Shown here in pieces: positions 1 through 64,000 of a DNA stretch of 64,000 nt; within the stretch, counting starts at the first letter, position 1, and each line of letters begins with the position of its first letter. Source of the stretch: Nannocystales bacterium (GTDB taxonomy: Bacteria > Myxococcota_A > Polyangia > Nannocystales > Nannocystaceae); assembly GCA_050633305.1 (NCBI GenBank), contig JBOEGF010000014.1:206879-270878 (forward strand), given 5' to 3'. The notes beneath the pieces were generated by a model. The model made no database searches. It worked only from the letters and a program-made list of their open reading frames with translations, and had not been told where the DNA came from. Both the position numbers and the translations under genes were made by a program.

Positions 1-100
1 GGGTTCCAGCGGGGTCGCAGTTGACCTGTGGCGGTGATGGCACGGCGCCGACCACGACCGCAGCGCCGACCAGAATCGACATCCAGACAAGCTCGGTCAT
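1..100 (-). CDS. Hypothetical secreted/membrane protein, N-terminal part only (runs off the window edge)
   Basis: ATG at 100-98 overlaps the stop of the upstream minus-strand ORF (ATGA). Reads MTELVWMSILVGAAVVVGAVPSPPQVNCDPAGT, with a hydrophobic N-terminus. Confidence 0.5.
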   Translation of the reverse strand, partial: MTELVWMSILVGAAVVVGAVPSPPQVNCDPAGT

Positions 101-417
101 GGCGCCTCCGAGCCGAGTACGCGTAGCGTGGACGGGACTCGCGCGGCGGGTACGTAGCGGAGTTCGTGCTCCAAGCGGAGGTCGGGGTCGTGCAACTCCG
201 TGTGCGCGCGGGCGAGCAATTCCGCGTCTAGCGGTTCCATTCCGATCGGCGTCACAAACGTGAGCGCCCGTCCTCGGCGCAGGTCGTTTTGCAGTGCTCG
301 GTATCGCAGCGTGATCTGGGCCGAGCGCGCTGCTGGCGTCAGTCCCAATACGTAGAACGGGTTTCGCACCGCTCGAGCAAAACTTGACCCGCAGTGCCGC
401 GCTTGCTCGCCTCGCAT
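97..417 (-). CDS. Small J-domain-like hypothetical protein
   Basis: NPFYVLGL...ITLRYRAL resembles DnaJ helices I/II, but there is no canonical HPD motif. Start chosen at ATG 417 rather than the ORF-track start at 597. Confidence 0.5.
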   Translation of the reverse strand: MRGEQARHCGSSFARAVRNPFYVLGLTPAARSAQITLRYRALQNDLRRGRALTFVTPIGMEPLDAELLARAHTELHDPDLRLEHELRYVPAARVPSTLRVLGSEAP

Positions 418-506
418 ATAAGTCTTGACGCGGTCTGCGAAGAGATTGTTCCCAAACCTCTTTTCAAACCCCGAAATTCCGTTGGGCTGTGCAACCCCCC
501 GCGCAC

Positions 507-535
507 TTGACCCGACTCCGACGCCGCGGTAACAG
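507..535 (+). promoter_or_regulatory. Putative sigma70 promoter for fabH
   Basis: TTGACC (507-512), 17 bp spacer, TAACAG (530-535). A 10-bp inverted repeat, GTTGGGCTGT (481-490) / ACAGCCCAAC (532-541), brackets it. Confidence 0.4.
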
Positions 536-583
536 CCCAACTTCAGGGAGCATTCGGCCGATCCAAGCCGTTGAACCGCACAG

Positions 584-1564
584 GTGAAGAGCATCAAGAT
601 TGTCGCGACCGGCAGCTACTTGCCGAAGAAGGTGCTGAGCAACGATGACCTCTCGAAGATGGTCGATACCTCGAATGAGTGGATCGTCGAGCGGACGGGC
701 ATCAAGGAGCGCCGGATTGCAGCGGAAGGGGAGTCCACCTCCGACCTCTGCGCGAACGCAATCAAAGATGCCTGCGCAAACGCAGGCATCAACCCGGACA
801 CGCTCGATGGTGTCATTGTCGGAACGTCGACCACCGACACGCTCTTCCCATCGACCGCTTGTTGGACCCAGAAGAAGCTGGGTATCAAAGGCATGGCGGC
901 CTTCGATGTCAGTGCCGGCTGCACCGGCTTCCTCTACGGGCTCGAGCTCGCCACGAGCCTGATCGTCAGCGGCACCAGCAAGCGCATCGCTGTGGTGGGT
1001 GGCGAGGTCATGAGCCGCGTCATCAACTGGAAGGACCGCCGCACATGTGTCCTGTTCGGTGACGGCGCAGGCGCTGCGATCGTCACGGCTGGGGAGGGTA
1101 ACTCGGGGGTGCTCGCGTCCAACTGGGGTGCCGACGGCAACCTCGCGCCGATCCTCTACCAGCCCGCAGGTGGCTCTCAGATGCCAGCCAGCCACGAGAC
1201 CGTCGACGACATGGGGCACACCGTGCACATGGAGGGCAACACGGTTTTCAAGCACGCCGTCGTGGCGATGAGCGGAGCCGTCTCCGACGCGTTGAAGTCC
1301 GCCGAACTCTCGGGCGATGACATCGACCTCTTCATCCCGCACCAGGCCAACATGCGCATCATGGAGGCTGCCCGTCAGCGCGCTGGCGTTGCGCCGGAGA
1401 AGATGGTCAACGTCCTGCCCAAGTACGGCAACATGTCGGCGGCGACCATTCCGGTCGCGCTGCATGAGTCCAACGTCGCCGGTCGCCTCAACGAAGGCGA
1501 CATCTTGGCGATGACGGCGTTTGGCACCGGGTTCACCTGGGGCGCCAGCGTCGTTCGCTGGTAG
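584..1564 (+). CDS. fabH: 3-oxoacyl-ACP synthase III
   Basis: DTSNEWIVERTGIKERR, catalytic Cys in DVSAGCTGF, LFGDGAGA, FIPHQANMRI, YGNMSAA, FGTGFTWG. Confidence 0.95.
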   Translation: MKSIKIVATGSYLPKKVLSNDDLSKMVDTSNEWIVERTGIKERRIAAEGESTSDLCANAIKDACANAGINPDTLDGVIVGTSTTDTLFPSTACWTQKKLGIKGMAAFDVSAGCTGFLYGLELATSLIVSGTSKRIAVVGGEVMSRVINWKDRRTCVLFGDGAGAAIVTAGEGNSGVLASNWGADGNLAPILYQPAGGSQMPASHETVDDMGHTVHMEGNTVFKHAVVAMSGAVSDALKSAELSGDDIDLFIPHQANMRIMEAARQRAGVAPEKMVNVLPKYGNMSAATIPVALHESNVAGRLNEGDILAMTAFGTGFTWGASVVRW

Positions 1565-1570
1565 CGGCCG

Positions 1571-3034
1571 TCAGGGGCCTGAGTCCGCCTGTTCTGGGCG
1601 ATCCGCCCGGTCACCCAGGCTTACCAGCTCCCAGTAGGCCGGAAGTCGCCCGCGCTCACGCTCGAAGGCCTCGACCTCGGCCTCCAGCTTGGCCTTGCGC
1701 GCTGCGTGCTCTTCGGCCAACCAGGTCGCTCGCAACGCCACGACGGGACTCATGCCCTCGGGGACCGGGCCCACCTTGCCCATGGCGTTCAGCACGACGC
1801 TGTACGCCTTGGCCAGCCTCGCGAGGGGAAGCTTGGCGTAGCTGTAGTCCAGCGGCGCGCCGTCCTGGGCCTCTTCGAGCATCTGATCGATGACCGCGTT
1901 GTCGATGTGGTCGTCGAGGAGTGTGTCGTGACTGTGCCACTCGGCCACGACGGCAAGCGCAGGGTCGTACTCGAGGTCAGAGGGGCTGTGGGTCTCGAAG
2001 TGGGTGACCCCGAACGCAGCCATCCAGCTTGCGAGACCCTTGGATGAGAAGGAGGACAGTGTCTTCCACAGCGTGACGCCCAACTCGGCGTAGTGGGTGG
2101 AGGCGACCTCCGAGCAGAACTGCTCTTTCGGGTCGGCAAAGTCCATCTGGAAGTCGTACGGAACGTGGCGGGCGCGGGCGTCCGCCAGCGCAGCCTGGGC
2201 TGCCCGGTGCGGCATCATCGGGTCGGCGAGTAGGACGGGGTGGTCCGGTCGCATACGAAGTACGAGGACACGCAGCTTCTTGTCCTTGAAGTACGCCTCG
2301 GGCGTGGCGATGGCGATGCCCTTCTCGATGTGGGCTTCGATCAGCTTCGCCTCCCCAGACTCGTCCACGTGAACGACGGCAACGTGACTGAAGTTCCCGG
2401 GATAGTCGTTGCCGCGGGCGATGAAAGCTGAGGTCGGTGCGCCGCCCCGGGAGACGAGTAGATCGCCGCTGTGAATGCGGACGCCCTCGAACTCGAGCGA
2501 GGGCGTCTGGGAGGGAATGGCGTCTACACGGTTGAGCGTGGGGGCTTCAGCGGGGGGGAGTTGCAGCAGAAGGGTTTCGGCGGCGGCACGGGACCCGTAC
2601 AGGACTCGGTACAGCGTCTGACGACCGGCGTCGTCGACCGGCCAAGAGACCGACGCCGTCTTCGCGTTCCTCCACAGCGCGTTGCGGACCTTGAGGAACC
2701 TGGGACCGGCGTCCGTGCAGCGCCCCATGTCGGCGGTGAGCTCGAAGAGTCCCTGCAGCAGGGCGTCCCATCGGGGATCGGTCGGCGGTGCGGCGGTGCG
2801 ACCGAGTGTTGCGGCTTTGGCCTCGAGCTTCGTGGAGCGCGTTTGCACGTCGGGTGGGCATGCTTCATTCGCGTCGAAGCGCGCGGCGAGTCGCTCGAAC
2901 TGCGGGTTCGCGTTCCAGGCGAAGCTCTCGTCCGTCCGGACCGGGGGCTCCGCGTGAGGGCAGGGGGGGAGCCACAGCAGCGCCACCACCGACAGCACCC
3001 CGAGCCCAGCGCGCTGCAGTGTCCGACGCTTCAC
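1571..3034 (-). CDS. Secreted permuted papain-like (YiiX/YebB, NlpC/P60-type) cysteine hydrolase
   Basis: Signal peptide. GDLLVSRG...FSHVAVV (His) comes before YDFQMD...FCSEVA (Cys), the permuted order. Confidence 0.8.
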   Translation of the reverse strand: MKRRTLQRAGLGVLSVVALLWLPPCPHAEPPVRTDESFAWNANPQFERLAARFDANEACPPDVQTRSTKLEAKAATLGRTAAPPTDPRWDALLQGLFELTADMGRCTDAGPRFLKVRNALWRNAKTASVSWPVDDAGRQTLYRVLYGSRAAAETLLLQLPPAEAPTLNRVDAIPSQTPSLEFEGVRIHSGDLLVSRGGAPTSAFIARGNDYPGNFSHVAVVHVDESGEAKLIEAHIEKGIAIATPEAYFKDKKLRVLVLRMRPDHPVLLADPMMPHRAAQAALADARARHVPYDFQMDFADPKEQFCSEVASTHYAELGVTLWKTLSSFSSKGLASWMAAFGVTHFETHSPSDLEYDPALAVVAEWHSHDTLLDDHIDNAVIDQMLEEAQDGAPLDYSYAKLPLARLAKAYSVVLNAMGKVGPVPEGMSPVVALRATWLAEEHAARKAKLEAEVEAFERERGRLPAYWELVSLGDRADRPEQADSGP

Positions 3035-3164
3035 CGCGCCAGCCTACCAACCGGACTACGTAGGGCTACGTATCGCGAAGCCTCGGGCGCTCGATCGGCC
3101 GCGAAAAATACCGAATTGCGGCAATTGTCGCGGTTCCTGGACGCCCGCATCTTGAATACAAGCG

Positions 3165-4937
3165 ATGAAGCGCACGACTTGGATGACTTGGGTGGCCGTG
3201 CTGGCCTTGGCGGGGTGTTCGGACGGCCCCGCCGGAGGCGACGGAAGTGGAGCGAGCGATACCGATCCGGGAGCCGACTCCACCGGCACCTCATCGGACG
3301 AGACCGACGCGGACGAGACCGGCGCGGACGACACCACGGAAGGAAGCACGGGGGAGACGGAGCCTGAAGTCGAGTATCTCGCGCCGGACGAGCACCTCGT
3401 TCGGATCTCGATGGCGCTCCGAGGGACTCGCCCGAGCGTCGCGGACCTCGATGCGGTGCGGCAAGACCCCGGGCTCATTCCGGACTTCGTCGACGAGTAC
3501 ATGCAGGGGGCAGGATTTCGCGAGACCGTCCGAGACCTGCACAACGACGCGTTGCTCACAAACGTGGCTGGGCAGCTCCCCGCGCTTGCACCCCTCGAGG
3601 GCATCCAGCCTTTCGCCATCTCGGATTCCGTCATGGGCACGGCGTTGCGACTGATCGAGCGCATCGTCGTCGAGGACCGTCCGTACTCGGAGATCGTCAC
3701 CGCGGACACCTGGGTGGTCGATGACATCGCCGCAGGGGTGTATGGCATTGAAGACGACGGAAGCGGTTGGCGCGAGGTCCCGATCCCTGGCGACCGACCC
3801 GCGGCTGGCATCCTCAGCGACAACGCCTTCTTCCTCAGGCACGAGTCGGCCAACTCCAACTTTCATCGTGGTCGAGCCAACGCGGTCAGCACCGCGCTGC
3901 TGTGCTTGGACTACGAGGACAACAACATCGAGTTGGATGAGGGCATCGACCTGACCGATGTCGATGCGGTCGCGACCGCGCTGACGACCAACCCCGCGTG
4001 TCTGGCTTGCCACGACACCCTCGACCCGCTGGCGAGTCACTTCTTCGCAATCGTCGGCAATCCGATGAACAACCAGATCATCGAGTATCCGTTGCCCGAC
4101 CTGTATGTCTCCGAACGAGAAGACGACTGGATGGGGTCCACCGGGCAAGCTCCGGGGTTCTATGGCGAGACGTCCTCGGACATCGGGTCGCTGGGCGCGT
4201 TGATCTCCACAGACCCACGCTTCACCGCCTGTACCGCCCGGCGCTTCTACGCGTACTTCCTGCGTACAGACTTGGCGGAGGTTCCGGCCGACACCGTGGA
4301 CACCCTCGATGCGGTCTTCTTGGAGAGCGACCTACAGGCCAAGGCATTGATCCGGGCGATCATGCTCTCGGATGACTTCCGGGTCGCAGCTGCAAGCTCC
4401 AAGGAGTCGGCGGATCAGGTCCAGGGATACCTACGCGCGCGTCCGTTCCAACTCGCCCGAACGGTCGAGGACTTGACCGGATTTCGGTGGGAGCTCGATG
4501 TGCAGTTGCTCCAGCCGGGGACAAGTGCCGGGGTTTTGGATCTCGTTCGCTCGTCGAGCATCGGGTTTCAGGTGTTGGGCGGGAGCGGGGACTCCTTCAC
4601 CGTGCTGGGCTCGATCGACACGACGAACGCAACGACTTCGCTGTTTCAACGCCAGCTCGCAGCGGAGGCATCCAGCTTCGTCGTGGAACAAGACGCGGTT
4701 GCAGCCCAGCCCCGGTTGTTGTCGGCAGGACTGGTCACCGACGAGCAAGCCGTACGTGCGCAGTTGGTCGCCTTGTTCAACCGAATCCATGGGGAGGCGG
4801 CCGAGGAGGACTCCGAAGACGTCGACGACGCGTGGGCCCTGTTCGACGCCGCGATGGCTGCGTCCGGCGACCCGGCCCGTGCCTGGAAAACAACCCTCAC
4901 CGCGATGTTTCGCGACCTCGGCATCCTTTTCTACTGA
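3165..4937 (+). CDS. Lipoprotein, DUF1588/DUF1585-like, with one CxxCH
   Basis: Lipobox LAGC, acidic Thr/Asp stalk, ACLACHDTLDPLASHF, DPRFTACTARRFY. Immediately upstream of a DUF1501 gene, a common pairing. Confidence 0.7.
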   Translation: MKRTTWMTWVAVLALAGCSDGPAGGDGSGASDTDPGADSTGTSSDETDADETGADDTTEGSTGETEPEVEYLAPDEHLVRISMALRGTRPSVADLDAVRQDPGLIPDFVDEYMQGAGFRETVRDLHNDALLTNVAGQLPALAPLEGIQPFAISDSVMGTALRLIERIVVEDRPYSEIVTADTWVVDDIAAGVYGIEDDGSGWREVPIPGDRPAAGILSDNAFFLRHESANSNFHRGRANAVSTALLCLDYEDNNIELDEGIDLTDVDAVATALTTNPACLACHDTLDPLASHFFAIVGNPMNNQIIEYPLPDLYVSEREDDWMGSTGQAPGFYGETSSDIGSLGALISTDPRFTACTARRFYAYFLRTDLAEVPADTVDTLDAVFLESDLQAKALIRAIMLSDDFRVAAASSKESADQVQGYLRARPFQLARTVEDLTGFRWELDVQLLQPGTSAGVLDLVRSSSIGFQVLGGSGDSFTVLGSIDTTNATTSLFQRQLAAEASSFVVEQDAVAAQPRLLSAGLVTDEQAVRAQLVALFNRIHGEAAEEDSEDVDDAWALFDAAMAASGDPARAWKTTLTAMFRDLGILFY

Positions 4938-4948
4938 TCGGAGCGGAC

Positions 4949-6199
4949 ATGATCTCTCGACGACAATTCATCGGCTCGAGTGCGGCCCTCGCCGCAGCAA
5001 CCCTTGGCAGCGTGGGGACGACCCGCGCCAACGTGGCCGACAAGCCGCGTAAGCTCATCACGGTCTTCGTCGACGGAGGCTGGGACATCGCCCACTCCAT
5101 CGACCCCAAGCCCAACCTCGTCGCAACCCCCGACTACGACGAGGTCACCATGTTCGAGGACATCCCGGTCCTCACCCACAGTTCGCGACCGAGCATCACC
5201 GGGTTCTTCGAGCAGTACGCACCGATCAGCGCGGTTGCGCATGGCATCAACGTGCGCTCGATCTCCCACAAGGTCTGCGAACGCAAGATGTTCACTGGGC
5301 TGCCTTCGGGAGCAGGTCCCGACGCAGGGGCGATCGTTGCCAATGAGCACGCGCGGGACTACCCGATGCCCTACTTCGTCGTGGGCGCGACGGCATATTC
5401 GGGCCCGCTCAGCGTCATCTCGGGTCGTGTCGGACGGCAAGGACAGATCAACGCGTTGCTCGATCCCGACGACGCGTTCCCGCGGTTCGAGCAGTCCCCA
5501 TACTTCCATGAGGGCTACGAGGCGGATGCGGACGAAGAGGCCGCCATTGAGGCGTTTCTCGACGCCCGGTTGGCGCGGGAGCGAGCAGTGCGGGGGCAAT
5601 GGGGGTCGAACCGCAGCCGGATCGATGACTTCATCGAATCGATGGAGAAAGGGAAGGTGCTTCGGGACAACGCGCAGTACTTTGGTGAGACGGGCGCTCA
5701 GCTTGATCTGTCGGACCAAGTGGAGCTGGCGTTGACCGCTCTCGAGCGGGACCTCGCGTGGTCGGTGGGGGTCACCGCCAGCCTTGGGTTCGACACCCAC
5801 GAAGGCAACGCGCAGCAAGGGCAGCTCCAAGACGCCCTGTTCGGCGGGCTGTCCAATCTGGCGCAGGCCCTGATCGATCGTGACCTGCTCGACGAAACCG
5901 TCGTCGTCGTGTTCTCGGAGATGTCCCGTACTCCGGCGCTGAACGGCAACGCGGGAAAGGACCACCACCCGGTGACCAGCGCGCTAGCGTTTGGCGGCGG
6001 TGTGGCCGGCGGCGCGGCGTATGGGGGAAATGGGGACAACGTTGAGGCGCTGCCTGTCGACCTGGAGACGGGGTCGACCGACTTGGGGGACTTGAAGTCG
6101 TTGGACTCCGCGTCCTGGGTGGCAGGCGTCGCGGCGCTCGCAGGCGCGGATGCTTCGCCCTATCTCGGAGCCGACCCGTTTACGGCGTTCATCGGCTGA
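4949..6199 (+). CDS. Tat-exported DUF1501-family protein
   Basis: MISRRQFIG twin-arginine signal, GGWD...IDPKP, GFDTH, VVVFSEMSRTP...GKDHH. GGAG lies upstream of ATG 4949. Confidence 0.85.
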   Translation: MISRRQFIGSSAALAAATLGSVGTTRANVADKPRKLITVFVDGGWDIAHSIDPKPNLVATPDYDEVTMFEDIPVLTHSSRPSITGFFEQYAPISAVAHGINVRSISHKVCERKMFTGLPSGAGPDAGAIVANEHARDYPMPYFVVGATAYSGPLSVISGRVGRQGQINALLDPDDAFPRFEQSPYFHEGYEADADEEAAIEAFLDARLARERAVRGQWGSNRSRIDDFIESMEKGKVLRDNAQYFGETGAQLDLSDQVELALTALERDLAWSVGVTASLGFDTHEGNAQQGQLQDALFGGLSNLAQALIDRDLLDETVVVVFSEMSRTPALNGNAGKDHHPVTSALAFGGGVAGGAAYGGNGDNVEALPVDLETGSTDLGDLKSLDSASWVAGVAALAGADASPYLGADPFTAFIG

Positions 6200-6222
6200 A
6201 CCGCGACTGCTACCCTCTCTGG

Positions 6223-7641
6223 GTGAGGCTCACGCTTCTGCTCGCCTTGGGCGTGCTCCATGGGTGTATCGACGTGGGCGGATTTGCCTGCGAGCCTGGC
6301 TCGTGCGACTTGGATGCTCGCGAGGGGGTCTGCGAACCCGAGGGCTGGTGCAGCTACCCCGACGACGAATGCGACTCACGTCGTCGATTCGAGTCCCGTG
6401 CTCCCGGTTCACTGGGCGGCGCTTGTGTGGAGCCCTCGGGCACGAGTCGCGCAGGCACGACCGGCCTTTTGACCTCGTCCGGCGAGGCGACCGAGCCACC
6501 AAGCACCACCGACTCAGCGACCACGGCGGGAAGCACCGAGGGGGCCACGACGGGGCCGCCCGCATGCGATGGCCATGGCTGCGGTTGGACGCGCGTGGAG
6601 TCGGGTGCGCTTCACACTTGCGCGGTCGATGGCAATGGGGCCGTGTGGTGTTGGGGTCTGGGTCCCAACGGCGAACTCGGGACCGGCGACAATCCCGAGT
6701 TTCGCAACTGTCCGCAGGCGCCCGCAGGCGCGCTCGCCGAGCAGGAGATGCTCGCGGTTGGCGGGCACACGTGTGCGGCAACGCCTGATGCTCTGCACTG
6801 CTGGGGTCCCAACGGCATGCGACAGGTGGACTGGTCACAGTCCCAGCCGCGGTTTCTCGAGCCGCATCTTGTCCCGCTGGAATCCCGCGAGCCCATCCGG
6901 GCGGTCGGGACTGGCGACGACCTGACCTGCGTAGGGATGTCGGATCGCGTGGTGTGTTGGGGACAGGGAGCCGCCACACCCGACGTGACGGTGACCCCAG
7001 CGGTGGTCAATGTGGTCGGTGTCGGGGACGAGCATATGTGCGGGATGCTCGATGACGACTCGCTGTGGTGTCTGGGGTCGGACGCGCGAGGGCAGCTCGG
7101 CGGTGGTCCCGGCGACCAGTCTTCCATGCCGATCCAGCCGGATCTGGCCGGCGATGCCGCGATGCAGCTCTCGGTGGGAGCCCAGCATTCTTGCGCGATC
7201 ACCGAGGGCGATGGGCCCGACGCGCGCAAGGTGAAGTGTTGGGGCGACAATCGCTCCAACCAGGCGGGTGGAATCGACAACGAAGTCGAACTTCCTCGCG
7301 ATGTCTCCGGCGACCTCGTCCCAGGCGAGTGGGTCGATGTGGCCGCCGGGGTACTGCACAGCTGCGCGATCAATGCCGACGGCGAGGTCTGGTGCTGGGG
7401 CGGCAATGCGTACGGCCAGGTTGATCCGCACGCCGATGACCTCAGCTTGTTGCGGACGGCCTCGAGGATCGAGCTCGACCCGGTCGTGGATGCCGTCGAT
7501 ATCGCGGTGGCGACCACGATCACATGCGCGCTCGACCGAGACGCGTTGTGGTGGTGTTGGGGCTGCTTGGAGCCCGGTCAACTCGTCAGTAGTGGAACCT
7601 GCACCGTCTCGCCGCCGACACTCTTCGAGCCGTGTGGGTAG
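6223..7641 (+). CDS. RCC1/BLIP-II beta-propeller repeat lipoprotein
   Basis: Lipobox LHGC, Cys-rich N-domain, repeated HTCA...VWCWG.N..GQLG units. Confidence 0.85.
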   Translation: MRLTLLLALGVLHGCIDVGGFACEPGSCDLDAREGVCEPEGWCSYPDDECDSRRRFESRAPGSLGGACVEPSGTSRAGTTGLLTSSGEATEPPSTTDSATTAGSTEGATTGPPACDGHGCGWTRVESGALHTCAVDGNGAVWCWGLGPNGELGTGDNPEFRNCPQAPAGALAEQEMLAVGGHTCAATPDALHCWGPNGMRQVDWSQSQPRFLEPHLVPLESREPIRAVGTGDDLTCVGMSDRVVCWGQGAATPDVTVTPAVVNVVGVGDEHMCGMLDDDSLWCLGSDARGQLGGGPGDQSSMPIQPDLAGDAAMQLSVGAQHSCAITEGDGPDARKVKCWGDNRSNQAGGIDNEVELPRDVSGDLVPGEWVDVAAGVLHSCAINADGEVWCWGGNAYGQVDPHADDLSLLRTASRIELDPVVDAVDIAVATTITCALDRDALWWCWGCLEPGQLVSSGTCTVSPPTLFEPCG

Positions 7642-7656
7642 CGTCGTGGTCGCTTG

Positions 7657-8244
7657 TTACGCAAGCCCACGCTGGACGACATAGCGAGCGAGTGCGGCGC
7701 GTCCGGGGAGTCCGAGTCGCTCGTAGATGTTCGACAGGTGCGTTGTCACGGTCCTGGGGCTGATGCCAAGTTCGGTGGCGACCTCTTGGCTTGTCAGTCC
7801 GAGCGCCACATGGCGGGCGACCTCGATCTCGCGCTTGCTCAGCGGGACTTCGTCCCGGTTCGGTTTGAGGTCGTCTCGCGTTTGGTAGACGAATCGCAGC
7901 GTGGCATCCGGGCCGACCTGCACGCGGTCTCCCTCTCGAAGGATCACCATGTCGACCCGGGTTCCGTTGACGAACGTTCCGTTGGTCGAGTCCAGGTCGA
8001 TCAGGTTGGCGATGTCGTCTTCGGAGATGGCGATCTTTGCGTGCCGCCGCGAGATCCCATCGTCCGTGAGGGTGAGGTCGGCCGACTCACTGCGTCCGAT
8101 CGTGGTGCTTCCGGTCGTGAGTGGGAGCAAGGTTCCTGCGCTCCCCCCTGCGAGAACCTCGAGGCATGCGATCTCGCCAGGCGCACGGCCGCGGGCAACC
8201 CGGACCGGTCGGACCTCAGTGGGCTTGTCATCTTCGGAAGCCAT
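7657..8244 (-). CDS. FHA domain plus LuxR-type HTH transcriptional regulator
   Basis: FHA motifs IGRS, ISRRHA and DLDSTNGTFVNG. C-terminal LSKREIEV...GLTSQEVATELGISPRTVTTHLSNIYERLG. Confidence 0.9.
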   Translation of the reverse strand: MASEDDKPTEVRPVRVARGRAPGEIACLEVLAGGSAGTLLPLTTGSTTIGRSESADLTLTDDGISRRHAKIAISEDDIANLIDLDSTNGTFVNGTRVDMVILREGDRVQVGPDATLRFVYQTRDDLKPNRDEVPLSKREIEVARHVALGLTSQEVATELGISPRTVTTHLSNIYERLGLPGRAALARYVVQRGLA

Positions 8245-8262
8245 GGGCGGCGGGTACGGAGA

Positions 8263-8982
8263 TCATAGCCCGGCGCGAAGCCGGTCGGGCTGAGAGCGCC
8301 GACGCTGGACCAGAACCGTTCGAATGATCGCGCCTGTGAGGAGGGCACCGCTCACGCCCAGCACGGCGAATCCCACCTTCTGCTGTGTGCCGGCCGCGGA
8401 GCGCTCCTCCACCCATTGTTCGTGGGAGTTTGTGGGGGCCCCTGTGGCCCGGGCGGACGCTGTCCCGAGGAGGACGGCGCTCGCGATGAGTGCCGCACCG
8501 CCCGATGTCCACAGAGCCACCGTCGCACCATCGACGCGCCGCTGGGGTGCCGGGGTCTCAGTGGGCGTCACCGGGCGCGTGAGCAGAGGTGGAGGCGGTG
8601 TCGGCTGGGGTTCGGGCTGCGGCTGGGGTTCAGGCTCGGGGGGCGGCGCTGCACGTTCGCGACAGCCCCGCGCTTGGACCTCAGCGTTGCCGATCATCAG
8701 GGTGACGGTGGCCTGGGTCTCCTCGTCCAGACTCGGGAGCAGGGTGTCGGCCTCGGTGATGAACTCCTCGTATGCGTCCGCAGCTTCGCGGTCTCGACCG
8801 GCGAGGCGCAGGGCTTGGGCTTGCCCGTACTTGTGCGCCGGATCCCGAGTCTGCTCATAGAGCGCACCGAAGCCGTCTGCAGCCTCCTCGTAGTCACCCC
8901 TGGCGTATGCGGATTCAGCCGCCGCCGCAGGGTCTGGTGCGGGCGCAACGGCGAGCAGGAGCGTCAGGAGAAGGCCGCTCAC
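8263..8982 (-). CDS. Secreted TPR-like protein with C-terminal hydrophobic segments
   Basis: Signal peptide, TPR-like helices (AESAYARGDYEEAA...YGQAQALRLAG), Pro-rich linker, two C-terminal hydrophobic helices. Overlaps the kinase stop. Confidence 0.7.
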   Translation of the reverse strand: MSGLLLTLLLAVAPAPDPAAAAESAYARGDYEEAADGFGALYEQTRDPAHKYGQAQALRLAGRDREAADAYEEFITEADTLLPSLDEETQATVTLMIGNAEVQARGCRERAAPPPEPEPQPQPEPQPTPPPPLLTRPVTPTETPAPQRRVDGATVALWTSGGAALIASAVLLGTASARATGAPTNSHEQWVEERSAAGTQQKVGFAVLGVSGALLTGAIIRTVLVQRRRSQPDRLRAGL

Positions 8983-10412
8983 TTCAAGACCGTCCGAACG
9001 GGTCCGAGGCCGTCAGGGTCGAACGCGGGTGAGGGCTCCGGCTTCTTCCGATCGGGTGCGGTCTTGGCCTTGGCTTTTTTTCGCGTGCGCAGCTTCGGTG
9101 TTTTGGGTGCGGGTTTCGGAGGGGGGTCCGGAATCTCTGCGCTCGTTCCCGGATCGGTGAGGGGCTGTTGTTCTGGCGCGGGGTCGGGGGCCCGGGGAAT
9201 CGTCGTTTCCACGGTGGCCGGGGCCGGCTCGGTGACGGTGGGCGCTTGCGCGGGCGCCTGGCCCGCGGCCTTGGGGGCAGGTTCGACCGACGGGCGGGCC
9301 CACAAGGCCACCAGACCAACGCACGCGAGGGCCCCGCCAAGAAGCACCCAGGAGAGCCGACGACCGGAAGGCCGCGGGGCACTGCGGGGTGGGTCGGCAG
9401 GCGCAACGCGGGTGGGGTCCGTGCCGGGTTGAGTCGACGGTACGGCGAATTCCGACTCCGAAGGCTCCCATGGGTACGGGCGGCTGCCGAAACACCCGCG
9501 CATGAACTCGGTGAGGTCGTCCGCGGTCGAGCGACGACCGGTTGTCTCGGTGGTTTGTTCCAGCGCGAGTGCCATCGCTCGCGCATCCTCGAAGCGGTCG
9601 TCTGGGTTCCGGGCAAGCGCCTTGTGAATGACGTCGGCGACGGACAGCGGAACCTTGCCGTTCGCCTCGGACAACGGCGGAGCATCATGGTTGACGATCC
9701 GGTTCATGGCTGCGAACTCGTTGTCGCCGCCACCGAACAGGCGCATGCCGGCCAGGAGTTCCCAAAGCACGACGCCGAGGGAGAACACATCACTACGTCC
9801 ATCCATCGGTGAGCCCTTGCACTGCTCGGGCGACATGTAGCCGATCTTCCCCTTGCGAATACTCGGGCGGGTCCCGTCGGCACGGGTCGCCTTGGCGATC
9901 CCGAAGTCCACCAGCTTGACGCCGCCGTCGTACGTCACGAGCACGTTGGACGGACTGACATCGCGATGCACAATCTTGAGCGCGCGGCCTTCAAAGTCTC
10001 GCCGGGTGTGCGCGTGGTGCAGGCCGGCCGCTGCCGCGGAGCCGATCGACAATACGTGCTCGACGGGAAGCGGACCACCGACCGCCGAGCGGAGCGCAAC
10101 CAAGTCTTCGCCGTGGATGTAGTCCATGACGAAGAAGGGGCCGCGTGCGTCGTGTCCGAGGTCGTGAACACGGACCACGTTGGGGTGGTCGAGCACGGCT
10201 GCCAGCCGTGCCTCATCCAAGAACATTGTGATGAATTCCGGATCGTCGGCCCACTTGGGAGCGATGCGTTTCACCGCGACGTATTTCTCAAAGCCGTGAG
10301 CACCGACCGTGCGGCCGAGTTCGAGAATCGCCATCCCGCCCTCTGCGAGTTCGGCCACGCGCTCGTACCGCGCGGCATCTCGCTCGGGGTCCGCGTGGCG
10401 CTCGGAACTCAC
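8979..10412 (-). CDS. Membrane Ser/Thr protein kinase (Hanks type)
   Basis: LAEGGMA, VAVK, IVHRDVSPSN, DFGIAK, YMSPEQ, DVFSLG, then a TM helix and a Pro-rich tail. Confidence 0.95.
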   Translation of the reverse strand: MSSERHADPERDAARYERVAELAEGGMAILELGRTVGAHGFEKYVAVKRIAPKWADDPEFITMFLDEARLAAVLDHPNVVRVHDLGHDARGPFFVMDYIHGEDLVALRSAVGGPLPVEHVLSIGSAAAAGLHHAHTRRDFEGRALKIVHRDVSPSNVLVTYDGGVKLVDFGIAKATRADGTRPSIRKGKIGYMSPEQCKGSPMDGRSDVFSLGVVLWELLAGMRLFGGGDNEFAAMNRIVNHDAPPLSEANGKVPLSVADVIHKALARNPDDRFEDARAMALALEQTTETTGRRSTADDLTEFMRGCFGSRPYPWEPSESEFAVPSTQPGTDPTRVAPADPPRSAPRPSGRRLSWVLLGGALACVGLVALWARPSVEPAPKAAGQAPAQAPTVTEPAPATVETTIPRAPDPAPEQQPLTDPGTSAEIPDPPPKPAPKTPKLRTRKKAKAKTAPDRKKPEPSPAFDPDGLGPVRTVLK

Positions 10413-10512
10413 GAACCCCGAGTATCGCCCGAACCTGTCACCGAAGAACAGACAGTCGCCATCTGACGTCCTGAGGCCGTTGGTGCTACCGTACGGGCCT
10501 TAGCTTGTTGTC

Positions 10513-11022
10513 ATGTCGTGGGTCCCCTGGCTGGTGGGATGGCTGTGGTTTGCACCGTCTCCGCCCGTGTGTCGTGTGCGCGTTGTGGGCATGCCGCTGC
10601 CGCAACTGCGCCACCACGAACTGAGGACGGCTGGCCGAGTGCTCCCCGCGACCGGTTTGGTGGAGCTCCCTGAGGATGCTCGCGAGGTGGTCCTCACCGG
10701 GCCGCGATACTCGGGTTCGGTGACGCCCCCCGCTCAGTGCAAAGCGACGGTCGTTCTCAATGCAACGCCCCGGCCGGCAACGGTTGAGTTTCGAGATTTG
10801 CCACCGGAGGCTGTGGTGTCTTGTGTCGACTGCCCGGGGATCGACCCGGACGCGAACTACCTGCCCGCGCACCTGCCTTCGATGGTCATGGACCGACTAC
10901 GAACATCGGTATCTCTGTGGGTCCGAGCGCCAGGATTTCACTCGGTGGAGTCGACTGTCGTTCTGTACCCAGGGAAGAACATCGTCCGGATTTCGATGCA
11001 GCGACGTTCGGCTCTGCACTGA
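10513..11022 (+). CDS. Hypothetical secreted protein
   Basis: Hydrophobic N-terminus and beta-rich body. A TAGCTT -10-like hexamer ends 6 nt before the ATG. Confidence 0.55.
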   Translation: MSWVPWLVGWLWFAPSPPVCRVRVVGMPLPQLRHHELRTAGRVLPATGLVELPEDAREVVLTGPRYSGSVTPPAQCKATVVLNATPRPATVEFRDLPPEAVVSCVDCPGIDPDANYLPAHLPSMVMDRLRTSVSLWVRAPGFHSVESTVVLYPGKNIVRISMQRRSALH

Positions 11023-11086
11023 ATCATTTGCGCCGAAAGAGGACGACGCGGCCAACGCCGCGATGGCAAACTTTGAGTCGCCGGAT

Positions 11087-11111
11087 GGAACGAGACGCTT
11101 CGTCTTCCGTC
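11087..11111 (+). promoter_or_regulatory. Putative ECF sigma promoter
   Basis: GGAAC (11087-11091), 16 nt, CGTC (11108-11111): the common ECF -35/-10 architecture. Confidence 0.5.
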
Positions 11112-11136
11112 CCACCTACAGGACGAGGGGCAACAC

Positions 11137-11304
11137 ATGAGGACGCCGAACCAACACGCTTCCGGACTCCGCGAAACCGAACCGCAAGAGCGAGAGCCGA
11201 AGGACGGCGTAGGCTCGACGTCGAGCGACACGCTGACGCGCAACGCCAAGCCGCGCGAACAGGGAGACGACTTCTCCGTGCTCCTGCATCTCGGTCTCGT
11301 CTAG
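11137..11304 (+). CDS. Small 55-aa hypothetical protein (not in the ORF track)
   Basis: GAGGGG SD-like sequence before ATG 11137, an ECF-type promoter upstream, and TAG at 11302-11304. Fills an otherwise empty gap. Confidence 0.45.
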   Translation: MRTPNQHASGLRETEPQEREPKDGVGSTSSDTLTRNAKPREQGDDFSVLLHLGLV

Positions 11305-11347
11305 CGGTGTCGTGTCCTGCGACACTTCCGTCGCTTCGCTCCTCGTA

Positions 11348-11938
11348 TTAGAGCGGACCGACGGCGAGATCGATGCTCGAGGCAGGGATCGAAATCTCGA
11401 CCATCGGAAGTGACGGGAAGTAGGCTCCCGCATTGTCGTCGAAGAAGTTGTCTCCATCGACATCACACTGCGACGTCACGTAGCCAGGGTCGTCAGGCAC
11501 GACAACGTCACCGATCTCATCGTTCATGATCGTGAACGATTGCGGGAAAGCATCGATGAGGAACGGGCGACTGAACGTGGTCGCGCTCTCGATGCCATTG
11601 GAGGGATTGATCTCGCCGGGACGGTGGAACGTCACAGTGCAGGTGATCGGTAGCGCATATCCGCCGCCGCCGTCTTCGAACCTCCCCGTGAGCACCGCGT
11701 AGATCCCCACGCCCGTGCTGGCGTCGCCGGTTCCGCCGGAGGTCGGTCCCATGGACAGCCCCGTGCCAACGCTGTCGCTGCCGCCGGGATCGGTGTCGGT
11801 CCCTCCTGTGAGCACCGGAGAGGAGCCGCCTGCTGGTCCGCCACCGCTACCCACCGGCGGCGCGTTGCGCTGTTCCTCGTCACTGTTTCCGCAAGCGGTG
11901 AGGGCGCAGAAGGCCAAGCCGAAGACGTAGGCACGCAT
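11348..11938 (-). CDS. Hypothetical lipoprotein
   Basis: Lipobox LTAC, Gly/Thr stalk, beta-rich C-domain containing DVDGD. Confidence 0.7.
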   Translation of the reverse strand: MRAYVFGLAFCALTACGNSDEEQRNAPPVGSGGGPAGGSSPVLTGGTDTDPGGSDSVGTGLSMGPTSGGTGDASTGVGIYAVLTGRFEDGGGGYALPITCTVTFHRPGEINPSNGIESATTFSRPFLIDAFPQSFTIMNDEIGDVVVPDDPGYVTSQCDVDGDNFFDDNAGAYFPSLPMVEISIPASSIDLAVGPL

Positions 11939-11980
11939 CGTGCCTTGATTGAAGCACGATTCAGGGCTCGCTGGCGCGTT

Positions 11981-12649
11981 TCAAGCGAAAGGGTCGCAGA
12001 CGCCGTGGGTCGCGTGCCCGACGTCCAGGCAGTTCTCAATCGGGCCACAGCTGAACGTCCCGAGCGGGCAGAAGTTGGTGCAACGGCCTGCGAAGCACGA
12101 GAAGAGAATGTCGCAGTCGGTGCCGTCGGTGCAGGGCGCGTTCAGGTTGCCGCAGTTGTCGCAACTCTCGCACCGGCCCTCTTCGGCTGTGTAGAACCTG
12201 CAGACGGTTCCGACCCCCGGGCACTCGTTCAGGCTTCCGGGGGTCGAGCAGGACTCGCCCCTGTCGGGCACATCGAGGTTCGGGTCCAGCGGTGTGCCGC
12301 CTGCCGACGGGTCGCCGCCCGAGGACTCGGCCGTGGGGTCCGTACTCGTTGCCCCGGCGTCGGTGGCAGACCCGGCGCCTCCCGTGGAGTCGTCGTTGGA
12401 GGTGGCAGGACTGCTGTCGCTGGCGCTCGTCTCGCCGGCGGTGCCGCTGGTCGCCGCGGCTCCGGTCGAGTCCGCCTCCCCCACCGACGACGCTGTACCG
12501 GAGGACTCGGCCGACGCTCCGGCGGTCGAGGACATGGTGCCGGCGCTTGTTGGCGTGCCGCTCCCAGAGCCAAAGCTGGGGCCGCTGCCGACGTCCTCGG
12601 TGCACGCGACCGAGAGCAGGAAGGAGACGGCAAGCATGGACCTGCGCAT
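11981..12649 (-). CDS. Cys-rich lipoprotein with a Ser/Thr/Gly stalk
   Basis: Lipobox SVAC, long low-complexity stalk, C-terminal domain with 14 Cys. Confidence 0.75.
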   Translation of the reverse strand: MRRSMLAVSFLLSVACTEDVGSGPSFGSGSGTPTSAGTMSSTAGASAESSGTASSVGEADSTGAAATSGTAGETSASDSSPATSNDDSTGGAGSATDAGATSTDPTAESSGGDPSAGGTPLDPNLDVPDRGESCSTPGSLNECPGVGTVCRFYTAEEGRCESCDNCGNLNAPCTDGTDCDILFSCFAGRCTNFCPLGTFSCGPIENCLDVGHATHGVCDPFA

Positions 12650-12657
12650 GACGACCA

Positions 12658-12683
12658 GACGGCACGGGGCCGGCCGGGTTGCA
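12658..12683 (-). promoter_or_regulatory. Putative ECF sigma promoter for the two lipoprotein genes
   Basis: Minus strand reads TGCAAC, 16 nt, CGTC, ending 8 nt before ATG 12649. Confidence 0.45.
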
Positions 12684-12704
12684 ACGATTCCACCGCCGAG
12701 CGGA

Positions 12705-13097
12705 TCAGTCCGCCAACATGTGCGACTTGACCGTGTCGAGAAGAACCTGCCCGCGGACCGGTTTTTGAAGCCAGGCGACGACCCGGAGGTGTGCGAGGTC
12801 TTCGGCGACGTCTTCCCGCGGCGTTCCGGTCAGAAAAACTACAGGTAGGTCCGGCCACCGGGCGTGCAGTGCCTCAGCGAGCTCGAGTCCGGACATCGAC
12901 GGCATATCGACGTCGAGAATCGCCAGGCCCAGCGTCCGGCCCTCCGTCTCTCGGAGGGCTTCGTTGGGATCGAGATACGGGAGGAGCTCGACCTCGGGCA
13001 GGGCATGCTCGAGCCGCTTTCGCGTCGCGTCGAGCAGACCTGGCTCGTCGTCGACCAACAGAATTGGTCGGGCCGAGCCGTTGTCCAAGGTTCCCAT
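12705..13097 (-). CDS. Single-domain response regulator (CheY-like)
   Basis: ILLVDDE, ILDVDMPSMSG, VFLTG, LQKP. Confidence 0.9.
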   Translation of the reverse strand: MGTLDNGSARPILLVDDEPGLLDATRKRLEHALPEVELLPYLDPNEALRETEGRTLGLAILDVDMPSMSGLELAEALHARWPDLPVVFLTGTPREDVAEDLAHLRVVAWLQKPVRGQVLLDTVKSHMLAD

Positions 13098-13157
13098 CCA
13101 GTTCTTATAACGTCGTTCTCAGCCCCGGCTCCAAGGTTTCTTTGCGATTGAGCGCGC

Positions 13158-14516
13158 TCAAAGCTCAATCGTTGTCCAAGCTTTTCGCCTCCACATTACT
13201 GCGAAAGCTACCGCGGTCAGAGCGCGATAACCAAGTTGCGCGCTCCATATCGGGAGAAGCCCGAAGCCGAGGATCGGTCCGAGTACGAATGCGATGGGGA
13301 GGAACAGACCCCACTGCAGACTGATCGAAACCACCATCACAGCGCGGTTGGCTCCCGCGCCAAGCATCGCGTTCATCAGCACCATGCCGATGCCGTCGAC
13401 CGCGATGAAGAGACCGGCCAGACGCATGGGCCATCGCGCGGCGTCGAGGGCTTCGGGGGAGTGCAGGAAGGGCGATAGAACCAGGTCCGGTACGAGGGCC
13501 ATGGGCAGACCCAGTCCACCCATCACCCAGACTGCGATCTTCGCGACGTCCCATCCCCACGCGTACGCATCCTCGGGCTCCTTACGCCCGAGTGCCTGCC
13601 CGACAAGCGACGCAGCGGCGATGCCGAGGGCTATACCGGGCAGCAGTGCTACAAGAGTGACGTTGACCAGCGCGTTGGCAGCAGCGACGTCGACGGTCGA
13701 GTGACCGACTTCACCCAAGGCGATGTGCCCGAGGATCCAGAACAGCACGTTGAACCCGGCCGCAAACATGAACTGCTGGAGGCCGTTGGGCAGTGCGAGC
13801 GTGATGATGCGACGGAACGTCTTGCGGTCCGGGAGCGCTCGCAAGAACCCTGCACTGCGGGCATGTCGGAGGCCAAGCCATAGGTAGAAGACCGAGCCGA
13901 TACACGTCGCAATGGCGCTCGAGACACCCGCCCCATACGCGCCGAGTTCTGGCGCGCCAAGGTTGCCGAAGATCAGCAGCCAGTTGAAGAAGATGTTGCA
14001 CGCGTGCATCACGAGCAGCGTGCGTAGGTAGAGCTTGGAGAGGTCGACCGCGTTCCAGTAGCCCCGGAACGAAAAGTTCGTCGCCACCGCAACCATCGCG
14101 ATCAGCCGGGCCTGCAGGTAGGGCACGCCGATGTCGAGCACCGCGGGGTCGGGGTTCTGCAGCGGAAAGAACCACGGAACGAGCATGTACAGCCCGACCG
14201 AAAGCGGGATGCCGATCAGGATGCCGCACAGCAGCGCCGCGTTGAGCGGAATCGCCGTCTCGTTGTCGCGGCCCTCACCTTTGCGCCGCGCGGCGATGCT
14301 CTGCACACCCGCGGACAGGCCGGTCAGGAATGAGAAGGCGAGGAAGTTTGCGAAGCCCCCGACGCCAACCGCTGCCACAGCCGCATCGCCCTCCGTTGCG
14401 ACCATGGCGAGGTCGACCAGGTTGAGCACGTTCTGAGAGACCATGCCCCCGATGATGGGTAGCGCGATCCCGAGGATCCGCTTCGTTCTCTCTCGCACGC
14501 GCCCGCACTCCACCAC
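13158..14516 (-). CDS. MATE family efflux transporter
   Basis: About 12 hydrophobic segments, ALPIIGG, NLVDLAMV, LIFGNLGAPELGAYGAG. The true start may be a few codons downstream. Confidence 0.9.
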   Translation of the reverse strand: MVECGRVRERTKRILGIALPIIGGMVSQNVLNLVDLAMVATEGDAAVAAVGVGGFANFLAFSFLTGLSAGVQSIAARRKGEGRDNETAIPLNAALLCGILIGIPLSVGLYMLVPWFFPLQNPDPAVLDIGVPYLQARLIAMVAVATNFSFRGYWNAVDLSKLYLRTLLVMHACNIFFNWLLIFGNLGAPELGAYGAGVSSAIATCIGSVFYLWLGLRHARSAGFLRALPDRKTFRRIITLALPNGLQQFMFAAGFNVLFWILGHIALGEVGHSTVDVAAANALVNVTLVALLPGIALGIAAASLVGQALGRKEPEDAYAWGWDVAKIAVWVMGGLGLPMALVPDLVLSPFLHSPEALDAARWPMRLAGLFIAVDGIGMVLMNAMLGAGANRAVMVVSISLQWGLFLPIAFVLGPILGFGLLPIWSAQLGYRALTAVAFAVMWRRKAWTTIEL

Positions 14517-14868
14517 CGCATGTGGTGCGGGTCAATGACTGTTGTAGGCCGTTTTACGAACGTCTCGGCTGGGAAGAAACCCGGACGCTCAACCCCCATC
14601 GTCGGTTCTTGTTCCCGCACGAGATGCGGGCGGGTGTGCCATGGCTGGAACCCCCTTCCTCATCGCGTCGAGGCCGACTTGCACACGCTGCTGGGACCCG
14701 CAGGTCGTTGCAAAGGACGAAGTCCGACGTGCGGACCTGGGCGACGCGAAGCTCGCCGTGGGTCGAGCGGGTCATGGGGGGCGGGGCGCCGAGGCGAAGT
14801 GGGGATGTGCGGGGTCACGCCAAACCGTCCGGGGCTGGCGTGGGGAGCGGCGCGCGCCACCTCGAAGT

Positions 14869-16542
14869 TCACTCGATCGCGAGGTTTCGTAGGCGGTTGA
14901 TCGCCGCGGCGACCTCTGCGGGGCGAACCGCTGCAAGCTCGGGGCTGGGCCGTAGAGCGTACAGGCCTTCATGTTGCGCCTGCGCGACCGCTGCCGCAGC
15001 GAGCTCGGCGATCGGGGTGCCCGAAGGCTGCGCGCTCGCCCACTCCAGCAGGGTCCCGAGCAAGCGAACCTGGGACGCGTCGACAAGTTGTTCCAACCCA
15101 TCGAGGGTAATGGTGTCGTCGCCGTAGCTCAGGTCCCGGAGCCCGCGTGCTCGGACCTTTCCGCGTCGTCGGTCTCGCCGAATCGGAGCCAGTGACGTGG
15201 GGGTGAACACTCGCCGACACGGAGCCCACTCCGGGTGATTCGCCGATGGCTCGCGGGCGCTGGGGAGTGCGGCACTCACCTCGCGGGCCCGTTGGGTCGC
15301 GTCGTACGGATGGTAGTCGTCCATCCTGATCACGGTGTCGGCAACGTCGAGGTAGTCGCCACTCCCCCCGACCACCAGAACGCTCGATACGCCAAGCTCG
15401 GCGTGGAGCTGTTGCACGCGGTCGATGAGAGGCGTGATGGTCTCGCGCTGGATGAGCGCCTGCATTCGGGCGTCTCGGACCAACAGGTTCGTCGCGCACG
15501 TGTCCTCGTCAAACAGCAGAGCGCGGGTGCCGAGTTCCACCGACTCGATGATTGCGGCGGCGAGGCTGGTGCTGCCGGAGGCATCTGTCGTGGAGAACGA
15601 GCGCGTCTCCCGGGAACCTGGCAGCGATGAGATGAAGGGCCGGAGGTCAACCCCGGTCACGGCTCGCCCATCCTCGGACCGTACCTTCATCGCGGATGGG
15701 ATGGTCACGACTCGTTCGCGTCCATCGCCGGGGACATGCGGATAGATCCCCTCCGCAAGGGCCTGCAGAAGCGTGCTCTTGCCGTGAAAACCTGCGCCGG
15801 CGATGAGCGTGACCCCGCGAGGGATCCCCAGGCCGGGCAGTGGCTCCCCGCCCAGGTCTCGAAGCTCAACCCGGAGCGCGTCCGGAGCCTTCATCGCGAT
15901 GGCACCGGGCAGCGGCTTGGTGTCCACGCCAGAGGCTCGCGGCAGGACCGAGCCGTCGGCCACGAATGCGACCAGCCCCGCCGCTTCGAGCTGCCGGGTC
16001 AGCTCAGCGTGCTGGAGGGCGCTGCGTTGCCAGCTTCGAATGTCTTCGGTGCGGACCGACGACGCCCGAACCGCGTCGGCCATCGCGGGGATGGCGTCGC
16101 ACAGGAGCTCTGCCGCGACGCGCCCCAGGACGCGACGACCGGCCGCCGGCAGTCCTACTCGGAACCGAAGCTCGATCGCATCGTCCACGATGTCACAGCC
16201 GCTTCGGGCGAGCAGGGCCGCGCCTCCGGCGTCGACATCGATGACTCCAGACTTGCCGCTCCCTTTGCGAGCGCTCTTGCGCGTGGCTGCGGCAAAGCGG
16301 CGCAGGAGGAGGTCACACAATGCGACGCGCCCGGGCCCGGCTCGGAGCGCTGCGGGTTCGTAGCCATGGTGTCGAACCCGGACCCGGACGACAGACGGTG
16401 CCGCGAAGGGGTCGCCCTGGACGTGGTCGATCGCGACATCGAGCTGGTCTCCGGCCCACAGTCCTCGGATTCGTTTGTAGGCGCCGTAGCTTCCGCCGTC
16501 GAGGCGCCGCAGCAACGCCTGGAGGTCGGCGAGGGTGCTCAT
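14869..16542 (-). CDS. ABC-class ATPase domain protein (ABC_ATPase/PF09818-like)
   Basis: IDHVQGDPFAAPS, GKGSGKSG-like loop, Walker A GAGFHGKST, EDGRAV, DASGSTS, Walker B LFDEDTCATN. Confidence 0.85.
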   Translation of the reverse strand: MSTLADLQALLRRLDGGSYGAYKRIRGLWAGDQLDVAIDHVQGDPFAAPSVVRVRVRHHGYEPAALRAGPGRVALCDLLLRRFAAATRKSARKGSGKSGVIDVDAGGAALLARSGCDIVDDAIELRFRVGLPAAGRRVLGRVAAELLCDAIPAMADAVRASSVRTEDIRSWQRSALQHAELTRQLEAAGLVAFVADGSVLPRASGVDTKPLPGAIAMKAPDALRVELRDLGGEPLPGLGIPRGVTLIAGAGFHGKSTLLQALAEGIYPHVPGDGRERVVTIPSAMKVRSEDGRAVTGVDLRPFISSLPGSRETRSFSTTDASGSTSLAAAIIESVELGTRALLFDEDTCATNLLVRDARMQALIQRETITPLIDRVQQLHAELGVSSVLVVGGSGDYLDVADTVIRMDDYHPYDATQRAREVSAALPSAREPSANHPEWAPCRRVFTPTSLAPIRRDRRRGKVRARGLRDLSYGDDTITLDGLEQLVDASQVRLLGTLLEWASAQPSGTPIAELAAAAVAQAQHEGLYALRPSPELAAVRPAEVAAAINRLRNLAIE

Positions 16543-17417
16543 CGAGGGTACAGGGGGCGAAGTTCGTGGCCGAGGCGGAGGTCGTGAACCGACGCATAGC
16601 GCTTGGAGAGGTCGAGTCGCAGGTACGTCTTGTTCTCGTCGTGAAGCCCGAACGAGGTGGAGAGGCAGAGCTGCTCATCCCCGATCTTCTCGTATCCATC
16701 GCGGACCACGTCGTGTCCATACGCCACGAATCCTTCAGAGGTCTCGCTGCCCGAGGCCACATCCCGGAAGGCGCGGGCTTGCTCCCCAGTGGCATGGCGG
16801 GACCACAGCAGAGCGCCGAGCGTTGTGTGCTCGTGGATGCTGGTGATCGACGTCTCGTCGAACCCGGCGTACTCGATGCGCTCGAACTCCTCGAGCGAAG
16901 GCTCGGTCCGGCGCGGTGCCCCGTGGCAAAACGAAGCTCCGCACGAGGTGGTCGCGATGAGTGGCAGAACCGAGAGAAACTCGCGGACCTCGTCGACGCG
17001 GTCTCCCAGACGCGCGTTGAGAATCGCCGCTTCGTCCGGGTGGAACTTGCTGACGACGGGCCCGCCGATGTGGGCGTGCTCGTGGTTGCCGAGCAGTCCG
17101 ACCGCGAGTTCATTCTGCGAGAACTGCATGAAGTCGAGGACCACCTCGGCGCTCTGATCTTCATAGAGCGTGCCGAGGAAGTCGGGCCAGGCCTCGGAGG
17201 TGGCCAGCTCTTCGCTGGGTCCGTGCACCATGTCTCCGCAGAACAGGAGAATCGGCGCGTTGCCTTGGCTCTTCTCCTGCGCGTAGAGCTCTTTCAGAGC
17301 GCAGTAGTCGCCCCAGTTTCCCTGCAAGTCTGTCGCGACGAGCAATACGCCAGCGTCGGGAAGCTGGGCGACCTTCTTCCCGCGCCACCAGCCTGGCTCG
17401 ACCAAATTCCCCGACAT
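16539..17417 (-). CDS. Calcineurin-like metallophosphoesterase
   Basis: TDLQG, GDMVHG, LLGNHE, CHGA, YGHD motifs. ATGA-coupled to the downstream ATPase. Start taken at ATG 17417. Confidence 0.85.
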   Translation of the reverse strand: MSGNLVEPGWWRGKKVAQLPDAGVLLVATDLQGNWGDYCALKELYAQEKSQGNAPILLFCGDMVHGPSEELATSEAWPDFLGTLYEDQSAEVVLDFMQFSQNELAVGLLGNHEHAHIGGPVVSKFHPDEAAILNARLGDRVDEVREFLSVLPLIATTSCGASFCHGAPRRTEPSLEEFERIEYAGFDETSITSIHEHTTLGALLWSRHATGEQARAFRDVASGSETSEGFVAYGHDVVRDGYEKIGDEQLCLSTSFGLHDENKTYLRLDLSKRYASVHDLRLGHELRPLYPR

Positions 17418-17560
17418 GCGGCCGCGAACCCTAGCAGGCCCCACCGAAGCCTGCAGACACATTTGCGTACCGTGCGCGAGGACCGGGGAGACAGTGTCTC
17501 ACGCCGGAGAGCACTGTCCCAGCGAGACGGCCCCCCGAACGGAGCTGGCTGTGAGACACT

Positions 17561-18967
17561 TTGGGCTCCGTGTCGTCCACGATTGAGGTCCTGACGCTCG
17601 ATGCTGATGGCAACGCCGTCCGAGAGCTGCAGGACACCTTGCGCCGCCACAATCGGGCATTTCGCGTGACGCCTGCGACGAACCCGGACGCGGCGCTCGC
17701 GATTTTGGACGTGCGTCCCGTGCAAATGGTCCTCGTCGACCTCGACATGCCGGGGTCAGGGTTCACCTTCCTCGAGTCGCTTCGCGAGCGCTGGGAACAG
17801 CTCCCGGTCCTCGTGACGAGCCGGCGCGACTCTGCGCGTGCGGCTGTTCGCGCGTTGAAGTGTGGAGCTTGTGACTACTTGTTGCGTCCGCTGGACATGA
17901 CGGAGGTCGTACACAGCGTGGACGAGATCGCGCGGGACCTCCGGAGCGAGCCCGAGAACCGGAAGACCCAGGCGATCGGTTCGATCAGCTTCTCGGACAT
18001 CATTGGAGACTGCGACGCGATGCGCGAAGTGTACGAGCACATCGCGACGGTGCGGAACTCGAAGATCGCCGTGTTCGTCGGAGGCGAGACAGGCACCGGC
18101 AAGGAATTGGTCACGCGTGCGATCCACCGGGCGGGCCCGCGAGCGTCCGCTCCGTTTGTCGCGATCAACTGCGGCGCGATCCCTGAGCACCTTCAAGAGA
18201 GCGAGTTGTTCGGGCACGACAAAGGGGCGTTCACCGGGGCCACATCCGCGCGCTCGGGACGTTTCGAGCAGGCGCAGGGCGGCACGCTGTTTCTCGACGA
18301 GGTGGGTGAGCTGAGCGCGGCCGCGCAGGTCCGCTTGCTCCGGGTGCTGCAAGACGGGACGTTCATGCGTGTGGGGGGAAGCGAAGGCATCCACTCCGAC
18401 GTTCGCATCATCTCGGCGACGCACCGCGACCTCAAACAGATGGTCGCGTCCGGAGAGTTCCGCGAAGACCTCTACTACCGGTTGATCGTCTACCCGATCC
18501 TCGTGCCCGCTCTCCGCGAACGCGGAAACGACATCCGTAGGCTCGTCGCCCACATGATCGAGAAGTTTGGTCCCGACGTTGGCCATCCGGTCGAGGGCTT
18601 GTCGCCGGAGGCGTTCGATTGCGTGGATCGCTATGCGTGGCCTGGGAACGTTCGCGAACTGGAGAACGTCGTGCACCGGGCGATGCTGTTGGCCTCGAGC
18701 GGCCTGATCACGAAGGACTGTCTGCCGGATCACATTCGTGGAGAGGTGGCAGAGCGCTCGGTAGGGCATCTGGGCGACTCGATGCTCGCGGGCGAAACAC
18801 CGAAACTCTCGCTTGCGGACGCCGAGAAGCACGCGATTCAGCGCGCGCTCGAGGCATCAGGGGGCAACGTCACCAAGGCCGCCAAGCGGCTTGGCATCGC
18901 TCGGGCGACGATCTACCGCAAGATGCAGCGTCTCGGCGTTGCGCACCCGCGTGCGGGCGAGCACTGA
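17561..18967 (+). CDS. Sigma-54-dependent response regulator (NtrC family)
   Basis: REC domain (VDLDMP), GETGTGKE, ESELFGH, GAFTGA, LFLDEV, WPGNVRELEN, Fis HTH. Start could be GTG 17570. Confidence 0.95.
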   Translation: MGSVSSTIEVLTLDADGNAVRELQDTLRRHNRAFRVTPATNPDAALAILDVRPVQMVLVDLDMPGSGFTFLESLRERWEQLPVLVTSRRDSARAAVRALKCGACDYLLRPLDMTEVVHSVDEIARDLRSEPENRKTQAIGSISFSDIIGDCDAMREVYEHIATVRNSKIAVFVGGETGTGKELVTRAIHRAGPRASAPFVAINCGAIPEHLQESELFGHDKGAFTGATSARSGRFEQAQGGTLFLDEVGELSAAAQVRLLRVLQDGTFMRVGGSEGIHSDVRIISATHRDLKQMVASGEFREDLYYRLIVYPILVPALRERGNDIRRLVAHMIEKFGPDVGHPVEGLSPEAFDCVDRYAWPGNVRELENVVHRAMLLASSGLITKDCLPDHIRGEVAERSVGHLGDSMLAGETPKLSLADAEKHAIQRALEASGGNVTKAAKRLGIARATIYRKMQRLGVAHPRAGEH

Positions 18968-18997
18968 GCGGGCGGCCCGTCCTCGCCGCGGGTTTTG

Positions 18998-19408
18998 CTA
19001 GCGCCAGGTGTCCATGGCCGCGGCGACGGCTGCCGGGGTCTCGGTCTCGCCTCGGGACCGCGCCCAGCCGCGTAGGTACAACGCCACGGTGAGTGGGTGT
19101 TGAGACGGAGCGACCGACTGCACTTCGATGAAGTGCAGCAGGCTGCGCACGAGGAACGACAGCCCCCCGTTGGCTTGAGAAGCCGCGGCGCTCGACAACA
19201 GCTGCAACGCCGTCTTCACGTTGCCGAGGTTCGACATCCGCGCGTCGACGTCCTCGTGCGAGGCCTCGACGCCAGCGTCCATCGCGGGGACGCAGTCATC
19301 GAACTCGGGGAGGAACGCGAGCTCGGGGACTGCAGTCAGGAGCGTGTCGACCTCCGTAGGGCTCTTCGGCTCGGGTGACCCCGGCTGGAGCTCCGCGCGA
19401 GGGATCAT
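18998..19408 (-). CDS. Hypothetical protein
   Basis: ATGA-coupled to the upstream sulfotransferase-like gene; globular-looking composition. Confidence 0.55.
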   Translation of the reverse strand: MIPRAELQPGSPEPKSPTEVDTLLTAVPELAFLPEFDDCVPAMDAGVEASHEDVDARMSNLGNVKTALQLLSSAAASQANGGLSFLVRSLLHFIEVQSVAPSQHPLTVALYLRGWARSRGETETPAAVAAAMDTWR

Positions 19409-20259
19409 GGGTTGCCTTCGGGTCGAGGGCCGGGCTTGGGAGTCCGGCGACGCGCAGCGCGGGCATCGGAGACGGCCTTCTGCGCCTGTGCGATGCGCGG
19501 TGCGATCTCAACATGCGCCTCGTTGAGCGTGCTGATGAGCGCTGGGTCGAGCCCGCTGCGCTCGTCCACGGTTCGGTAGAGGAGCTCGAACGCGTCGATG
19601 ACCTTGGTGCTCAGTCCCTCGGGGGCAGGCGCGTCTTCGTTGCGCTGCTGGGTTCGGTTCTTGGGTTTGACCGCGGCCACGGCAGCTTCCACGTTCACGT
19701 CCTTGTCGCCGAGCCAGTCGAGAGTGTTCTCGATGACGACTTTGTGGTTGGACAGGAGACCGTCGTAGGACTGCACGTGCACGCGAAAGCGCCGCGTGAC
19801 GATGTCGCGGATGAGGGCGAAGTTCTCGGACCACCACTCGAAGACGGGTGGGATGCGAACGGGCCGCACCGAGTCGGGCTTGTTCTCCACCCGTGCCTCG
19901 TCCTCCATCGCGTACAAGCGCTCGAGAGAGTCGTGATACTCGCGCCAGTGTCGAACGGTGGCGACGACGGAGCCGAGGAACGCCCGGTCCGTTCGTACCA
20001 GCCCCGGGATGAACACCTTGACGACGTGACGCTCGACCTGCTCGGGGAAGAAGTAGGCGCCGGTCCGTGGGTGCGGGTTGGTGCGGTAGTAGATGCCTTG
20101 GCGAAGGATGGACTCGTAGAACCCGTCCGGGTTGGCGTCCTTGATCGTCTCACCCCAGTTGCGGGGGAACGCTTCGCCGAAGGCAGGAAATCCGGCCGAT
20201 GTCAGGATCTGCATCCACATCGATGTGCCGGAACGCTTGGTCCCTGTGACGATCAGCAT
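19405..20259 (-). CDS. Sulfotransferase-like P-loop protein (paralog A)
   Basis: N-terminal VTGTKRSGTSMWMQ resembles the 5'-PSB loop; NPDGFYE. Confidence 0.7.
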   Translation of the reverse strand: MLIVTGTKRSGTSMWMQILTSAGFPAFGEAFPRNWGETIKDANPDGFYESILRQGIYYRTNPHPRTGAYFFPEQVERHVVKVFIPGLVRTDRAFLGSVVATVRHWREYHDSLERLYAMEDEARVENKPDSVRPVRIPPVFEWWSENFALIRDIVTRRFRVHVQSYDGLLSNHKVVIENTLDWLGDKDVNVEAAVAAVKPKNRTQQRNEDAPAPEGLSTKVIDAFELLYRTVDERSGLDPALISTLNEAHVEIAPRIAQAQKAVSDARAARRRTPKPGPRPEGNP

Positions 20260-20313
20260 GAGTGTCGCGCGTAGGTCGGAGGCAAGCCTCGAGACAAACC
20301 TGGAGCCGGAGTC

Positions 20314-21195
20314 CTAGAACGGGCAATCGATCGGGATGAACGGATCCATCGCCTCGAAGTAGCCCGAGCGGGAGACGAAGTTTTGTCCCGGCGCGAGCAC
20401 CCAGTGTTCCGCGAGTGGAGCGAGCGCTTCCCCTTGGGCGTCGACCACCCCGGGGAAGTTGTTGTTGGAGTAGTGCAGGAACATCCCGCCTTCGTCCCAC
20501 GAACTCTGGATGTCCCGCACTGGTTCGCAGACACCGTCGATCGGAGTGCTGAGTCGTGCCAGCCAGCGATGCTGGGTGCCGGGAACCTGGCTCAGCGAGA
20601 CAAAGTCGACCGGAGGACCGGGCTCATTGTAGCAGTTCTCATAGCAGTACTCGTCTTCGCAATACTCGTCGTAGTACTCGCAGTAGCAGTTCTCGTAGCA
20701 GACCTCTCCGCCCGTGAACCCCTGCAGGTATTGGTAGTACGTGCCGCCGTAGTTGTACTTCCCGCCGTAGTAGTTGGCGAATCCGACACTGAGCCGAAAC
20801 GCGTCGATATCGACTTCGCCCGGCGAGCCCATCGCCTCGTTGAACTCGAGCTCGAGCGTCGTCGGGTCGATCAGCCGAACGTCGACGAGCTGCGGGGGTC
20901 CATTGATGTTGCCCTGCGTGGGGTCCGTCGGATCCGTGGGATCGGTTGGATCTGTCGGATCTGTCGGATCGGTTGGGTTCGTGGGATCGGTGGGGTTCGT
21001 GGGGTCGCTCGGGTCCGTCGGGTTGGTATCCGTGCCGCCCGACGGGTTGGTGTCGGTGTCGGTCTCGAAACCGGTTGTGGGCTCTTGGCCGATGAGGGAG
21101 GGGTCGATGAGGAGCCGCTCCACACAACCAGTCATCGTCAGCGATCCCCCCGCGATCGCCGCGTGCACCCACCGTCCAAACCGAAAGCCAAGCAT
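20314..21195 (-). CDS. Lipoprotein with a PTD/PTN tripeptide-repeat stalk and a Tyr/Cys-rich insert
   Basis: Lipobox MTGC, (PTD/PTN)n, Ig-like PQLVDVRLID...LELEFNE, CYENCYCEYYDEYCEDEYCYENCY. Confidence 0.7.
   Translation of the reverse strand: MLGFRFGRWVHAAIAGGSLTMTGCVERLLIDPSLIGQEPTTGFETDTDTNPSGGTDTNPTDPSDPTNPTDPTNPTDPTDPTDPTDPTDPTDPTQGNINGPPQLVDVRLIDPTTLELEFNEAMGSPGEVDIDAFRLSVGFANYYGGKYNYGGTYYQYLQGFTGGEVCYENCYCEYYDEYCEDEYCYENCYNEPGPPVDFVSLSQVPGTQHRWLARLSTPIDGVCEPVRDIQSSWDEGGMFLHYSNNNFPGVVDAQGEALAPLAEHWVLAPGQNFVSRSGYFEAMDPFIPIDCPF
20918..21030 (-). repeat. Coding 9-bp-period repeat (Pro-Thr-Asp/Asn)n
   Basis: Degenerate tandem units with synonymous variation, encoding NPTDPSDPTNPTDPTNPTDPTDPTDPTDPTDPT. 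Confidence 0.8.
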
Positions 21196-21321
21196 GGAAC
21201 TAGCGTTCCAGACGGTCGCGACCAGGTCAACCAACCGGTGATTGACGGCCGCGGTACGGACGCAACGCGTGGTCGATGGTCCGAAAATGTCGGTTGCGCC
21301 TCAGACGCCCTGTGCCGCCGT

Positions 21322-22521
21322 TCAGCGCTGGGCGAGTCGGTGTGGGCCGAGGGCGGCGTGTTCGTTGCTTCCCCAGCAGGTGATTTGGCCGCCCGTTCGA
21401 ACCGCGCAGCTGTGCCCTTTGCCCAGCGAAATATCGACGGCATCGCCAACGCCTCGGACGGCTCCGGGCTTGAGTCGTCCGCCCGAGATGGGACCGCCGG
21501 TCTGCCCTTGGTCGTTGCTGCCCCAGCACGCCACCCGGCCGGTTTTGAGGCGGGCGCAGCCGTGGCGGTCTCCGCCGGCGATCTGAGCGACTTGCGCCAA
21601 ACCGTCCATGGGAACCGGTGTGTTGTGTTTTTTACCGGTGCCTTTCAGGCCCAATTGCCCATCACTGTTGGAGCCCCAACACCACACGGTGCCGTTCTTG
21701 CGGACCGCGCAGCTGTGATTGTCGCCGCTGATCAACGCGACACCATCACGAATGCCCTGGACCTCGACGGCCTTGATGCGGCTGCCACTCTTTCCATCGC
21801 CAAGTTGGCCTTCTGTATTGCGACCCCAGCACTTCACCTTGCCGGAGCGCTCCAGGGCACAAACATGGTTGCCCCCCGACGCGATCTGTTTGATTGGGCC
21901 GAGTCTGTCGATGGTCATCGGGGAGGCGAACACCCGCTGAGAGTCATCGCTGATCTGTCCGTTCCCGGCGTTGCCCCAACACTTGACCTTGCCGTCGCTG
22001 GAGAGCGCGCAGCCGTGATACTCGCCCAGCGAGATCTGCTTGATGCCCTTGAGGCCGCGAACGCCCGCCACATCCAGCGACATGGCACCCGGGCTGCCGC
22101 CACGCCCGTCTCCGAGCTGGCCGTCTTCGTTGTTGCCCCAACACATCACGCCGCCGTTGGTTCGGAGTGCGCAGCTGAAGTCTCGCCCGACTTCGACCTG
22201 CTTTGCCCCGGTCAGGCCGCGAACTTTGGATAGCCGTGGCGAGTCGATACGCCCACCGTTGCCCAGCTGCCCGTAGGTGTTCTTGCCCCAACACAACACG
22301 TCCCCAGCCTTTCGGCGGGCGCAGGAGTGTTGGAAGCGAGATGCGACCTGCACGAATGGGTTCGCTGGCGGACGTGCCTGCGCTCTGGGTTGTGTCTTCG
22401 GAGTCGTGGGCTTCTGGGCGGTGGGCTTGGGGCTGGGCTGGGAGGGGGGCTTGCTGGTGCTCCAGGTGCACCCCGTACCGCCCAGAAGTGCACAGCCCAA
22501 CACGATTGCTCCGACGCGCAT
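21322..22521 (-). CDS. RCC1-repeat lipoprotein
   Basis: Start at ATG 22521 (MRVGAIVLGCALLGGTGC lipobox), about seven HSCA...V.CWG.N..GQLG repeats. Confidence 0.9.
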   Translation of the reverse strand: MRVGAIVLGCALLGGTGCTWSTSKPPSQPSPKPTAQKPTTPKTQPRAQARPPANPFVQVASRFQHSCARRKAGDVLCWGKNTYGQLGNGGRIDSPRLSKVRGLTGAKQVEVGRDFSCALRTNGGVMCWGNNEDGQLGDGRGGSPGAMSLDVAGVRGLKGIKQISLGEYHGCALSSDGKVKCWGNAGNGQISDDSQRVFASPMTIDRLGPIKQIASGGNHVCALERSGKVKCWGRNTEGQLGDGKSGSRIKAVEVQGIRDGVALISGDNHSCAVRKNGTVWCWGSNSDGQLGLKGTGKKHNTPVPMDGLAQVAQIAGGDRHGCARLKTGRVACWGSNDQGQTGGPISGGRLKPGAVRGVGDAVDISLGKGHSCAVRTGGQITCWGSNEHAALGPHRLAQR

Positions 22522-22542
22522 GTCAGCGGAGTATAGCGAGCG

Positions 22543-23673
22543 ATGTCGAACGTGCCGCGACCCGATCTGCCCCATGTGATCGTTGTGGGCGGAGGCACGG
22601 CCGGACTGGCCAGCGCGTGGCAGATCGCCGAACGCGGGGCGTCCGTGACGGTGCTCGATCCGAGGGTGCCGCCCCATGACGAGGGGAGCCACGGCGGGTT
22701 CACTCGGGTGACTCGTCACGCGTACCACGAAGGCACGTCCTACGTACCGCTGGTCCGGGAGGCCGATGCGCTTTGGTGCTCGCTCGAAGACGAGGCCGGA
22801 GACCTCTTGGTCCGCACGGGCATGATCGAGTTTGGTCCGCCGGACGAGCCCGAGTTCATCGGGGTTCTCGAGGCATGCAACGCCTTCGAGATCGAGCACC
22901 GCCTTCTCGGGGGAGCAGAGCTTCGCGAGACGTACCCGTTCGTGGTTCCCGATCACTGGCGCGGTTGTTGGACCCCCTGTGCTGGTTACCTCCGGGTCCC
23001 GGGGTGCCTGAGCGCGATGCGGTCGCGCGCGGAGGCTCTGGGGGTCCGCGTTTGCTCCGGCGCGCGGGCCGTGGCGATCGAACCCGGCCGTGTGGTCCTC
23101 GAGGATTCCGTGCTGGCAGCGGACGCCATCGTTCTTGCAGCCGGAGCGCGTACCCCTGCGCTGCTTCCCGACCCTGGGGTGCACTTGTCTCCCTTGCGCC
23201 GGGTGATGTTTTGGCTTCGTCCGACCGTGGTGCCGACGGGCTTGCCTGTATGGGGCGCCCTGACGGCCGGCGGATTCTTCTACGGGTTCCCACCGGGCGA
23301 CGAAGGACTCAGCGGGCTCAAAGTCGCGTGCCATACCAGCGCAGCGATACCGGGCCTCGACGATCCGGTGGACCCCGACGACCTCGAGCGCCGCGTCCGG
23401 CCGGAAGACTGGGCACCGGTGGAGGAATTCCTGCAGGCGTTCATGCCCAGCGTGGGGGTCGACCGTGTCGAGCACCGGGTGTGCATGTATGGGGCGACGG
23501 CCTCCCGGGACTTTCTCGTGGACCGTCATCCGAGCATCCCGGGACTCGTGGTGGCTTCCGGTCTTTCTGGGCACGGCTTCAAGTTCGCCCCCGCGATCGG
23601 CAGGCTCGTTGCGGACTTGGTCCTCTCCGATGCGGAGCCGCAGCCCGAGTTTGCTTGGGCGAAACACGGATAG
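22543..23673 (+). CDS. solA: N-methyl-L-tryptophan / monomeric sarcosine oxidase family FAD oxidoreductase
   Basis: VVGGGTAG, GSHGGFTRVTRHAY, CMY (covalent FAD Cys), SGHGFKFAPAIG. Confidence 0.8.
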   Translation: MSNVPRPDLPHVIVVGGGTAGLASAWQIAERGASVTVLDPRVPPHDEGSHGGFTRVTRHAYHEGTSYVPLVREADALWCSLEDEAGDLLVRTGMIEFGPPDEPEFIGVLEACNAFEIEHRLLGGAELRETYPFVVPDHWRGCWTPCAGYLRVPGCLSAMRSRAEALGVRVCSGARAVAIEPGRVVLEDSVLAADAIVLAAGARTPALLPDPGVHLSPLRRVMFWLRPTVVPTGLPVWGALTAGGFFYGFPPGDEGLSGLKVACHTSAAIPGLDDPVDPDDLERRVRPEDWAPVEEFLQAFMPSVGVDRVEHRVCMYGATASRDFLVDRHPSIPGLVVASGLSGHGFKFAPAIGRLVADLVLSDAEPQPEFAWAKHG

Positions 23674-23688
23674 CGTTACACTCCCGCG

Positions 23689-25416
23689 ATGGATGCGGCG
23701 CTGAACAACGAAGCGGTCGAGAACCTCGTATCGCAGTTCAGCTCGTCGCTCGACTTCTACCGGGAGCTGGTTCAGAACAGCATCGACGCCGGGAGTTCCG
23801 CCGTGGAGATCTGGATGGAGTTCGAGCCCGGCGACGGGGTCGAGGGGACCATCTCGATCCATGTCGACGATTTTGGCGAGGGGATGAACGAGGAGATCAT
23901 CGACGGGCAGCTCACCAAGCTGTTCTCGTCCACCAAGGAGAACGACCTCACCAAGATCGGGAAGTTCGGGATCGGTTTCGTTTCCGTCTTTGCGCTGCAG
24001 CCCAAGGGGGTCCTCATTCACACGGGGAGGGACGGGGAGTGCTGGGAGGTCTTCTTCGACGCAGACCGGTCGTTCGTGAAGGGGCGCTTGGACATTCCGG
24101 TCGAGGGAACGCAGATCACCATGTTTGTCGAAGGCGGCCGTGGTCGCTACCGGGAGTTGGTGCGCGGCACCCGGGAGTCGCTGCGCAAGTGGTGCTCCCA
24201 CTCGGACACGGAGATCTCGTTCGAAGACCGCAGCCCCGTCGGTGTCGACGAGGGCGGGTGCGAGCCGATCAACGCGCCCTTTGAGGTCTCCGCGGACATC
24301 ACGGCTCGCGTCAACCGCCCCGGAACCGAGATCTCGGTCGGTTTCTCCCACGCGCCCGTGTACGGCTTCTACAACAAGGGGCTCGCACTCGCGGTGACGA
24401 CCGCGGGGCACGAGATCTTGGAGCAGCGTGCGAGCCGGTTCGGGCACATCGGGTTCAAGATCAAGTCCCGCTACCTGGAACACACGCTGTCTCGCGAGAC
24501 GGTGATGCGAGACGCGAACTTCGACAAGGCGATGGAGATGTTGCTCGACGCGGTGACGGGTCCGCTGCGCGACGCGCTTCTCGATGAGTTGGAGGCGCTG
24601 TGCAAGCTGGAGGACTGGACGCTTGCCGACCGCACCCGCTACCAGACCGCGATGGGCTACCTCGCTTCGGAGCCTCGGGCCAGCCTCGAGGCGCTCGGAC
24701 CACGGGCAGTCCTTCGGACGGTCGACGGCCGTGGACTTCCGCTCAGCGATGCGAAGCGAGCCTTCGACCGAGACGGCCGGGTGTTCGTGGCCGATGCCCC
24801 GTCCTCGCTCACGGCGACGCTGGCTCGGCAGGACGTCCCGGTCTTCCTCGGGGGCGGGACCCGGTTGATGGAGTCGTTGCAAGAACCCGTCTCACGGGTG
24901 TTGTCCGGGTTCCTGTGGTTGCGTTGGAGGTCCGAACCATCCGGGCTTGCACGTCGCGCGGTCGGGCAGGACTTGTTGGCGCACGTCGAGGGGAGTGTGG
25001 TCCACCCCGAGTCCGCGTTCGTCCACGCGCGGCCGCTCTCGAAGGTGACGGCCGACGTGAAGGGAATGGTCGAGGATACGGCGGCCACGTTGCGCGCGGC
25101 GAAGCAGCGCTACGGAGAGATTGTTGCGGGCACGCTGGAGGGGAGCCCCGAGCATCCCTGCCTGTTCGCGATGGGTCCCGAGCTTGGGCCCCTCATGCAG
25201 CGCTCCGTGGCAGGGTTGTACGACCGGGGATGGTTCGAACGACCCAACGTTGTCGTGAACACCGAGCATGGACATTTCCGCGAACTCCTCGAGCTGCGCC
25301 GAGTCGACCGTGCGATGGCGGCGTACTGTCTCGCCAAGTCGATCCTTCTCGACGAGAACCGAAACCTCGAAGACGACGACGCACTGGTCGAAGCGGCGAT
25401 GGCGGTGACGCGATGA
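23689..25416 (+). CDS. HSP90-like GHKL ATPase
   Basis: FYRELVQNSIDA, DDFGEGM, IGKFGIGFVSVF, GTQIT. C-terminal VVNTEH resembles HtpG IN.xH. Confidence 0.85.
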   Translation: MDAALNNEAVENLVSQFSSSLDFYRELVQNSIDAGSSAVEIWMEFEPGDGVEGTISIHVDDFGEGMNEEIIDGQLTKLFSSTKENDLTKIGKFGIGFVSVFALQPKGVLIHTGRDGECWEVFFDADRSFVKGRLDIPVEGTQITMFVEGGRGRYRELVRGTRESLRKWCSHSDTEISFEDRSPVGVDEGGCEPINAPFEVSADITARVNRPGTEISVGFSHAPVYGFYNKGLALAVTTAGHEILEQRASRFGHIGFKIKSRYLEHTLSRETVMRDANFDKAMEMLLDAVTGPLRDALLDELEALCKLEDWTLADRTRYQTAMGYLASEPRASLEALGPRAVLRTVDGRGLPLSDAKRAFDRDGRVFVADAPSSLTATLARQDVPVFLGGGTRLMESLQEPVSRVLSGFLWLRWRSEPSGLARRAVGQDLLAHVEGSVVHPESAFVHARPLSKVTADVKGMVEDTAATLRAAKQRYGEIVAGTLEGSPEHPCLFAMGPELGPLMQRSVAGLYDRGWFERPNVVVNTEHGHFRELLELRRVDRAMAAYCLAKSILLDENRNLEDDDALVEAAMAVTR

Positions 25417-28400
25417 GCTCCATCTCCGCAGTCATCGAGCGCGCCCGAGCCGGGGGCGTCTACACCGAGAAGAAGCGCTTCACCATCGCGAGAGGACGAG
25501 CCATTGAGAAGATGCGCCGGTTCGCGCTCGCGGATCCGTATTTCTACATCCTCGAGCTCATTCAAGCTGCTGTTGCGAACGACGCGGAGTACATCGAGAT
25601 CTCGACCGATGACGGCGAGATGACGCTTGCGTACGTCGGCGGGGGCTTGAAGAAGGACGACCTGGCGAACCTGTTCGACTACCTGTTCGCTTCGAAGGAC
25701 CGCGCCGACATCGGCCATCTGCGGGAACTGGCGCTGGGCATCAACGCGGCGCTGCTGTTCAAACCGGACCGCGTGATCGTGGAATCTGGCGACGGAACGC
25801 TTCAGGGCACCACGCGGATGGAGATGCACGGCGCCCACGACGGGGTCGACATCGGCACCCCCGAGCGCGCTCTCACCGGCACATTCATCCGAATCGAAGG
25901 GATGTCTCGCGGAAAGCTCCCGAAGGTCTTGCAGCGGATTCTCGACCTCGGCGACCGTCCTCGAGAGTTCGATGTGGTCGATGTTCGCTGTCTCGCGGCG
26001 CCGGTCCCCATCATCCTCAACCACGACTCGTTGTTTGGGTTCTCGGCTCAGCGAACCCCGGGGATGCTGGGCTACCGCCGGACGCTGTCGTTCGACGAGG
26101 GGGACCTCTACGGCACGCTTGCGTTGGCGAACGCGGGAACTCGAAGCGAGTTCGATCTGCTGATGTGGGGCGTCCTGATTCAGTCGCGCGAGCATGATTT
26201 GGTGCGCGGCACGTCCCTTGCGGGAATCGTTTGCTTCGACCGGCTGCGGAAGACCGCGGACCACTCAGGAATCGTCGACGACGAGCGAATGGCCGAGATG
26301 TGGGCGCGCTTGCAGCCCTACGCGCACGAGCTGATTCACGGCAACAGCGCTCGCGGCATCACGACGCTGACGCAGCTCGATGGCACGCTTGTCCCCGCAA
26401 CTGAGGTCCGCCCGATGGTTCGAGAGAACCGTCGCGTCATTCTGACGCCCCCACGAACGGTCGACTCGGAGCACGACCGCGGGATTGCGCGTGAGATCAG
26501 TCGTCGGCTCGGCGCACCGGTGTTCTGCGGCCACGAGTCGATGGCCTCATCGCTTCGCGCGATGTCGGCAGGTGCGCTGTCGGTGGTTTCGTTCGATCCC
26601 GCGAACGCGAGCGATGTCGCGGCGCTCCGCCAGAGCGAGTCCGAACCGCCCGCGCGTCCGTGGCTCACCCCCGTGATCGACCTCGAGCCGCTGACGACGG
26701 CCGACGTGTTGGCGCGTATTATCGGAGTCCACCGTGCGTACGATGCGGATGACCCGGCCGTTCAAGCCGAAGCCCGCAACAAGGCGTGGTGGCTCGGGAC
26801 GGGCGGCAACGTCAACGCGGCGGTGTTCACCCCACAAAGCGTTCGCTCGACGGATGCCCTGACCGTGGAAGTGCTGACCACGCAACGTCTGCTGTGGTCG
26901 GGCTCGTTGCCGTCCTCGCATCCTGGGCATGTCCTCCGCATCGAGCTCCCCGACGCCAAGCCATCGGTGTTGGTTTCCAAGCGTCTCAAAGGCACCCAGG
27001 ACGCGCTGTGTCTCGACGTGGCGCGCGTGATGGCCGTTCATGCGGCTCCAGCGCTGCGCCGGGCAGCGGGGCGTGCTGTAGAGAGTCTGTCGGACCGCGA
27101 CGTTCAACCTCGGACGCCCGCAGCGGCGCTGGCTCTGCGTGCGGCGGTGCGGACCTGCGTCCCGAGGTTGGGAACCACAGACGAGGGCAAGCCGAGGGTG
27201 GTGCTCGAGCAGATCGATGCCAACCACCTCGACCTGCGCAACCTCCCGCTGTTCCGGACCTTGGGCGGCGGTGCGCTGTCGCTTCAACAGGTCGCGGCCG
27301 CGATGAGCCGGTGTGAGGGCCTGATCTACGGGGTGCTTGAGGGCGTGCCGGCCTCGCTCGAAGGACTCGACACCTCCGAGGTGCTGTCCTTGGACCTTGA
27401 AGAAGAACGGCGAGTCATCCAGATCTTCGGGGAGAGCTCCTACATTCGCATCGATGAGCGAGAGGTTCTCGCTCAGCACGGGGAGGCCTGTGTTCGGGAC
27501 ATCGCCGTCGGGCTCCGCTCGTACCCCGACCATCCGCTACTGGTCGAGGTGGGTGACCCCGCTGCTCACGAGGCCGAGCTGGTCCGGGGACTGATCGATC
27601 GTTTTGTCGGTCGGAGCCCAACGGCGCCACCAGAAACCTGGCCACGCGAGGCATGGCAAGAGTGCCGGCGCCACGCCGGGCGCATTCTCCAGCACTACGT
27701 GTGTGAGCTCCTGCGACGCGGTCTGGAAACCCCCGTGCCTGAGGTGTTCGAGCTGCCGCTGTTTCTCGATCCGGACGACGGCGCGTTCTGTGTCGCGGGG
27801 GTTGTCGACGCGATGCGTCGCCCCGGTGGCCTGCCGCTGGTCTACGGGCATGCGTTTGGTGGTGCCGAACTCGGCGCGCTCGCCAAGGCGAGTGAATCGG
27901 AGACCGCAGCATCTGGCATGCCCTACACGCTCGCCGCGTCGAGTTCGCTGCATCACGTGCTCGCGCGGCTGGGCCCCGTACGGGTGGCGTTTGACTTCGA
28001 CCTGACCCACGGTGATGCCGAGGCGTCGACGAAACCACAGGCGTGGCTCCGTTCGACTGTCGTCGAGGCCGCGGGGGTCGAGGGGGTCGTCGGCATTCCC
28101 CGCGAACCTGTGGGGCACCCCGACATCGCCGTGTTGCTCCCCGATGGCGGCCGGTCTCGGGCCCTCGCTTCGCTTGCGGTCGAGTACGGGTGTGTGGGTT
28201 GGATCCGACTCGATGCCAACGCGCAATGGGATGAGTCGAATCTTGCGGAGCTGGAGCGTGGGGTTCGCGAAGCATGCGAAGCCTGCTTGCAGTCGATCTT
28301 TGTCGACCTCGCGCGTGGAGAGTCCATCCCCCAGCGAGAGCGGTGCGAGAGCTTGCTGCTCGACCACGCCGCGCGTCATCTGTCCCTCATCACTCAGACG

Positions 28401-29015
28401 GATCTCCAGCCGCGCGCCACGGTCAGCTCCGACCTCGCCGACCGTATCCTGACGATGCCGTTGTTCAGCGCGACTCACGGAGAGGCGATGACGGGGTGGA
28501 GAGTCATTCGGGTGTTCTGCGCGGAGTTTGCGACCGCGCCCAGCCGAGCCCGTGACGCTGTCCTCGAGTTGACCCGCGAGGATCTCTCCGCGCATGCTCG
28601 GAGCTGGATCGACCGGCACCTGCAGGAGGCTCGAGTGGTCATCAAGCCCGCCCCTCCACCTGCGCCTGCGCCTGTCGGCAACTGGGTTGGGCAGGATGCG
28701 GGCCTACTCCAAGACGCGGTGCTGCACTGGCTACGCGTTGCTGGAGGGCTGGAGTTCGTCACCCACGTCTGGGTGCACGGCCAAGACCTCGACGGGTTGT
28801 GCTCGCTGGAGGGGAGCAGCGTGTTCATCAACCCCGCACATCCGCGGACCACCACCGCGCGACAGCTGCGCACTCCCGCGTCGTTGGCGTGGTTGCTCCT
28901 GGGCGTCTTCGCCCACATCAACACCCGGGCGGGTGACGTGGAGAATCGGCACGAGCGAGCGTTTCAGCTCGAAGTCGCGGGTGCCCTTCGAGAGGGTCGG
29001 CTCGCCTGGTCCTGA
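25413..29015 (+). CDS. Large (1200 aa) protein with a degenerate HSP90-like GHKL domain
   Basis: ATG 25413 overlaps the upstream stop (ATGA). YILELIQAAVAN, GTFIRI, and C-terminal FINPAHP. Confidence 0.75.
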   Translation: MSSISAVIERARAGGVYTEKKRFTIARGRAIEKMRRFALADPYFYILELIQAAVANDAEYIEISTDDGEMTLAYVGGGLKKDDLANLFDYLFASKDRADIGHLRELALGINAALLFKPDRVIVESGDGTLQGTTRMEMHGAHDGVDIGTPERALTGTFIRIEGMSRGKLPKVLQRILDLGDRPREFDVVDVRCLAAPVPIILNHDSLFGFSAQRTPGMLGYRRTLSFDEGDLYGTLALANAGTRSEFDLLMWGVLIQSREHDLVRGTSLAGIVCFDRLRKTADHSGIVDDERMAEMWARLQPYAHELIHGNSARGITTLTQLDGTLVPATEVRPMVRENRRVILTPPRTVDSEHDRGIAREISRRLGAPVFCGHESMASSLRAMSAGALSVVSFDPANASDVAALRQSESEPPARPWLTPVIDLEPLTTADVLARIIGVHRAYDADDPAVQAEARNKAWWLGTGGNVNAAVFTPQSVRSTDALTVEVLTTQRLLWSGSLPSSHPGHVLRIELPDAKPSVLVSKRLKGTQDALCLDVARVMAVHAAPALRRAAGRAVESLSDRDVQPRTPAAALALRAAVRTCVPRLGTTDEGKPRVVLEQIDANHLDLRNLPLFRTLGGGALSLQQVAAAMSRCEGLIYGVLEGVPASLEGLDTSEVLSLDLEEERRVIQIFGESSYIRIDEREVLAQHGEACVRDIAVGLRSYPDHPLLVEVGDPAAHEAELVRGLIDRFVGRSPTAPPETWPREAWQECRRHAGRILQHYVCELLRRGLETPVPEVFELPLFLDPDDGAFCVAGVVDAMRRPGGLPLVYGHAFGGAELGALAKASESETAASGMPYTLAASSSLHHVLARLGPVRVAFDFDLTHGDAEASTKPQAWLRSTVVEAAGVEGVVGIPREPVGHPDIAVLLPDGGRSRALASLAVEYGCVGWIRLDANAQWDESNLAELERGVREACEACLQSIFVDLARGESIPQRERCESLLLDHAARHLSLITQTDLQPRATVSSDLADRILTMPLFSATHGEAMTGWRVIRVFCAEFATAPSRARDAVLELTREDLSAHARSWIDRHLQEARVVIKPAPPPAPAPVGNWVGQDAGLLQDAVLHWLRVAGGLEFVTHVWVHGQDLDGLCSLEGSSVFINPAHPRTTTARQLRTPASLAWLLLGVFAHINTRAGDVENRHERAFQLEVAGALREGRLAWS

Positions 29016-29017
29016 AC

Positions 29018-29377
29018 TCAGCCGGTGGAGGCGCCGCCAGCGGCTCGGATGCGGGCGTGCAGTCGAGCCATCTCGCTACGGGTCAGTAGACCCGAGAGAA
29101 GGTCGCTGATCGTCTTGCCCTCCTCGAGAGGGTGCCGCAGCGGCGTGGAGAGGCTGAGCGTGTAGTGATTGCGCCGGCCCTCGCGCTCCTTGACCACCAC
29201 GCCTGCCGTGGTCAGTTCTCCGACGATGCGATGGATGGCACGCTCGGTGACCCCGACCTGCTCCGCGACCTCCCGAAGCGTGATGTCCGGATCGCGCGCG
29301 AGGCAGACGAGCACATGGGCGTAGTTGCTGAGAAACGTCCAGCTGTGTTCGGCGGCTCCCTTGTCCTTCGGCTTCAC
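29018..29377 (-). CDS. Winged helix-turn-helix transcriptional regulator
   Basis: WTFLSNYAHVL...TLREVAEQVGVTERAIHRIVGEL...EGRRNHY...PLRHPLE. Divergent from the ABC/HlyD/TolC operon. Confidence 0.85.
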   Translation of the reverse strand: MKPKDKGAAEHSWTFLSNYAHVLVCLARDPDITLREVAEQVGVTERAIHRIVGELTTAGVVVKEREGRRNHYTLSLSTPLRHPLEEGKTISDLLSGLLTRSEMARLHARIRAAGGASTG

Positions 29378-29405
29378 GGCTGAGCGTCTCCCCGCTCAAT
29401 TTACG

Positions 29406-29459
29406 TTGACGCTGGAGTCATGTCAATATATACATGACATTGAGTTCATGTTTTGAACT
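29406..29459. promoter_or_regulatory. AT-rich divergent promoter/operator region
   Basis: TTGACG-17-TATACA (29406-29434). Inverted repeats GTCATGT-N8-ACATGAC (29417-29438), ATGTCA-N9-TGACAT (29420-29440) and AGTTCA-N5-TGAACT (29443-29459). Confidence 0.6.
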
Positions 29460-29484
29460 TCAGGAAAGACGAGTCCTGATAAGA

Positions 29485-31590
29485 ATGACTGCACTCGACC
29501 GAGATGTTCCGCCCCGGGTGATGGAGTCCGAGTACGCTGCGATCGCCCACGCGCTGGAGGTCGTGGCCGAGGCTGCTGGGAGCCCAGTTCGCGCCGAGGA
29601 TGCGATGCGGGCGGTTCGTCGATGTCGTAGGGCATGTGCCTCCTCGCTGGAGGCCGCCGAGGTTGCCGCGGCCGAGTTGGGTCTCAGCGTTCGTCGCCGC
29701 TCGCCACAAGCGGACAGGGTGGTCGCCATTCCGTCGGTGGCCGTGCTCGATGATGGCCGTTGGCTGGTCGCAACCGCTCGTCGTGGGCACCGGGTTTTGG
29801 TGTCGCTGGTCGACGCGCGCACAGTCGCAGCGGAGACCCTGTCGTTCAAGGAGCTCGACACGCTGACCCGTGGCGGCGAAGTCCTGCACTTCTCGCCTCG
29901 GCTCGCGCTCCAGGATGTCTCGGCGCAGTCCCGCCCGAAGCTTCGGGGGCGGCCGTGGCTCCGTCTTCGTGCGTTCCTTGGCATCGAAAAACGCGACCTG
30001 GGTGTGGTGGCCGTCTATGCGGTTGTCATCGGGCTCCTGACGCTGGCCACTCCCGTCGCGGTGCAGGCGGTCGTCAACTCGGTTGCGTTCGGGTCGACGC
30101 TGCAGCCGTTGGTGGTCCTCACGCTGTTGCTGTTCGGAGGCCTGTCGTTCTCCGCAATGCTTCGGTTGCTGGAAGCCTACGTGGTCGAGGTCCTGCAGCG
30201 CCGGTACTTCGTCCGTGTTGCGGACGACTTCGGCCGTCGTCTGGCGAGTGTCCCCGTGACCGAGCACGACAAGCGCTTCGGTCCGGAGTTGGTCAACCGA
30301 TTCTTCGACATCGTCGCGGTCCAGAAGTCCCTGTCGACCCTGTTGCTGGACGGCCTCAGCCTCGCCCTGCAAACGGGCGTCGGCATGATCTTGCTCGGCT
30401 TCTACCACCCGCTCTTGCTGTCCTTCAACGCAGTGCTGGTGACGCTGCTGATCTTGGTGATCTTTCTCGGCCGCGGTGCTCTGCCGACCGCGAACAACGA
30501 GTCGGTGGCCAAGTACAAGGTCGGGGCATGGCTCGAGGATGTCGCGCGCGCACCTCGGTTGTTTGTGGGCGCGTCCGCACGAGACCACGCTTGGAACCGC
30601 TCAGACATCCTGGCACGGGACTATGTCGCCGCGCGCAAGAGCCACTTTCGGGTGCTGTTGCGCCAGCTCTCCGGCGGGATGTTTCTGCAGGTCCTGGCCG
30701 TGGTCTCGCTCCTGGGCGTGGGGGGCTACTTGGTGCTGACTCGCCAGCTCACCTTGGGACAGCTCGTTGCGGCCGAGCTCATCGTCACGGCGATGGGGGC
30801 GGGGTTCAGCAAGGTCGGCAAGAACCTGGAGAAGTTCTACGACCTGGGGGTCGGGGTGATGAAGATCGGGGCGGTGCTGGATCAGCCGACGGAACGTGTC
30901 GGCGGGGAGCGTCCGCACGGCTCCGGCCCGTTGCAGATCTCGGCGGGAGCCGTCTCGGTGAGCCGGGGCGGGAGGACACTGATTCGCAACGTCACGCGCG
31001 ACATCGAGGCCGGGTCCCGGGTGCTCATCGATGGCGATGCCGGGGTGGGCAAGACTTCGTTGCTCGAGGTCCTCGGCGGCGTTCGCATGCCGGCCGAGGG
31101 AGGCATTCAGCACGACGGCCTCGACCTTCGGCGGGCCGACCTCGGCTCCATCCGCGACTTCACCGTGGTGGTGGGCCAGCCCGAGTTCGTTGCGGCTTCG
31201 GTGCTGGACAATCTGTTCCTGGGCGGGGTGCCCCTGCCCGAGCCCGATACTCGTCGACTCCTGAGGTTGCTCGAGATGGAGGACGCTGTCGATGCGCTGC
31301 CCAAGGGACTCGACGAGCCGATGACGCCGCATGGCAGCCCGTTTTCCGAGCGTCAGCAGCGGCGACTTTCCCTGATTCGTGGGATCGCACATCAACCACG
31401 AGCGCTGCTGATCGATCGCGGACTCGACGGCCTGGCGCTCCCGGACGCGGCGATGGGGAGGCTGCTCGACGAGCTGTTCGATGGCACCGCGCCCTGGACG
31501 TTGGTGGTCGTCTCCGATGACGACGCGGTTCGTCGTCGCTGCACTTCACGACTTCGCATCGTCGAGGGGGCGCTCGAGGTGGTGTCATGA
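29485..31590 (+). CDS. Type I secretion-type ABC transporter (C39-like N-domain, TMD, NBD)
   Basis: TMD motifs (LATPVAVQ, LTLGQLVAAEL), Walker A GDAGVGKT. Signature, Walker B and H-loop are degenerate. Confidence 0.85.
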   Translation: MTALDRDVPPRVMESEYAAIAHALEVVAEAAGSPVRAEDAMRAVRRCRRACASSLEAAEVAAAELGLSVRRRSPQADRVVAIPSVAVLDDGRWLVATARRGHRVLVSLVDARTVAAETLSFKELDTLTRGGEVLHFSPRLALQDVSAQSRPKLRGRPWLRLRAFLGIEKRDLGVVAVYAVVIGLLTLATPVAVQAVVNSVAFGSTLQPLVVLTLLLFGGLSFSAMLRLLEAYVVEVLQRRYFVRVADDFGRRLASVPVTEHDKRFGPELVNRFFDIVAVQKSLSTLLLDGLSLALQTGVGMILLGFYHPLLLSFNAVLVTLLILVIFLGRGALPTANNESVAKYKVGAWLEDVARAPRLFVGASARDHAWNRSDILARDYVAARKSHFRVLLRQLSGGMFLQVLAVVSLLGVGGYLVLTRQLTLGQLVAAELIVTAMGAGFSKVGKNLEKFYDLGVGVMKIGAVLDQPTERVGGERPHGSGPLQISAGAVSVSRGGRTLIRNVTRDIEAGSRVLIDGDAGVGKTSLLEVLGGVRMPAEGGIQHDGLDLRRADLGSIRDFTVVVGQPEFVAASVLDNLFLGGVPLPEPDTRRLLRLLEMEDAVDALPKGLDEPMTPHGSPFSERQQRRLSLIRGIAHQPRALLIDRGLDGLALPDAAMGRLLDELFDGTAPWTLVVVSDDDAVRRRCTSRLRIVEGALEVVS

Positions 31591-32918
31591 GTTGGCTCCG
31601 CAGAAACCGGGTCGCACCGACTCCGCTGTCCGCAGCCGGGACCATCGACGGGGCCCGAGTCCTGGCCTACATGCTGGTGCTCGCGCTCGTCTTGTCCATC
31701 GCGGCGCTGGTCTTCACACCTTGGCAGCAGTCCGTTCGAGGCGGAGGGCGGGTCACCGCCTATGCACCGCTGGAGCGGCAGCAGAGTGTCGAGGCTCCGG
31801 TAAAGGGACGGGTGGTTCACTGGTACGTCCAAGAAGGTGACCACATCGAGGCGGGGCAGCCGGTGGTCGACCTGGCCGACAACGATCCCGAGTTGATCGC
31901 TCGCCTCGAACGCCAGCGGGCTGCGGTCGTCGCTCGGATGGAAGCAGCGCGATTGACCATCGTCGTCGCCGACGCGAAGACGGTGGCGTTGGATGGGTCT
32001 CGTTCGGCAGCGTTCACCAGCTCCTCGCTCAAGTCACTGATCACCAAGGACAAACTCGAAGGGGCGCAGCGAGCCTACGAAGCCGCTGATGCGGAGAAGG
32101 AAACCGCTGGGTTGAACCTGAAGCGGGTGGAAAAGCTGCACGCAGAGGGGCTGGTCTCGACCCGGAAGCTCGAGCTGGCGCAGATGAAGGCCCGCACCAC
32201 AGCGGCCAAGCTCAACAAGCAGAGGGCTTCGCTCTCGGCCGCGAAGCGGGAAGTCAAGGCTGCCCAGGCGGACCGCTCCAAGATCGACGGCGAGGCCGAG
32301 GCCAAGGTCGAGGACGCGAAATCGTCGATGCAGAAGGCGAAGTCCGACGTCGCGAAGGCGCAGGCCGACCTCGCCAAGCTCGACGTGAAGCTCGCGCAGC
32401 AGCGACAGATGCAGGTGGTGGCTCCCCGCGCGGGCACCGTGTTCCAGCTGTCGGCCAAGGAGGGAGGTGAGGTCGTCAAAGAAGGCGATGCACTCGCGAT
32501 CCTTGTTCCCGATGTCAGCGCGCGTGCGGTCGAGCTTTGGGTCGATGGCAACGATGCCCCGCTCATCACGCCGGGGCGTGAGGTTCGGATCCAGTTCGAG
32601 GGATGGCCTGCCGTCCAGTTCGTCGGATGGCCATCGGTCGCAATCGGGACGTTTGGCGGAGAGGTCGCCTTCGTCGACTCGACCGACAACGGCGAGGGAA
32701 AGTTCCGCATCGTCGTGACCCAGCTTGCGGGGGAGGAGTGGCCCGACTCCCGCTACCTACGACAAGGCGTTCGCGCCAACGGCTGGGTCCTGCTCAACCA
32801 GGTGAGCTTGGGCTACGAGCTGTGGCGCCTGTTCAACGGGTTCCCACCCGCGGTGTCCGCCCCTCAGGATGCTTCCAAGTCCTCTTCGGGTGGCAAGGGC
32901 AAGGTGGCTGGAAAGTGA
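31587..32918 (+). CDS. HlyD-family membrane fusion protein
   Basis: N-terminal TM, VEAPVKGRV...VQEGD lipoyl-like half, long coiled coil, VVAPRAG, QFEGWPAVQFVGWP. Confidence 0.9.
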   Translation: MSWLRRNRVAPTPLSAAGTIDGARVLAYMLVLALVLSIAALVFTPWQQSVRGGGRVTAYAPLERQQSVEAPVKGRVVHWYVQEGDHIEAGQPVVDLADNDPELIARLERQRAAVVARMEAARLTIVVADAKTVALDGSRSAAFTSSSLKSLITKDKLEGAQRAYEAADAEKETAGLNLKRVEKLHAEGLVSTRKLELAQMKARTTAAKLNKQRASLSAAKREVKAAQADRSKIDGEAEAKVEDAKSSMQKAKSDVAKAQADLAKLDVKLAQQRQMQVVAPRAGTVFQLSAKEGGEVVKEGDALAILVPDVSARAVELWVDGNDAPLITPGREVRIQFEGWPAVQFVGWPSVAIGTFGGEVAFVDSTDNGEGKFRIVVTQLAGEEWPDSRYLRQGVRANGWVLLNQVSLGYELWRLFNGFPPAVSAPQDASKSSSGGKGKVAGK

Positions 32919-34312
32919 CCCGTACCCTCGCGCAATCCCTGCTCGTGGCGGCGGTGTTGCTCGCCTCTGGGTGGGCAAGGGCTGCCGCCCCGTTGCGCTT
33001 GAAGCAGGTCCTCGACTCCGTGCAGGACACGCATCCGACACTCGAAGGCGCGCAGCAGAAGCGCGAGGCCGCCGAAGGGAAGGCCTTGTCCGCGCGAGGC
33101 GGATTCGATCCCAAGGTCGCGCTCAAGGGCAAGTGGACTCCGGTCAGCTACTACGAGAACGCGCAAATCGACGCCACGATCGAGCAGGCCACGCCGTTGT
33201 GGGGCGCCTCGGTTTACGCCGGATATCGCTTCGGTTGGGGCGACTACCCCGCCTACAAAGGTGACCTTCGCACCCGAGAGTACGGAGAGTTGCGAGCCGG
33301 AATCAACGTCCCCATCTGGAATGGAGGGCCCATCGACGGACGCCGGGCCAAGATCGCGACGACAAAGGCAGGCATCCAGGATGCCGATGCACAACTCGAC
33401 GCGACCGCGTTGGCCCTCGAGCGTGAAGCGGCGCAGGCGTATTGGAGCTGGGTGGCTGCGGGGCGAAACCTCGCGATCACCGAAGGGCTCCTGGAGCTGG
33501 CGCGGGCCCGGCAGAAAGCGCTGGATGCTCAAGTGGACGCAGGCGCGATCGAAGCGATCAAGAAAGTCGACAACGAGCGGTTGGTCTTCTCCCGAGAAGC
33601 AAAGGTCGTCAAGGCTCGGCAGAAGCTCGACAAGGCCTCGATCGAGCTGTCGCTGTACTACCGGGATGCCAAGCTCCGCCCGATGAGGCCGAGCGCCGAT
33701 CAGGTCCCGGCCGAGATCCGGGATCCGGGTCCGCCGTCGTCGGTCTCGCTCGACGCGGGCATCGCCGAAGCGCTGGAGCGGCGACCCGAACTCGCCGCAC
33801 TCGATGCGCAGCGAGATGCCGCAGACGTCGAGGTGCGCCTCGCGAAGAACCTGCGGAGTCCCGATGCTTCGGTGCAGGCCTTCGGTGCGCAGGACTTCGG
33901 TCCGGGGACGATTCAGCCCTCCGCCGAGTTTGGCGTGGGGTTCGTGCTCTCGATCCCCATTCCGCTGCGCAAGGCTCGGGGCCACCTTCAGGTTGCCAGG
34001 GCCGAGTTGGCCGGTTTGCGTGCCAAGGTCCGGGGAACGAGGGACAAGATCGAATCAGAAGTCCGCAAGGCACACGTCGCGTTGGTGGCGTCGCAACGGA
34101 CGTGGGACCTCGCTCGCAAGCAGGCCGACGCGGCGTCGCGACTCGCCGACGCGGAGCGCCGCAAGTTCCGCGAGGGCGCGTCCGACCTTGTCGTTGTCAA
34201 CTTGCGTGAACTCGCCGTCGCCAGTGCGCAGGCCTCGGTCGTCGAGGCGGCCGCGGACTATCACCGTGCTCACGCTGACTTTCGGGTCGCGACCGGGCGG
34301 AGCCCCCGGTGA
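32915..34312 (+). CDS. TolC-family outer membrane protein
   Basis: GTG 32915 overlaps the HlyD stop. Signal peptide, two OEP-like repeats (ALERRPEL, ERRKFREGASDL). Confidence 0.9.
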   Translation: MTRTLAQSLLVAAVLLASGWARAAAPLRLKQVLDSVQDTHPTLEGAQQKREAAEGKALSARGGFDPKVALKGKWTPVSYYENAQIDATIEQATPLWGASVYAGYRFGWGDYPAYKGDLRTREYGELRAGINVPIWNGGPIDGRRAKIATTKAGIQDADAQLDATALALEREAAQAYWSWVAAGRNLAITEGLLELARARQKALDAQVDAGAIEAIKKVDNERLVFSREAKVVKARQKLDKASIELSLYYRDAKLRPMRPSADQVPAEIRDPGPPSSVSLDAGIAEALERRPELAALDAQRDAADVEVRLAKNLRSPDASVQAFGAQDFGPGTIQPSAEFGVGFVLSIPIPLRKARGHLQVARAELAGLRAKVRGTRDKIESEVRKAHVALVASQRTWDLARKQADAASRLADAERRKFREGASDLVVVNLRELAVASAQASVVEAAADYHRAHADFRVATGRSPR

Positions 34313-34316
34313 GCGC

Positions 34317-35903
34317 TCATAGGTTCGCGAGGTCGATGAGCTCCTGCATCGGGGATGGTGACCCGTGCACACCGACGATCGTATCGATCTGAAGACCCCG
34401 TGCGGTGACGAACTCGAGCAGCAGCACTGCACGCTCCCGCAACACGGCGCGGGTCTCTTCAGTGTAGCCCTCCCACCCGAAGACGAAGCCGCCGTTGAAG
34501 ATATCGGCGACGAACAGCAGTCGCTGGGCCGGGAAGTAAGCCACGAGCATGTCGTCGCTGTGGTCGGTGGGGAGCATGAGCAGCTCGAACGCATGCTCGC
34601 CCGAGCCAACGGTCGCGGTCTCGTCCACAGCCACCACCTCGACATCTGCGTCTGGACCGTAGCCATCGGGCACCAGGTCATGCGTTGAATCGAGCACCTC
34701 TTGCACGAACGGAACCGAGGCGGCACCGACGAACAGCTTGTCGGATGCTCCCGCGAAGGTTCGAACCCCGCCGAAGTGGTCCATGTGTTGGTGCGTTGCC
34801 ACGGTGGCGTAGATCGGCTGCCCCTCGAAGTGGGCCTGGATCGCTGCAAGCACCGCCGCCGACCGATGGTGGTTGAGCGAGGGCTCCAACAGGACCACGC
34901 CTTCGTCGACCTCGACCGCCAGCGACACGTAGCCGAGCTCCGGCGAGCCTGTAACCGTGTACACGCCGTCGGCGAGGACTTCGATCTGGACCTGGTCCAA
35001 AGGCAGGTCCTGCGAGAACCCGAAGGCAAACATGCGGTTGTACCACTGGGAGGCTAGCGTCCCTACGCGGCCCTGTTCGGGGTCGTAGGGAGCACTCGCG
35101 AGGACTTCGAAGGCGTCGGCAGGGGTGGCAGGGTTGAGCTCGATGCCTGTCACGTCCTCGGTCCGCACGACCTCCGATGCGAGGGTGTGGGTGATCGCGC
35201 GCGGGTAGTGGGTGTCGCCGACCGGTTGCCAGTTATCGTACGCCACAACGAACGAGACGTCGCCGAGTAGAGCATCGGATTCCATGACCGTTGCGGTCGC
35301 AGGCAGATGGGTCGTGGGGTCGAGCGTCATGTGCACGGACGGCAACCCATCGCCCAGCGGGAGCGTGAGGTCGGTGCTGCCGGCCTCGACCATCTCGGTC
35401 AGCAACGCGAGTGGGTTGGCGAGCAGCTGCGTCTTGCGGATGGCCTCGAGACGTGACGAGTACAACGGAGTCGCAGCGGACTGGCCAAAGTAGCGGCTCC
35501 CGAACCCGTGCACGCCCTCGATCGAGCCCTGCGTACCCGCGATGGTGAGGGTGGATTCGCCCTCGTAACCGAATGGGTAGATGAAGTTCTGGTTCCAGTC
35601 CAAGCGCAGCGCATCAGCGTCGCGGTCCGAAAGCTGGGTGTAGCTGAACGTGGCCGGGCTGTGCGCCAGACCGGTGAGCTCGGGCCCTTCTTGGTGGAAT
35701 TCCGAGAAGGCTCCCGTGACCTCGAGCTGCATCGTTTCGATGGCGAGCAAGGTCGGGAGGCCACCCAGCGCCTCGACCGCCCGCTCCTGTGGACTGGGGG
35801 GCGGTGGGTTGGAGTCGTCGCATCCCAGGAGCGTGACAGCGGCGAGGGTAAGCGCGAGGGGTCCGCGATGGGCGTGGGAAGGGTGAGAGTGGGTCTTGGA
35901 CAT
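34317..35903 (-). CDS. Metallo-beta-lactamase-fold hydrolase lipoprotein
   Basis: Lipobox LLGC, THQHMDHFGG (HxHxDH), HSDD, FVADIF, VHG. Confidence 0.85.
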   Translation of the reverse strand: MSKTHSHPSHAHRGPLALTLAAVTLLGCDDSNPPPPSPQERAVEALGGLPTLLAIETMQLEVTGAFSEFHQEGPELTGLAHSPATFSYTQLSDRDADALRLDWNQNFIYPFGYEGESTLTIAGTQGSIEGVHGFGSRYFGQSAATPLYSSRLEAIRKTQLLANPLALLTEMVEAGSTDLTLPLGDGLPSVHMTLDPTTHLPATATVMESDALLGDVSFVVAYDNWQPVGDTHYPRAITHTLASEVVRTEDVTGIELNPATPADAFEVLASAPYDPEQGRVGTLASQWYNRMFAFGFSQDLPLDQVQIEVLADGVYTVTGSPELGYVSLAVEVDEGVVLLEPSLNHHRSAAVLAAIQAHFEGQPIYATVATHQHMDHFGGVRTFAGASDKLFVGAASVPFVQEVLDSTHDLVPDGYGPDADVEVVAVDETATVGSGEHAFELLMLPTDHSDDMLVAYFPAQRLLFVADIFNGGFVFGWEGYTEETRAVLRERAVLLLEFVTARGLQIDTIVGVHGSPSPMQELIDLANL

Positions 35904-35988
35904 GAGATTGCGTCCTCTGTGCTCTCAACCGTACGGAGCCCCGACGCATCTCTCAAATCGATAGTTGTGCTAGTTAGTATTCGCGAAA

Positions 35989-36960
35989 ATGATGTCTTCG
36001 GGACACACGCCCATCAACACCAACGTGAATCTGCTGGTGGCACTCGACTTGCTGCTTGCCGAGTGCAGCGTGTCGAAGGCCGCCCGCGCTGCAGGCATCA
36101 CGCAGTCGGCCATGAGCAACGCGCTGGCCCAGCTCCGGTCCCTGCTCGGCGACCCCCTGCTTGTTCGCGTGGGTCGGAGCATGGAACCCACCCCGGTGGC
36201 CCTCGCCCTCATTCCCGAGCTTCGGTCCGGGGTGGATAGCTTCTCGAAGGTCCTCGCGGGGGAACGCGAGTTTGACCCCTCGACCAGCCGGGAGGACTTT
36301 GTGTTTGCCCTCAGCGATCGGGTCGAGGTTCTTCTGTTGCCCAGCCTTCTCACGGCTGTCCGCCAGGTCGCGCCGGGTGTCTCCATCCAGGTGCTGTCGT
36401 GGGGGCACCTGGCGCCACACCCGGGGTTGGCGGATGGCGGTGTCGACCTCAGCAGCGGCATCATCATCGACAAAACCTCGCCGGCTCACGACCATCGGAG
36501 ATGGCCGTCCGCGGTGCCTGGCCTGGCCAAGGGCATGCACGGTGAGCGGATCTTTCACGCGGGACTGGCCACGATCGTCCGTAAGGGGCATCCCGGGGTC
36601 GGCAAGCGTCTGACGATCAAAGCCTTTGCGAAGCTCGAGCATCTGCTGGTCACCGACGGGAGAGGCGCGACGGGAATCGTCGATGACGCGCTATCGCGGG
36701 CGGGTCTCCAGCGTCGGATCGCAGCCCGGGTCCCCCACCATCAGTTGGTCGGTGAACTGGTTGCCACGACAGACCTCGTCGCCACCATCGACCACCGGAT
36801 CGCCGCCCGCCACGCCCAGGAGTACGATCTTCGACTGTTCAAGACTCCTGTCGACCTGCCACGGGCTGGGCTTGGGATCTTCTGGCACGACCGAACCCAT
36901 GCTGATCCTGCGCGCCGATGGCTTCGGGCTCAGGTCCAGGCCGTCGCGGCCGCGATCTAG
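35989..36960 (+). CDS. LysR-family transcriptional regulator
   Basis: NLLVALDLLL...SVSKAA...ITQSAMSNALAQLR...DPLLVR...MEPTP and WHDRTHADPARRW. Divergent from the MBL gene. Confidence 0.93.
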   Translation: MMSSGHTPINTNVNLLVALDLLLAECSVSKAARAAGITQSAMSNALAQLRSLLGDPLLVRVGRSMEPTPVALALIPELRSGVDSFSKVLAGEREFDPSTSREDFVFALSDRVEVLLLPSLLTAVRQVAPGVSIQVLSWGHLAPHPGLADGGVDLSSGIIIDKTSPAHDHRRWPSAVPGLAKGMHGERIFHAGLATIVRKGHPGVGKRLTIKAFAKLEHLLVTDGRGATGIVDDALSRAGLQRRIAARVPHHQLVGELVATTDLVATIDHRIAARHAQEYDLRLFKTPVDLPRAGLGIFWHDRTHADPARRWLRAQVQAVAAAI

Positions 36961-37073
36961 GTCGGACGCTGCGCCTGCGGCGTCTGGTCGCGCGGCCCAT
37001 CGTCGCGCGGCAGACGGGTCGCTGGGACCGTTGGACGCACCCGTATGCCTCGCCGGCTTGATATCCGGCGGCC

Positions 37074-37919
37074 ATGAAAGCTCGATTGCTCTCGATTCCA
37101 CTCGCCCTCGGGCTGGCGTCGTGCGACGCCTCGTCCGAGGGGTCCGATCCCGAGTTCCGCATCGCCTTTGACGTGCGGGCGAACGGGGACTCGTTCCGCT
37201 GCGGCGGGAGCTACGACGGAATCGGAGTTGCGAACACGACAGTCGAACCCCTCGACATCCGACTGTACGTTCACGATGTCCACCTGGTCACGGCCAGTGG
37301 CGGTGAAGTCCCTCTCGATCTTTCGGCCGACCAGACCTGGCAGCGGGACGGTGTTGCCCTGCTCGACTTTGCCGACGATACGGGACGGTGCGCGACCGGG
37401 AGCCCACAGACCAACATGGAGATTGTGGGCACGGCAGACGTCGATGAAGATGTGGTCGGGGTCAGCTTCACACTGGGGCTCCCCACGGAGTCCAACCACA
37501 TCGACGCGGTCCGCAGCCCGGCTCCGTTCAACGCTCCCGGGATGTGGTGGAGCTGGACCGGTGGCTTCAAGTACGCGCGAATCGACGTCGCCACGCCGAC
37601 CCATCCCGCGTGGTTCCTTCACCTGGGTGCGACGAGCTGTGAGGGGAGCCCTGCAGAGGGCATCGAGTGCGCATGGACGAACGTCCCACGCATCGAACTC
37701 TCAGGCATGGACCCTCAGACCGACACGGTCGTGCTGGAACTCGGGTCGCTGTACGCAGACTCCGACCTCGATGCGCCCATCGACTACGAGAGCGACTTCA
37801 TCAACGGTTGCATGGCGTTCTCGGGCGACCCCGAGTGCGCGCCCATCTTCGAGCGCCTCGGCGTCGAGTTCGAGGGCGAACGCACCTTCGAGCAGCAGGC
37901 CTTCACCGCCGAACCATAG
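37074..37919 (+). CDS. mbnP: MbnP-family copper-binding lipoprotein
   Basis: Lipobox LASC, DIRLYVHDV, WQRDGVALLDF, MWWSWTGGFKY (WxW motif), FLHLGATSC, CMAFSGDPEC. Confidence 0.85.
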   Translation: MKARLLSIPLALGLASCDASSEGSDPEFRIAFDVRANGDSFRCGGSYDGIGVANTTVEPLDIRLYVHDVHLVTASGGEVPLDLSADQTWQRDGVALLDFADDTGRCATGSPQTNMEIVGTADVDEDVVGVSFTLGLPTESNHIDAVRSPAPFNAPGMWWSWTGGFKYARIDVATPTHPAWFLHLGATSCEGSPAEGIECAWTNVPRIELSGMDPQTDTVVLELGSLYADSDLDAPIDYESDFINGCMAFSGDPECAPIFERLGVEFEGERTFEQQAFTAEP

Positions 37920-37943
37920 AGAACCTCAGGAGGTCAAGACACG

Positions 37944-38495
37944 ATGAAGACTCTTCACCCGATCCTCTTCGCAGGGCTTCTCGTCGGCACGGTGACCGGT
38001 TGCGACGACGCCGAAGCACCCGCGACCGAAGCCGATGCGGAGCCCGGCGACCCGGCATTCATCCGCGACCCGGCGCTGGACGTCGACAACATCAGCGCCG
38101 CGGACGAGTCGAAGAGCCACAACGCGGGCATGAACTGCATGCAGTGCCATCAGTCGCTCGGCGCTGGCCTCGGACAGTTCACCGTGGCGGGCACGCTATA
38201 CGGGCCCGACGACGCGCCTGTCCCCAACGCGACGCTCGAGCTATGGACCGCACCGGAGCGACAAGGCGAGTTGGTCACGGCCATCGAGGCCGACGCCTAC
38301 GGAAACGTGTTCTCGACCGAGCCGCTGCCGTTCCCCGAGCAACGACTGTTCGTCTGGGTCGAGTCCGAGGATGCCTCGCTGAGCGCTGCCATGCCGTTCC
38401 CAACCGCGTCGGGGTCCTGCAACCACTGCCACGCTGGAGGGTTCAAAGTTCGCCTCGAGCCGCCTGCTGAGGACGACGGTGAGAGCGGCGAATAG
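37944..38495 (+). CDS. Small di-heme c-type cytochrome lipoprotein
   Basis: AGGAGG upstream, lipobox VTGC, two CxxCH motifs (CMQCH, CNHCH). Confidence 0.75.
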   Translation: MKTLHPILFAGLLVGTVTGCDDAEAPATEADAEPGDPAFIRDPALDVDNISAADESKSHNAGMNCMQCHQSLGAGLGQFTVAGTLYGPDDAPVPNATLELWTAPERQGELVTAIEADAYGNVFSTEPLPFPEQRLFVWVESEDASLSAAMPFPTASGSCNHCHAGGFKVRLEPPAEDDGESGE

Positions 38496-39588
38496 GCTCG
38501 CCTGGCTGCTCGTTGTGGCGGGGGGCTGCCAGGAGATGCCCTCTTCGTCTCCGTGGGTCTGGGAGCTTCCCATGGGGCAGCCGGCGCCGATGGTTCCCTC
38601 CGAGTCGCCGATGAGTGCCGCCCGCGTGGAGCTGGGGCGACACCTCTTCTACGACGTTCGACTCTCGGGCAACGGCGAGCAAGCGTGTGCGAGCTGCCAC
38701 GAGCAGGCGAGAGCGTTCACCGATGGTGAAGCAACTCCGGTGGGGTCGACCGGAGATCCGGTTCCGCGAAACTCGATGACCCTGACCAACGTCGCGTATC
38801 GAAACACCCTCGCGTGGTCGAACCCGGCGCTGACCGACCTCGAGTCTCATGCCCTGGTGCCGCTGTTCGGCGAGTTTCCCGTCGAGCTTGGGCTGACGGG
38901 CGTCGAGGGGCAGGTTTTTGAGCGACTCGAGAGTGACCCGTTGTACCCGGCGTTGTTCGGCGACGCGGGGTTGCCTGTCACGACCGGTGCTGTCACGTCT
39001 GCGCTCGCCTCGTTCCAGCGCACCCTGTTGTCGTACGACAGCCCCTACGACCGCTGGGTCGCGGGGGACGTGCATGCGCTCTCCGAGGCCGCTCAGCGCG
39101 GTGCGGACGTCTTCTTCTCCGAAGCGGGCGAGTGTTACCACTGCCACGGCGGATTCGACTTCACCAACGATGTGCGCACGACCGACCTCCCAGCGGGGGC
39201 ATCGGCGTTCGCAAACACGGGCCTTTACAACGTCGAGGGCACCGGACGTTATCCCGAGCCCAACGTTGGTCTCGTCGAATTCACCGGGGCTGCTCCAGAC
39301 ATGGGTCGCTTTCGGGTTCCGACGCTGCGCAATGTCGCCGTGACCGCCCCGTACATGCACGACGGCTCGGTCGAGACGCTCGAAGAGGTGGTGCGACACT
39401 ACGTGCGAGGCGGGTCGAATCACGAACAGGGTCCGTGGGCGGGCGATGGCGCCGAAAACCCCTACAAGGACAGCCTCATTCGCCCCCTCGATCTCGACGA
39501 TACTGATGTGGCGGACGTTGTTGCGTTCTTGGAGGCGCTGACGGACGAGGCGTTTCTCGAAGACCCTCGCTACGCAGACCCTTGGTGA
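38479..39588 (+). CDS. mbnH: MbnH-family di-heme enzyme (MauG/CCP superfamily)
   Basis: LGRHLFYD.RLS, CASCH, RNSMTL.NVAY, CYHCH, FRVPTLRNVAVTAPYMHDGS. Same gene cluster as mbnP. Confidence 0.85.
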   Translation: MRAANRLAWLLVVAGGCQEMPSSSPWVWELPMGQPAPMVPSESPMSAARVELGRHLFYDVRLSGNGEQACASCHEQARAFTDGEATPVGSTGDPVPRNSMTLTNVAYRNTLAWSNPALTDLESHALVPLFGEFPVELGLTGVEGQVFERLESDPLYPALFGDAGLPVTTGAVTSALASFQRTLLSYDSPYDRWVAGDVHALSEAAQRGADVFFSEAGECYHCHGGFDFTNDVRTTDLPAGASAFANTGLYNVEGTGRYPEPNVGLVEFTGAAPDMGRFRVPTLRNVAVTAPYMHDGSVETLEEVVRHYVRGGSNHEQGPWAGDGAENPYKDSLIRPLDLDDTDVADVVAFLEALTDEAFLEDPRYADPW

Positions 39589-39872
39589 ACAGAGTCCGGC
39601 CCATGTCGGGTACTCTAGGGTGGGGTGCGTTTCGGCCGCGGCGACGGTGTCCGACCGGTCGGATTCACGGACGCGACACCACGAGGTGCCCTCAGCGTCA
39701 CGGTTCGGTATCGCTCGGGTCAGGGACATGGGGCGCGCCCCAATCGCGTCCGCAGTGGCGCGCTCGGGCGCTTTGTCGGTACTCTGAAGTCGGGGGCGGG
39801 ATGCGGAGCAACGCGACATTGGGCCGGCGAAGGCCGTGGGTGCAGCAACGCTCGGGGCGTTCAACCACGCAC

Positions 39873-40466
39873 GTGAAGCTCGACGTCAAATGCAGCACGT
39901 GTGGCGGGGACAACTACGGGCGGCACAAATACTGCGGTTGGTGTGGCGTCGAAATGGGCGCTCCGGATGTGGTGGATGAGGTGACCGACCACGCTGCGGT
40001 GGGTGGGGACGTCGTGGATTCGACCGCGGTTGGTCCGCTTGCCAGCGAGCGGACCAACCCCGGCGGCGTCGCGGATGCGGACGCCACGGTGATGCGGTCT
40101 GCCGTCGCCACGCCCCTCGATGGACTCATCGTCTCGATGCTCGGCGAGCTGGGTGCCGGCCGTCCGTCGCGATCGCGTCCGGTCTTGTACCGCCTTGATC
40201 TGGGAGAGCCGTTCGACGTGGACGGGCCGAGCATCGAGGCCCCGGGTACGTTTACGGCGACGGTCGAAGGTCTCCGTCTCGATTCTCTGGGCTCCCTCGA
40301 GGGGGTCTATCGGCGGGTGCGGCGAGACGAGAAGCCCATCGCGTACCGCCGTCTCCGAGTCATCCGAGAGCTCGGGACGTTTCAAGCACTGGCGCCGGGA
40401 GAGACGATCTCCGTGGGGTGCATGGCGATCTTGGACCGCGTGCTCGTGCGTATCGAGCCGGCGTAG
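39873..40466 (+). CDS. Zinc-ribbon protein with a degenerate FHA-like C-terminus
   Basis: CSTC...CGWCG at the N-terminus; DSLGSLEGVYRR resembles FHA DLGSxNG. Start taken at GTG 39873. Confidence 0.55.
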   Translation: MKLDVKCSTCGGDNYGRHKYCGWCGVEMGAPDVVDEVTDHAAVGGDVVDSTAVGPLASERTNPGGVADADATVMRSAVATPLDGLIVSMLGELGAGRPSRSRPVLYRLDLGEPFDVDGPSIEAPGTFTATVEGLRLDSLGSLEGVYRRVRRDEKPIAYRRLRVIRELGTFQALAPGETISVGCMAILDRVLVRIEPA

Positions 40467-40529
40467 GGCGACGCGGAAGGCCCTCGCCCAGTGGACGCCG
40501 CCGCCCGCGCCGTGCATGATGCCGCCACC

Positions 40530-40796
40530 ATGAAGCTCAAAGACATCGCGTCCACTCTCGCTGTCCTCGGTTCCGGAGCGCTCTTCCTTTCCGGTTGCGA
40601 CAAAGAGAAGCCGGCGACCGAGGTCCCCGACGCTGCCGTTCCGGCCGCCGAAGCTGGTGAAGGCTCCTGCTCAGCCGACGATCATCCCGCGGATGGCCAT
40701 TGTGGCGGTGACACGGCCGACGCCGAGGGCGAAGGCTCCTGCGGAGGCGAGAAGGCCGAAGGCGAAGCTGAGGGCGAAGGCTCCTGCGGCGGCTGA
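40530..40796 (+). CDS. Small acidic lipoprotein with EGSCGG repeats (possible MNIO/DUF692-type RiPP precursor)
   Basis: MKLKDIASTLAVLGSGALFLSGC signal/lipobox. Core has EGSCS, DGHCGG, EGSCGG, EGSCGG-stop. Confidence 0.7.
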   Translation: MKLKDIASTLAVLGSGALFLSGCDKEKPATEVPDAAVPAAEAGEGSCSADDHPADGHCGGDTADAEGEGSCGGEKAEGEAEGEGSCGG

Positions 40797-40815
40797 GCAG
40801 AACCTGCTCCCGCAA

Positions 40816-40848
40816 AGAAAGCCCGCGGTCGATGGCCGCGGGCTTTCT
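40816..40848. terminator. Bidirectional intrinsic terminator
   Basis: 13-bp perfect stem AGAAAGCCCGCGG / CCGCGGGCTTTCT between convergent genes. Confidence 0.8.
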
Positions 40849-40874
40849 CAATTGGCATCAGCGATGCTCCCTCG

Positions 40875-42407
40875 CTAGTCCAGGGGCCAGATCTCCGGCG
40901 GTCGTCGCTCGGGTGGGGGGGTCGCAGCGCCGCGCCGCTGCAGGTTGGCGATGAACAGGTCGATATACCGGAGATCATCCTCAATGTCGGCGTCGTCGTT
41001 GCGCTCGAGCCACAGCGAGACACTCTCGCGCAGCGGCTGCAGCACTCCGAGCGCGCCTGACAGATCTCCGTATGCGGAGCGCGTCGCGGCCATGTCGAAC
41101 CCGGCGTAGATGTTGAGCATGACGAACGCCTTCTCCACGCCTGTACTTTCGAACTCTCCGTTATCGGGCGTGTCTCCCGGAGGCAGAGCCGACGTGATTG
41201 GGACCTCTTGGACCACGGTCTCCTCGCTGCCGGGGACCGAGTAGCTCATGACGAGCGTTCCGACGGAGCCGGGGCCCACAGAAGCGTCCAGCGGGGTGAC
41301 CTCCGCGATGATCGCACCGCCGCCGCCACGTCGTCCGCCCGCGTCGTCGTCTGTGGCGGTGCGGTGCGCCAGCTGAAGCGCGGGGATGTCGATACTCGCC
41401 TCGTTGCCCGCGAGCTCGGCCCCTTGGGTCCCGTAGATCGCTCGCAGCGAGTACCCGTCGCTCACACTCACATCAATGCGGACGTCGGTCGCAAGGGGGA
41501 GAAGGAAGGCCTGTACCTCCTCCTCGAAGACTTCTCGGACCGCTTCGGGGTTCTCCAGGAAGTAGAACGCGCCCCCGCCAGTCACGGCGAGTTCTCGCAT
41601 GAGTTCGGGGTCGAAGCTCTGACCGATGCCGATCGTGGTGAGCCCAAACCCGAGCTCATTGTATTGCCGGGACATCTCCGCGACACGAGCATCCTCGGTG
41701 ATGCCCGAGGTGGCCTCCCCATCCGACAGCAGAATCACGCGGTTTTGGTAGCCCTCCACAGCGTGGGCCTGAACCGTGTCGTAGGCCTCACGCAGACCCG
41801 CGTAGATGTTGGTGCTGCCACCTGCTTCGATGAGCCCGATCGCTTCGGAGAACTCCGGGTCGTCGCCCGCGACGTTTTCCACGAGAATCTCCGCGGTGCC
41901 GTCGAAGGCGATGAGCGAGACCCGATCCTCCGGTCGAAGGTCGTCGAGCATGCGAAACAGGCCTTCGCGGAGGCTGGTGATGTTGGTCCCACGCATGGAG
42001 CCGGATACATCGACCGCGATAGACAAGTTGAGCGGGGGACGTTCCAGTGTCGTCGGGTCGATAGCCGTGTTCATCCCCAGCAGCATCAAGGTGCAGTTGC
42101 TGCCCGTGATCATGTTGCCCATCACGCCGAGTTGCCCGTGAAGGCAGACATCGTCGCTACAGGTCGGGGCCGGGAACTCGACCTTGTGCTCGTTGAAGAA
42201 GCCCACGTCATCGAGCGTCGCGGGGTGCGGGAGACCGCCGTCGTCGAGGATCTGTCGAAACTCGCCGAAGTCTTGTGCTCCGCCCTGGGCAACACCAGCG
42301 CCGCCAGCGGCACCCGAGGCCGCCCCTGAATCACTTTCGTCGGAGCCGCAGCCGGACGCGAGGGAGAGGACCGAGCAGACAAGCGAAATCAGTGCATTCT
42401 TCTTCAT
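40875..42407 (-). CDS. von Willebrand factor A domain lipoprotein
   Basis: Lipobox ASGC, MIDAS DVSGS, GGSTN, ILLSDG. Confidence 0.9.
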   Translation of the reverse strand: MKKNALISLVCSVLSLASGCGSDESDSGAASGAAGGAGVAQGGAQDFGEFRQILDDGGLPHPATLDDVGFFNEHKVEFPAPTCSDDVCLHGQLGVMGNMITGSNCTLMLLGMNTAIDPTTLERPPLNLSIAVDVSGSMRGTNITSLREGLFRMLDDLRPEDRVSLIAFDGTAEILVENVAGDDPEFSEAIGLIEAGGSTNIYAGLREAYDTVQAHAVEGYQNRVILLSDGEATSGITEDARVAEMSRQYNELGFGLTTIGIGQSFDPELMRELAVTGGGAFYFLENPEAVREVFEEEVQAFLLPLATDVRIDVSVSDGYSLRAIYGTQGAELAGNEASIDIPALQLAHRTATDDDAGGRRGGGGAIIAEVTPLDASVGPGSVGTLVMSYSVPGSEETVVQEVPITSALPPGDTPDNGEFESTGVEKAFVMLNIYAGFDMAATRSAYGDLSGALGVLQPLRESVSLWLERNDDADIEDDLRYIDLFIANLQRRGAATPPPERRPPEIWPLD

Positions 42408-42409
42408 CG

Positions 42410-43978
42410 TTACTCTCCTCCTCGTGCGCGGCGAATCGCGACGAGTTCAAGGTCAACTCCGAGTTCAAGCGGGCCGCTGTCGCACGCGGTATCAGCGACG
42501 AGTCGCTCTGATGCATGGACGAGGTGGAGCTCGAGGGTTTCGGTTTCGCTTTGTGTCGTGGCCGGGACCTCGGCGTCCTGTCGCACGCTGACCGACTCGA
42601 ACCCGCCGCCGACCATCGAGACTGAGACCGCACGGCGCACGGTGCCGCAAGCCTCCTCGGGAAGGGCTTCACAGGAGAGTTCGGGGTCGATCAGGGCTTG
42701 CATGCCGTAGACGGTGGAGCCGCCATTGCTGCGAAGCGCGGTGAGCGTGGTGTCGGGTTCGCCGGTCTGAGGGTCTCGGCGGGTGAGGGCGACGGCCTGA
42801 GTCACCCCGTTCGTCGAGGCATCATGCACTTCGATGAAGTCGCCCTGTGCGAAGGGAAAGGCGTCGTGCGGGAGGCACAGCTCCCACGGCGTTCCCGGAA
42901 CATCGAGCTGCTCTTCAAACCCGGTGCTGAGAGCGACTTGAACGCAGCCGTCCAATCCCTCGTCGACGCTGGATAGGATCCATTCGCCCGCGGGAGTGTC
43001 GCCCCACGCGAGGCGACTGGACGCGGACGAGGGGGTACAAGCGCCTGGCTCGGGGGCAGCGAGGGCTCCGATGCGGAAGACGAGGTCGTCCTGTGTTTCG
43101 TATGTTCCGACACCATCGTTGTCGAACGCGACCGAGATCCATCCTGTGGTATCGGGTGTGATTCCGGTCCCGTCGACGAAACTCTGTGGGTACTGGCCCT
43201 CGCGCCAGAAGACGACGGAGGGGGCGAGGTTGTCCGCGTCGATCCAAGCGGCGTGGCAACTGCGCATGGGTCGGTCCCAGAGTTCGAGGACAGGCATCGT
43301 CGCATCCGCGGCGAGCGTCCAGCTCTGCGCATCGTCGAACAGTGCGTCGCGGAGGTAGCGGGCGGGGTCCTCTTCGACGAGGTCGCAGTCGAACTCGGCC
43401 GACTCCTTCAGCGGACGGATGCGCAGCACGATGTCGAACTCGTTGGCGTTGTGGATGTACGTGTCGGCTTCGAAGGACCCAAAGAAAGGCTCTTGAACCT
43501 GACTGGTCGCGACGCAGCAGAGCATCCCCGCGGAGGCCACTGCGACCTCGCCCGTGACGTGGTGTGCAACACGCTGTGCGGCCATGCGCGGCACGAACAC
43601 GTAGCTGATCGCCAGTGCCGGCAGCGTGAGCAGATCGGTGAGGTCCGAGGTGATCGACCAAGGAAACCCGACCATGCCCATGAGTCCGGACCAGGTGTCG
43701 GCGGCGACTGGCGAGACCTGAATGGCGGAAAAGACGGCTCCGATGCCGACGTGGGCAAACGCCCAGCCGCGGCGGGAGCGAACGCGTACGAGGACGGCCA
43801 GCAGGAGTGGCGCAGCGAACAGTCCGACGACGTCGCTGAGTTTTCCGGCGAACCATCCGGGCACCAGGCCCGAGCCCTTGAGCAGATGGTCGTTGATCGC
43901 CAGCATGGCAACGGCGCCGAGCCACACGGGGTGGAGCAGCGCGCGTCGCAGCAGGGGAGTTGGGGGGGTCTCAGTCAT
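42410..43978 (-). CDS. Membrane protein with a large Cys-containing extracytoplasmic domain
   Basis: N-terminal 4-5 TM block (INDHLLK...GKLSDVVGLF...SDLTDL), then CCVATS and an acidic soluble domain. Ends 2 bp before the VWA gene. Start taken at ATG 43978. Confidence 0.7.
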   Translation of the reverse strand: MTETPPTPLLRRALLHPVWLGAVAMLAINDHLLKGSGLVPGWFAGKLSDVVGLFAAPLLLAVLVRVRSRRGWAFAHVGIGAVFSAIQVSPVAADTWSGLMGMVGFPWSITSDLTDLLTLPALAISYVFVPRMAAQRVAHHVTGEVAVASAGMLCCVATSQVQEPFFGSFEADTYIHNANEFDIVLRIRPLKESAEFDCDLVEEDPARYLRDALFDDAQSWTLAADATMPVLELWDRPMRSCHAAWIDADNLAPSVVFWREGQYPQSFVDGTGITPDTTGWISVAFDNDGVGTYETQDDLVFRIGALAAPEPGACTPSSASSRLAWGDTPAGEWILSSVDEGLDGCVQVALSTGFEEQLDVPGTPWELCLPHDAFPFAQGDFIEVHDASTNGVTQAVALTRRDPQTGEPDTTLTALRSNGGSTVYGMQALIDPELSCEALPEEACGTVRRAVSVSMVGGGFESVSVRQDAEVPATTQSETETLELHLVHASERLVADTACDSGPLELGVDLELVAIRRARGGE

Positions 43979-44008
43979 GAAAATCCTCGCAGCTAAGGGG
44001 TACGCAGG

Positions 44009-44326
44009 GGTAGTGCCGGCTCCCCGGGAAACGATCACGGGGGTGTCGTGGTGTTCGCGGATCCCGCGTGGTCTGCCGACAGGTAGGCAGGAGGTGTTGG
44101 AGCGCCTGTCCGCCCTGGCTCTCGCCGCCGCTCGGCCTGTGGGTCGGTGGGCGCGACGTTTCGGGCGTCGCTGATTCGCCTGGCGGCGTCGCCGAGGCCC
44201 CGGAGTCGCGGCAACGAGCGCGGCGTCGGTCATTTTTGGGGCTGATCCCCACCCGGAGGGGAGCCGACACGCGCCCGGATCCACAGGGTGCAAACACGGT
44301 AGTGCCCGCCGGACACGAAACGATCA
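44009..44326 (-). promoter_or_regulatory. Duplicated bipartite motif (two copies)
   Basis: GGTAGTGCC-N10-GAAACGATCA at 44009-44037 and 44298-44326, with identical boxes and different spacers. Confidence 0.55.
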
Positions 44327-44407
44327 GATCGGGATGCTGTGATTCCACATCCTCACGAAGCCACGAATTCGCGGGCCCAACGGCGGTTTTGCGGCTACCG
44401 TGAGGCC

Positions 44408-44917
44408 ATGCGCTTGGATTATTGGAAGCTCGCGGTGTTCGCGGGTGTGCTGCTCGGGGGATGCGGCGATGCCGAAAGTGACCTCTCCGACGAGATGCCG
44501 GAGGACCTCCCCGCCGGTCAATCGGCCACCGACGGTGAGACCGAATCGGCGTCGGCCTCGAGCACGACTGGGTCGGGAGCAAACGGGGGCGAGACCACGG
44601 GTGGTCCAGCCCCCGCGTGTCAGAGTTCGGACGATTGTCTCGGGCTCAACGTCTGCGTCGCGCCGTGGGATCCCGAGACACAGACCGCCGGCGAGCCCGA
44701 CTGTGCCTTCGCCTGCATCCCCTCGTATGACGAGATGCAGTGGTGTGCCGATGCCGCGGCCTGCTGCGACCCGGAGGCGATTTGTACCGCGCGGGGATAC
44801 TGCGTGCCCCCGCAGGAGCCTGGCTCTGCGGACTCCAGCTCCGGAGGCTCACCGACCAGCTCGACCGGGGATGGCTCGACGGGCGGAGACTCCACCGGAA
44901 CCGGGGGTGGGCAATGA
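44408..44917 (+). CDS. Cys-rich lipoprotein, tandem paralog 1 of 5
   Basis: Lipobox LGGC, LSDEMPEDLPAG, 10-Cys domain ending CTARGYC. Confidence 0.85.
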   Translation: MRLDYWKLAVFAGVLLGGCGDAESDLSDEMPEDLPAGQSATDGETESASASSTTGSGANGGETTGGPAPACQSSDDCLGLNVCVAPWDPETQTAGEPDCAFACIPSYDEMQWCADAAACCDPEAICTARGYCVPPQEPGSADSSSGGSPTSSTGDGSTGGDSTGTGGGQ

Positions 44918-45456
44918 GTAAGAGTCGCCAGAGTCGTTGGTTGCTCGCGTCGCTGCTACTCCTTGGTTGCGATGCCGACTCCGCGTCCGATGGTGTTGCT
45001 TCGAGTGATACCGATGTGTTCGGGGACGACATGCCCGACGATTTTCCGGCTGGCAGCTGTGCAGAGACGGCGGGCGAGGACTGTGAGACTGAGGGCGACG
45101 GCGCGGGGGAGAGCGTTGGGGATAGCGCTGTCACCGACGGTGCCCCTGCCGGCTGCGTCGCCGAAGGGTGTGTTGGACAGGGGGTCTGCGTCGCGCCGTG
45201 GGACGAAACCGCCGAGGCACTTGGCGAGTTCGAGTGTCGTTTCAGCTGCGTGCCCCTCCTTGATGACTCGTCGTGGTGCGCCGGTGACGATTCGTGTTGT
45301 GACACCGGAGCGAGGTGCACGGACCGTGGCTACTGCGTGCTCGCCGGAGAAGGCGGTTCGACCGGAAGCGGTTCCGGCGACACAGACACAGATGGATCTC
45401 CGGACACAGATGGACCTCTGGACACAGATGGATCCACGTCTGGAGGTACGGGATGA
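44914..45456 (+). CDS. Cys-rich lipoprotein, tandem paralog 2 of 5
   Basis: ATGA overlap, lipobox LLGC, FGDDMPDDFPAG, 10-Cys domain ending CTDRGYC. Three 18-bp repeats at 45385-45438. Confidence 0.85.
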   Translation: MSKSRQSRWLLASLLLLGCDADSASDGVASSDTDVFGDDMPDDFPAGSCAETAGEDCETEGDGAGESVGDSAVTDGAPAGCVAEGCVGQGVCVAPWDETAEALGEFECRFSCVPLLDDSSWCAGDDSCCDTGARCTDRGYCVLAGEGGSTGSGSGDTDTDGSPDTDGPLDTDGSTSGGTG

Positions 45457-46016
45457 CTCGGGGCCTGGTCATGCTCGCTGTCCTGTTGGTAGCGGGTCTA
45501 GGGTGTAACGGTGAGCCGAACGATTCCCTCGTCCATGACGGGCCCGGCGAGGACCTTTCTGACGAGATGCCCGAGGACCTACCCGCCGGCGAATGCAGAG
45601 CCGGCGACACCGACACTGAGGACTGCGAGATGGGTTCATCCTCGGGCGGTGGCTCGGGAGGTTCGTCGAGTCAGGACGGCGCAGGGGCAGCTTCGGAGTG
45701 CGCCATGACGGAGGAGTGCTCTGGCGCAGGGGCGTGTGCGGCGAGCTGGGAAGAGGGAGGACGGACACCTTTCTCGTGTCGGTTCACGTGCATCCCCACC
45801 TTGGACGAGGGTGCGTGGTGCCGTGACGACGCTTCGTGTTGCGATGTGGATGCGGTCTGCACCGGGCGCGGTTACTGCGTTGTTCCCCAGGGCTCCGAAG
45901 GCTTGGACAACATCATCGCCGGTCCGAAACTCTCGGATGAGATGCCCGAAGACCTTCCTGCGGGCGGCGGCACGCCGGGCGGTTGGCTCATAGGCAAGAC
46001 AGGAAACGTCCCATGA
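45453..46016 (+). CDS. Cys-rich lipoprotein, tandem paralog 3 of 5
   Basis: ATGA overlap, lipobox GLGC, LSDEMPEDLPAG present twice, 10-Cys domain ending CTGRGYC. Confidence 0.85.
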   Translation: MTRGLVMLAVLLVAGLGCNGEPNDSLVHDGPGEDLSDEMPEDLPAGECRAGDTDTEDCEMGSSSGGGSGGSSSQDGAGAASECAMTEECSGAGACAASWEEGGRTPFSCRFTCIPTLDEGAWCRDDASCCDVDAVCTGRGYCVVPQGSEGLDNIIAGPKLSDEMPEDLPAGGGTPGGWLIGKTGNVP

Positions 46017-46486
46017 ACCGAGTCATGCTCCTTCTCTTCGCGTTTGCCGGCAGTGCGTGTTTTGCACCAGGCAGGCTAACGGACGAAATGCCTGAAGACT
46101 TCCCCGCAATGGGGTGTGAGGACACGGATACGGACGCATGCGTTTCGTCGTCGGGCTCCGGCGGGGCGGGGGGATCGACGGGAGGACAAAGCTCCGCCAC
46201 CGCGCCTGCGGCGGACGATTGCGAGGCAAGCCAAACCTGCTTGGGCGAGGACTCTTGCGTCGCCGATTGGGACGCTGAAGCTGGGTCCCGCGGCCCCTAC
46301 ACCTGCCGGTTCGCCTGCGTCGCGCTGCTCGATGAGGCTTCATGGTGCCGTGACGATGCGGCCTGTTGCGATGCTTCGGCCCGGTGCACGGCGCGGGGCT
46401 ACTGCGTCCTCTCCGACTCAACGAACAGCGACGGCGCGAGTTCGGGCAGCGGGAGCACGGGCAGCGGGAGCACGGGCACGGAATGA
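46013..46486 (+). CDS. Cys-rich lipoprotein, tandem paralog 4 of 5
   Basis: ATGA overlap, lipobox GSAC, LTDEMPEDFPA, 10-Cys domain ending CTARGYC. Confidence 0.85.
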   Translation: MNRVMLLLFAFAGSACFAPGRLTDEMPEDFPAMGCEDTDTDACVSSSGSGGAGGSTGGQSSATAPAADDCEASQTCLGEDSCVADWDAEAGSRGPYTCRFACVALLDEASWCRDDAACCDASARCTARGYCVLSDSTNSDGASSGSGSTGSGSTGTE

Positions 46487-46941
46487 ACCGTCTGGCGCTG
46501 TCGCTGGTCGTGCTGCTGGCCGGGTGTGGGTCGACGGCGGGCGCGTCGGACCTGTCGGACGAGATGCCCGAAGACCTGCCCGCTGGGGGATGTCGTGACA
46601 CCGACGTTGCGGGGACGAGCGGAGGCGGAACAGGCGGCCTCGAGGGCTGCGACCAGGCCACGACCACCGGGCCAGCGGGGTCCGGCACCACCGGCACGGA
46701 GGCCGACCCGGAATGTGCTGGGGCGGGCGACTGTGACGACGGTGCGGGCGCCTGTGTCGCGGATTGGGAAGCGGGCGAGCGAGGCCCGTTCACGTGCCGG
46801 TTTGTCTGCATTCCGACGTTGGACGAAACCTCATGGTGCAGCGACGATGCGTCGTGCTGCGACGCAGCGGCGAGCTGCACACCCCGTGGCTACTGCATCG
46901 TCTCTGGCGGCTCCGACGGCAGCTCAACCAGCGGAGACTGA
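46483..46941 (+). CDS. Cys-rich lipoprotein, tandem paralog 5 of 5
   Basis: ATGA overlap, lipobox LAGC, LSDEMPEDLPAG, 10-Cys domain ending CTPRGYC. Confidence 0.85.
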   Translation: MNRLALSLVVLLAGCGSTAGASDLSDEMPEDLPAGGCRDTDVAGTSGGGTGGLEGCDQATTTGPAGSGTTGTEADPECAGAGDCDDGAGACVADWEAGERGPFTCRFVCIPTLDETSWCSDDASCCDAAASCTPRGYCIVSGGSDGSSTSGD

Positions 46942-49680
46942 CCCGCTGAGCTCGATCGTATCGAGGAGCCACAGCACATGGTCCAGCAGTGACGCCTCGG
47001 GGTCCGCGGTCGAGGCACTCTCGCGTGCGACTTGGGCGAGGGTACGCGCGCGTCGCAGGTCGACGGGCATGTTTGCGACGGCGAGGTAGTAGCGGACCCG
47101 CCTCGCGAACCTTCCGTCCGAGCCGCTGGCGATGGGGAACACGTTGAGCAGAGGTTCAAGCCACTCGCGCGCGAGTTTGGGCTGTCCACGGTTGACATGG
47201 GCGCAGCCGATCAGGAGGCGGTAGCGACCCAACCTCGCGGGCTCGTTGGAGCCGAGCTTGGTCAAGATGCCGAGCCCCGCCTCCAGGCTTCGAATCGCCT
47301 CGTCGTAACGCCGAGCCTCGTACTGCGCGGAGCCAAGGTTGAAGAGGTTCTTTGCGACACCCGGGTGGTCGTGACCGTCGACTTGTTTGCGGAGGACCAG
47401 CGCCCGTTCGAGGGTCGCGATGGCGCGGGCTGAGTCGCCTTGTGCCTTGTACGCGGTGCCGAGGTTTCCGAGCACGACCGGTACGAAGGGGTGCTCTGCG
47501 CCGAGTGTGTTTTGAAAACTCGCTTTGGCGCGTTCGAGCACTTCCACGGCCCGCTTGGGCTCGTTGCGCGTGATGTAGAGACCCCCGAGGCTGGTCAAAG
47601 CGCGCGCGGTCTGGGGATGGTCCTCGCCGTAGATTCTTATGTATGTGACGAGGGCCGAGGTGTAGTGGTCCAGGGCGTCGTCGAGTTGACGCCCGACTCG
47701 ATCTGCGCCGCCGAGGTTCATGTCGAGGCCCGCTTGTAAGAGGGGGTCGGCACCAAGCATGCGCAGGACCGCGCCGGCATCGGCGCCTAGCGACCGAGCC
47801 TCGGCGTGTCGTTCTGCGTCGCGGCCGACGATGTAGATCAACCGAATCAGCGCGAGTGCCCTCGTCGTATGATCGTCGGCGACCTCGGCGAGGCGGAGCG
47901 CGTCACGCAAGCTCTTCTCCGCCGCTGGGTAGTTGCCCGTGCGCTCGGTGTATTGGCCCTGAACGAGGAGCCCGGCCGCCTCGGTGCTGGGGTCGTCGTA
48001 TCGCCGGCCCGCGGCAATGACACCATCGGCAAGCTCGATGGCGCGGTTGTAGTGCGCCAACCCGCCGTGAGCCCGAGCGCGGGCGAGTTGGGCATGTGCC
48101 TGATTGAGCGCCTCGGCCGCCTCGGGTGCTCGTGCCACGGAGAAGGCCTTGAGCCTTCGGGGGTCGGCGCAAGCCTCGACCGGCGCGAGGGTGACGACGG
48201 CTTGCACCGCCTGTTGCGCGATGCCTTCTTCGCCGGTCGAGAGCACACCAACCAGCTCTTCGACGGTCCTGCGTCGATTCTCGAGGCAGTGCGCCTGGCG
48301 TTCAAGCATGACTGCATCGGCGCTCTCGACCAGATTCGCTGTGCAGTGTGCTTCGGAGCCGCGCGCCCAGTCGTCAACGTAGGTACTGAGCATGCGGTCG
48401 ACCGTGGACCACGTTGCAGCAGCGTACGGGGTGTTCGGCTGGAGGAGCGCGGCTTCAACGGAGGCCTTGCGCTCGTGCCAGAAAGCCTGAAGCGGCGCAC
48501 CCGCATCATCGCAGACTCCGACCTCGAGGGGGTCGGGTCGCGTGCCCGCATAGACCGCTCCTGCGAGAACACTGGCCCCCACGAATCCGAAACCGACGCG
48601 CCGCAGCGAGCGTAGCGGGCTCTCATGTAGCGCCTCCACCAACGCGCTCATCGATGCGAACCGGTCTCCAGGGTCCGTTGCGAGCCCTGTTCGTAGAGTC
48701 TCGAAGATTCGGCGAGGGGCGGTCGCGGTGCCGGGTGGGGCTTGAATGCGACCGGTGACGACATTGCCGGCGAGCTCTCCGTAGGTTCGCCCGGCGAACG
48801 GACGGACGTCGGTCAGCGCCTCCCACAACGAGACGCAGAAGGCGAATTGGTCGCTGGCCGCCGTTGTTGGGGACGCATTGTGCTGCTCGGGAGCCATGTA
48901 CGCCGGGGTGCCCATGATCGCCCCGGTCTGCGTGAGGGTTGCGGACTGTTCGTTCCTCGGTTGCTCATCTGGGATCGTCGGAGTCGAAATGTCCGAGCGG
49001 GATAGGCCGAAGTCCATCACCCGAGCGCGGCCGTCCTCGCCGAGCATGACGTTGTCGGGCTTGAAGTCCCGGTGCACGATGCCTGCCGCGTGCGCTGCCT
49101 CGAGGCCCCGCGCTGCATCGCAGTACACCCGGACGATCTCCTGCCAATCGTGAGTTTCTCGCGCCCACTCGCGGAGCGTGGCTCCGTCGATGTACTCCAT
49201 GGCCACGAAGACCTGTTCCTCGAACTTCCCCACCTCGTGAACTGTGACGACGTTCGGATGGTTGAGCCGCGCCATCGCCTGGGCTTCACGTTGTAGGCGG
49301 CTGGTCCCGTTGGAGCCTCGGGTCGCATGTTCTGCGAGGTCCGGTCGAAGGAGTTTGAGCGCGACTTTTCGGTCCAGCCCAGGGTCGTAGGCGCTGTAGA
49401 CGACACCCATGCCCCCGGCCCCGAGGCGGTCGAGGATTCGAAAGCGCCCGATGCGCTCGGGGTCGTCCGGGGGCGGAGGAGCCGAAGCCCCGCCCCGTGC
49501 TCCGTGACCCGTACCCTGCGTGCCCTGGCTCGGCGCGGAAGCGGGCGCGCGGTCGCCAAACAGCTTGGCCCGGGCGCCTGCCCGAATGCGCGCCCGATCG
49601 CGGGCCTCCACCTCGGGGGCCGGTCCCATTGCACCCTCGCCATCGCGGGGGGCTGGGCCATCGGGCGGGGTGTCGGACAT
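46924..49680 (-). CDS. Membrane Ser/Thr protein kinase with C-terminal TPR repeats
   Basis: LGAGGMG, VALK, VHRDFKPDN, DFGLS, GTPAYMAPEQ, a TM helix, and kinesin-light-chain-type TPRs (GEDHPQTA, GAEHP). Confidence 0.95.
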   Translation of the reverse strand: MSDTPPDGPAPRDGEGAMGPAPEVEARDRARIRAGARAKLFGDRAPASAPSQGTQGTGHGARGGASAPPPPDDPERIGRFRILDRLGAGGMGVVYSAYDPGLDRKVALKLLRPDLAEHATRGSNGTSRLQREAQAMARLNHPNVVTVHEVGKFEEQVFVAMEYIDGATLREWARETHDWQEIVRVYCDAARGLEAAHAAGIVHRDFKPDNVMLGEDGRARVMDFGLSRSDISTPTIPDEQPRNEQSATLTQTGAIMGTPAYMAPEQHNASPTTAASDQFAFCVSLWEALTDVRPFAGRTYGELAGNVVTGRIQAPPGTATAPRRIFETLRTGLATDPGDRFASMSALVEALHESPLRSLRRVGFGFVGASVLAGAVYAGTRPDPLEVGVCDDAGAPLQAFWHERKASVEAALLQPNTPYAAATWSTVDRMLSTYVDDWARGSEAHCTANLVESADAVMLERQAHCLENRRRTVEELVGVLSTGEEGIAQQAVQAVVTLAPVEACADPRRLKAFSVARAPEAAEALNQAHAQLARARAHGGLAHYNRAIELADGVIAAGRRYDDPSTEAAGLLVQGQYTERTGNYPAAEKSLRDALRLAEVADDHTTRALALIRLIYIVGRDAERHAEARSLGADAGAVLRMLGADPLLQAGLDMNLGGADRVGRQLDDALDHYTSALVTYIRIYGEDHPQTARALTSLGGLYITRNEPKRAVEVLERAKASFQNTLGAEHPFVPVVLGNLGTAYKAQGDSARAIATLERALVLRKQVDGHDHPGVAKNLFNLGSAQYEARRYDEAIRSLEAGLGILTKLGSNEPARLGRYRLLIGCAHVNRGQPKLAREWLEPLLNVFPIASGSDGRFARRVRYYLAVANMPVDLRRARTLAQVARESASTADPEASLLDHVLWLLDTIELSGSVSAG

Positions 49681-49740
49681 CTACGGCCGATCATGCCTCG
49701 GTGAGGCCCGGGCACGCAAAGCGGCTGTTACTCTCCGCCC

Positions 49741-50367
49741 GTGGCCACGGACATGGAGCTGCTCGAAGCCTGGCGCGGCGGTGACCGCGAGAGCGGTAGC
49801 GAGCTGTTCGAACGCCACTTTGACAGCATTTGCCGGTTCTTCGCGAACAAGACCGATCGCGACGTCGACGACATGGTGCAGCGGACGTTCGCGGCGTGTG
49901 TCGAGGGCAAGGAGCGGTTTCGCGGTCAGTCTTCGTTTCGTACCTACCTCTTCGGCGTCGCGCACAATGTGCTGAGGGCCTCGCTGCGCAAGCGACGGCG
50001 GGACAACGATCGCTTCGATCTTGGCATCACAAGCGTCCACGACCTTGGGTTGAGCCCGACCGTGCTCGTGGCCAAGCGCAAGGAACAGACGTTGACCCTC
50101 CAGGCCCTCCGCCGAATCCCGGTCGAGCACCAGGTCGTGCTGGAGCTGTACTACTGGGAAGAGATGACGGCGAAGGACCTCGGCGAGGTCCTCGAGATCC
50201 CCGAGGGAACGGTCCGCGGTCGCATCCGTCGCGCCAAGAAACTCCTCGAAGAGCAACTCAAGATCCTCTCCGACGATGACCGCATCCTCAAGAGCACGAT
50301 CAGTGGTCTCGAGACATGGGCCCGTGAGCTCCGTGCACAGGTCCTTCCGGGCGACAACTCGAGCTGA
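49741..50367 (+). CDS. ECF-type RNA polymerase sigma factor
   Basis: DMELLEAWRGGD, DDMVQRTF, SFRTYLFGVA, region 4 LEIPEGTVRGRIRRAK. Divergent from the kinase. Confidence 0.92.
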   Translation: MATDMELLEAWRGGDRESGSELFERHFDSICRFFANKTDRDVDDMVQRTFAACVEGKERFRGQSSFRTYLFGVAHNVLRASLRKRRRDNDRFDLGITSVHDLGLSPTVLVAKRKEQTLTLQALRRIPVEHQVVLELYYWEEMTAKDLGEVLEIPEGTVRGRIRRAKKLLEEQLKILSDDDRILKSTISGLETWARELRAQVLPGDNSS

Positions 50368-50370
50368 CCG

Positions 50371-51435
50371 ATGAGTCTGGCCGCCCACGACCGCACCACC
50401 CTTGGCGCATGGCTCGTCGCGCGGGGGGAGTCTCCGACCCACGCGGGCAGGCTGTTACGGGCGTACTACAGCGGCGGGCAGTTTGATCCGAACGCATTGA
50501 GCATCGGAAAATCGCTGCAGGCGACGCTTCGTCACGACCATTTTCCGGCCGCATCCGTCGTTCGAGATCGGGTCGTCTCTTCGGACGGGACAACCAAGCT
50601 CTTGCTCGGCCTGCGGCGGGGCGGCGCGATCGAGACGGTCATGATGCCCTCGTACCGCGATGGCGAGGCGTGGTGCTGCGTCTCTTCGCAGGTTGGATGC
50701 GCGATGGGGTGTGACTTCTGTGCGAGCACTCGCGGCGGTTTGGAGCGAAACCTCGAGGTCGATGAGATCGTCGAGCAGTTCGTACACGTGACCCGAGTCG
50801 CGGCCGAGAACCATCGCTCGGTGCGGCGTCTGGTCTTCATGGGGATCGGCGAGCCGATGCACAACCTGGACAACGTGCTCACCGCGATCGACCACATCGC
50901 CCGCCAGGGCCTGGGTGGACTGGGCTGGAGTCGGATCACGGTGTCGACCGTTGGCATCGTCCAAGGGATCGAGCGGATGGCGAGGTCCACCCATCCCCCG
51001 TTTCTCGCGCTGAGCCTCCATGCTCCGGACGACGAGACCCGCGCGAGGATCGTCCCCACTGGCAAACGCTACGACGTCTCCACGATCTTGGCGACCGCCC
51101 GCGAGTACCAAGAGCGCACCGGTCGAATCGTGACCATCGAGTACTGTCTGCTCGCCGGGGTCAACGACAGCGAGGAACAAGCCGAGTTGCTGGCACAGCG
51201 GCTCGAGGGCTTTCGTCCGCACGTCAACGTGATCCCCTACAACGCTACGGGGGCCGGACTGTCCGGCGTGGTCTACATGCGGCCGACCGCTCGAGGAGTC
51301 GCGCGGTTTCTGGACCGACTTCGTCGCCGAGGAGTCGTCGCGCACGCACGCGATACCCGTGGGGATGATGTTGCCGCCGCGTGCGGGCAGCTTCGCGATG
51401 CGGACCGAGCCGCGCCTCAGGCATCCGCCAAGTAG
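50371..51435 (+). CDS. rlmN: RlmN/Cfr-family radical SAM RNA methyltransferase
   Basis: DGTTKLL, CVSSQVGCAMGCDFCAS (CxxxCxxC), FMGIGEP, SLHA, NVIPYN, AACGQL. Confidence 0.8.
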   Translation: MSLAAHDRTTLGAWLVARGESPTHAGRLLRAYYSGGQFDPNALSIGKSLQATLRHDHFPAASVVRDRVVSSDGTTKLLLGLRRGGAIETVMMPSYRDGEAWCCVSSQVGCAMGCDFCASTRGGLERNLEVDEIVEQFVHVTRVAAENHRSVRRLVFMGIGEPMHNLDNVLTAIDHIARQGLGGLGWSRITVSTVGIVQGIERMARSTHPPFLALSLHAPDDETRARIVPTGKRYDVSTILATAREYQERTGRIVTIEYCLLAGVNDSEEQAELLAQRLEGFRPHVNVIPYNATGAGLSGVVYMRPTARGVARFLDRLRRRGVVAHARDTRGDDVAAACGQLRDADRAAPQASAK

Positions 51436-53279
51436 GCGTAGACCTCGGCGACCGAAAGCGGTCGGTCGTAGAGGTATCCCTGCCCAAGCTGGCAGCCCAA
51501 CCATCGCAGGACGTTGGCCTGCAGCTGGTTCTCGATGCCCTCGCCCAGCGTGCGGAGTCCCAACGCGCTGGCGGCCGTCATGATGTGACGAATACGTCCC
51601 GAGGTCATCTCGGTGCCGTCGATCCTCGAGACGAACCGTCGGTCGATCTTGAACCCATCGAGCGGGAATCCTCGCAGGTCGTCTACGGTGCAGTCACTGA
51701 GGCCGTAGTCCTCCACCCACACTTTGCTGCCGACCGCCGCGAGGCCTTCGACCAGTGTGCGTGCTTCTGCGTTGTGGTCGGCGATCGTGCCGGCCTCGAT
51801 CTCAAACCGGACCGCCGACGCCTTGAGCCCCGTCGTCATCAACATCGAACGCACCCGCTCGACGAAGAGAGGGTCGAGCACCTGGGGCGCCGAGAGGTTC
51901 ATGGAGATGCACAGGTCCGGGAGGTGCTCGAACTCGGAGTGCCAATCCGCCATCTGCCGCATGGCAGCCTCGACGCACCAGTAGCCGATCGGGACGATGA
52001 GCTGGCTGTCGTTGGCAGCGTTGATGAAGTCGGACGCCGGTCGCTCCTCACCATCGGGGTGACGCCATCGAATGAGGGCCTCGAATCCGTACGGTCGCTG
52101 GCTTTGGATGTCTACGATCGGTTGGTAGGTGACGGAGAACTCTTCACGTTGCAACGCCTGGGATAGGTCGGAGGCGAGCACTTCCATCGTCGGGCGCGGG
52201 TCCTCTCCAGTGGGTTCGACGTGCAGCGTTGGCACGCGTGGAATGATGACCTCACCGCGGGCTCGGTCGATCGCCGCTCGAGCGTTCGCATCGCGGCCGC
52301 GGCCCCGGGCAAGCCCGAATCCGAGGTCGAGATAGAGGTTGTCGTCGTCGTGGTCGTAGGCGCGTTGAAGTTCACGGCGGACCGTGTCTGCAGCGGCGAG
52401 GTCTTCGCCCTCGGGAAAACCGCGAAACAGAACCACGTAGCCCGTCTCGCCCACAGGTGCGGCGACGAAGTCGTTGGCGATGTGGGCGAGGCGGAGCCCA
52501 ACCTGAGTTCGTAGGGCGGCGACGTCGGTGTCGGAGAGAAGGCTGGAGGTCTGGATGGGAGCAGTGTCGATGTAGAGCGTCGCGTATCGGTAGTCGGGAT
52601 CCGAGGCTCCGCGCTCGATCGCAGCCGCGAGCCGTCGTCGCATCGCGAGGGTGGTGAACAAGCCGGTGTCGGGGTCGAGAACACTCGAGGCGTCCGCGCC
52701 TTGCATCTGGGTGATGCCGCGATGGGTCTCGATGCTTCCAAGAATCGCAACACGAAGGGCCGCGGGGGAGAGCTCCGCAAACGTCAGGCACTCCGCCGCG
52801 CCCGCCTCTCGCAGACTCACTCGCTCGGCGGCGGGGTCGTCGGCGGTTAGTTCCTGCACGACGATGAACGGCGTGAGGATGTTCTGTTCGAGGATGCCGC
52901 GCTGCACGCTCGCCCCCACGTAGTCGTCGAACGCGAGAATCGCTGCGATGCCGCCGGACGACAGACGGGCGAGCGCTTCTGTGGAGTGCGCGCAGAGTTC
53001 GACCGAGACCCCGTACGATCGGATCTGGGAGAGCATGGCCTGGACTTCACTCGCGTGGGCAGAAGACCCGCCCACGACGAGCACCAGGCAATCCTCGGTG
53101 GGACGGACAGCGATCGCAGCCCCAAGATCGGACGGATTCGGTTGCAGTGTCCGCGGATTTTCAACGTCCACAGCTGGGAGATGGGCGGCGGCAGACACGA
53201 CTTGCGGGGCTTCGACCGGACCCCTCCACACCTTGAGCCCCTGCACCGGATAGGGACGGCTGCTAGGCCCCCCAGCCAC
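51417..53279 (-). CDS. REC-like, degenerate GGDEF and EAL domain protein
   Basis: YQPIVD, EALIRW, MNLS, FEI, KIDRRF, EGIE, QGYLY. The GGDEF position reads GETGY. The true start is probably downstream of 53279. Confidence 0.85.
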   Translation of the reverse strand: MAGGPSSRPYPVQGLKVWRGPVEAPQVVSAAAHLPAVDVENPRTLQPNPSDLGAAIAVRPTEDCLVLVVGGSSAHASEVQAMLSQIRSYGVSVELCAHSTEALARLSSGGIAAILAFDDYVGASVQRGILEQNILTPFIVVQELTADDPAAERVSLREAGAAECLTFAELSPAALRVAILGSIETHRGITQMQGADASSVLDPDTGLFTTLAMRRRLAAAIERGASDPDYRYATLYIDTAPIQTSSLLSDTDVAALRTQVGLRLAHIANDFVAAPVGETGYVVLFRGFPEGEDLAAADTVRRELQRAYDHDDDNLYLDLGFGLARGRGRDANARAAIDRARGEVIIPRVPTLHVEPTGEDPRPTMEVLASDLSQALQREEFSVTYQPIVDIQSQRPYGFEALIRWRHPDGEERPASDFINAANDSQLIVPIGYWCVEAAMRQMADWHSEFEHLPDLCISMNLSAPQVLDPLFVERVRSMLMTTGLKASAVRFEIEAGTIADHNAEARTLVEGLAAVGSKVWVEDYGLSDCTVDDLRGFPLDGFKIDRRFVSRIDGTEMTSGRIRHIMTAASALGLRTLGEGIENQLQANVLRWLGCQLGQGYLYDRPLSVAEVYAYLADA

Positions 53280-53991
53280 CGTCGACGTCCAGCGTCTGTC
53301 CCGTCACGTAGCGGGCGCCCTCGCCGAGCAGAAACCGAATCACGTCGGCGACGTCGGCGGCGTCACCCACTCGCCGCAAGGGGACCGTCTGCGCGTACGC
53401 TTCGAAGCCTTCGTCCCCGACTTCGGCAGTCATGTCCGTTCGGAGGAGTCCTGGGGCGACCGCGTTGATCCGAATGCCTCGGGGTCCCAGCTCGTGTGCC
53501 AGCCCGCGGACCGCCGCTTCGATGCCTCCTTTGGCCGCGGAGTACGCGACTTTCCCGGGGAGCCCATGTCGGGCCAGGTTCGAGCCGGTGAACACGACCG
53601 ATGCGTTTCGCGCGAGGAGCCCTCGGCGCAGAAGTCCCCGCAGAAGCACCAGCGGCGCTTCGAGGTCGGCGCGCAACTGGAGCCGCAGAGGGTCATCGGT
53701 GGCCGTGCCTTCCTCGAAGCCTCGGCGCATGGCGACCCCGGCGTTGAGCGCGATCGCGTCGAAGGCTCCACTATCTTCCTCTATGGTGGCGAGCAGTCCG
53801 GACATCGCGGCTGCATCCTCCAGGTCGGTTCGCAGGAGAGTGAGCTGCGCGCCCGTCGTCGCGGCCAGGAGTTCACGGCTCGCCTCGGACTCGTTGCGGT
53901 GAATGCCAACGACCTCCATGCCATCCGCCAACAGCCGTTCGACCAAAGCACGGCCGATCCCGCGCGATGCACCCGTGACGAATGCCCTCAT
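53263..53991 (-). CDS. Short-chain dehydrogenase/reductase
   Basis: TGASRGIG, NAG, YSAAK, INAVAPG, VTGQTLDVDGG. ATG 53991 overlaps the folB stop. Confidence 0.9.
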   Translation of the reverse strand: MRAFVTGASRGIGRALVERLLADGMEVVGIHRNESEASRELLAATTGAQLTLLRTDLEDAAAMSGLLATIEEDSGAFDAIALNAGVAMRRGFEEGTATDDPLRLQLRADLEAPLVLLRGLLRRGLLARNASVVFTGSNLARHGLPGKVAYSAAKGGIEAAVRGLAHELGPRGIRINAVAPGLLRTDMTAEVGDEGFEAYAQTVPLRRVGDAADVADVIRFLLGEGARYVTGQTLDVDGGWGA

Positions 53992-54668
53992 GCCGAGACC
54001 TCGATCTCGTCTGCGGGAATGAAGGGGGGCGTATCGCAGCAGAACACCGTCGCCCGCCGGTCGCTTTGGTTGTCGTATCCGTGGACGTGGCCCACGGGCC
54101 ATTCGCGGACGGTATGGATCGGGAGCCGCGCGCCATCCCACGACAGCTCGCCGTCAATGATCCATTCAAGCTCCCGCATCACCTGATGATGATGAGGCGG
54201 AATCGACTTGCCCGATTCGACATGGAGCAAGTACAGACCGGCCTCCCGCGTCTCGAGCAGGATCTCCACCTGACCGAAGCGACTGGTCTCGAACCGGCGT
54301 GGGTAGTCGGCCCGGCTCCGCTCAATCCCGACCATGGCGGCATCCGCGACGCCCGCAAGCGCTCGAGGTTTGTTCAGTCGGAGCGACGTGGTCTCCACCA
54401 CGGGGTGGAGTCCCAGGAGCATCGCGCAGATCTCCTCCGCTGCGGCTTCGAGGAGTTGGTAGCGCCGAAACGTGAGCATCGCGGCGACTTCCGTCGCAAT
54501 CCGGGCGTAGTCGCAAGTGTCACCGATGCGGCCGGTCCTCCCTGGCTTGCGTAAATCGAGGCCCAACTCGAGATCTACGCCTAGTGGTTGCGGATCGTCG
54601 CGCTCGTGCGGGTGAACCCCGATGATGCAATCGACCTGGAGTCCGCGGATCGCGATCGTGTCGCTCAC
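53988..54668 (-). CDS. folB: Dihydroneopterin aldolase fused to a cupin-like domain
   Basis: IIGVHPHER...QPLGVDL, DYA, LLE, LNKP. C-terminal IPPHHH...ELEW...HVHGY cupin motif. Confidence 0.8.
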   Translation of the reverse strand: MSDTIAIRGLQVDCIIGVHPHERDDPQPLGVDLELGLDLRKPGRTGRIGDTCDYARIATEVAAMLTFRRYQLLEAAAEEICAMLLGLHPVVETTSLRLNKPRALAGVADAAMVGIERSRADYPRRFETSRFGQVEILLETREAGLYLLHVESGKSIPPHHHQVMRELEWIIDGELSWDGARLPIHTVREWPVGHVHGYDNQSDRRATVFCCDTPPFIPADEIEVSA

Positions 54669-54881
54669 CGGCGGACTCTACCTCCCAAACCACAAAAACG
54701 CTCCTAGGGCAGTTTCGGCAGGCTGCGGAGGCCTTCATCGGTCCCCATGTGCGCCCGCGGCGGTGTGCTAGACCGAGGAACTCGGGCCCGAACTTTACGC
54801 CGACGTGAATCAGCATCATTATCCGGCGTCCAAGCTACGGCAACGCCGTTCGCTCGGTACACGGCTCACGTGGAGACTGAC

Positions 54882-55457
54882 ATGCTTTTGAAAAAACTTT
54901 CCCTGGCTACCCTCGCTTGCCTCTTCGCCTCCGGCTGCGTCATCACGGATGCGGACGACGACGGCGGCAGCGACACCGAGGTCACCACCTCGCCGACCAC
55001 CGTGACGCCAACGACGACCGGGGTGGACACGACGGACGTGACCGAGACTGGAACGACCGGCGACGTCGACCCGACCACCGGAGGCAGCACCACCGGCGAG
55101 CCCGGAGCAGGCGGTTGCGGTTGGGGCCCGATCGCTGGCAACGAAGAAGTGCCCAACGGCTACCAGTGTGGAATCGACGGCACGGTCGATCCTGACGGAG
55201 CGTTCCCCATCGACTGCTCGCCCAACGCGATTCTCGTGGCGGGTACCGACTGCACCAAAGCCGGGGTGACGGCTGAGGGATGCTGCGACGCCAACGGTGA
55301 CGTCTGGTACTGCATCGACCCCGACGGCGACGGACCTGAGACCCCCGAGGTTGGCGGCGAAGACTGCGGCGATCCGACGGGAACCGACACGGACGCAACC
55401 GACACCGACGCAACCGACACCGACGCCGACACCGACGGTACGACCACCGGCAAGTAG
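54882..55457 (+). CDS. Cys-rich lipoprotein with Thr/Asp stalks
   Basis: GGAG upstream, lipobox ASGC, central Cys cluster (GCCD...WYC), followed by a terminator. Confidence 0.75.
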   Translation: MLLKKLSLATLACLFASGCVITDADDDGGSDTEVTTSPTTVTPTTTGVDTTDVTETGTTGDVDPTTGGSTTGEPGAGGCGWGPIAGNEEVPNGYQCGIDGTVDPDGAFPIDCSPNAILVAGTDCTKAGVTAEGCCDANGDVWYCIDPDGDGPETPEVGGEDCGDPTGTDTDATDTDATDTDADTDGTTTGK

Positions 55458-55476
55458 GCCGTTCCTCTCTCAACGC

Positions 55477-55514
55477 AAAGAGCCCCGCTCGGCACCAGCC
55501 GGCGGGGCTTCTTC
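55477..55514. terminator. Intrinsic terminator
   Basis: Stem AGCCCCGC (55481-55488) / GCGGGGCT (55502-55509) followed by TCTTC, between convergent genes. Confidence 0.65.
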
Positions 55515-55540
55515 ATTTGGTTGGTGCGCTTCGGGCCTGC

Positions 55541-57292
55541 CTACCGACGAACGACGATCGTCGTCCCCGGGCTGCCTTTGTGCGCGTGTACGCCATGCCA
55601 GCCTTCCGGGAGTCCGGGGGACGTCCAGTCGAAGAGCCACTTGGCATCGGCGGGGCCCAAGTTCACGCACCCATGGCTTCGAACCCGGCCGAAGCCGTCG
55701 TGCCAGAAGGCCCCGTGCAGCGCGATGCTGTCGTTGAAGTACATCGTCCAAGGGACGTCTTGGATCGAGTAGTTGCCGTCGGTGTCCGACTGGCCATCCA
55801 TCGTCGTCGATACGTGCTTGCTGCGGATCCGCCACTGGCCCGTTGGAGTCTCGAAGGACTCCTCCTTGCTGCCCTTCTTTCCGGTGGACACCAGCGTGAT
55901 GAACTTGGGCTCGGGACCTTGGTAGGCGACGAGAATCTGCTTGTCGAGACTGACGTCGACCCAGCGATCGTAGGGCTCGAGCCCCTCGGGCATCGGCTGC
56001 GGTTGTGCGAACCGGATCACGGCCTTGCGGATCAGGCTGCCGTCGGTCGTCATCATGTACGTCTTGCCGCCGTGCTCGACCTCCTCTTGCAGGTCGACGA
56101 ACGTCTTGTTCGCAAGCGTTTCCTTGGGGATGAGCCGCCCTTCGGTATCGAACTCGAAGCGCTTCGCGCCCTTGGAGGTCATCACGAAGCCCATCGGGAA
56201 TCCGGTGCCATCGGGCAGGGCGGTCCCTTCGAACCCCTTCGTGTCGTAGACGTACGCGGCACTGGCTTCCACAAAACCACCGCGTGCGGTCTTCCAGTAG
56301 TGGATGCCGTCGACTTCGACCTTCTCACCGATCGCGAGGAAGAAGCCGCGTTCGAGCCACGGAGTCTCGCGGTTGAGCGGGAGCTTGACCTCCGGTTCTG
56401 GCTCCGGCGGGGGTGCAGGGGGGTCGACTTTTGCGATGACCGTCGCTGGAGTTGTCGGCTCGGGCGTGCTTCCGTCGGGCTTGGGTAGCGCGGCGAGACC
56501 TTCTTTCTTCGGCGGCTCGGCTGCGGCGGGTTTGGCCGGGGGAGTTGCGGGCTTGGCTACCGCTGCACCCGGCGTGGGCACGGCCTCGCCCTTTCGAGCT
56601 CGCTCGAGCTCGGCACGCTTCTTCGTCGCGGCCTTCCGTTCTTCGGCGGTGGGTGGACGCCAGTACATCGGCGAGTTCCACTGCTTGACGTATGCGTAGC
56701 GGTACGGGAGCGCGGAGTCTTTGTCCGGTGCTGTCGCAGGGGTACCCAAGCGCGGCTCTCGCTTCGAGTCGACGACGAGACCTTTGCCGAAGCAGGCGTA
56801 GCCGCCCTGGGGAAGCTGGTGCCACGACTTGCGACAACCGCGTCCCTCGACTTTGGGGGAGACCATCATCCGCGTGCCGACCCGGAGGTATCCCAGGGAG
56901 TGGGCGTCCGTGTCCGGACGGTCATAGACCGCGACAACTTCGTAGCCCGCCAAGCCATGCACGGTCAGCTCCGACGGATCGGGAACGCCGTCGGAGGGGG
57001 CAATCACGCCGTATCCGGGCGGGGGTGCGGGGAGGTGCTCGGGTGCTTCGGGACTGAGCGCGATGCGGGGGTCGGGCACGGGTGCCGGCGGTGCGGCAGG
57101 CGCGGCCTCGACGGCAGGCGCGGGGCGTGTCGCTTCGACGACCCGGGAGGGAGGGGGCGTGGGCGCGGGATCGACTCCGGCGACGAGGCCATCCTCGGGC
57201 TGGGACATCCCGGTCGTCGGCGCCTCGGCTTGGCCCTGCCGATCGCAGGCTCCGAGCAACAGGAGGACGGCCAGGACCGATGTGTGCCGCAT
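55541..57292 (-). CDS. L,D-transpeptidase (YkuD domain) lipoprotein
   Basis: Lipobox LGAC, VSTGK, TPTG, IALHGAFWHDGFG...SHGCVNL. Confidence 0.92.
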   Translation of the reverse strand: MRHTSVLAVLLLLGACDRQGQAEAPTTGMSQPEDGLVAGVDPAPTPPPSRVVEATRPAPAVEAAPAAPPAPVPDPRIALSPEAPEHLPAPPPGYGVIAPSDGVPDPSELTVHGLAGYEVVAVYDRPDTDAHSLGYLRVGTRMMVSPKVEGRGCRKSWHQLPQGGYACFGKGLVVDSKREPRLGTPATAPDKDSALPYRYAYVKQWNSPMYWRPPTAEERKAATKKRAELERARKGEAVPTPGAAVAKPATPPAKPAAAEPPKKEGLAALPKPDGSTPEPTTPATVIAKVDPPAPPPEPEPEVKLPLNRETPWLERGFFLAIGEKVEVDGIHYWKTARGGFVEASAAYVYDTKGFEGTALPDGTGFPMGFVMTSKGAKRFEFDTEGRLIPKETLANKTFVDLQEEVEHGGKTYMMTTDGSLIRKAVIRFAQPQPMPEGLEPYDRWVDVSLDKQILVAYQGPEPKFITLVSTGKKGSKEESFETPTGQWRIRSKHVSTTMDGQSDTDGNYSIQDVPWTMYFNDSIALHGAFWHDGFGRVRSHGCVNLGPADAKWLFDWTSPGLPEGWHGVHAHKGSPGTTIVVRR

Positions 57293-57362
57293 GGTTCCGG
57301 CCTAGCAGGAAGCCGACCGTCAACGCGAATTCTTGGCAGATCCCGAACCCAGCTGGGTTGCG

Positions 57363-57905
57363 TCAGGCTTGCCCAGCAACGTCGGCAAACCAGTTGTCGA
57401 CGGTTGGCTCGACGCCTGCCGCGTTGAGTCGGTCGATGGCTTCCTTCATCTCTTCGATCTTCTTCTCCTCGGCGTCGAGCAGAATGAAGACCGGGTAGCT
57501 GTCCGTCTTCGCATACCAGCGCTTCCGAAGCGCGTTGAACTCGTTCATCCGCGACGCGCCCATCCAGTCCTCTTCTTTGAGCTCCAGAACCCGGAATTTT
57601 CCGATCTTGGAGGCTGGGTGGACGTTGCCAAGCTCCAGCTCGAGGTGGCGGCATGGCTCACACCACGCGGCCGAGAACAAGACGGCGACTTGCTTTCCGT
57701 CGTCGTTGGCTTGCTGCGAGAGGCGCCCGAACATCTCGTCGAGGGTTTCGCCATCCCGGGGTCGCAAGCGACGGATGTCGTAGCCCACCTCAGCGTCCGC
57801 CTTGGGCTTGGCTTGGGCCGACGACTTCGCTTCGCTCGCCGTCGCGCCGCCATCGCCGTCGCACGCAAAGAAAAGCAGGCAGAACGCGGCAGCCCAACGA
57901 GTCAT
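57363..57905 (-). CDS. Thioredoxin-fold lipoprotein
   Basis: Lipobox FFAC, FSAAWCEPC, cis-Pro loop SYPVF. Confidence 0.8.
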   Translation of the reverse strand: MTRWAAAFCLLFFACDGDGGATASEAKSSAQAKPKADAEVGYDIRRLRPRDGETLDEMFGRLSQQANDDGKQVAVLFSAAWCEPCRHLELELGNVHPASKIGKFRVLELKEEDWMGASRMNEFNALRKRWYAKTDSYPVFILLDAEEKKIEEMKEAIDRLNAAGVEPTVDNWFADVAGQA

Positions 57906-57913
57906 GCGAGACG

Positions 57914-58945
57914 TTAAACGTCTGAGACCGCGGTCGGGTCAAGCTCGCCGGCGAGGTCCTCGCCCACCATGCGTCGCACAGCGTCGGGCGCGTGTCCCGC
58001 CGCGAACAGGCAGTAAAGCTTGGTCAGGGCAGCCTCGGGTGTCATGTCGACCCCACTGACCACCCCAGAGTCGGCGAGAGCGCGCGAGCTCGCGTAGGTG
58101 GCCTGGTCGACGACGCCGCCGTGGCACTGGCTCACGTTGACGACGACGGTCGGCTTGGTCGCCGAGGTTGCTCGGCGGATCGACTCGAGCAACGCGCCGC
58201 CTCGATGCGGGAAGGTTCCCGCGCCGTAGGTCTCGAGGACGACGCCGTCCGCTCCTTCGAGCACCGTGTCGAGCAAGACCCGGCTCAACCCGGGAAACAC
58301 CCGGAGCGCGACGACTTGCGGGGCGCGTTCGAACTTCAGCGAGATCGGCAGGCCGCCGCCCGGTTTCCGGATGAGATGGTCCGCCACTTTGATGCGGGCG
58401 CCCACGGTTGCCAGCGGCCGCAGGTTGCCCGAGTCGAAGGCGACGAAGTCGGTGTTGTGAACCTTCTGTGCCCGGTTGCCTCGCAAGAGTCGGTCCGCAA
58501 AGTAGATGCAGACCTCGGGGATCTTGGTGGTGCCCGCAAGAATGATCGACGTGACGATGTGCTCGCGACCGTCGGTCCGCACATGTTCGAGGCTGAGTTG
58601 TGCCCCGGTGAGGATCACGGGCTTGCGGAGCCCTTGCAGCAGGAAGCTGAGCGCGGACGCGGTGTGCGTCATCGTGTCGGTGCCGTGCAACACGACGAAA
58701 CCGTCGAACTCTGCATCCCGGGCGACGATCGCCTTGGCGATGCGGAGCCAGTCTGCGGGCGCCATGTCAGCACTATCGAGGAGCGGCTCGAGGAGCTCGA
58801 CGTGGTGCTTCGGCACATCCGGGCGTTGCAGCTCGGGCATGGAGGCGAGGTAGCGATCCAGAACTTCGCGTTGCGGCACCAGACCATCAGGCGAGGCGGC
58901 CATTCCGATCGTGCCCCCGACGTGGAGAACGCAGACCCGAGACAT
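57914..58945 (-). CDS. ansA: L-asparaginase type I
   Basis: HVGGTIGM, LDSADM, HGTDTM, LTGAQL, RGNRAQK, YGAG, DMTPEAALTKL. Confidence 0.92.
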   Translation of the reverse strand: MSRVCVLHVGGTIGMAASPDGLVPQREVLDRYLASMPELQRPDVPKHHVELLEPLLDSADMAPADWLRIAKAIVARDAEFDGFVVLHGTDTMTHTASALSFLLQGLRKPVILTGAQLSLEHVRTDGREHIVTSIILAGTTKIPEVCIYFADRLLRGNRAQKVHNTDFVAFDSGNLRPLATVGARIKVADHLIRKPGGGLPISLKFERAPQVVALRVFPGLSRVLLDTVLEGADGVVLETYGAGTFPHRGGALLESIRRATSATKPTVVVNVSQCHGGVVDQATYASSRALADSGVVSGVDMTPEAALTKLYCLFAAGHAPDAVRRMVGEDLAGELDPTAVSDV

Positions 58946-58991
58946 GGGCGCACGGTAACAGGGCCGCGGAAAACCGCGTAGGCTCGTCGGT

Positions 58992-59864
58992 ATGTTCCTG
59001 GTCTCGGGCACGAAGCGCAGTGGAACGTCCATGTGGATGCAGGTCCTGCGGAGCGCGGGCGTTCCGGTGCTCGGATCCGCATTCCCGCGCAACTGGGAGA
59101 AGTCGTCGCTCAAGGACGCCAACCCCGACGGCTTCTACGAGAGCATCCTTCGTCAGGGGATCTACTTTCGGACCAATCCTCACCCCACCACCGGCGCGTA
59201 CTTCATGCCCGACGACGTGCAGGGGTTTGCGGTGAAGGTCTTCGTGCCCGGAGTCGTCCGGAGCGAGCGCGCGTACATCGACCTGGTGGTCGCCAATGTT
59301 CGCAAGTGGCGGGAGTACGAGGCCTCGATCAACCGCCTGTACGCGCTCGAGGACCAGGACCGCGTCGCCAAGAACCCCGATGCTGCTCAGCCTTTCCACT
59401 TCCCCCCCGCGTTCGAGTGGTGGATGGAGAACTTCGCGCTGGTGCGAGACATCAGCTTGCGCGGGTACGCGTACCAGCTGCAGACGTATGACGAGGTGCT
59501 CTCCGACCCCGCCCAGGTCATTCCCGAGGTGCTCGGACGGATGGGGATCGCCGATGCAAACATCGAGGCAGCGGTCGCAGCGGTCAAACCTGACAACCGC
59601 ACGCAAGATGAAGACGCGACGCCGCTCAAGTCTGGGAGTGTTCCCGATGATCTGGCCGCAGTGTTCGACGAGCTGTACGAGGTTGTTCGAGATCGCCGAC
59701 CGGTGAGCGGCGACTTCCTGCGGCGGCTCAACGACACCAACCGCCAGCTGCTGCCCAAGCTCGGTGAGTTGCAGACCAAGGTGGTGCAATCCATGTCGAA
59801 GATTCAGCGAGAAACGGGCAGCAAGCCGAGACCGATGGGCATCGAAGGGCTTCCCAAGTCCTGA
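58992..59864 (+). CDS. Sulfotransferase-like P-loop protein (paralog B)
   Basis: VSGTKRSGTSMWMQ. Long blocks are identical to 19405-20259. Confidence 0.7.
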   Translation: MFLVSGTKRSGTSMWMQVLRSAGVPVLGSAFPRNWEKSSLKDANPDGFYESILRQGIYFRTNPHPTTGAYFMPDDVQGFAVKVFVPGVVRSERAYIDLVVANVRKWREYEASINRLYALEDQDRVAKNPDAAQPFHFPPAFEWWMENFALVRDISLRGYAYQLQTYDEVLSDPAQVIPEVLGRMGIADANIEAAVAAVKPDNRTQDEDATPLKSGSVPDDLAAVFDELYEVVRDRRPVSGDFLRRLNDTNRQLLPKLGELQTKVVQSMSKIQRETGSKPRPMGIEGLPKS

Positions 59865-59937
59865 AATCGGCGTCTATTCGGGGATCTGTGTGGGTGGCAC
59901 CAGGTGTAACCCAGCCTGCTACGATACCCAGCACCGG

Positions 59938-61617
59938 ATGGAAGACGCCGTCATCGCTCGCGCTCACGAACTCACGGGCAACGTGCTCGGGGGTCGGTAT
60001 GAGGTGCTCGGCAAGCTTGGCGTCGGCGGCATGGCCTCTGTCTACGAAGGCAGGCGTGTTGGACTCCACAACAGGGTCGCGATCAAGGTGCTCCGCGCCG
60101 ACCTCTGCGAGGACCCCAGCAACGTCAAGCGGTTCTTGAGAGAAGCACGGGCCTCCTCCGTCATCGAACACGAGAACATCGTCGACATCGTCGACTTTGG
60201 CCCGACCGATACGCTGCCGGTCTACTTCGTCATGGAGTTCCTCGAGGGACTCGATCTCCGCCAAGAGCTCAAGTCGATTGGGCGCATGGGCTGGAGCCGT
60301 GCTCGAAGGATCCTCCTTCAGGTGGTCGGCGCACTGGGTGCTGCTCACGACAAAGCCATCGTCCATCGCGATGTGAAGCCGGCAAACATCTTCCTCATCC
60401 GGCGGCAGAGTGGAGAAGAGGTCGCAAAGGTCCTGGACTTTGGTATCGCCAAGGTCGTCGAGGAGCAGCTCGGTGGTCTCACGCAAGCCAACACGATGAC
60501 CAACGGCCTGCTTGGCACGGTCTCCTATATGGCGCCGGAGCAAGCGCGTGGCGGTACGATCGACGCGCGGACCGATATCTACGCCGCGGGTGTTGTCGCC
60601 TATAAGATGCTGACCGGTGAGGCGCCGTTCAAGGGGAACAACCCCTACGTCGTCCTCGAACAGCACGTCTCCGAGCCGCCCGTACCACCTCGAAAGCTGG
60701 TGCCGGACATCCCTCCCGAAGCCGAGGCGATCGTGTTGCGGTGCTTGGAGAAGGCGCCGGAGAAACGCTTTCAGTCGATGCACGAGCTGGCTGAGGCTCT
60801 CGCGCATGGGAGCACGCTCGAGTACGGCAAGGGCACCAACTCTCCGCAAGCGCCCGGTTGGAACGCGCCGCACCCCGCAGCCATCGAGGCCTCCGCGGCT
60901 CCGCCACAGCACCACGCGACGGAGTCTCTCGGAAGCGGATCAAGCCCGCGGCGACAGGCGCTGGTGTCCTCGTCGTTCCCCGCGGTCGGTTCCACTCAAG
61001 TCGTCGACCCTGCTCCCGTACCGCTGGGCCATCGTGGACATGGGCCCGAGAACACCGTGCCTTCGGCCCCGCGCCACACGGTGCAGGCGACGGGCGAAAC
61101 ACTCGAAGGCCAACGCCGTCGCAGCCCACTCATGCTTCCTGTGCTGCTCGGTCTCGGCGTGGGTCTGGGACTCCTGGTGTCGTTTGGGATCGTGTTCTTG
61201 CTCGAACCGACGGAGGGGACGACCGACGCAGCAGTGCCCTCAGCCCCGGTAGAAGCTCCGATTGACGTCGCTACGCTGCCCCCCGAGCCGCCCACGGAAA
61301 AGCCGGAGGTTGTCGTGGCTGAGCCCAAGCCGGTCCCTGTTCCGGAGGAGCCGCCAGCAGTCGTGGCGGTGGAGACCCCAGACCCCGAGGTCGAACCGGA
61401 GCCGACGGCGAAACCTCGGAAACCTCGGAAGCCGCGAAAGCCCAAGTCGGACGCAACGCCGACGAGCGCGCCAAGCCCAAAGCGAGATCCGAAGCCGGAT
61501 CCAAAGCGAGATCCAAGGCCGGATCCAAAGCCAGCTTCAACTTCGAAACCAGCGTCGCCGGCTCCAACACCAGATTCGAAGTCGCTCCACCCCGACCTGC
61601 GGAACCCCTACGGCTGA
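59938..61617 (+). CDS. Membrane Ser/Thr protein kinase
   Basis: LGVGGMA, VAIK, VHRDVKPAN, DFGIAK, YMAPEQ, a TM helix and a Pro/Lys-rich tail with 24-bp repeats (61477-61524). Start taken at ATG 59938. Confidence 0.95.
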   Translation: MEDAVIARAHELTGNVLGGRYEVLGKLGVGGMASVYEGRRVGLHNRVAIKVLRADLCEDPSNVKRFLREARASSVIEHENIVDIVDFGPTDTLPVYFVMEFLEGLDLRQELKSIGRMGWSRARRILLQVVGALGAAHDKAIVHRDVKPANIFLIRRQSGEEVAKVLDFGIAKVVEEQLGGLTQANTMTNGLLGTVSYMAPEQARGGTIDARTDIYAAGVVAYKMLTGEAPFKGNNPYVVLEQHVSEPPVPPRKLVPDIPPEAEAIVLRCLEKAPEKRFQSMHELAEALAHGSTLEYGKGTNSPQAPGWNAPHPAAIEASAAPPQHHATESLGSGSSPRRQALVSSSFPAVGSTQVVDPAPVPLGHRGHGPENTVPSAPRHTVQATGETLEGQRRRSPLMLPVLLGLGVGLGLLVSFGIVFLLEPTEGTTDAAVPSAPVEAPIDVATLPPEPPTEKPEVVVAEPKPVPVPEEPPAVVAVETPDPEVEPEPTAKPRKPRKPRKPKSDATPTSAPSPKRDPKPDPKRDPRPDPKPASTSKPASPAPTPDSKSLHPDLRNPYG

Positions 61618-62159
61618 CGGCCCCAGCGTCGGGCCTCGATCGAGTCCAGCGCAAAGTCGGCTTCGATCGCGATCTCAACGTCGATGCGGTCTTGGATCTT
61701 GAGCGCACCGGCGAGCCCGCGGTACGGCTTGATCCCCCAACGCGTCGGCTCGATCGTCAGTTTCGCCACGAAACGGTCCGCCATCGGGATGATCTGAATT
61801 GGGTCGAGCGCGCGACGGCGGCCGAGCAAGGTCAGTGAACCTCGAAGCTCGCCCGTGTCTCCGCGCGGCTCGAGATTCGCCTCGAACACCGCCTCGGGGA
61901 ACTTGTCGGCACGCAGGATTTCACCGTGGACCGTCTTCTCGATCTTGGACTTGTCCTTTGAGGACAGACCTTCGGGGTCGAGGGCCCCGTTCTTCATCGC
62001 ACCATCGACACGGATCGATGCGGTCTTGAACCGACCGACGAGCGTCCCCGTTTCGAGCGTCATCTCAAACGCATCGACGGACAGGCGCAGGTCGTGGCCG
62101 AGCCTCGACAGCAGCCCTTCCTTGAACACGAACAGCCGCAGGCAAGGCAACTCGCTCAT
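61608..62159 (-). CDS. YceI-like family protein
   Basis: KEGLLSRLGHDL, ILRADKFP, GSLTL, WGIKPY...GALKIQD. Confidence 0.75.
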   Translation of the reverse strand: MSELPCLRLFVFKEGLLSRLGHDLRLSVDAFEMTLETGTLVGRFKTASIRVDGAMKNGALDPEGLSSKDKSKIEKTVHGEILRADKFPEAVFEANLEPRGDTGELRGSLTLLGRRRALDPIQIIPMADRFVAKLTIEPTRWGIKPYRGLAGALKIQDRIDVEIAIEADFALDSIEARRWGRQP

Positions 62160-62208
62160 CTGGAAATATCATCGGCCACACGGCGCCGAATCCGGAGAAA
62201 ATGATGGG

Positions 62209-62757
62209 TCAAACTTCCGGTGTCACCGCGAGGCACCAAGGACCGACCTTAATCGAGACGCTTTCTCGACCCACTGTATCGACAAGCGACAGTACTCCGG
62301 CGCAGGAGTTCAGGTGCTCGGCGGGCGGGGGCGCGACTTCGTCCGTTCGCGTGAGTTCCAACCGTCGATCGGTCGGAACACTCGACAGGCGGACGACGGC
62401 TGCGAGCTCTGCAGTCGGCTTCAAATCGACCACTGCCCACAACACCGTGCGCCCATGCCCCATCGAGACCAGTGCATCCATGCCGGACATTGGGAGCGTC
62501 TGAGCCCCTGCGACGATGAACTCGAGCCCGCAGTCGGGCCAGCGCTGCTTCAACTCGAGCGCAGTCTGTTCGGGGGACGCCTCCGGCGGGGTCGACGTAC
62601 CGAGGATGACAAGGACCTCTCGGCTCGGTGGAAGGACCCGCTCCACGATCGAAGCACATGTTCGCGAGAACCGCGAGAGTGATCCCAATCCGTCCTCTGC
62701 AGACAGGGCCCCGTGCTCCGGTGTCCACACGGACGCATCCGCGATCCAGGCTTTCAT
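62209..62757 (-). CDS. Hypothetical protein, weakly similar to a ketosynthase chain-length factor
   Basis: ATGA-coupled. W(T/A)P N-terminus, LSRFSR, IVAGAQTL...DALV...VLWAVVD. Confidence 0.5.
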   Translation of the reverse strand: MKAWIADASVWTPEHGALSAEDGLGSLSRFSRTCASIVERVLPPSREVLVILGTSTPPEASPEQTALELKQRWPDCGLEFIVAGAQTLPMSGMDALVSMGHGRTVLWAVVDLKPTAELAAVVRLSSVPTDRRLELTRTDEVAPPPAEHLNSCAGVLSLVDTVGRESVSIKVGPWCLAVTPEV

Positions 62758-63311
62758 GAGCGAAGCTCCATCTGCCACGTCCCTTGGGGTGCTTGCACGC
62801 ATACGCGTTCCGGATCCGTTCCCCCGGGTGCGCATCGCAGCCCCAACTCGATGACCGCCGCACCCACGACGACCGCGGTGATCAAGGAGCGCGCATCGAC
62901 GTCGAGGGCCAGGTCGCAACGGGGCACGCTGCCTGGGCTCAATCCGACCGGACCATCCCCGGTCCGCTCCACTAGAAACTCAGCCCCAGGCGATCGGACC
63001 CACACCGCGTCTGCAACACCGCGCTCGACAAGCGCCCACGCGGAACGAAGTGTTCCCGCGTCCGCGTCCGGCCCCAGCTTGGCGTAGCTGAACCCGACCG
63101 CTGAATCCGGCGGCGCGCAGCCCCATGACGCCCCCGCGTTGAGGCAGCCGACGCGGGCGAGACCCCACCGGCTCCTCGCCTTGTCCAACGCGTTCGCGAG
63201 TCCTGTGTCGGACCCGAGGCGGTTGCTGAACTGCCCATCGAGCGATGCCCACCCCGAGACATCGCCCGTTCCTGCATATGCCCAACCGCTGATCGGACGC
63301 AGGGCCATCAC
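62754..63311 (-). CDS. Hypothetical protein, weakly similar to a truncated beta-ketoacyl synthase
   Basis: ARSRWGLARVG and SAWALVERGVADAVWV echo KS N-domain motifs. No catalytic Cys motif. Start is GTG 63311 or ATG 63308. Confidence 0.5.
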   Translation of the reverse strand: MMALRPISGWAYAGTGDVSGWASLDGQFSNRLGSDTGLANALDKARSRWGLARVGCLNAGASWGCAPPDSAVGFSYAKLGPDADAGTLRSAWALVERGVADAVWVRSPGAEFLVERTGDGPVGLSPGSVPRCDLALDVDARSLITAVVVGAAVIELGLRCAPGGTDPERVCVQAPQGTWQMELRS

Positions 63312-63317
63312 AGACCT

Positions 63318-64000
63318 CTATCGGCGGCGCGTCGACCGCTTCGCGGCCTTCTTCTTTGCGGGAGTCTTCTTGGAGACCTTCTTGGCCGGAGCCTTCTTAG
63401 CGGTGGTCTTCTTGGCAGTGGCCTTTTTAGAGACCTTCTTAGCGGCGGTCTTCTTGGAGACCTTCTTAGCCGGGGCCCTTTTGGAGACCTTCTTAGCCGG
63501 GGCCCTTTTGGAGATCTTCTTAGCGGAGGTCTTCTTGGAGACCTTCCTAGCCGGGGCCTTTTTGGAGACCTTCTTAGCGAGGGTCTTCTTGGAGACCTTC
63601 TTAGCCGGGGCCTTTTTGGAGACCTTTTTAGCGGGGGTCTTCTTGGAGACTTTCTTAGCCGGAGCCTTTTTGGCCGGGGCTTTTGCCGCGGTAGCCTTTT
63701 TGGAGACCTTCTTAGCCGGAGCTTTCTTAGCGGTGGTCTTCTTGGAGACCTTCTTAGCCGGAGCTTTCTTAGCGGAGGTCTTCTTGGCGACCTTCTTAGC
63801 CGGAGCTTTCTTAGCGGAGGTCTTCTTGGAGACCTTCTTAGCCGGAGCTTTCTTAGCGGTGGTCTTCTTGGAGACCTTCTTAGCTGGAGCTTTCTTAGCG
63901 GTGGTCTTCTTGGAGACCTTCTTGGCGGGGGCGACCTTCTTGGCGGGGGCGACCTTCTTAGCGGGGGCGACCTTCTTAGCGGGGGCGACCTTCTTGGCGG
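63318..64000 (-). CDS. Histone H1-like Lys/Ala/Pro-rich protein, C-terminal part (start outside the window)
   Basis: Open frame of (AKKVAP)n and ([14 protein letters not shown])n ending [15 protein letters not shown] (63320-63318). Missing from the ORF track because no start codon is in the window. Confidence 0.85.

Follow-up and report, generated by a model that had tools for sequence, protein, structure and literature searches.

Two described VWA-MIDAS lipoproteins, CglB of Myxococcus (PMC9946355) and Bd0875 of Bdellovibrio (PMC11003981), act as surface adhesins according to the accessible parts of the respective reports. The accessible text of the Lipocone paper (Burroughs et al., eLife 2025, PMC12419801) proposes Ser/Thr lipidation in trans for Skillet-1, reads Skillet-3 as signalling and ties the variability of Skillet-3 ectodomains to conflict. 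The CRD1 domain of Dickkopf proteins pairs its cysteines as C1-C3, C2-C4, C5-C8, C6-C9 and C7-C10, with a knot in the C-lobe (PMC6078440). The locus described here lies in a 64,000-nucleotide stretch of a Nannocystales genome (the window). Five tandem lipoprotein genes, whose products carry a short acidic tag and a 10-Cys domain with the Dickkopf CRD1 cysteine framework, stand head to head with an operon for a Skillet-3 Lipocone protein and a VWA lipoprotein. As in the CglB/Glt platform and Bd0875, a VWA-MIDAS lipoprotein would be accompanied by accessory envelope partners. Unlike in CglB/Glt, the VWA protein of the window is of the ITIH/8s05-like type and no beta-barrel partners are encoded nearby; none of the 13 proteins scanned matched the NCBIfam gliding families. 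In contrast to this locus, neither a VWA partner nor a Cys-rich array is named for Skillet-3 in the accessible text of the Lipocone paper, and none of the papers listed in literature searches, as far as the listings show, describes the tagged array. The module is undescribed and lineage-restricted, its parts being of known kinds and their combination and the tag new. The arrangement was seen only in uncultured Nannocystaceae, a narrow range with no cultured carrier among the records compared.

Five tandem lipoprotein genes with a common layout

The array occupies the forward strand and consists of gene 1 (44408-44917, 169 aa), gene 2 (44914-45456, 180 aa), gene 3 (45453-46016, 187 aa), gene 4 (46013-46486, 157 aa) and gene 5 (46483-46941, 152 aa), the 3' end of which shares 18 nt with the end of a convergent kinase ORF. 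All four junctions are ATGA stop/start overlaps, as an earlier note on this DNA had described, and alignment confirmed the layout given there, with a lipobox Cys (Cys19 in gene 1), the tag motif, a linker and a domain of ten invariant Cys. The motif of gene 2 reads FGDDMPDDFPA, its G and D being variants that the pattern in that note permitted. Two features had been overlooked, namely an extra Cys pair directly after the motif in genes 2-5, which gene 1 does not have, and another complete motif towards the C-terminal end of gene 3, starting at about 45933-45936. The lipobox Cys is invariant in 51 of 51 aligned members of the domain family, as expected of a bacterial lipoprotein signal, and lipidation is predicted; the lipobox of gene 4 is weaker (GSAC). 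Domain identity among the five paralogs is 45-65%, and where residues are shared about half are encoded by different codons; the duplications are therefore old. At another locus (L115, G378:C359), the N-terminal halves of two array genes are identical, which indicates either that the duplication is very recent or that the assembly has repeated the segment. Two more copies of the domain, unlinked, are present in this genome (G000:C21:16070-16543 and G000:C12:60545-60916), the former having no tag and additional Cys, and tag-less singleton domain genes in most genomes of the family have a conserved neighbourhood of their own.

The 10-Cys domain weakly resembles Dickkopf CRD1

The earlier statement that the domain belongs to no recognised family holds at the Pfam and NCBIfam cut-offs, and no confident match to a characterised family was found, but it does not hold for the cysteine framework, which is that of Dickkopf_N (CRD1): ten Cys, a CC at positions 7-8 and the two-lobed spacing of a hairpin and a knottin-type half. 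Dickkopf CRD1 was the top but weak fold match, and the nearest known structures are Dkk4 CRD1 (PDB 5o57; Pfam PF04706) and the Draxin chain of PDB 5z5k. PF04706 gave no match to the five window proteins at E<=0.1 and weakly matched 14 of 55 members of the domain family (best E 0.0055); Toxin_23 matched 20 of 55 (best E 0.00024) and DUF7107 6 of 55 (best E 0.049). The C-terminal six Cys follow the C-C-CC-C-C pattern of knottins (inhibitor cystine knot), and squash inhibitors superpose on the modelled domain at 0.9-1.6 A over 21-25 residues. Unlike knottin peptides, the array domain is joined to a 4-Cys hairpin lobe and is predicted to be membrane-anchored. By features, the closest named ESM Atlas clusters were Myxococcota Cys-rich Dickkopf_N / DUF7107 proteins, with scores of 0.75-0.80 that count as leads only (below 0.9).

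A search of 1.84 billion representatives returned 169 domain proteins at E<=0.001, nearly all of 100-260 aa among the matches listed and, where the database gives a name, from Nannocystaceae or Myxococcales. Of the 71 other family genomes, 64 contain the domain; outside the family, two marginal matches (E 1e-4 and 9.6e-4) were found among 297 genomes. The array is old and conserved, since all six congeneric genomes hold 3-5 copies, and homologs are not confined to motif-less singletons. Its positions are orthologous, first genes grouping with first genes in the domain tree, and so on. The gene 1 domain is 89-90% identical to those of two congeners, comparable to the VWA protein (82-90%), and the other genes are 66-78% identical to their best orthologs. 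Copy number varies from 1 to 5 across loci, which argues against the fixed stoichiometry once considered for the set. This variation, together with the variable binding loops that are frequent on knottin-like scaffolds and the link to conflict drawn for the variability of Skillet-3 ectodomains in the accessible Lipocone text, might point to kin-recognition receptors or immunity variants, a possibility raised in the earlier note, under diversifying selection. However, positional orthologs are 66-90% identical between species and paralogs 45-65%, gene 1 is about as conserved as the VWA gene, rapid diversification between close relatives was not seen in the species-level comparison, and no toxin gene occurs among the neighbours scanned. 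Because the copies are old and positionally orthologous, a reading as recognition or immunity alleles is disfavoured and appears most improbable.

An acidic tag restricted to the domain family

The tag has the consensus D-[YEF]-[MI]-[PD]-[ED]-D-[LVF]-P; a short disulfide loop usually comes next. Among 120 instances, Met is present in 100 and Pro in 119, and two positions are acidic in 88% and 81%. Pairwise codon comparisons among six motif copies gave 63 synonymous and 27 non-synonymous differences out of 150, in support of the protein-level selection proposed before. With a motif matrix, the five array ORFs scored 30.8-33.7 and no other ORF among the 30,399 of the genome scored above 17.1, the positives being partly circular since the matrix was built from 55 motif instances of the array and related loci. 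Occurrence in the five array ORFs by chance is excluded. The motif is carried by 5 of the 791 lipoprotein-like ORFs of the genome, a confinement that does not fit the general sorting signal previously suggested.

Across loci, 59 of 78 linked domain genes carry the tag, and 15 of the 19 tag-less ones are the last gene of their array. It is also present on 7 of 51 unlinked domain genes (a selection of those found, with 4 genes on broken contigs counted separately), all seven from genera that also have a linked array. A tag profile matched at E<0.02 in 28 of 72 family genomes. These belong without exception to six array-bearing genera, every match falls by its coordinates on a domain gene, and there was no match at this threshold in genera that have the domain and the Skillet-3/VWA pair unlinked; four weaker matches (E 0.024-0.029) were noted in the same 72 genomes. 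In a seventh array genus (G012) the tag is degenerate. The second tag of gene 3 is kept at the C-terminus of its orthologs, recurring in G001, G006 and five further database proteins, which indicates that the tag functions independently of the lipid anchor, in the manner of a linear docking motif.

The tag is restricted to the 10-Cys domain family, and it could accordingly be imagined to bind its own Cys domain or that of an adjacent copy, so that paralogs chain or cluster and the link to the Skillet-3/VWA pair reflects shared regulation only. Such self-assembly would be consistent with the overlap, and hence translational coupling, of 28 of 49 internal junctions across array loci, with the two tags on gene 3 and with tag-less last genes, which could cap a chain. 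Against it, tag and domain are both strongly acidic (domain D+E 11-14, K+R 1-5), and single-copy tagged genes exist (L042, L044 and L117) in which the linkage is still kept. We regard self-assembly as unlikely.

The divergent Skillet-3/VWA operon

The gene facing the array (42410-43978, reverse strand) encodes a 522-aa Skillet-3 Lipocone membrane protein with a signal-like helix ending in invariant A-T-S and two beta-rich extracytoplasmic domains with 8 Cys. It gave no match in a Pfam scan. Residues 16-130 share the pattern HP...NDH.LK...GKLSD...D..DL..LP with Skillet-3 Lipocones in the accessible supplement (PMC12419801), compared by eye for 30 of the 166 matching rows, and the protein has the Lipocone+TM+X layout of Skillet-3 proteins in the accessible part of the preprint (bioRxiv 10.1101/2025.01.14.632903). 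The Asp in H2 and DxxD in H4 that mark Skillet-3 are present as the invariant D49, D112 and D115. From the ExxQ in H3, a general Skillet feature, Q87 is there and the Glu is absent, and the accessible Skillet-3 rows mostly lack it too. The model predicts helices at 17-36, 41-63, 69-88, 90-102, 113-134 and 141-156, followed by the beta domains, with the helical handle between H3 and H4. The fifth helix (residues 141-159 region) ends in A-T-S in 116 of 120 homologs, regardless of ectodomain. In five genomes of this genus, the same ectodomain family follows a stand-alone A-T-S signal and lacks the Lipocone, and three genomes of genus g2 have a shortened form of it after an ordinary Cys lipobox (L100, L160-L163 and L090-L092 for these swaps). 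The exchange of A-T-S with a Cys lipobox suggests that Skillet-3 lipidates its own Ser/Thr box, a sequence clue to its role.

Behind it, the VWA lipoprotein gene (40875-42407, reverse strand, 510 aa) encodes an intact MIDAS (D-x-S-x-S, T, D), the residues of which (D133, S135, S137, T199 and D229) are conserved in array-linked and unlinked copies. The nearest solved relatives are PDB 8s05 and the inter-alpha-trypsin inhibitor heavy chains, and the C-terminus ends in a conserved P-x-x-W-P-x-D. Within the family, 63 of 71 genomes hold the Skillet-3 gene. In a genome collection, the VWA gene lies beside it in 59 of the best 80 of at least 487 confirmed loci (L172-L251). Domain and tag occur together in 12 of these 59, which probably overlap array genomes already counted, and neither occurs in the other 47; among the same best 80 loci, both are absent at 14 of 14 RefSeq-type records of named strains (Sorangium, Nannocystis, Polyangium and Chondromyces). 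The comparison thus exposes the Skillet-3/VWA pair as an operon widespread in myxobacteria and also found in Bradymonadales, usually without an array, and the array is therefore a lineage-specific add-on to an old myxobacterial operon.

Constant linkage and a possible docking function

Among the loci read, 28 contain the domain together with the Skillet-3 gene, and in every one of them array and Skillet-3 gene diverge, with the VWA gene following the latter. These loci span 7 genera and 1-5 copies, single-copy cases included, and this constancy gives the array the system-level context that had been supposed. Co-expression of the array genes, proposed earlier, is made probable by the ATGA overlaps. 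A TAnnnT (-10-like) hexamer lies at 44395-44400 on the forward strand, 7 nt before the ATG of gene 1, and 21 of 27 first genes have one at a similar distance (about 7 nt) from their ATG, against a background of 0.5%, a pattern suggestive of leaderless transcripts. In congeners, roughly 140 bp separate the two divergent starts. In the window, the intergenic region (about 43990-44330) is some 288 bp longer and contains the partner's promoter-like segment twice (44009 and 44298); in the genome as a whole it is single-copy.

What is directly observed is the anatomy, the conserved tag and its confinement to the domain family, and the constant head-to-head linkage. On our preferred but tentative reading, the array supplies accessory binding subunits to an adhesin-like envelope complex, in which the tag would hold them on the Skillet-3/VWA pair. 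Array and partner operon would be transcribed from one compact two-way promoter region. Each array protein would be exported and would carry a lipid anchor and, on a flexible Ser/Thr/Gly stalk, an oxidised domain of two-lobed Dkk-CRD1-like fold, and the acidic tag, usually with its short disulfide loop, would serve as a docking peptide on the Skillet-3/VWA pair, its Met/Leu/Pro residues lying in a groove and one acidic residue possibly completing the MIDAS metal site of the VWA domain. The fixed paralogs may then provide several different ligand-binding tips for the core complex, with gene 3 being two-armed. Docking is favoured by the constant linkage, by the tag being common on linked and rare on unlinked genes, by the second tag kept in gene-3 orthologs, by the invariant MIDAS residues and by the adhesin role of CglB and Bd0875. 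Against it, the Skillet-3/VWA pair lacks array and tag in 47 of 59 loci and so does not need them, 19 of 78 linked genes have no tag, no single acidic tag position is invariant among the 120 instances, though a strict MIDAS ligand would suggest one, and few partner residues are specific to array-linked copies, none of them a conserved Lys/Arg that could pair with an acidic tag.

Gain of tag and linkage maps to one or two branches (two changes on the VWA tree, three on the domain tree). Therefore, their correlation does not represent independent events, and inherited synteny explains it equally well. The array might accordingly be an ordinary paralog expansion beside an unrelated operon, with the tag as a private structural or Met/Asp/Glu metal-binding element, Met and acids being its conserved residues. 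The partner pairs that mostly lack an array and the tagged orphans among unlinked genes (7 of 51) point the same way. However, linkage and orientation stay constant in 28 of 28 loci and 7 genera while other neighbours change, and the isolated C-terminal tag is conserved without the Cys loop; we consider such an expansion unlikely.

The array proteins form a small, unnamed bacterial family that unites an animal-type Dkk-CRD1/knottin framework with a 12-residue tag of sharp specificity and two named candidate partners, so that binding can be tested directly with a synthetic peptide and recombinant domains. In its boldest form, which we judge quite unlikely, the module would be an integrin-like surface receptor of uncultured Nannocystaceae, in which a MIDAS VWA lipoprotein and a Skillet-3 protein self-lipidating at its A-T-S Ser/Thr are decorated with interchangeable Dickkopf/knottin-fold lipoproteins that plug in via the acidic tag. 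Bacteria would then possess a plug-in code for cystine-knot modules of animal type, as well as a second, non-Cys route to lipoproteins.

Other neighbours

A Ser/Thr kinase-TPR membrane gene (46924-49680, reverse strand) is convergent with the array, and an ECF sigma factor gene (49741-50367, forward strand) stands head to head with it. TPR grooves accommodate extended acidic peptides, and the tag or the domain might be a periplasmic ligand of the TPR region of this receptor kinase, which would in turn control the neighbouring ECF sigma. A full-length convergent kinase-TPR gene lies within 1.5 kb in 13 of 28 loci, some misses being contig ends, with an ECF sigma gene behind in many. This makes the kinase a frequent and not a constant neighbour, whereas the divergent Skillet-3/VWA pair is there in 28 of 28, and the weight that the earlier note had placed on it shifts to that pair. 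The kinase is absent beside the tagged genes of genera g15, g16 and g9 in the stretches read, where contig ends again account for some misses. Moreover, the genome has 270 kinase ORFs, 43 of them with a similar TPR region, and 19% of it lies within 3 kb (<=3 kb) of one. The ligand role is very unlikely on these counts, and the kinase-TPR and ECF sigma genes are probably outside the module. The pair (46924-50367), which is followed by an RlmN-like radical SAM gene, is one of many kinase/ECF pairs in the genome.

On the other side of the VWA gene, a small lipoprotein-like ORF (40533-40796, forward strand) with repeated E-G-S-C-G/G-H-C-G motifs is conserved in the genus and weakly matches the HvfA-type RiPP metallophore model (E 0.34). 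Further along, a three-gene unit (37074-39588, forward strand) includes a small c-type cytochrome lipoprotein, and its last gene encodes an MbnH-family di-heme enzyme (match to TIGR04039 above the cut-off).
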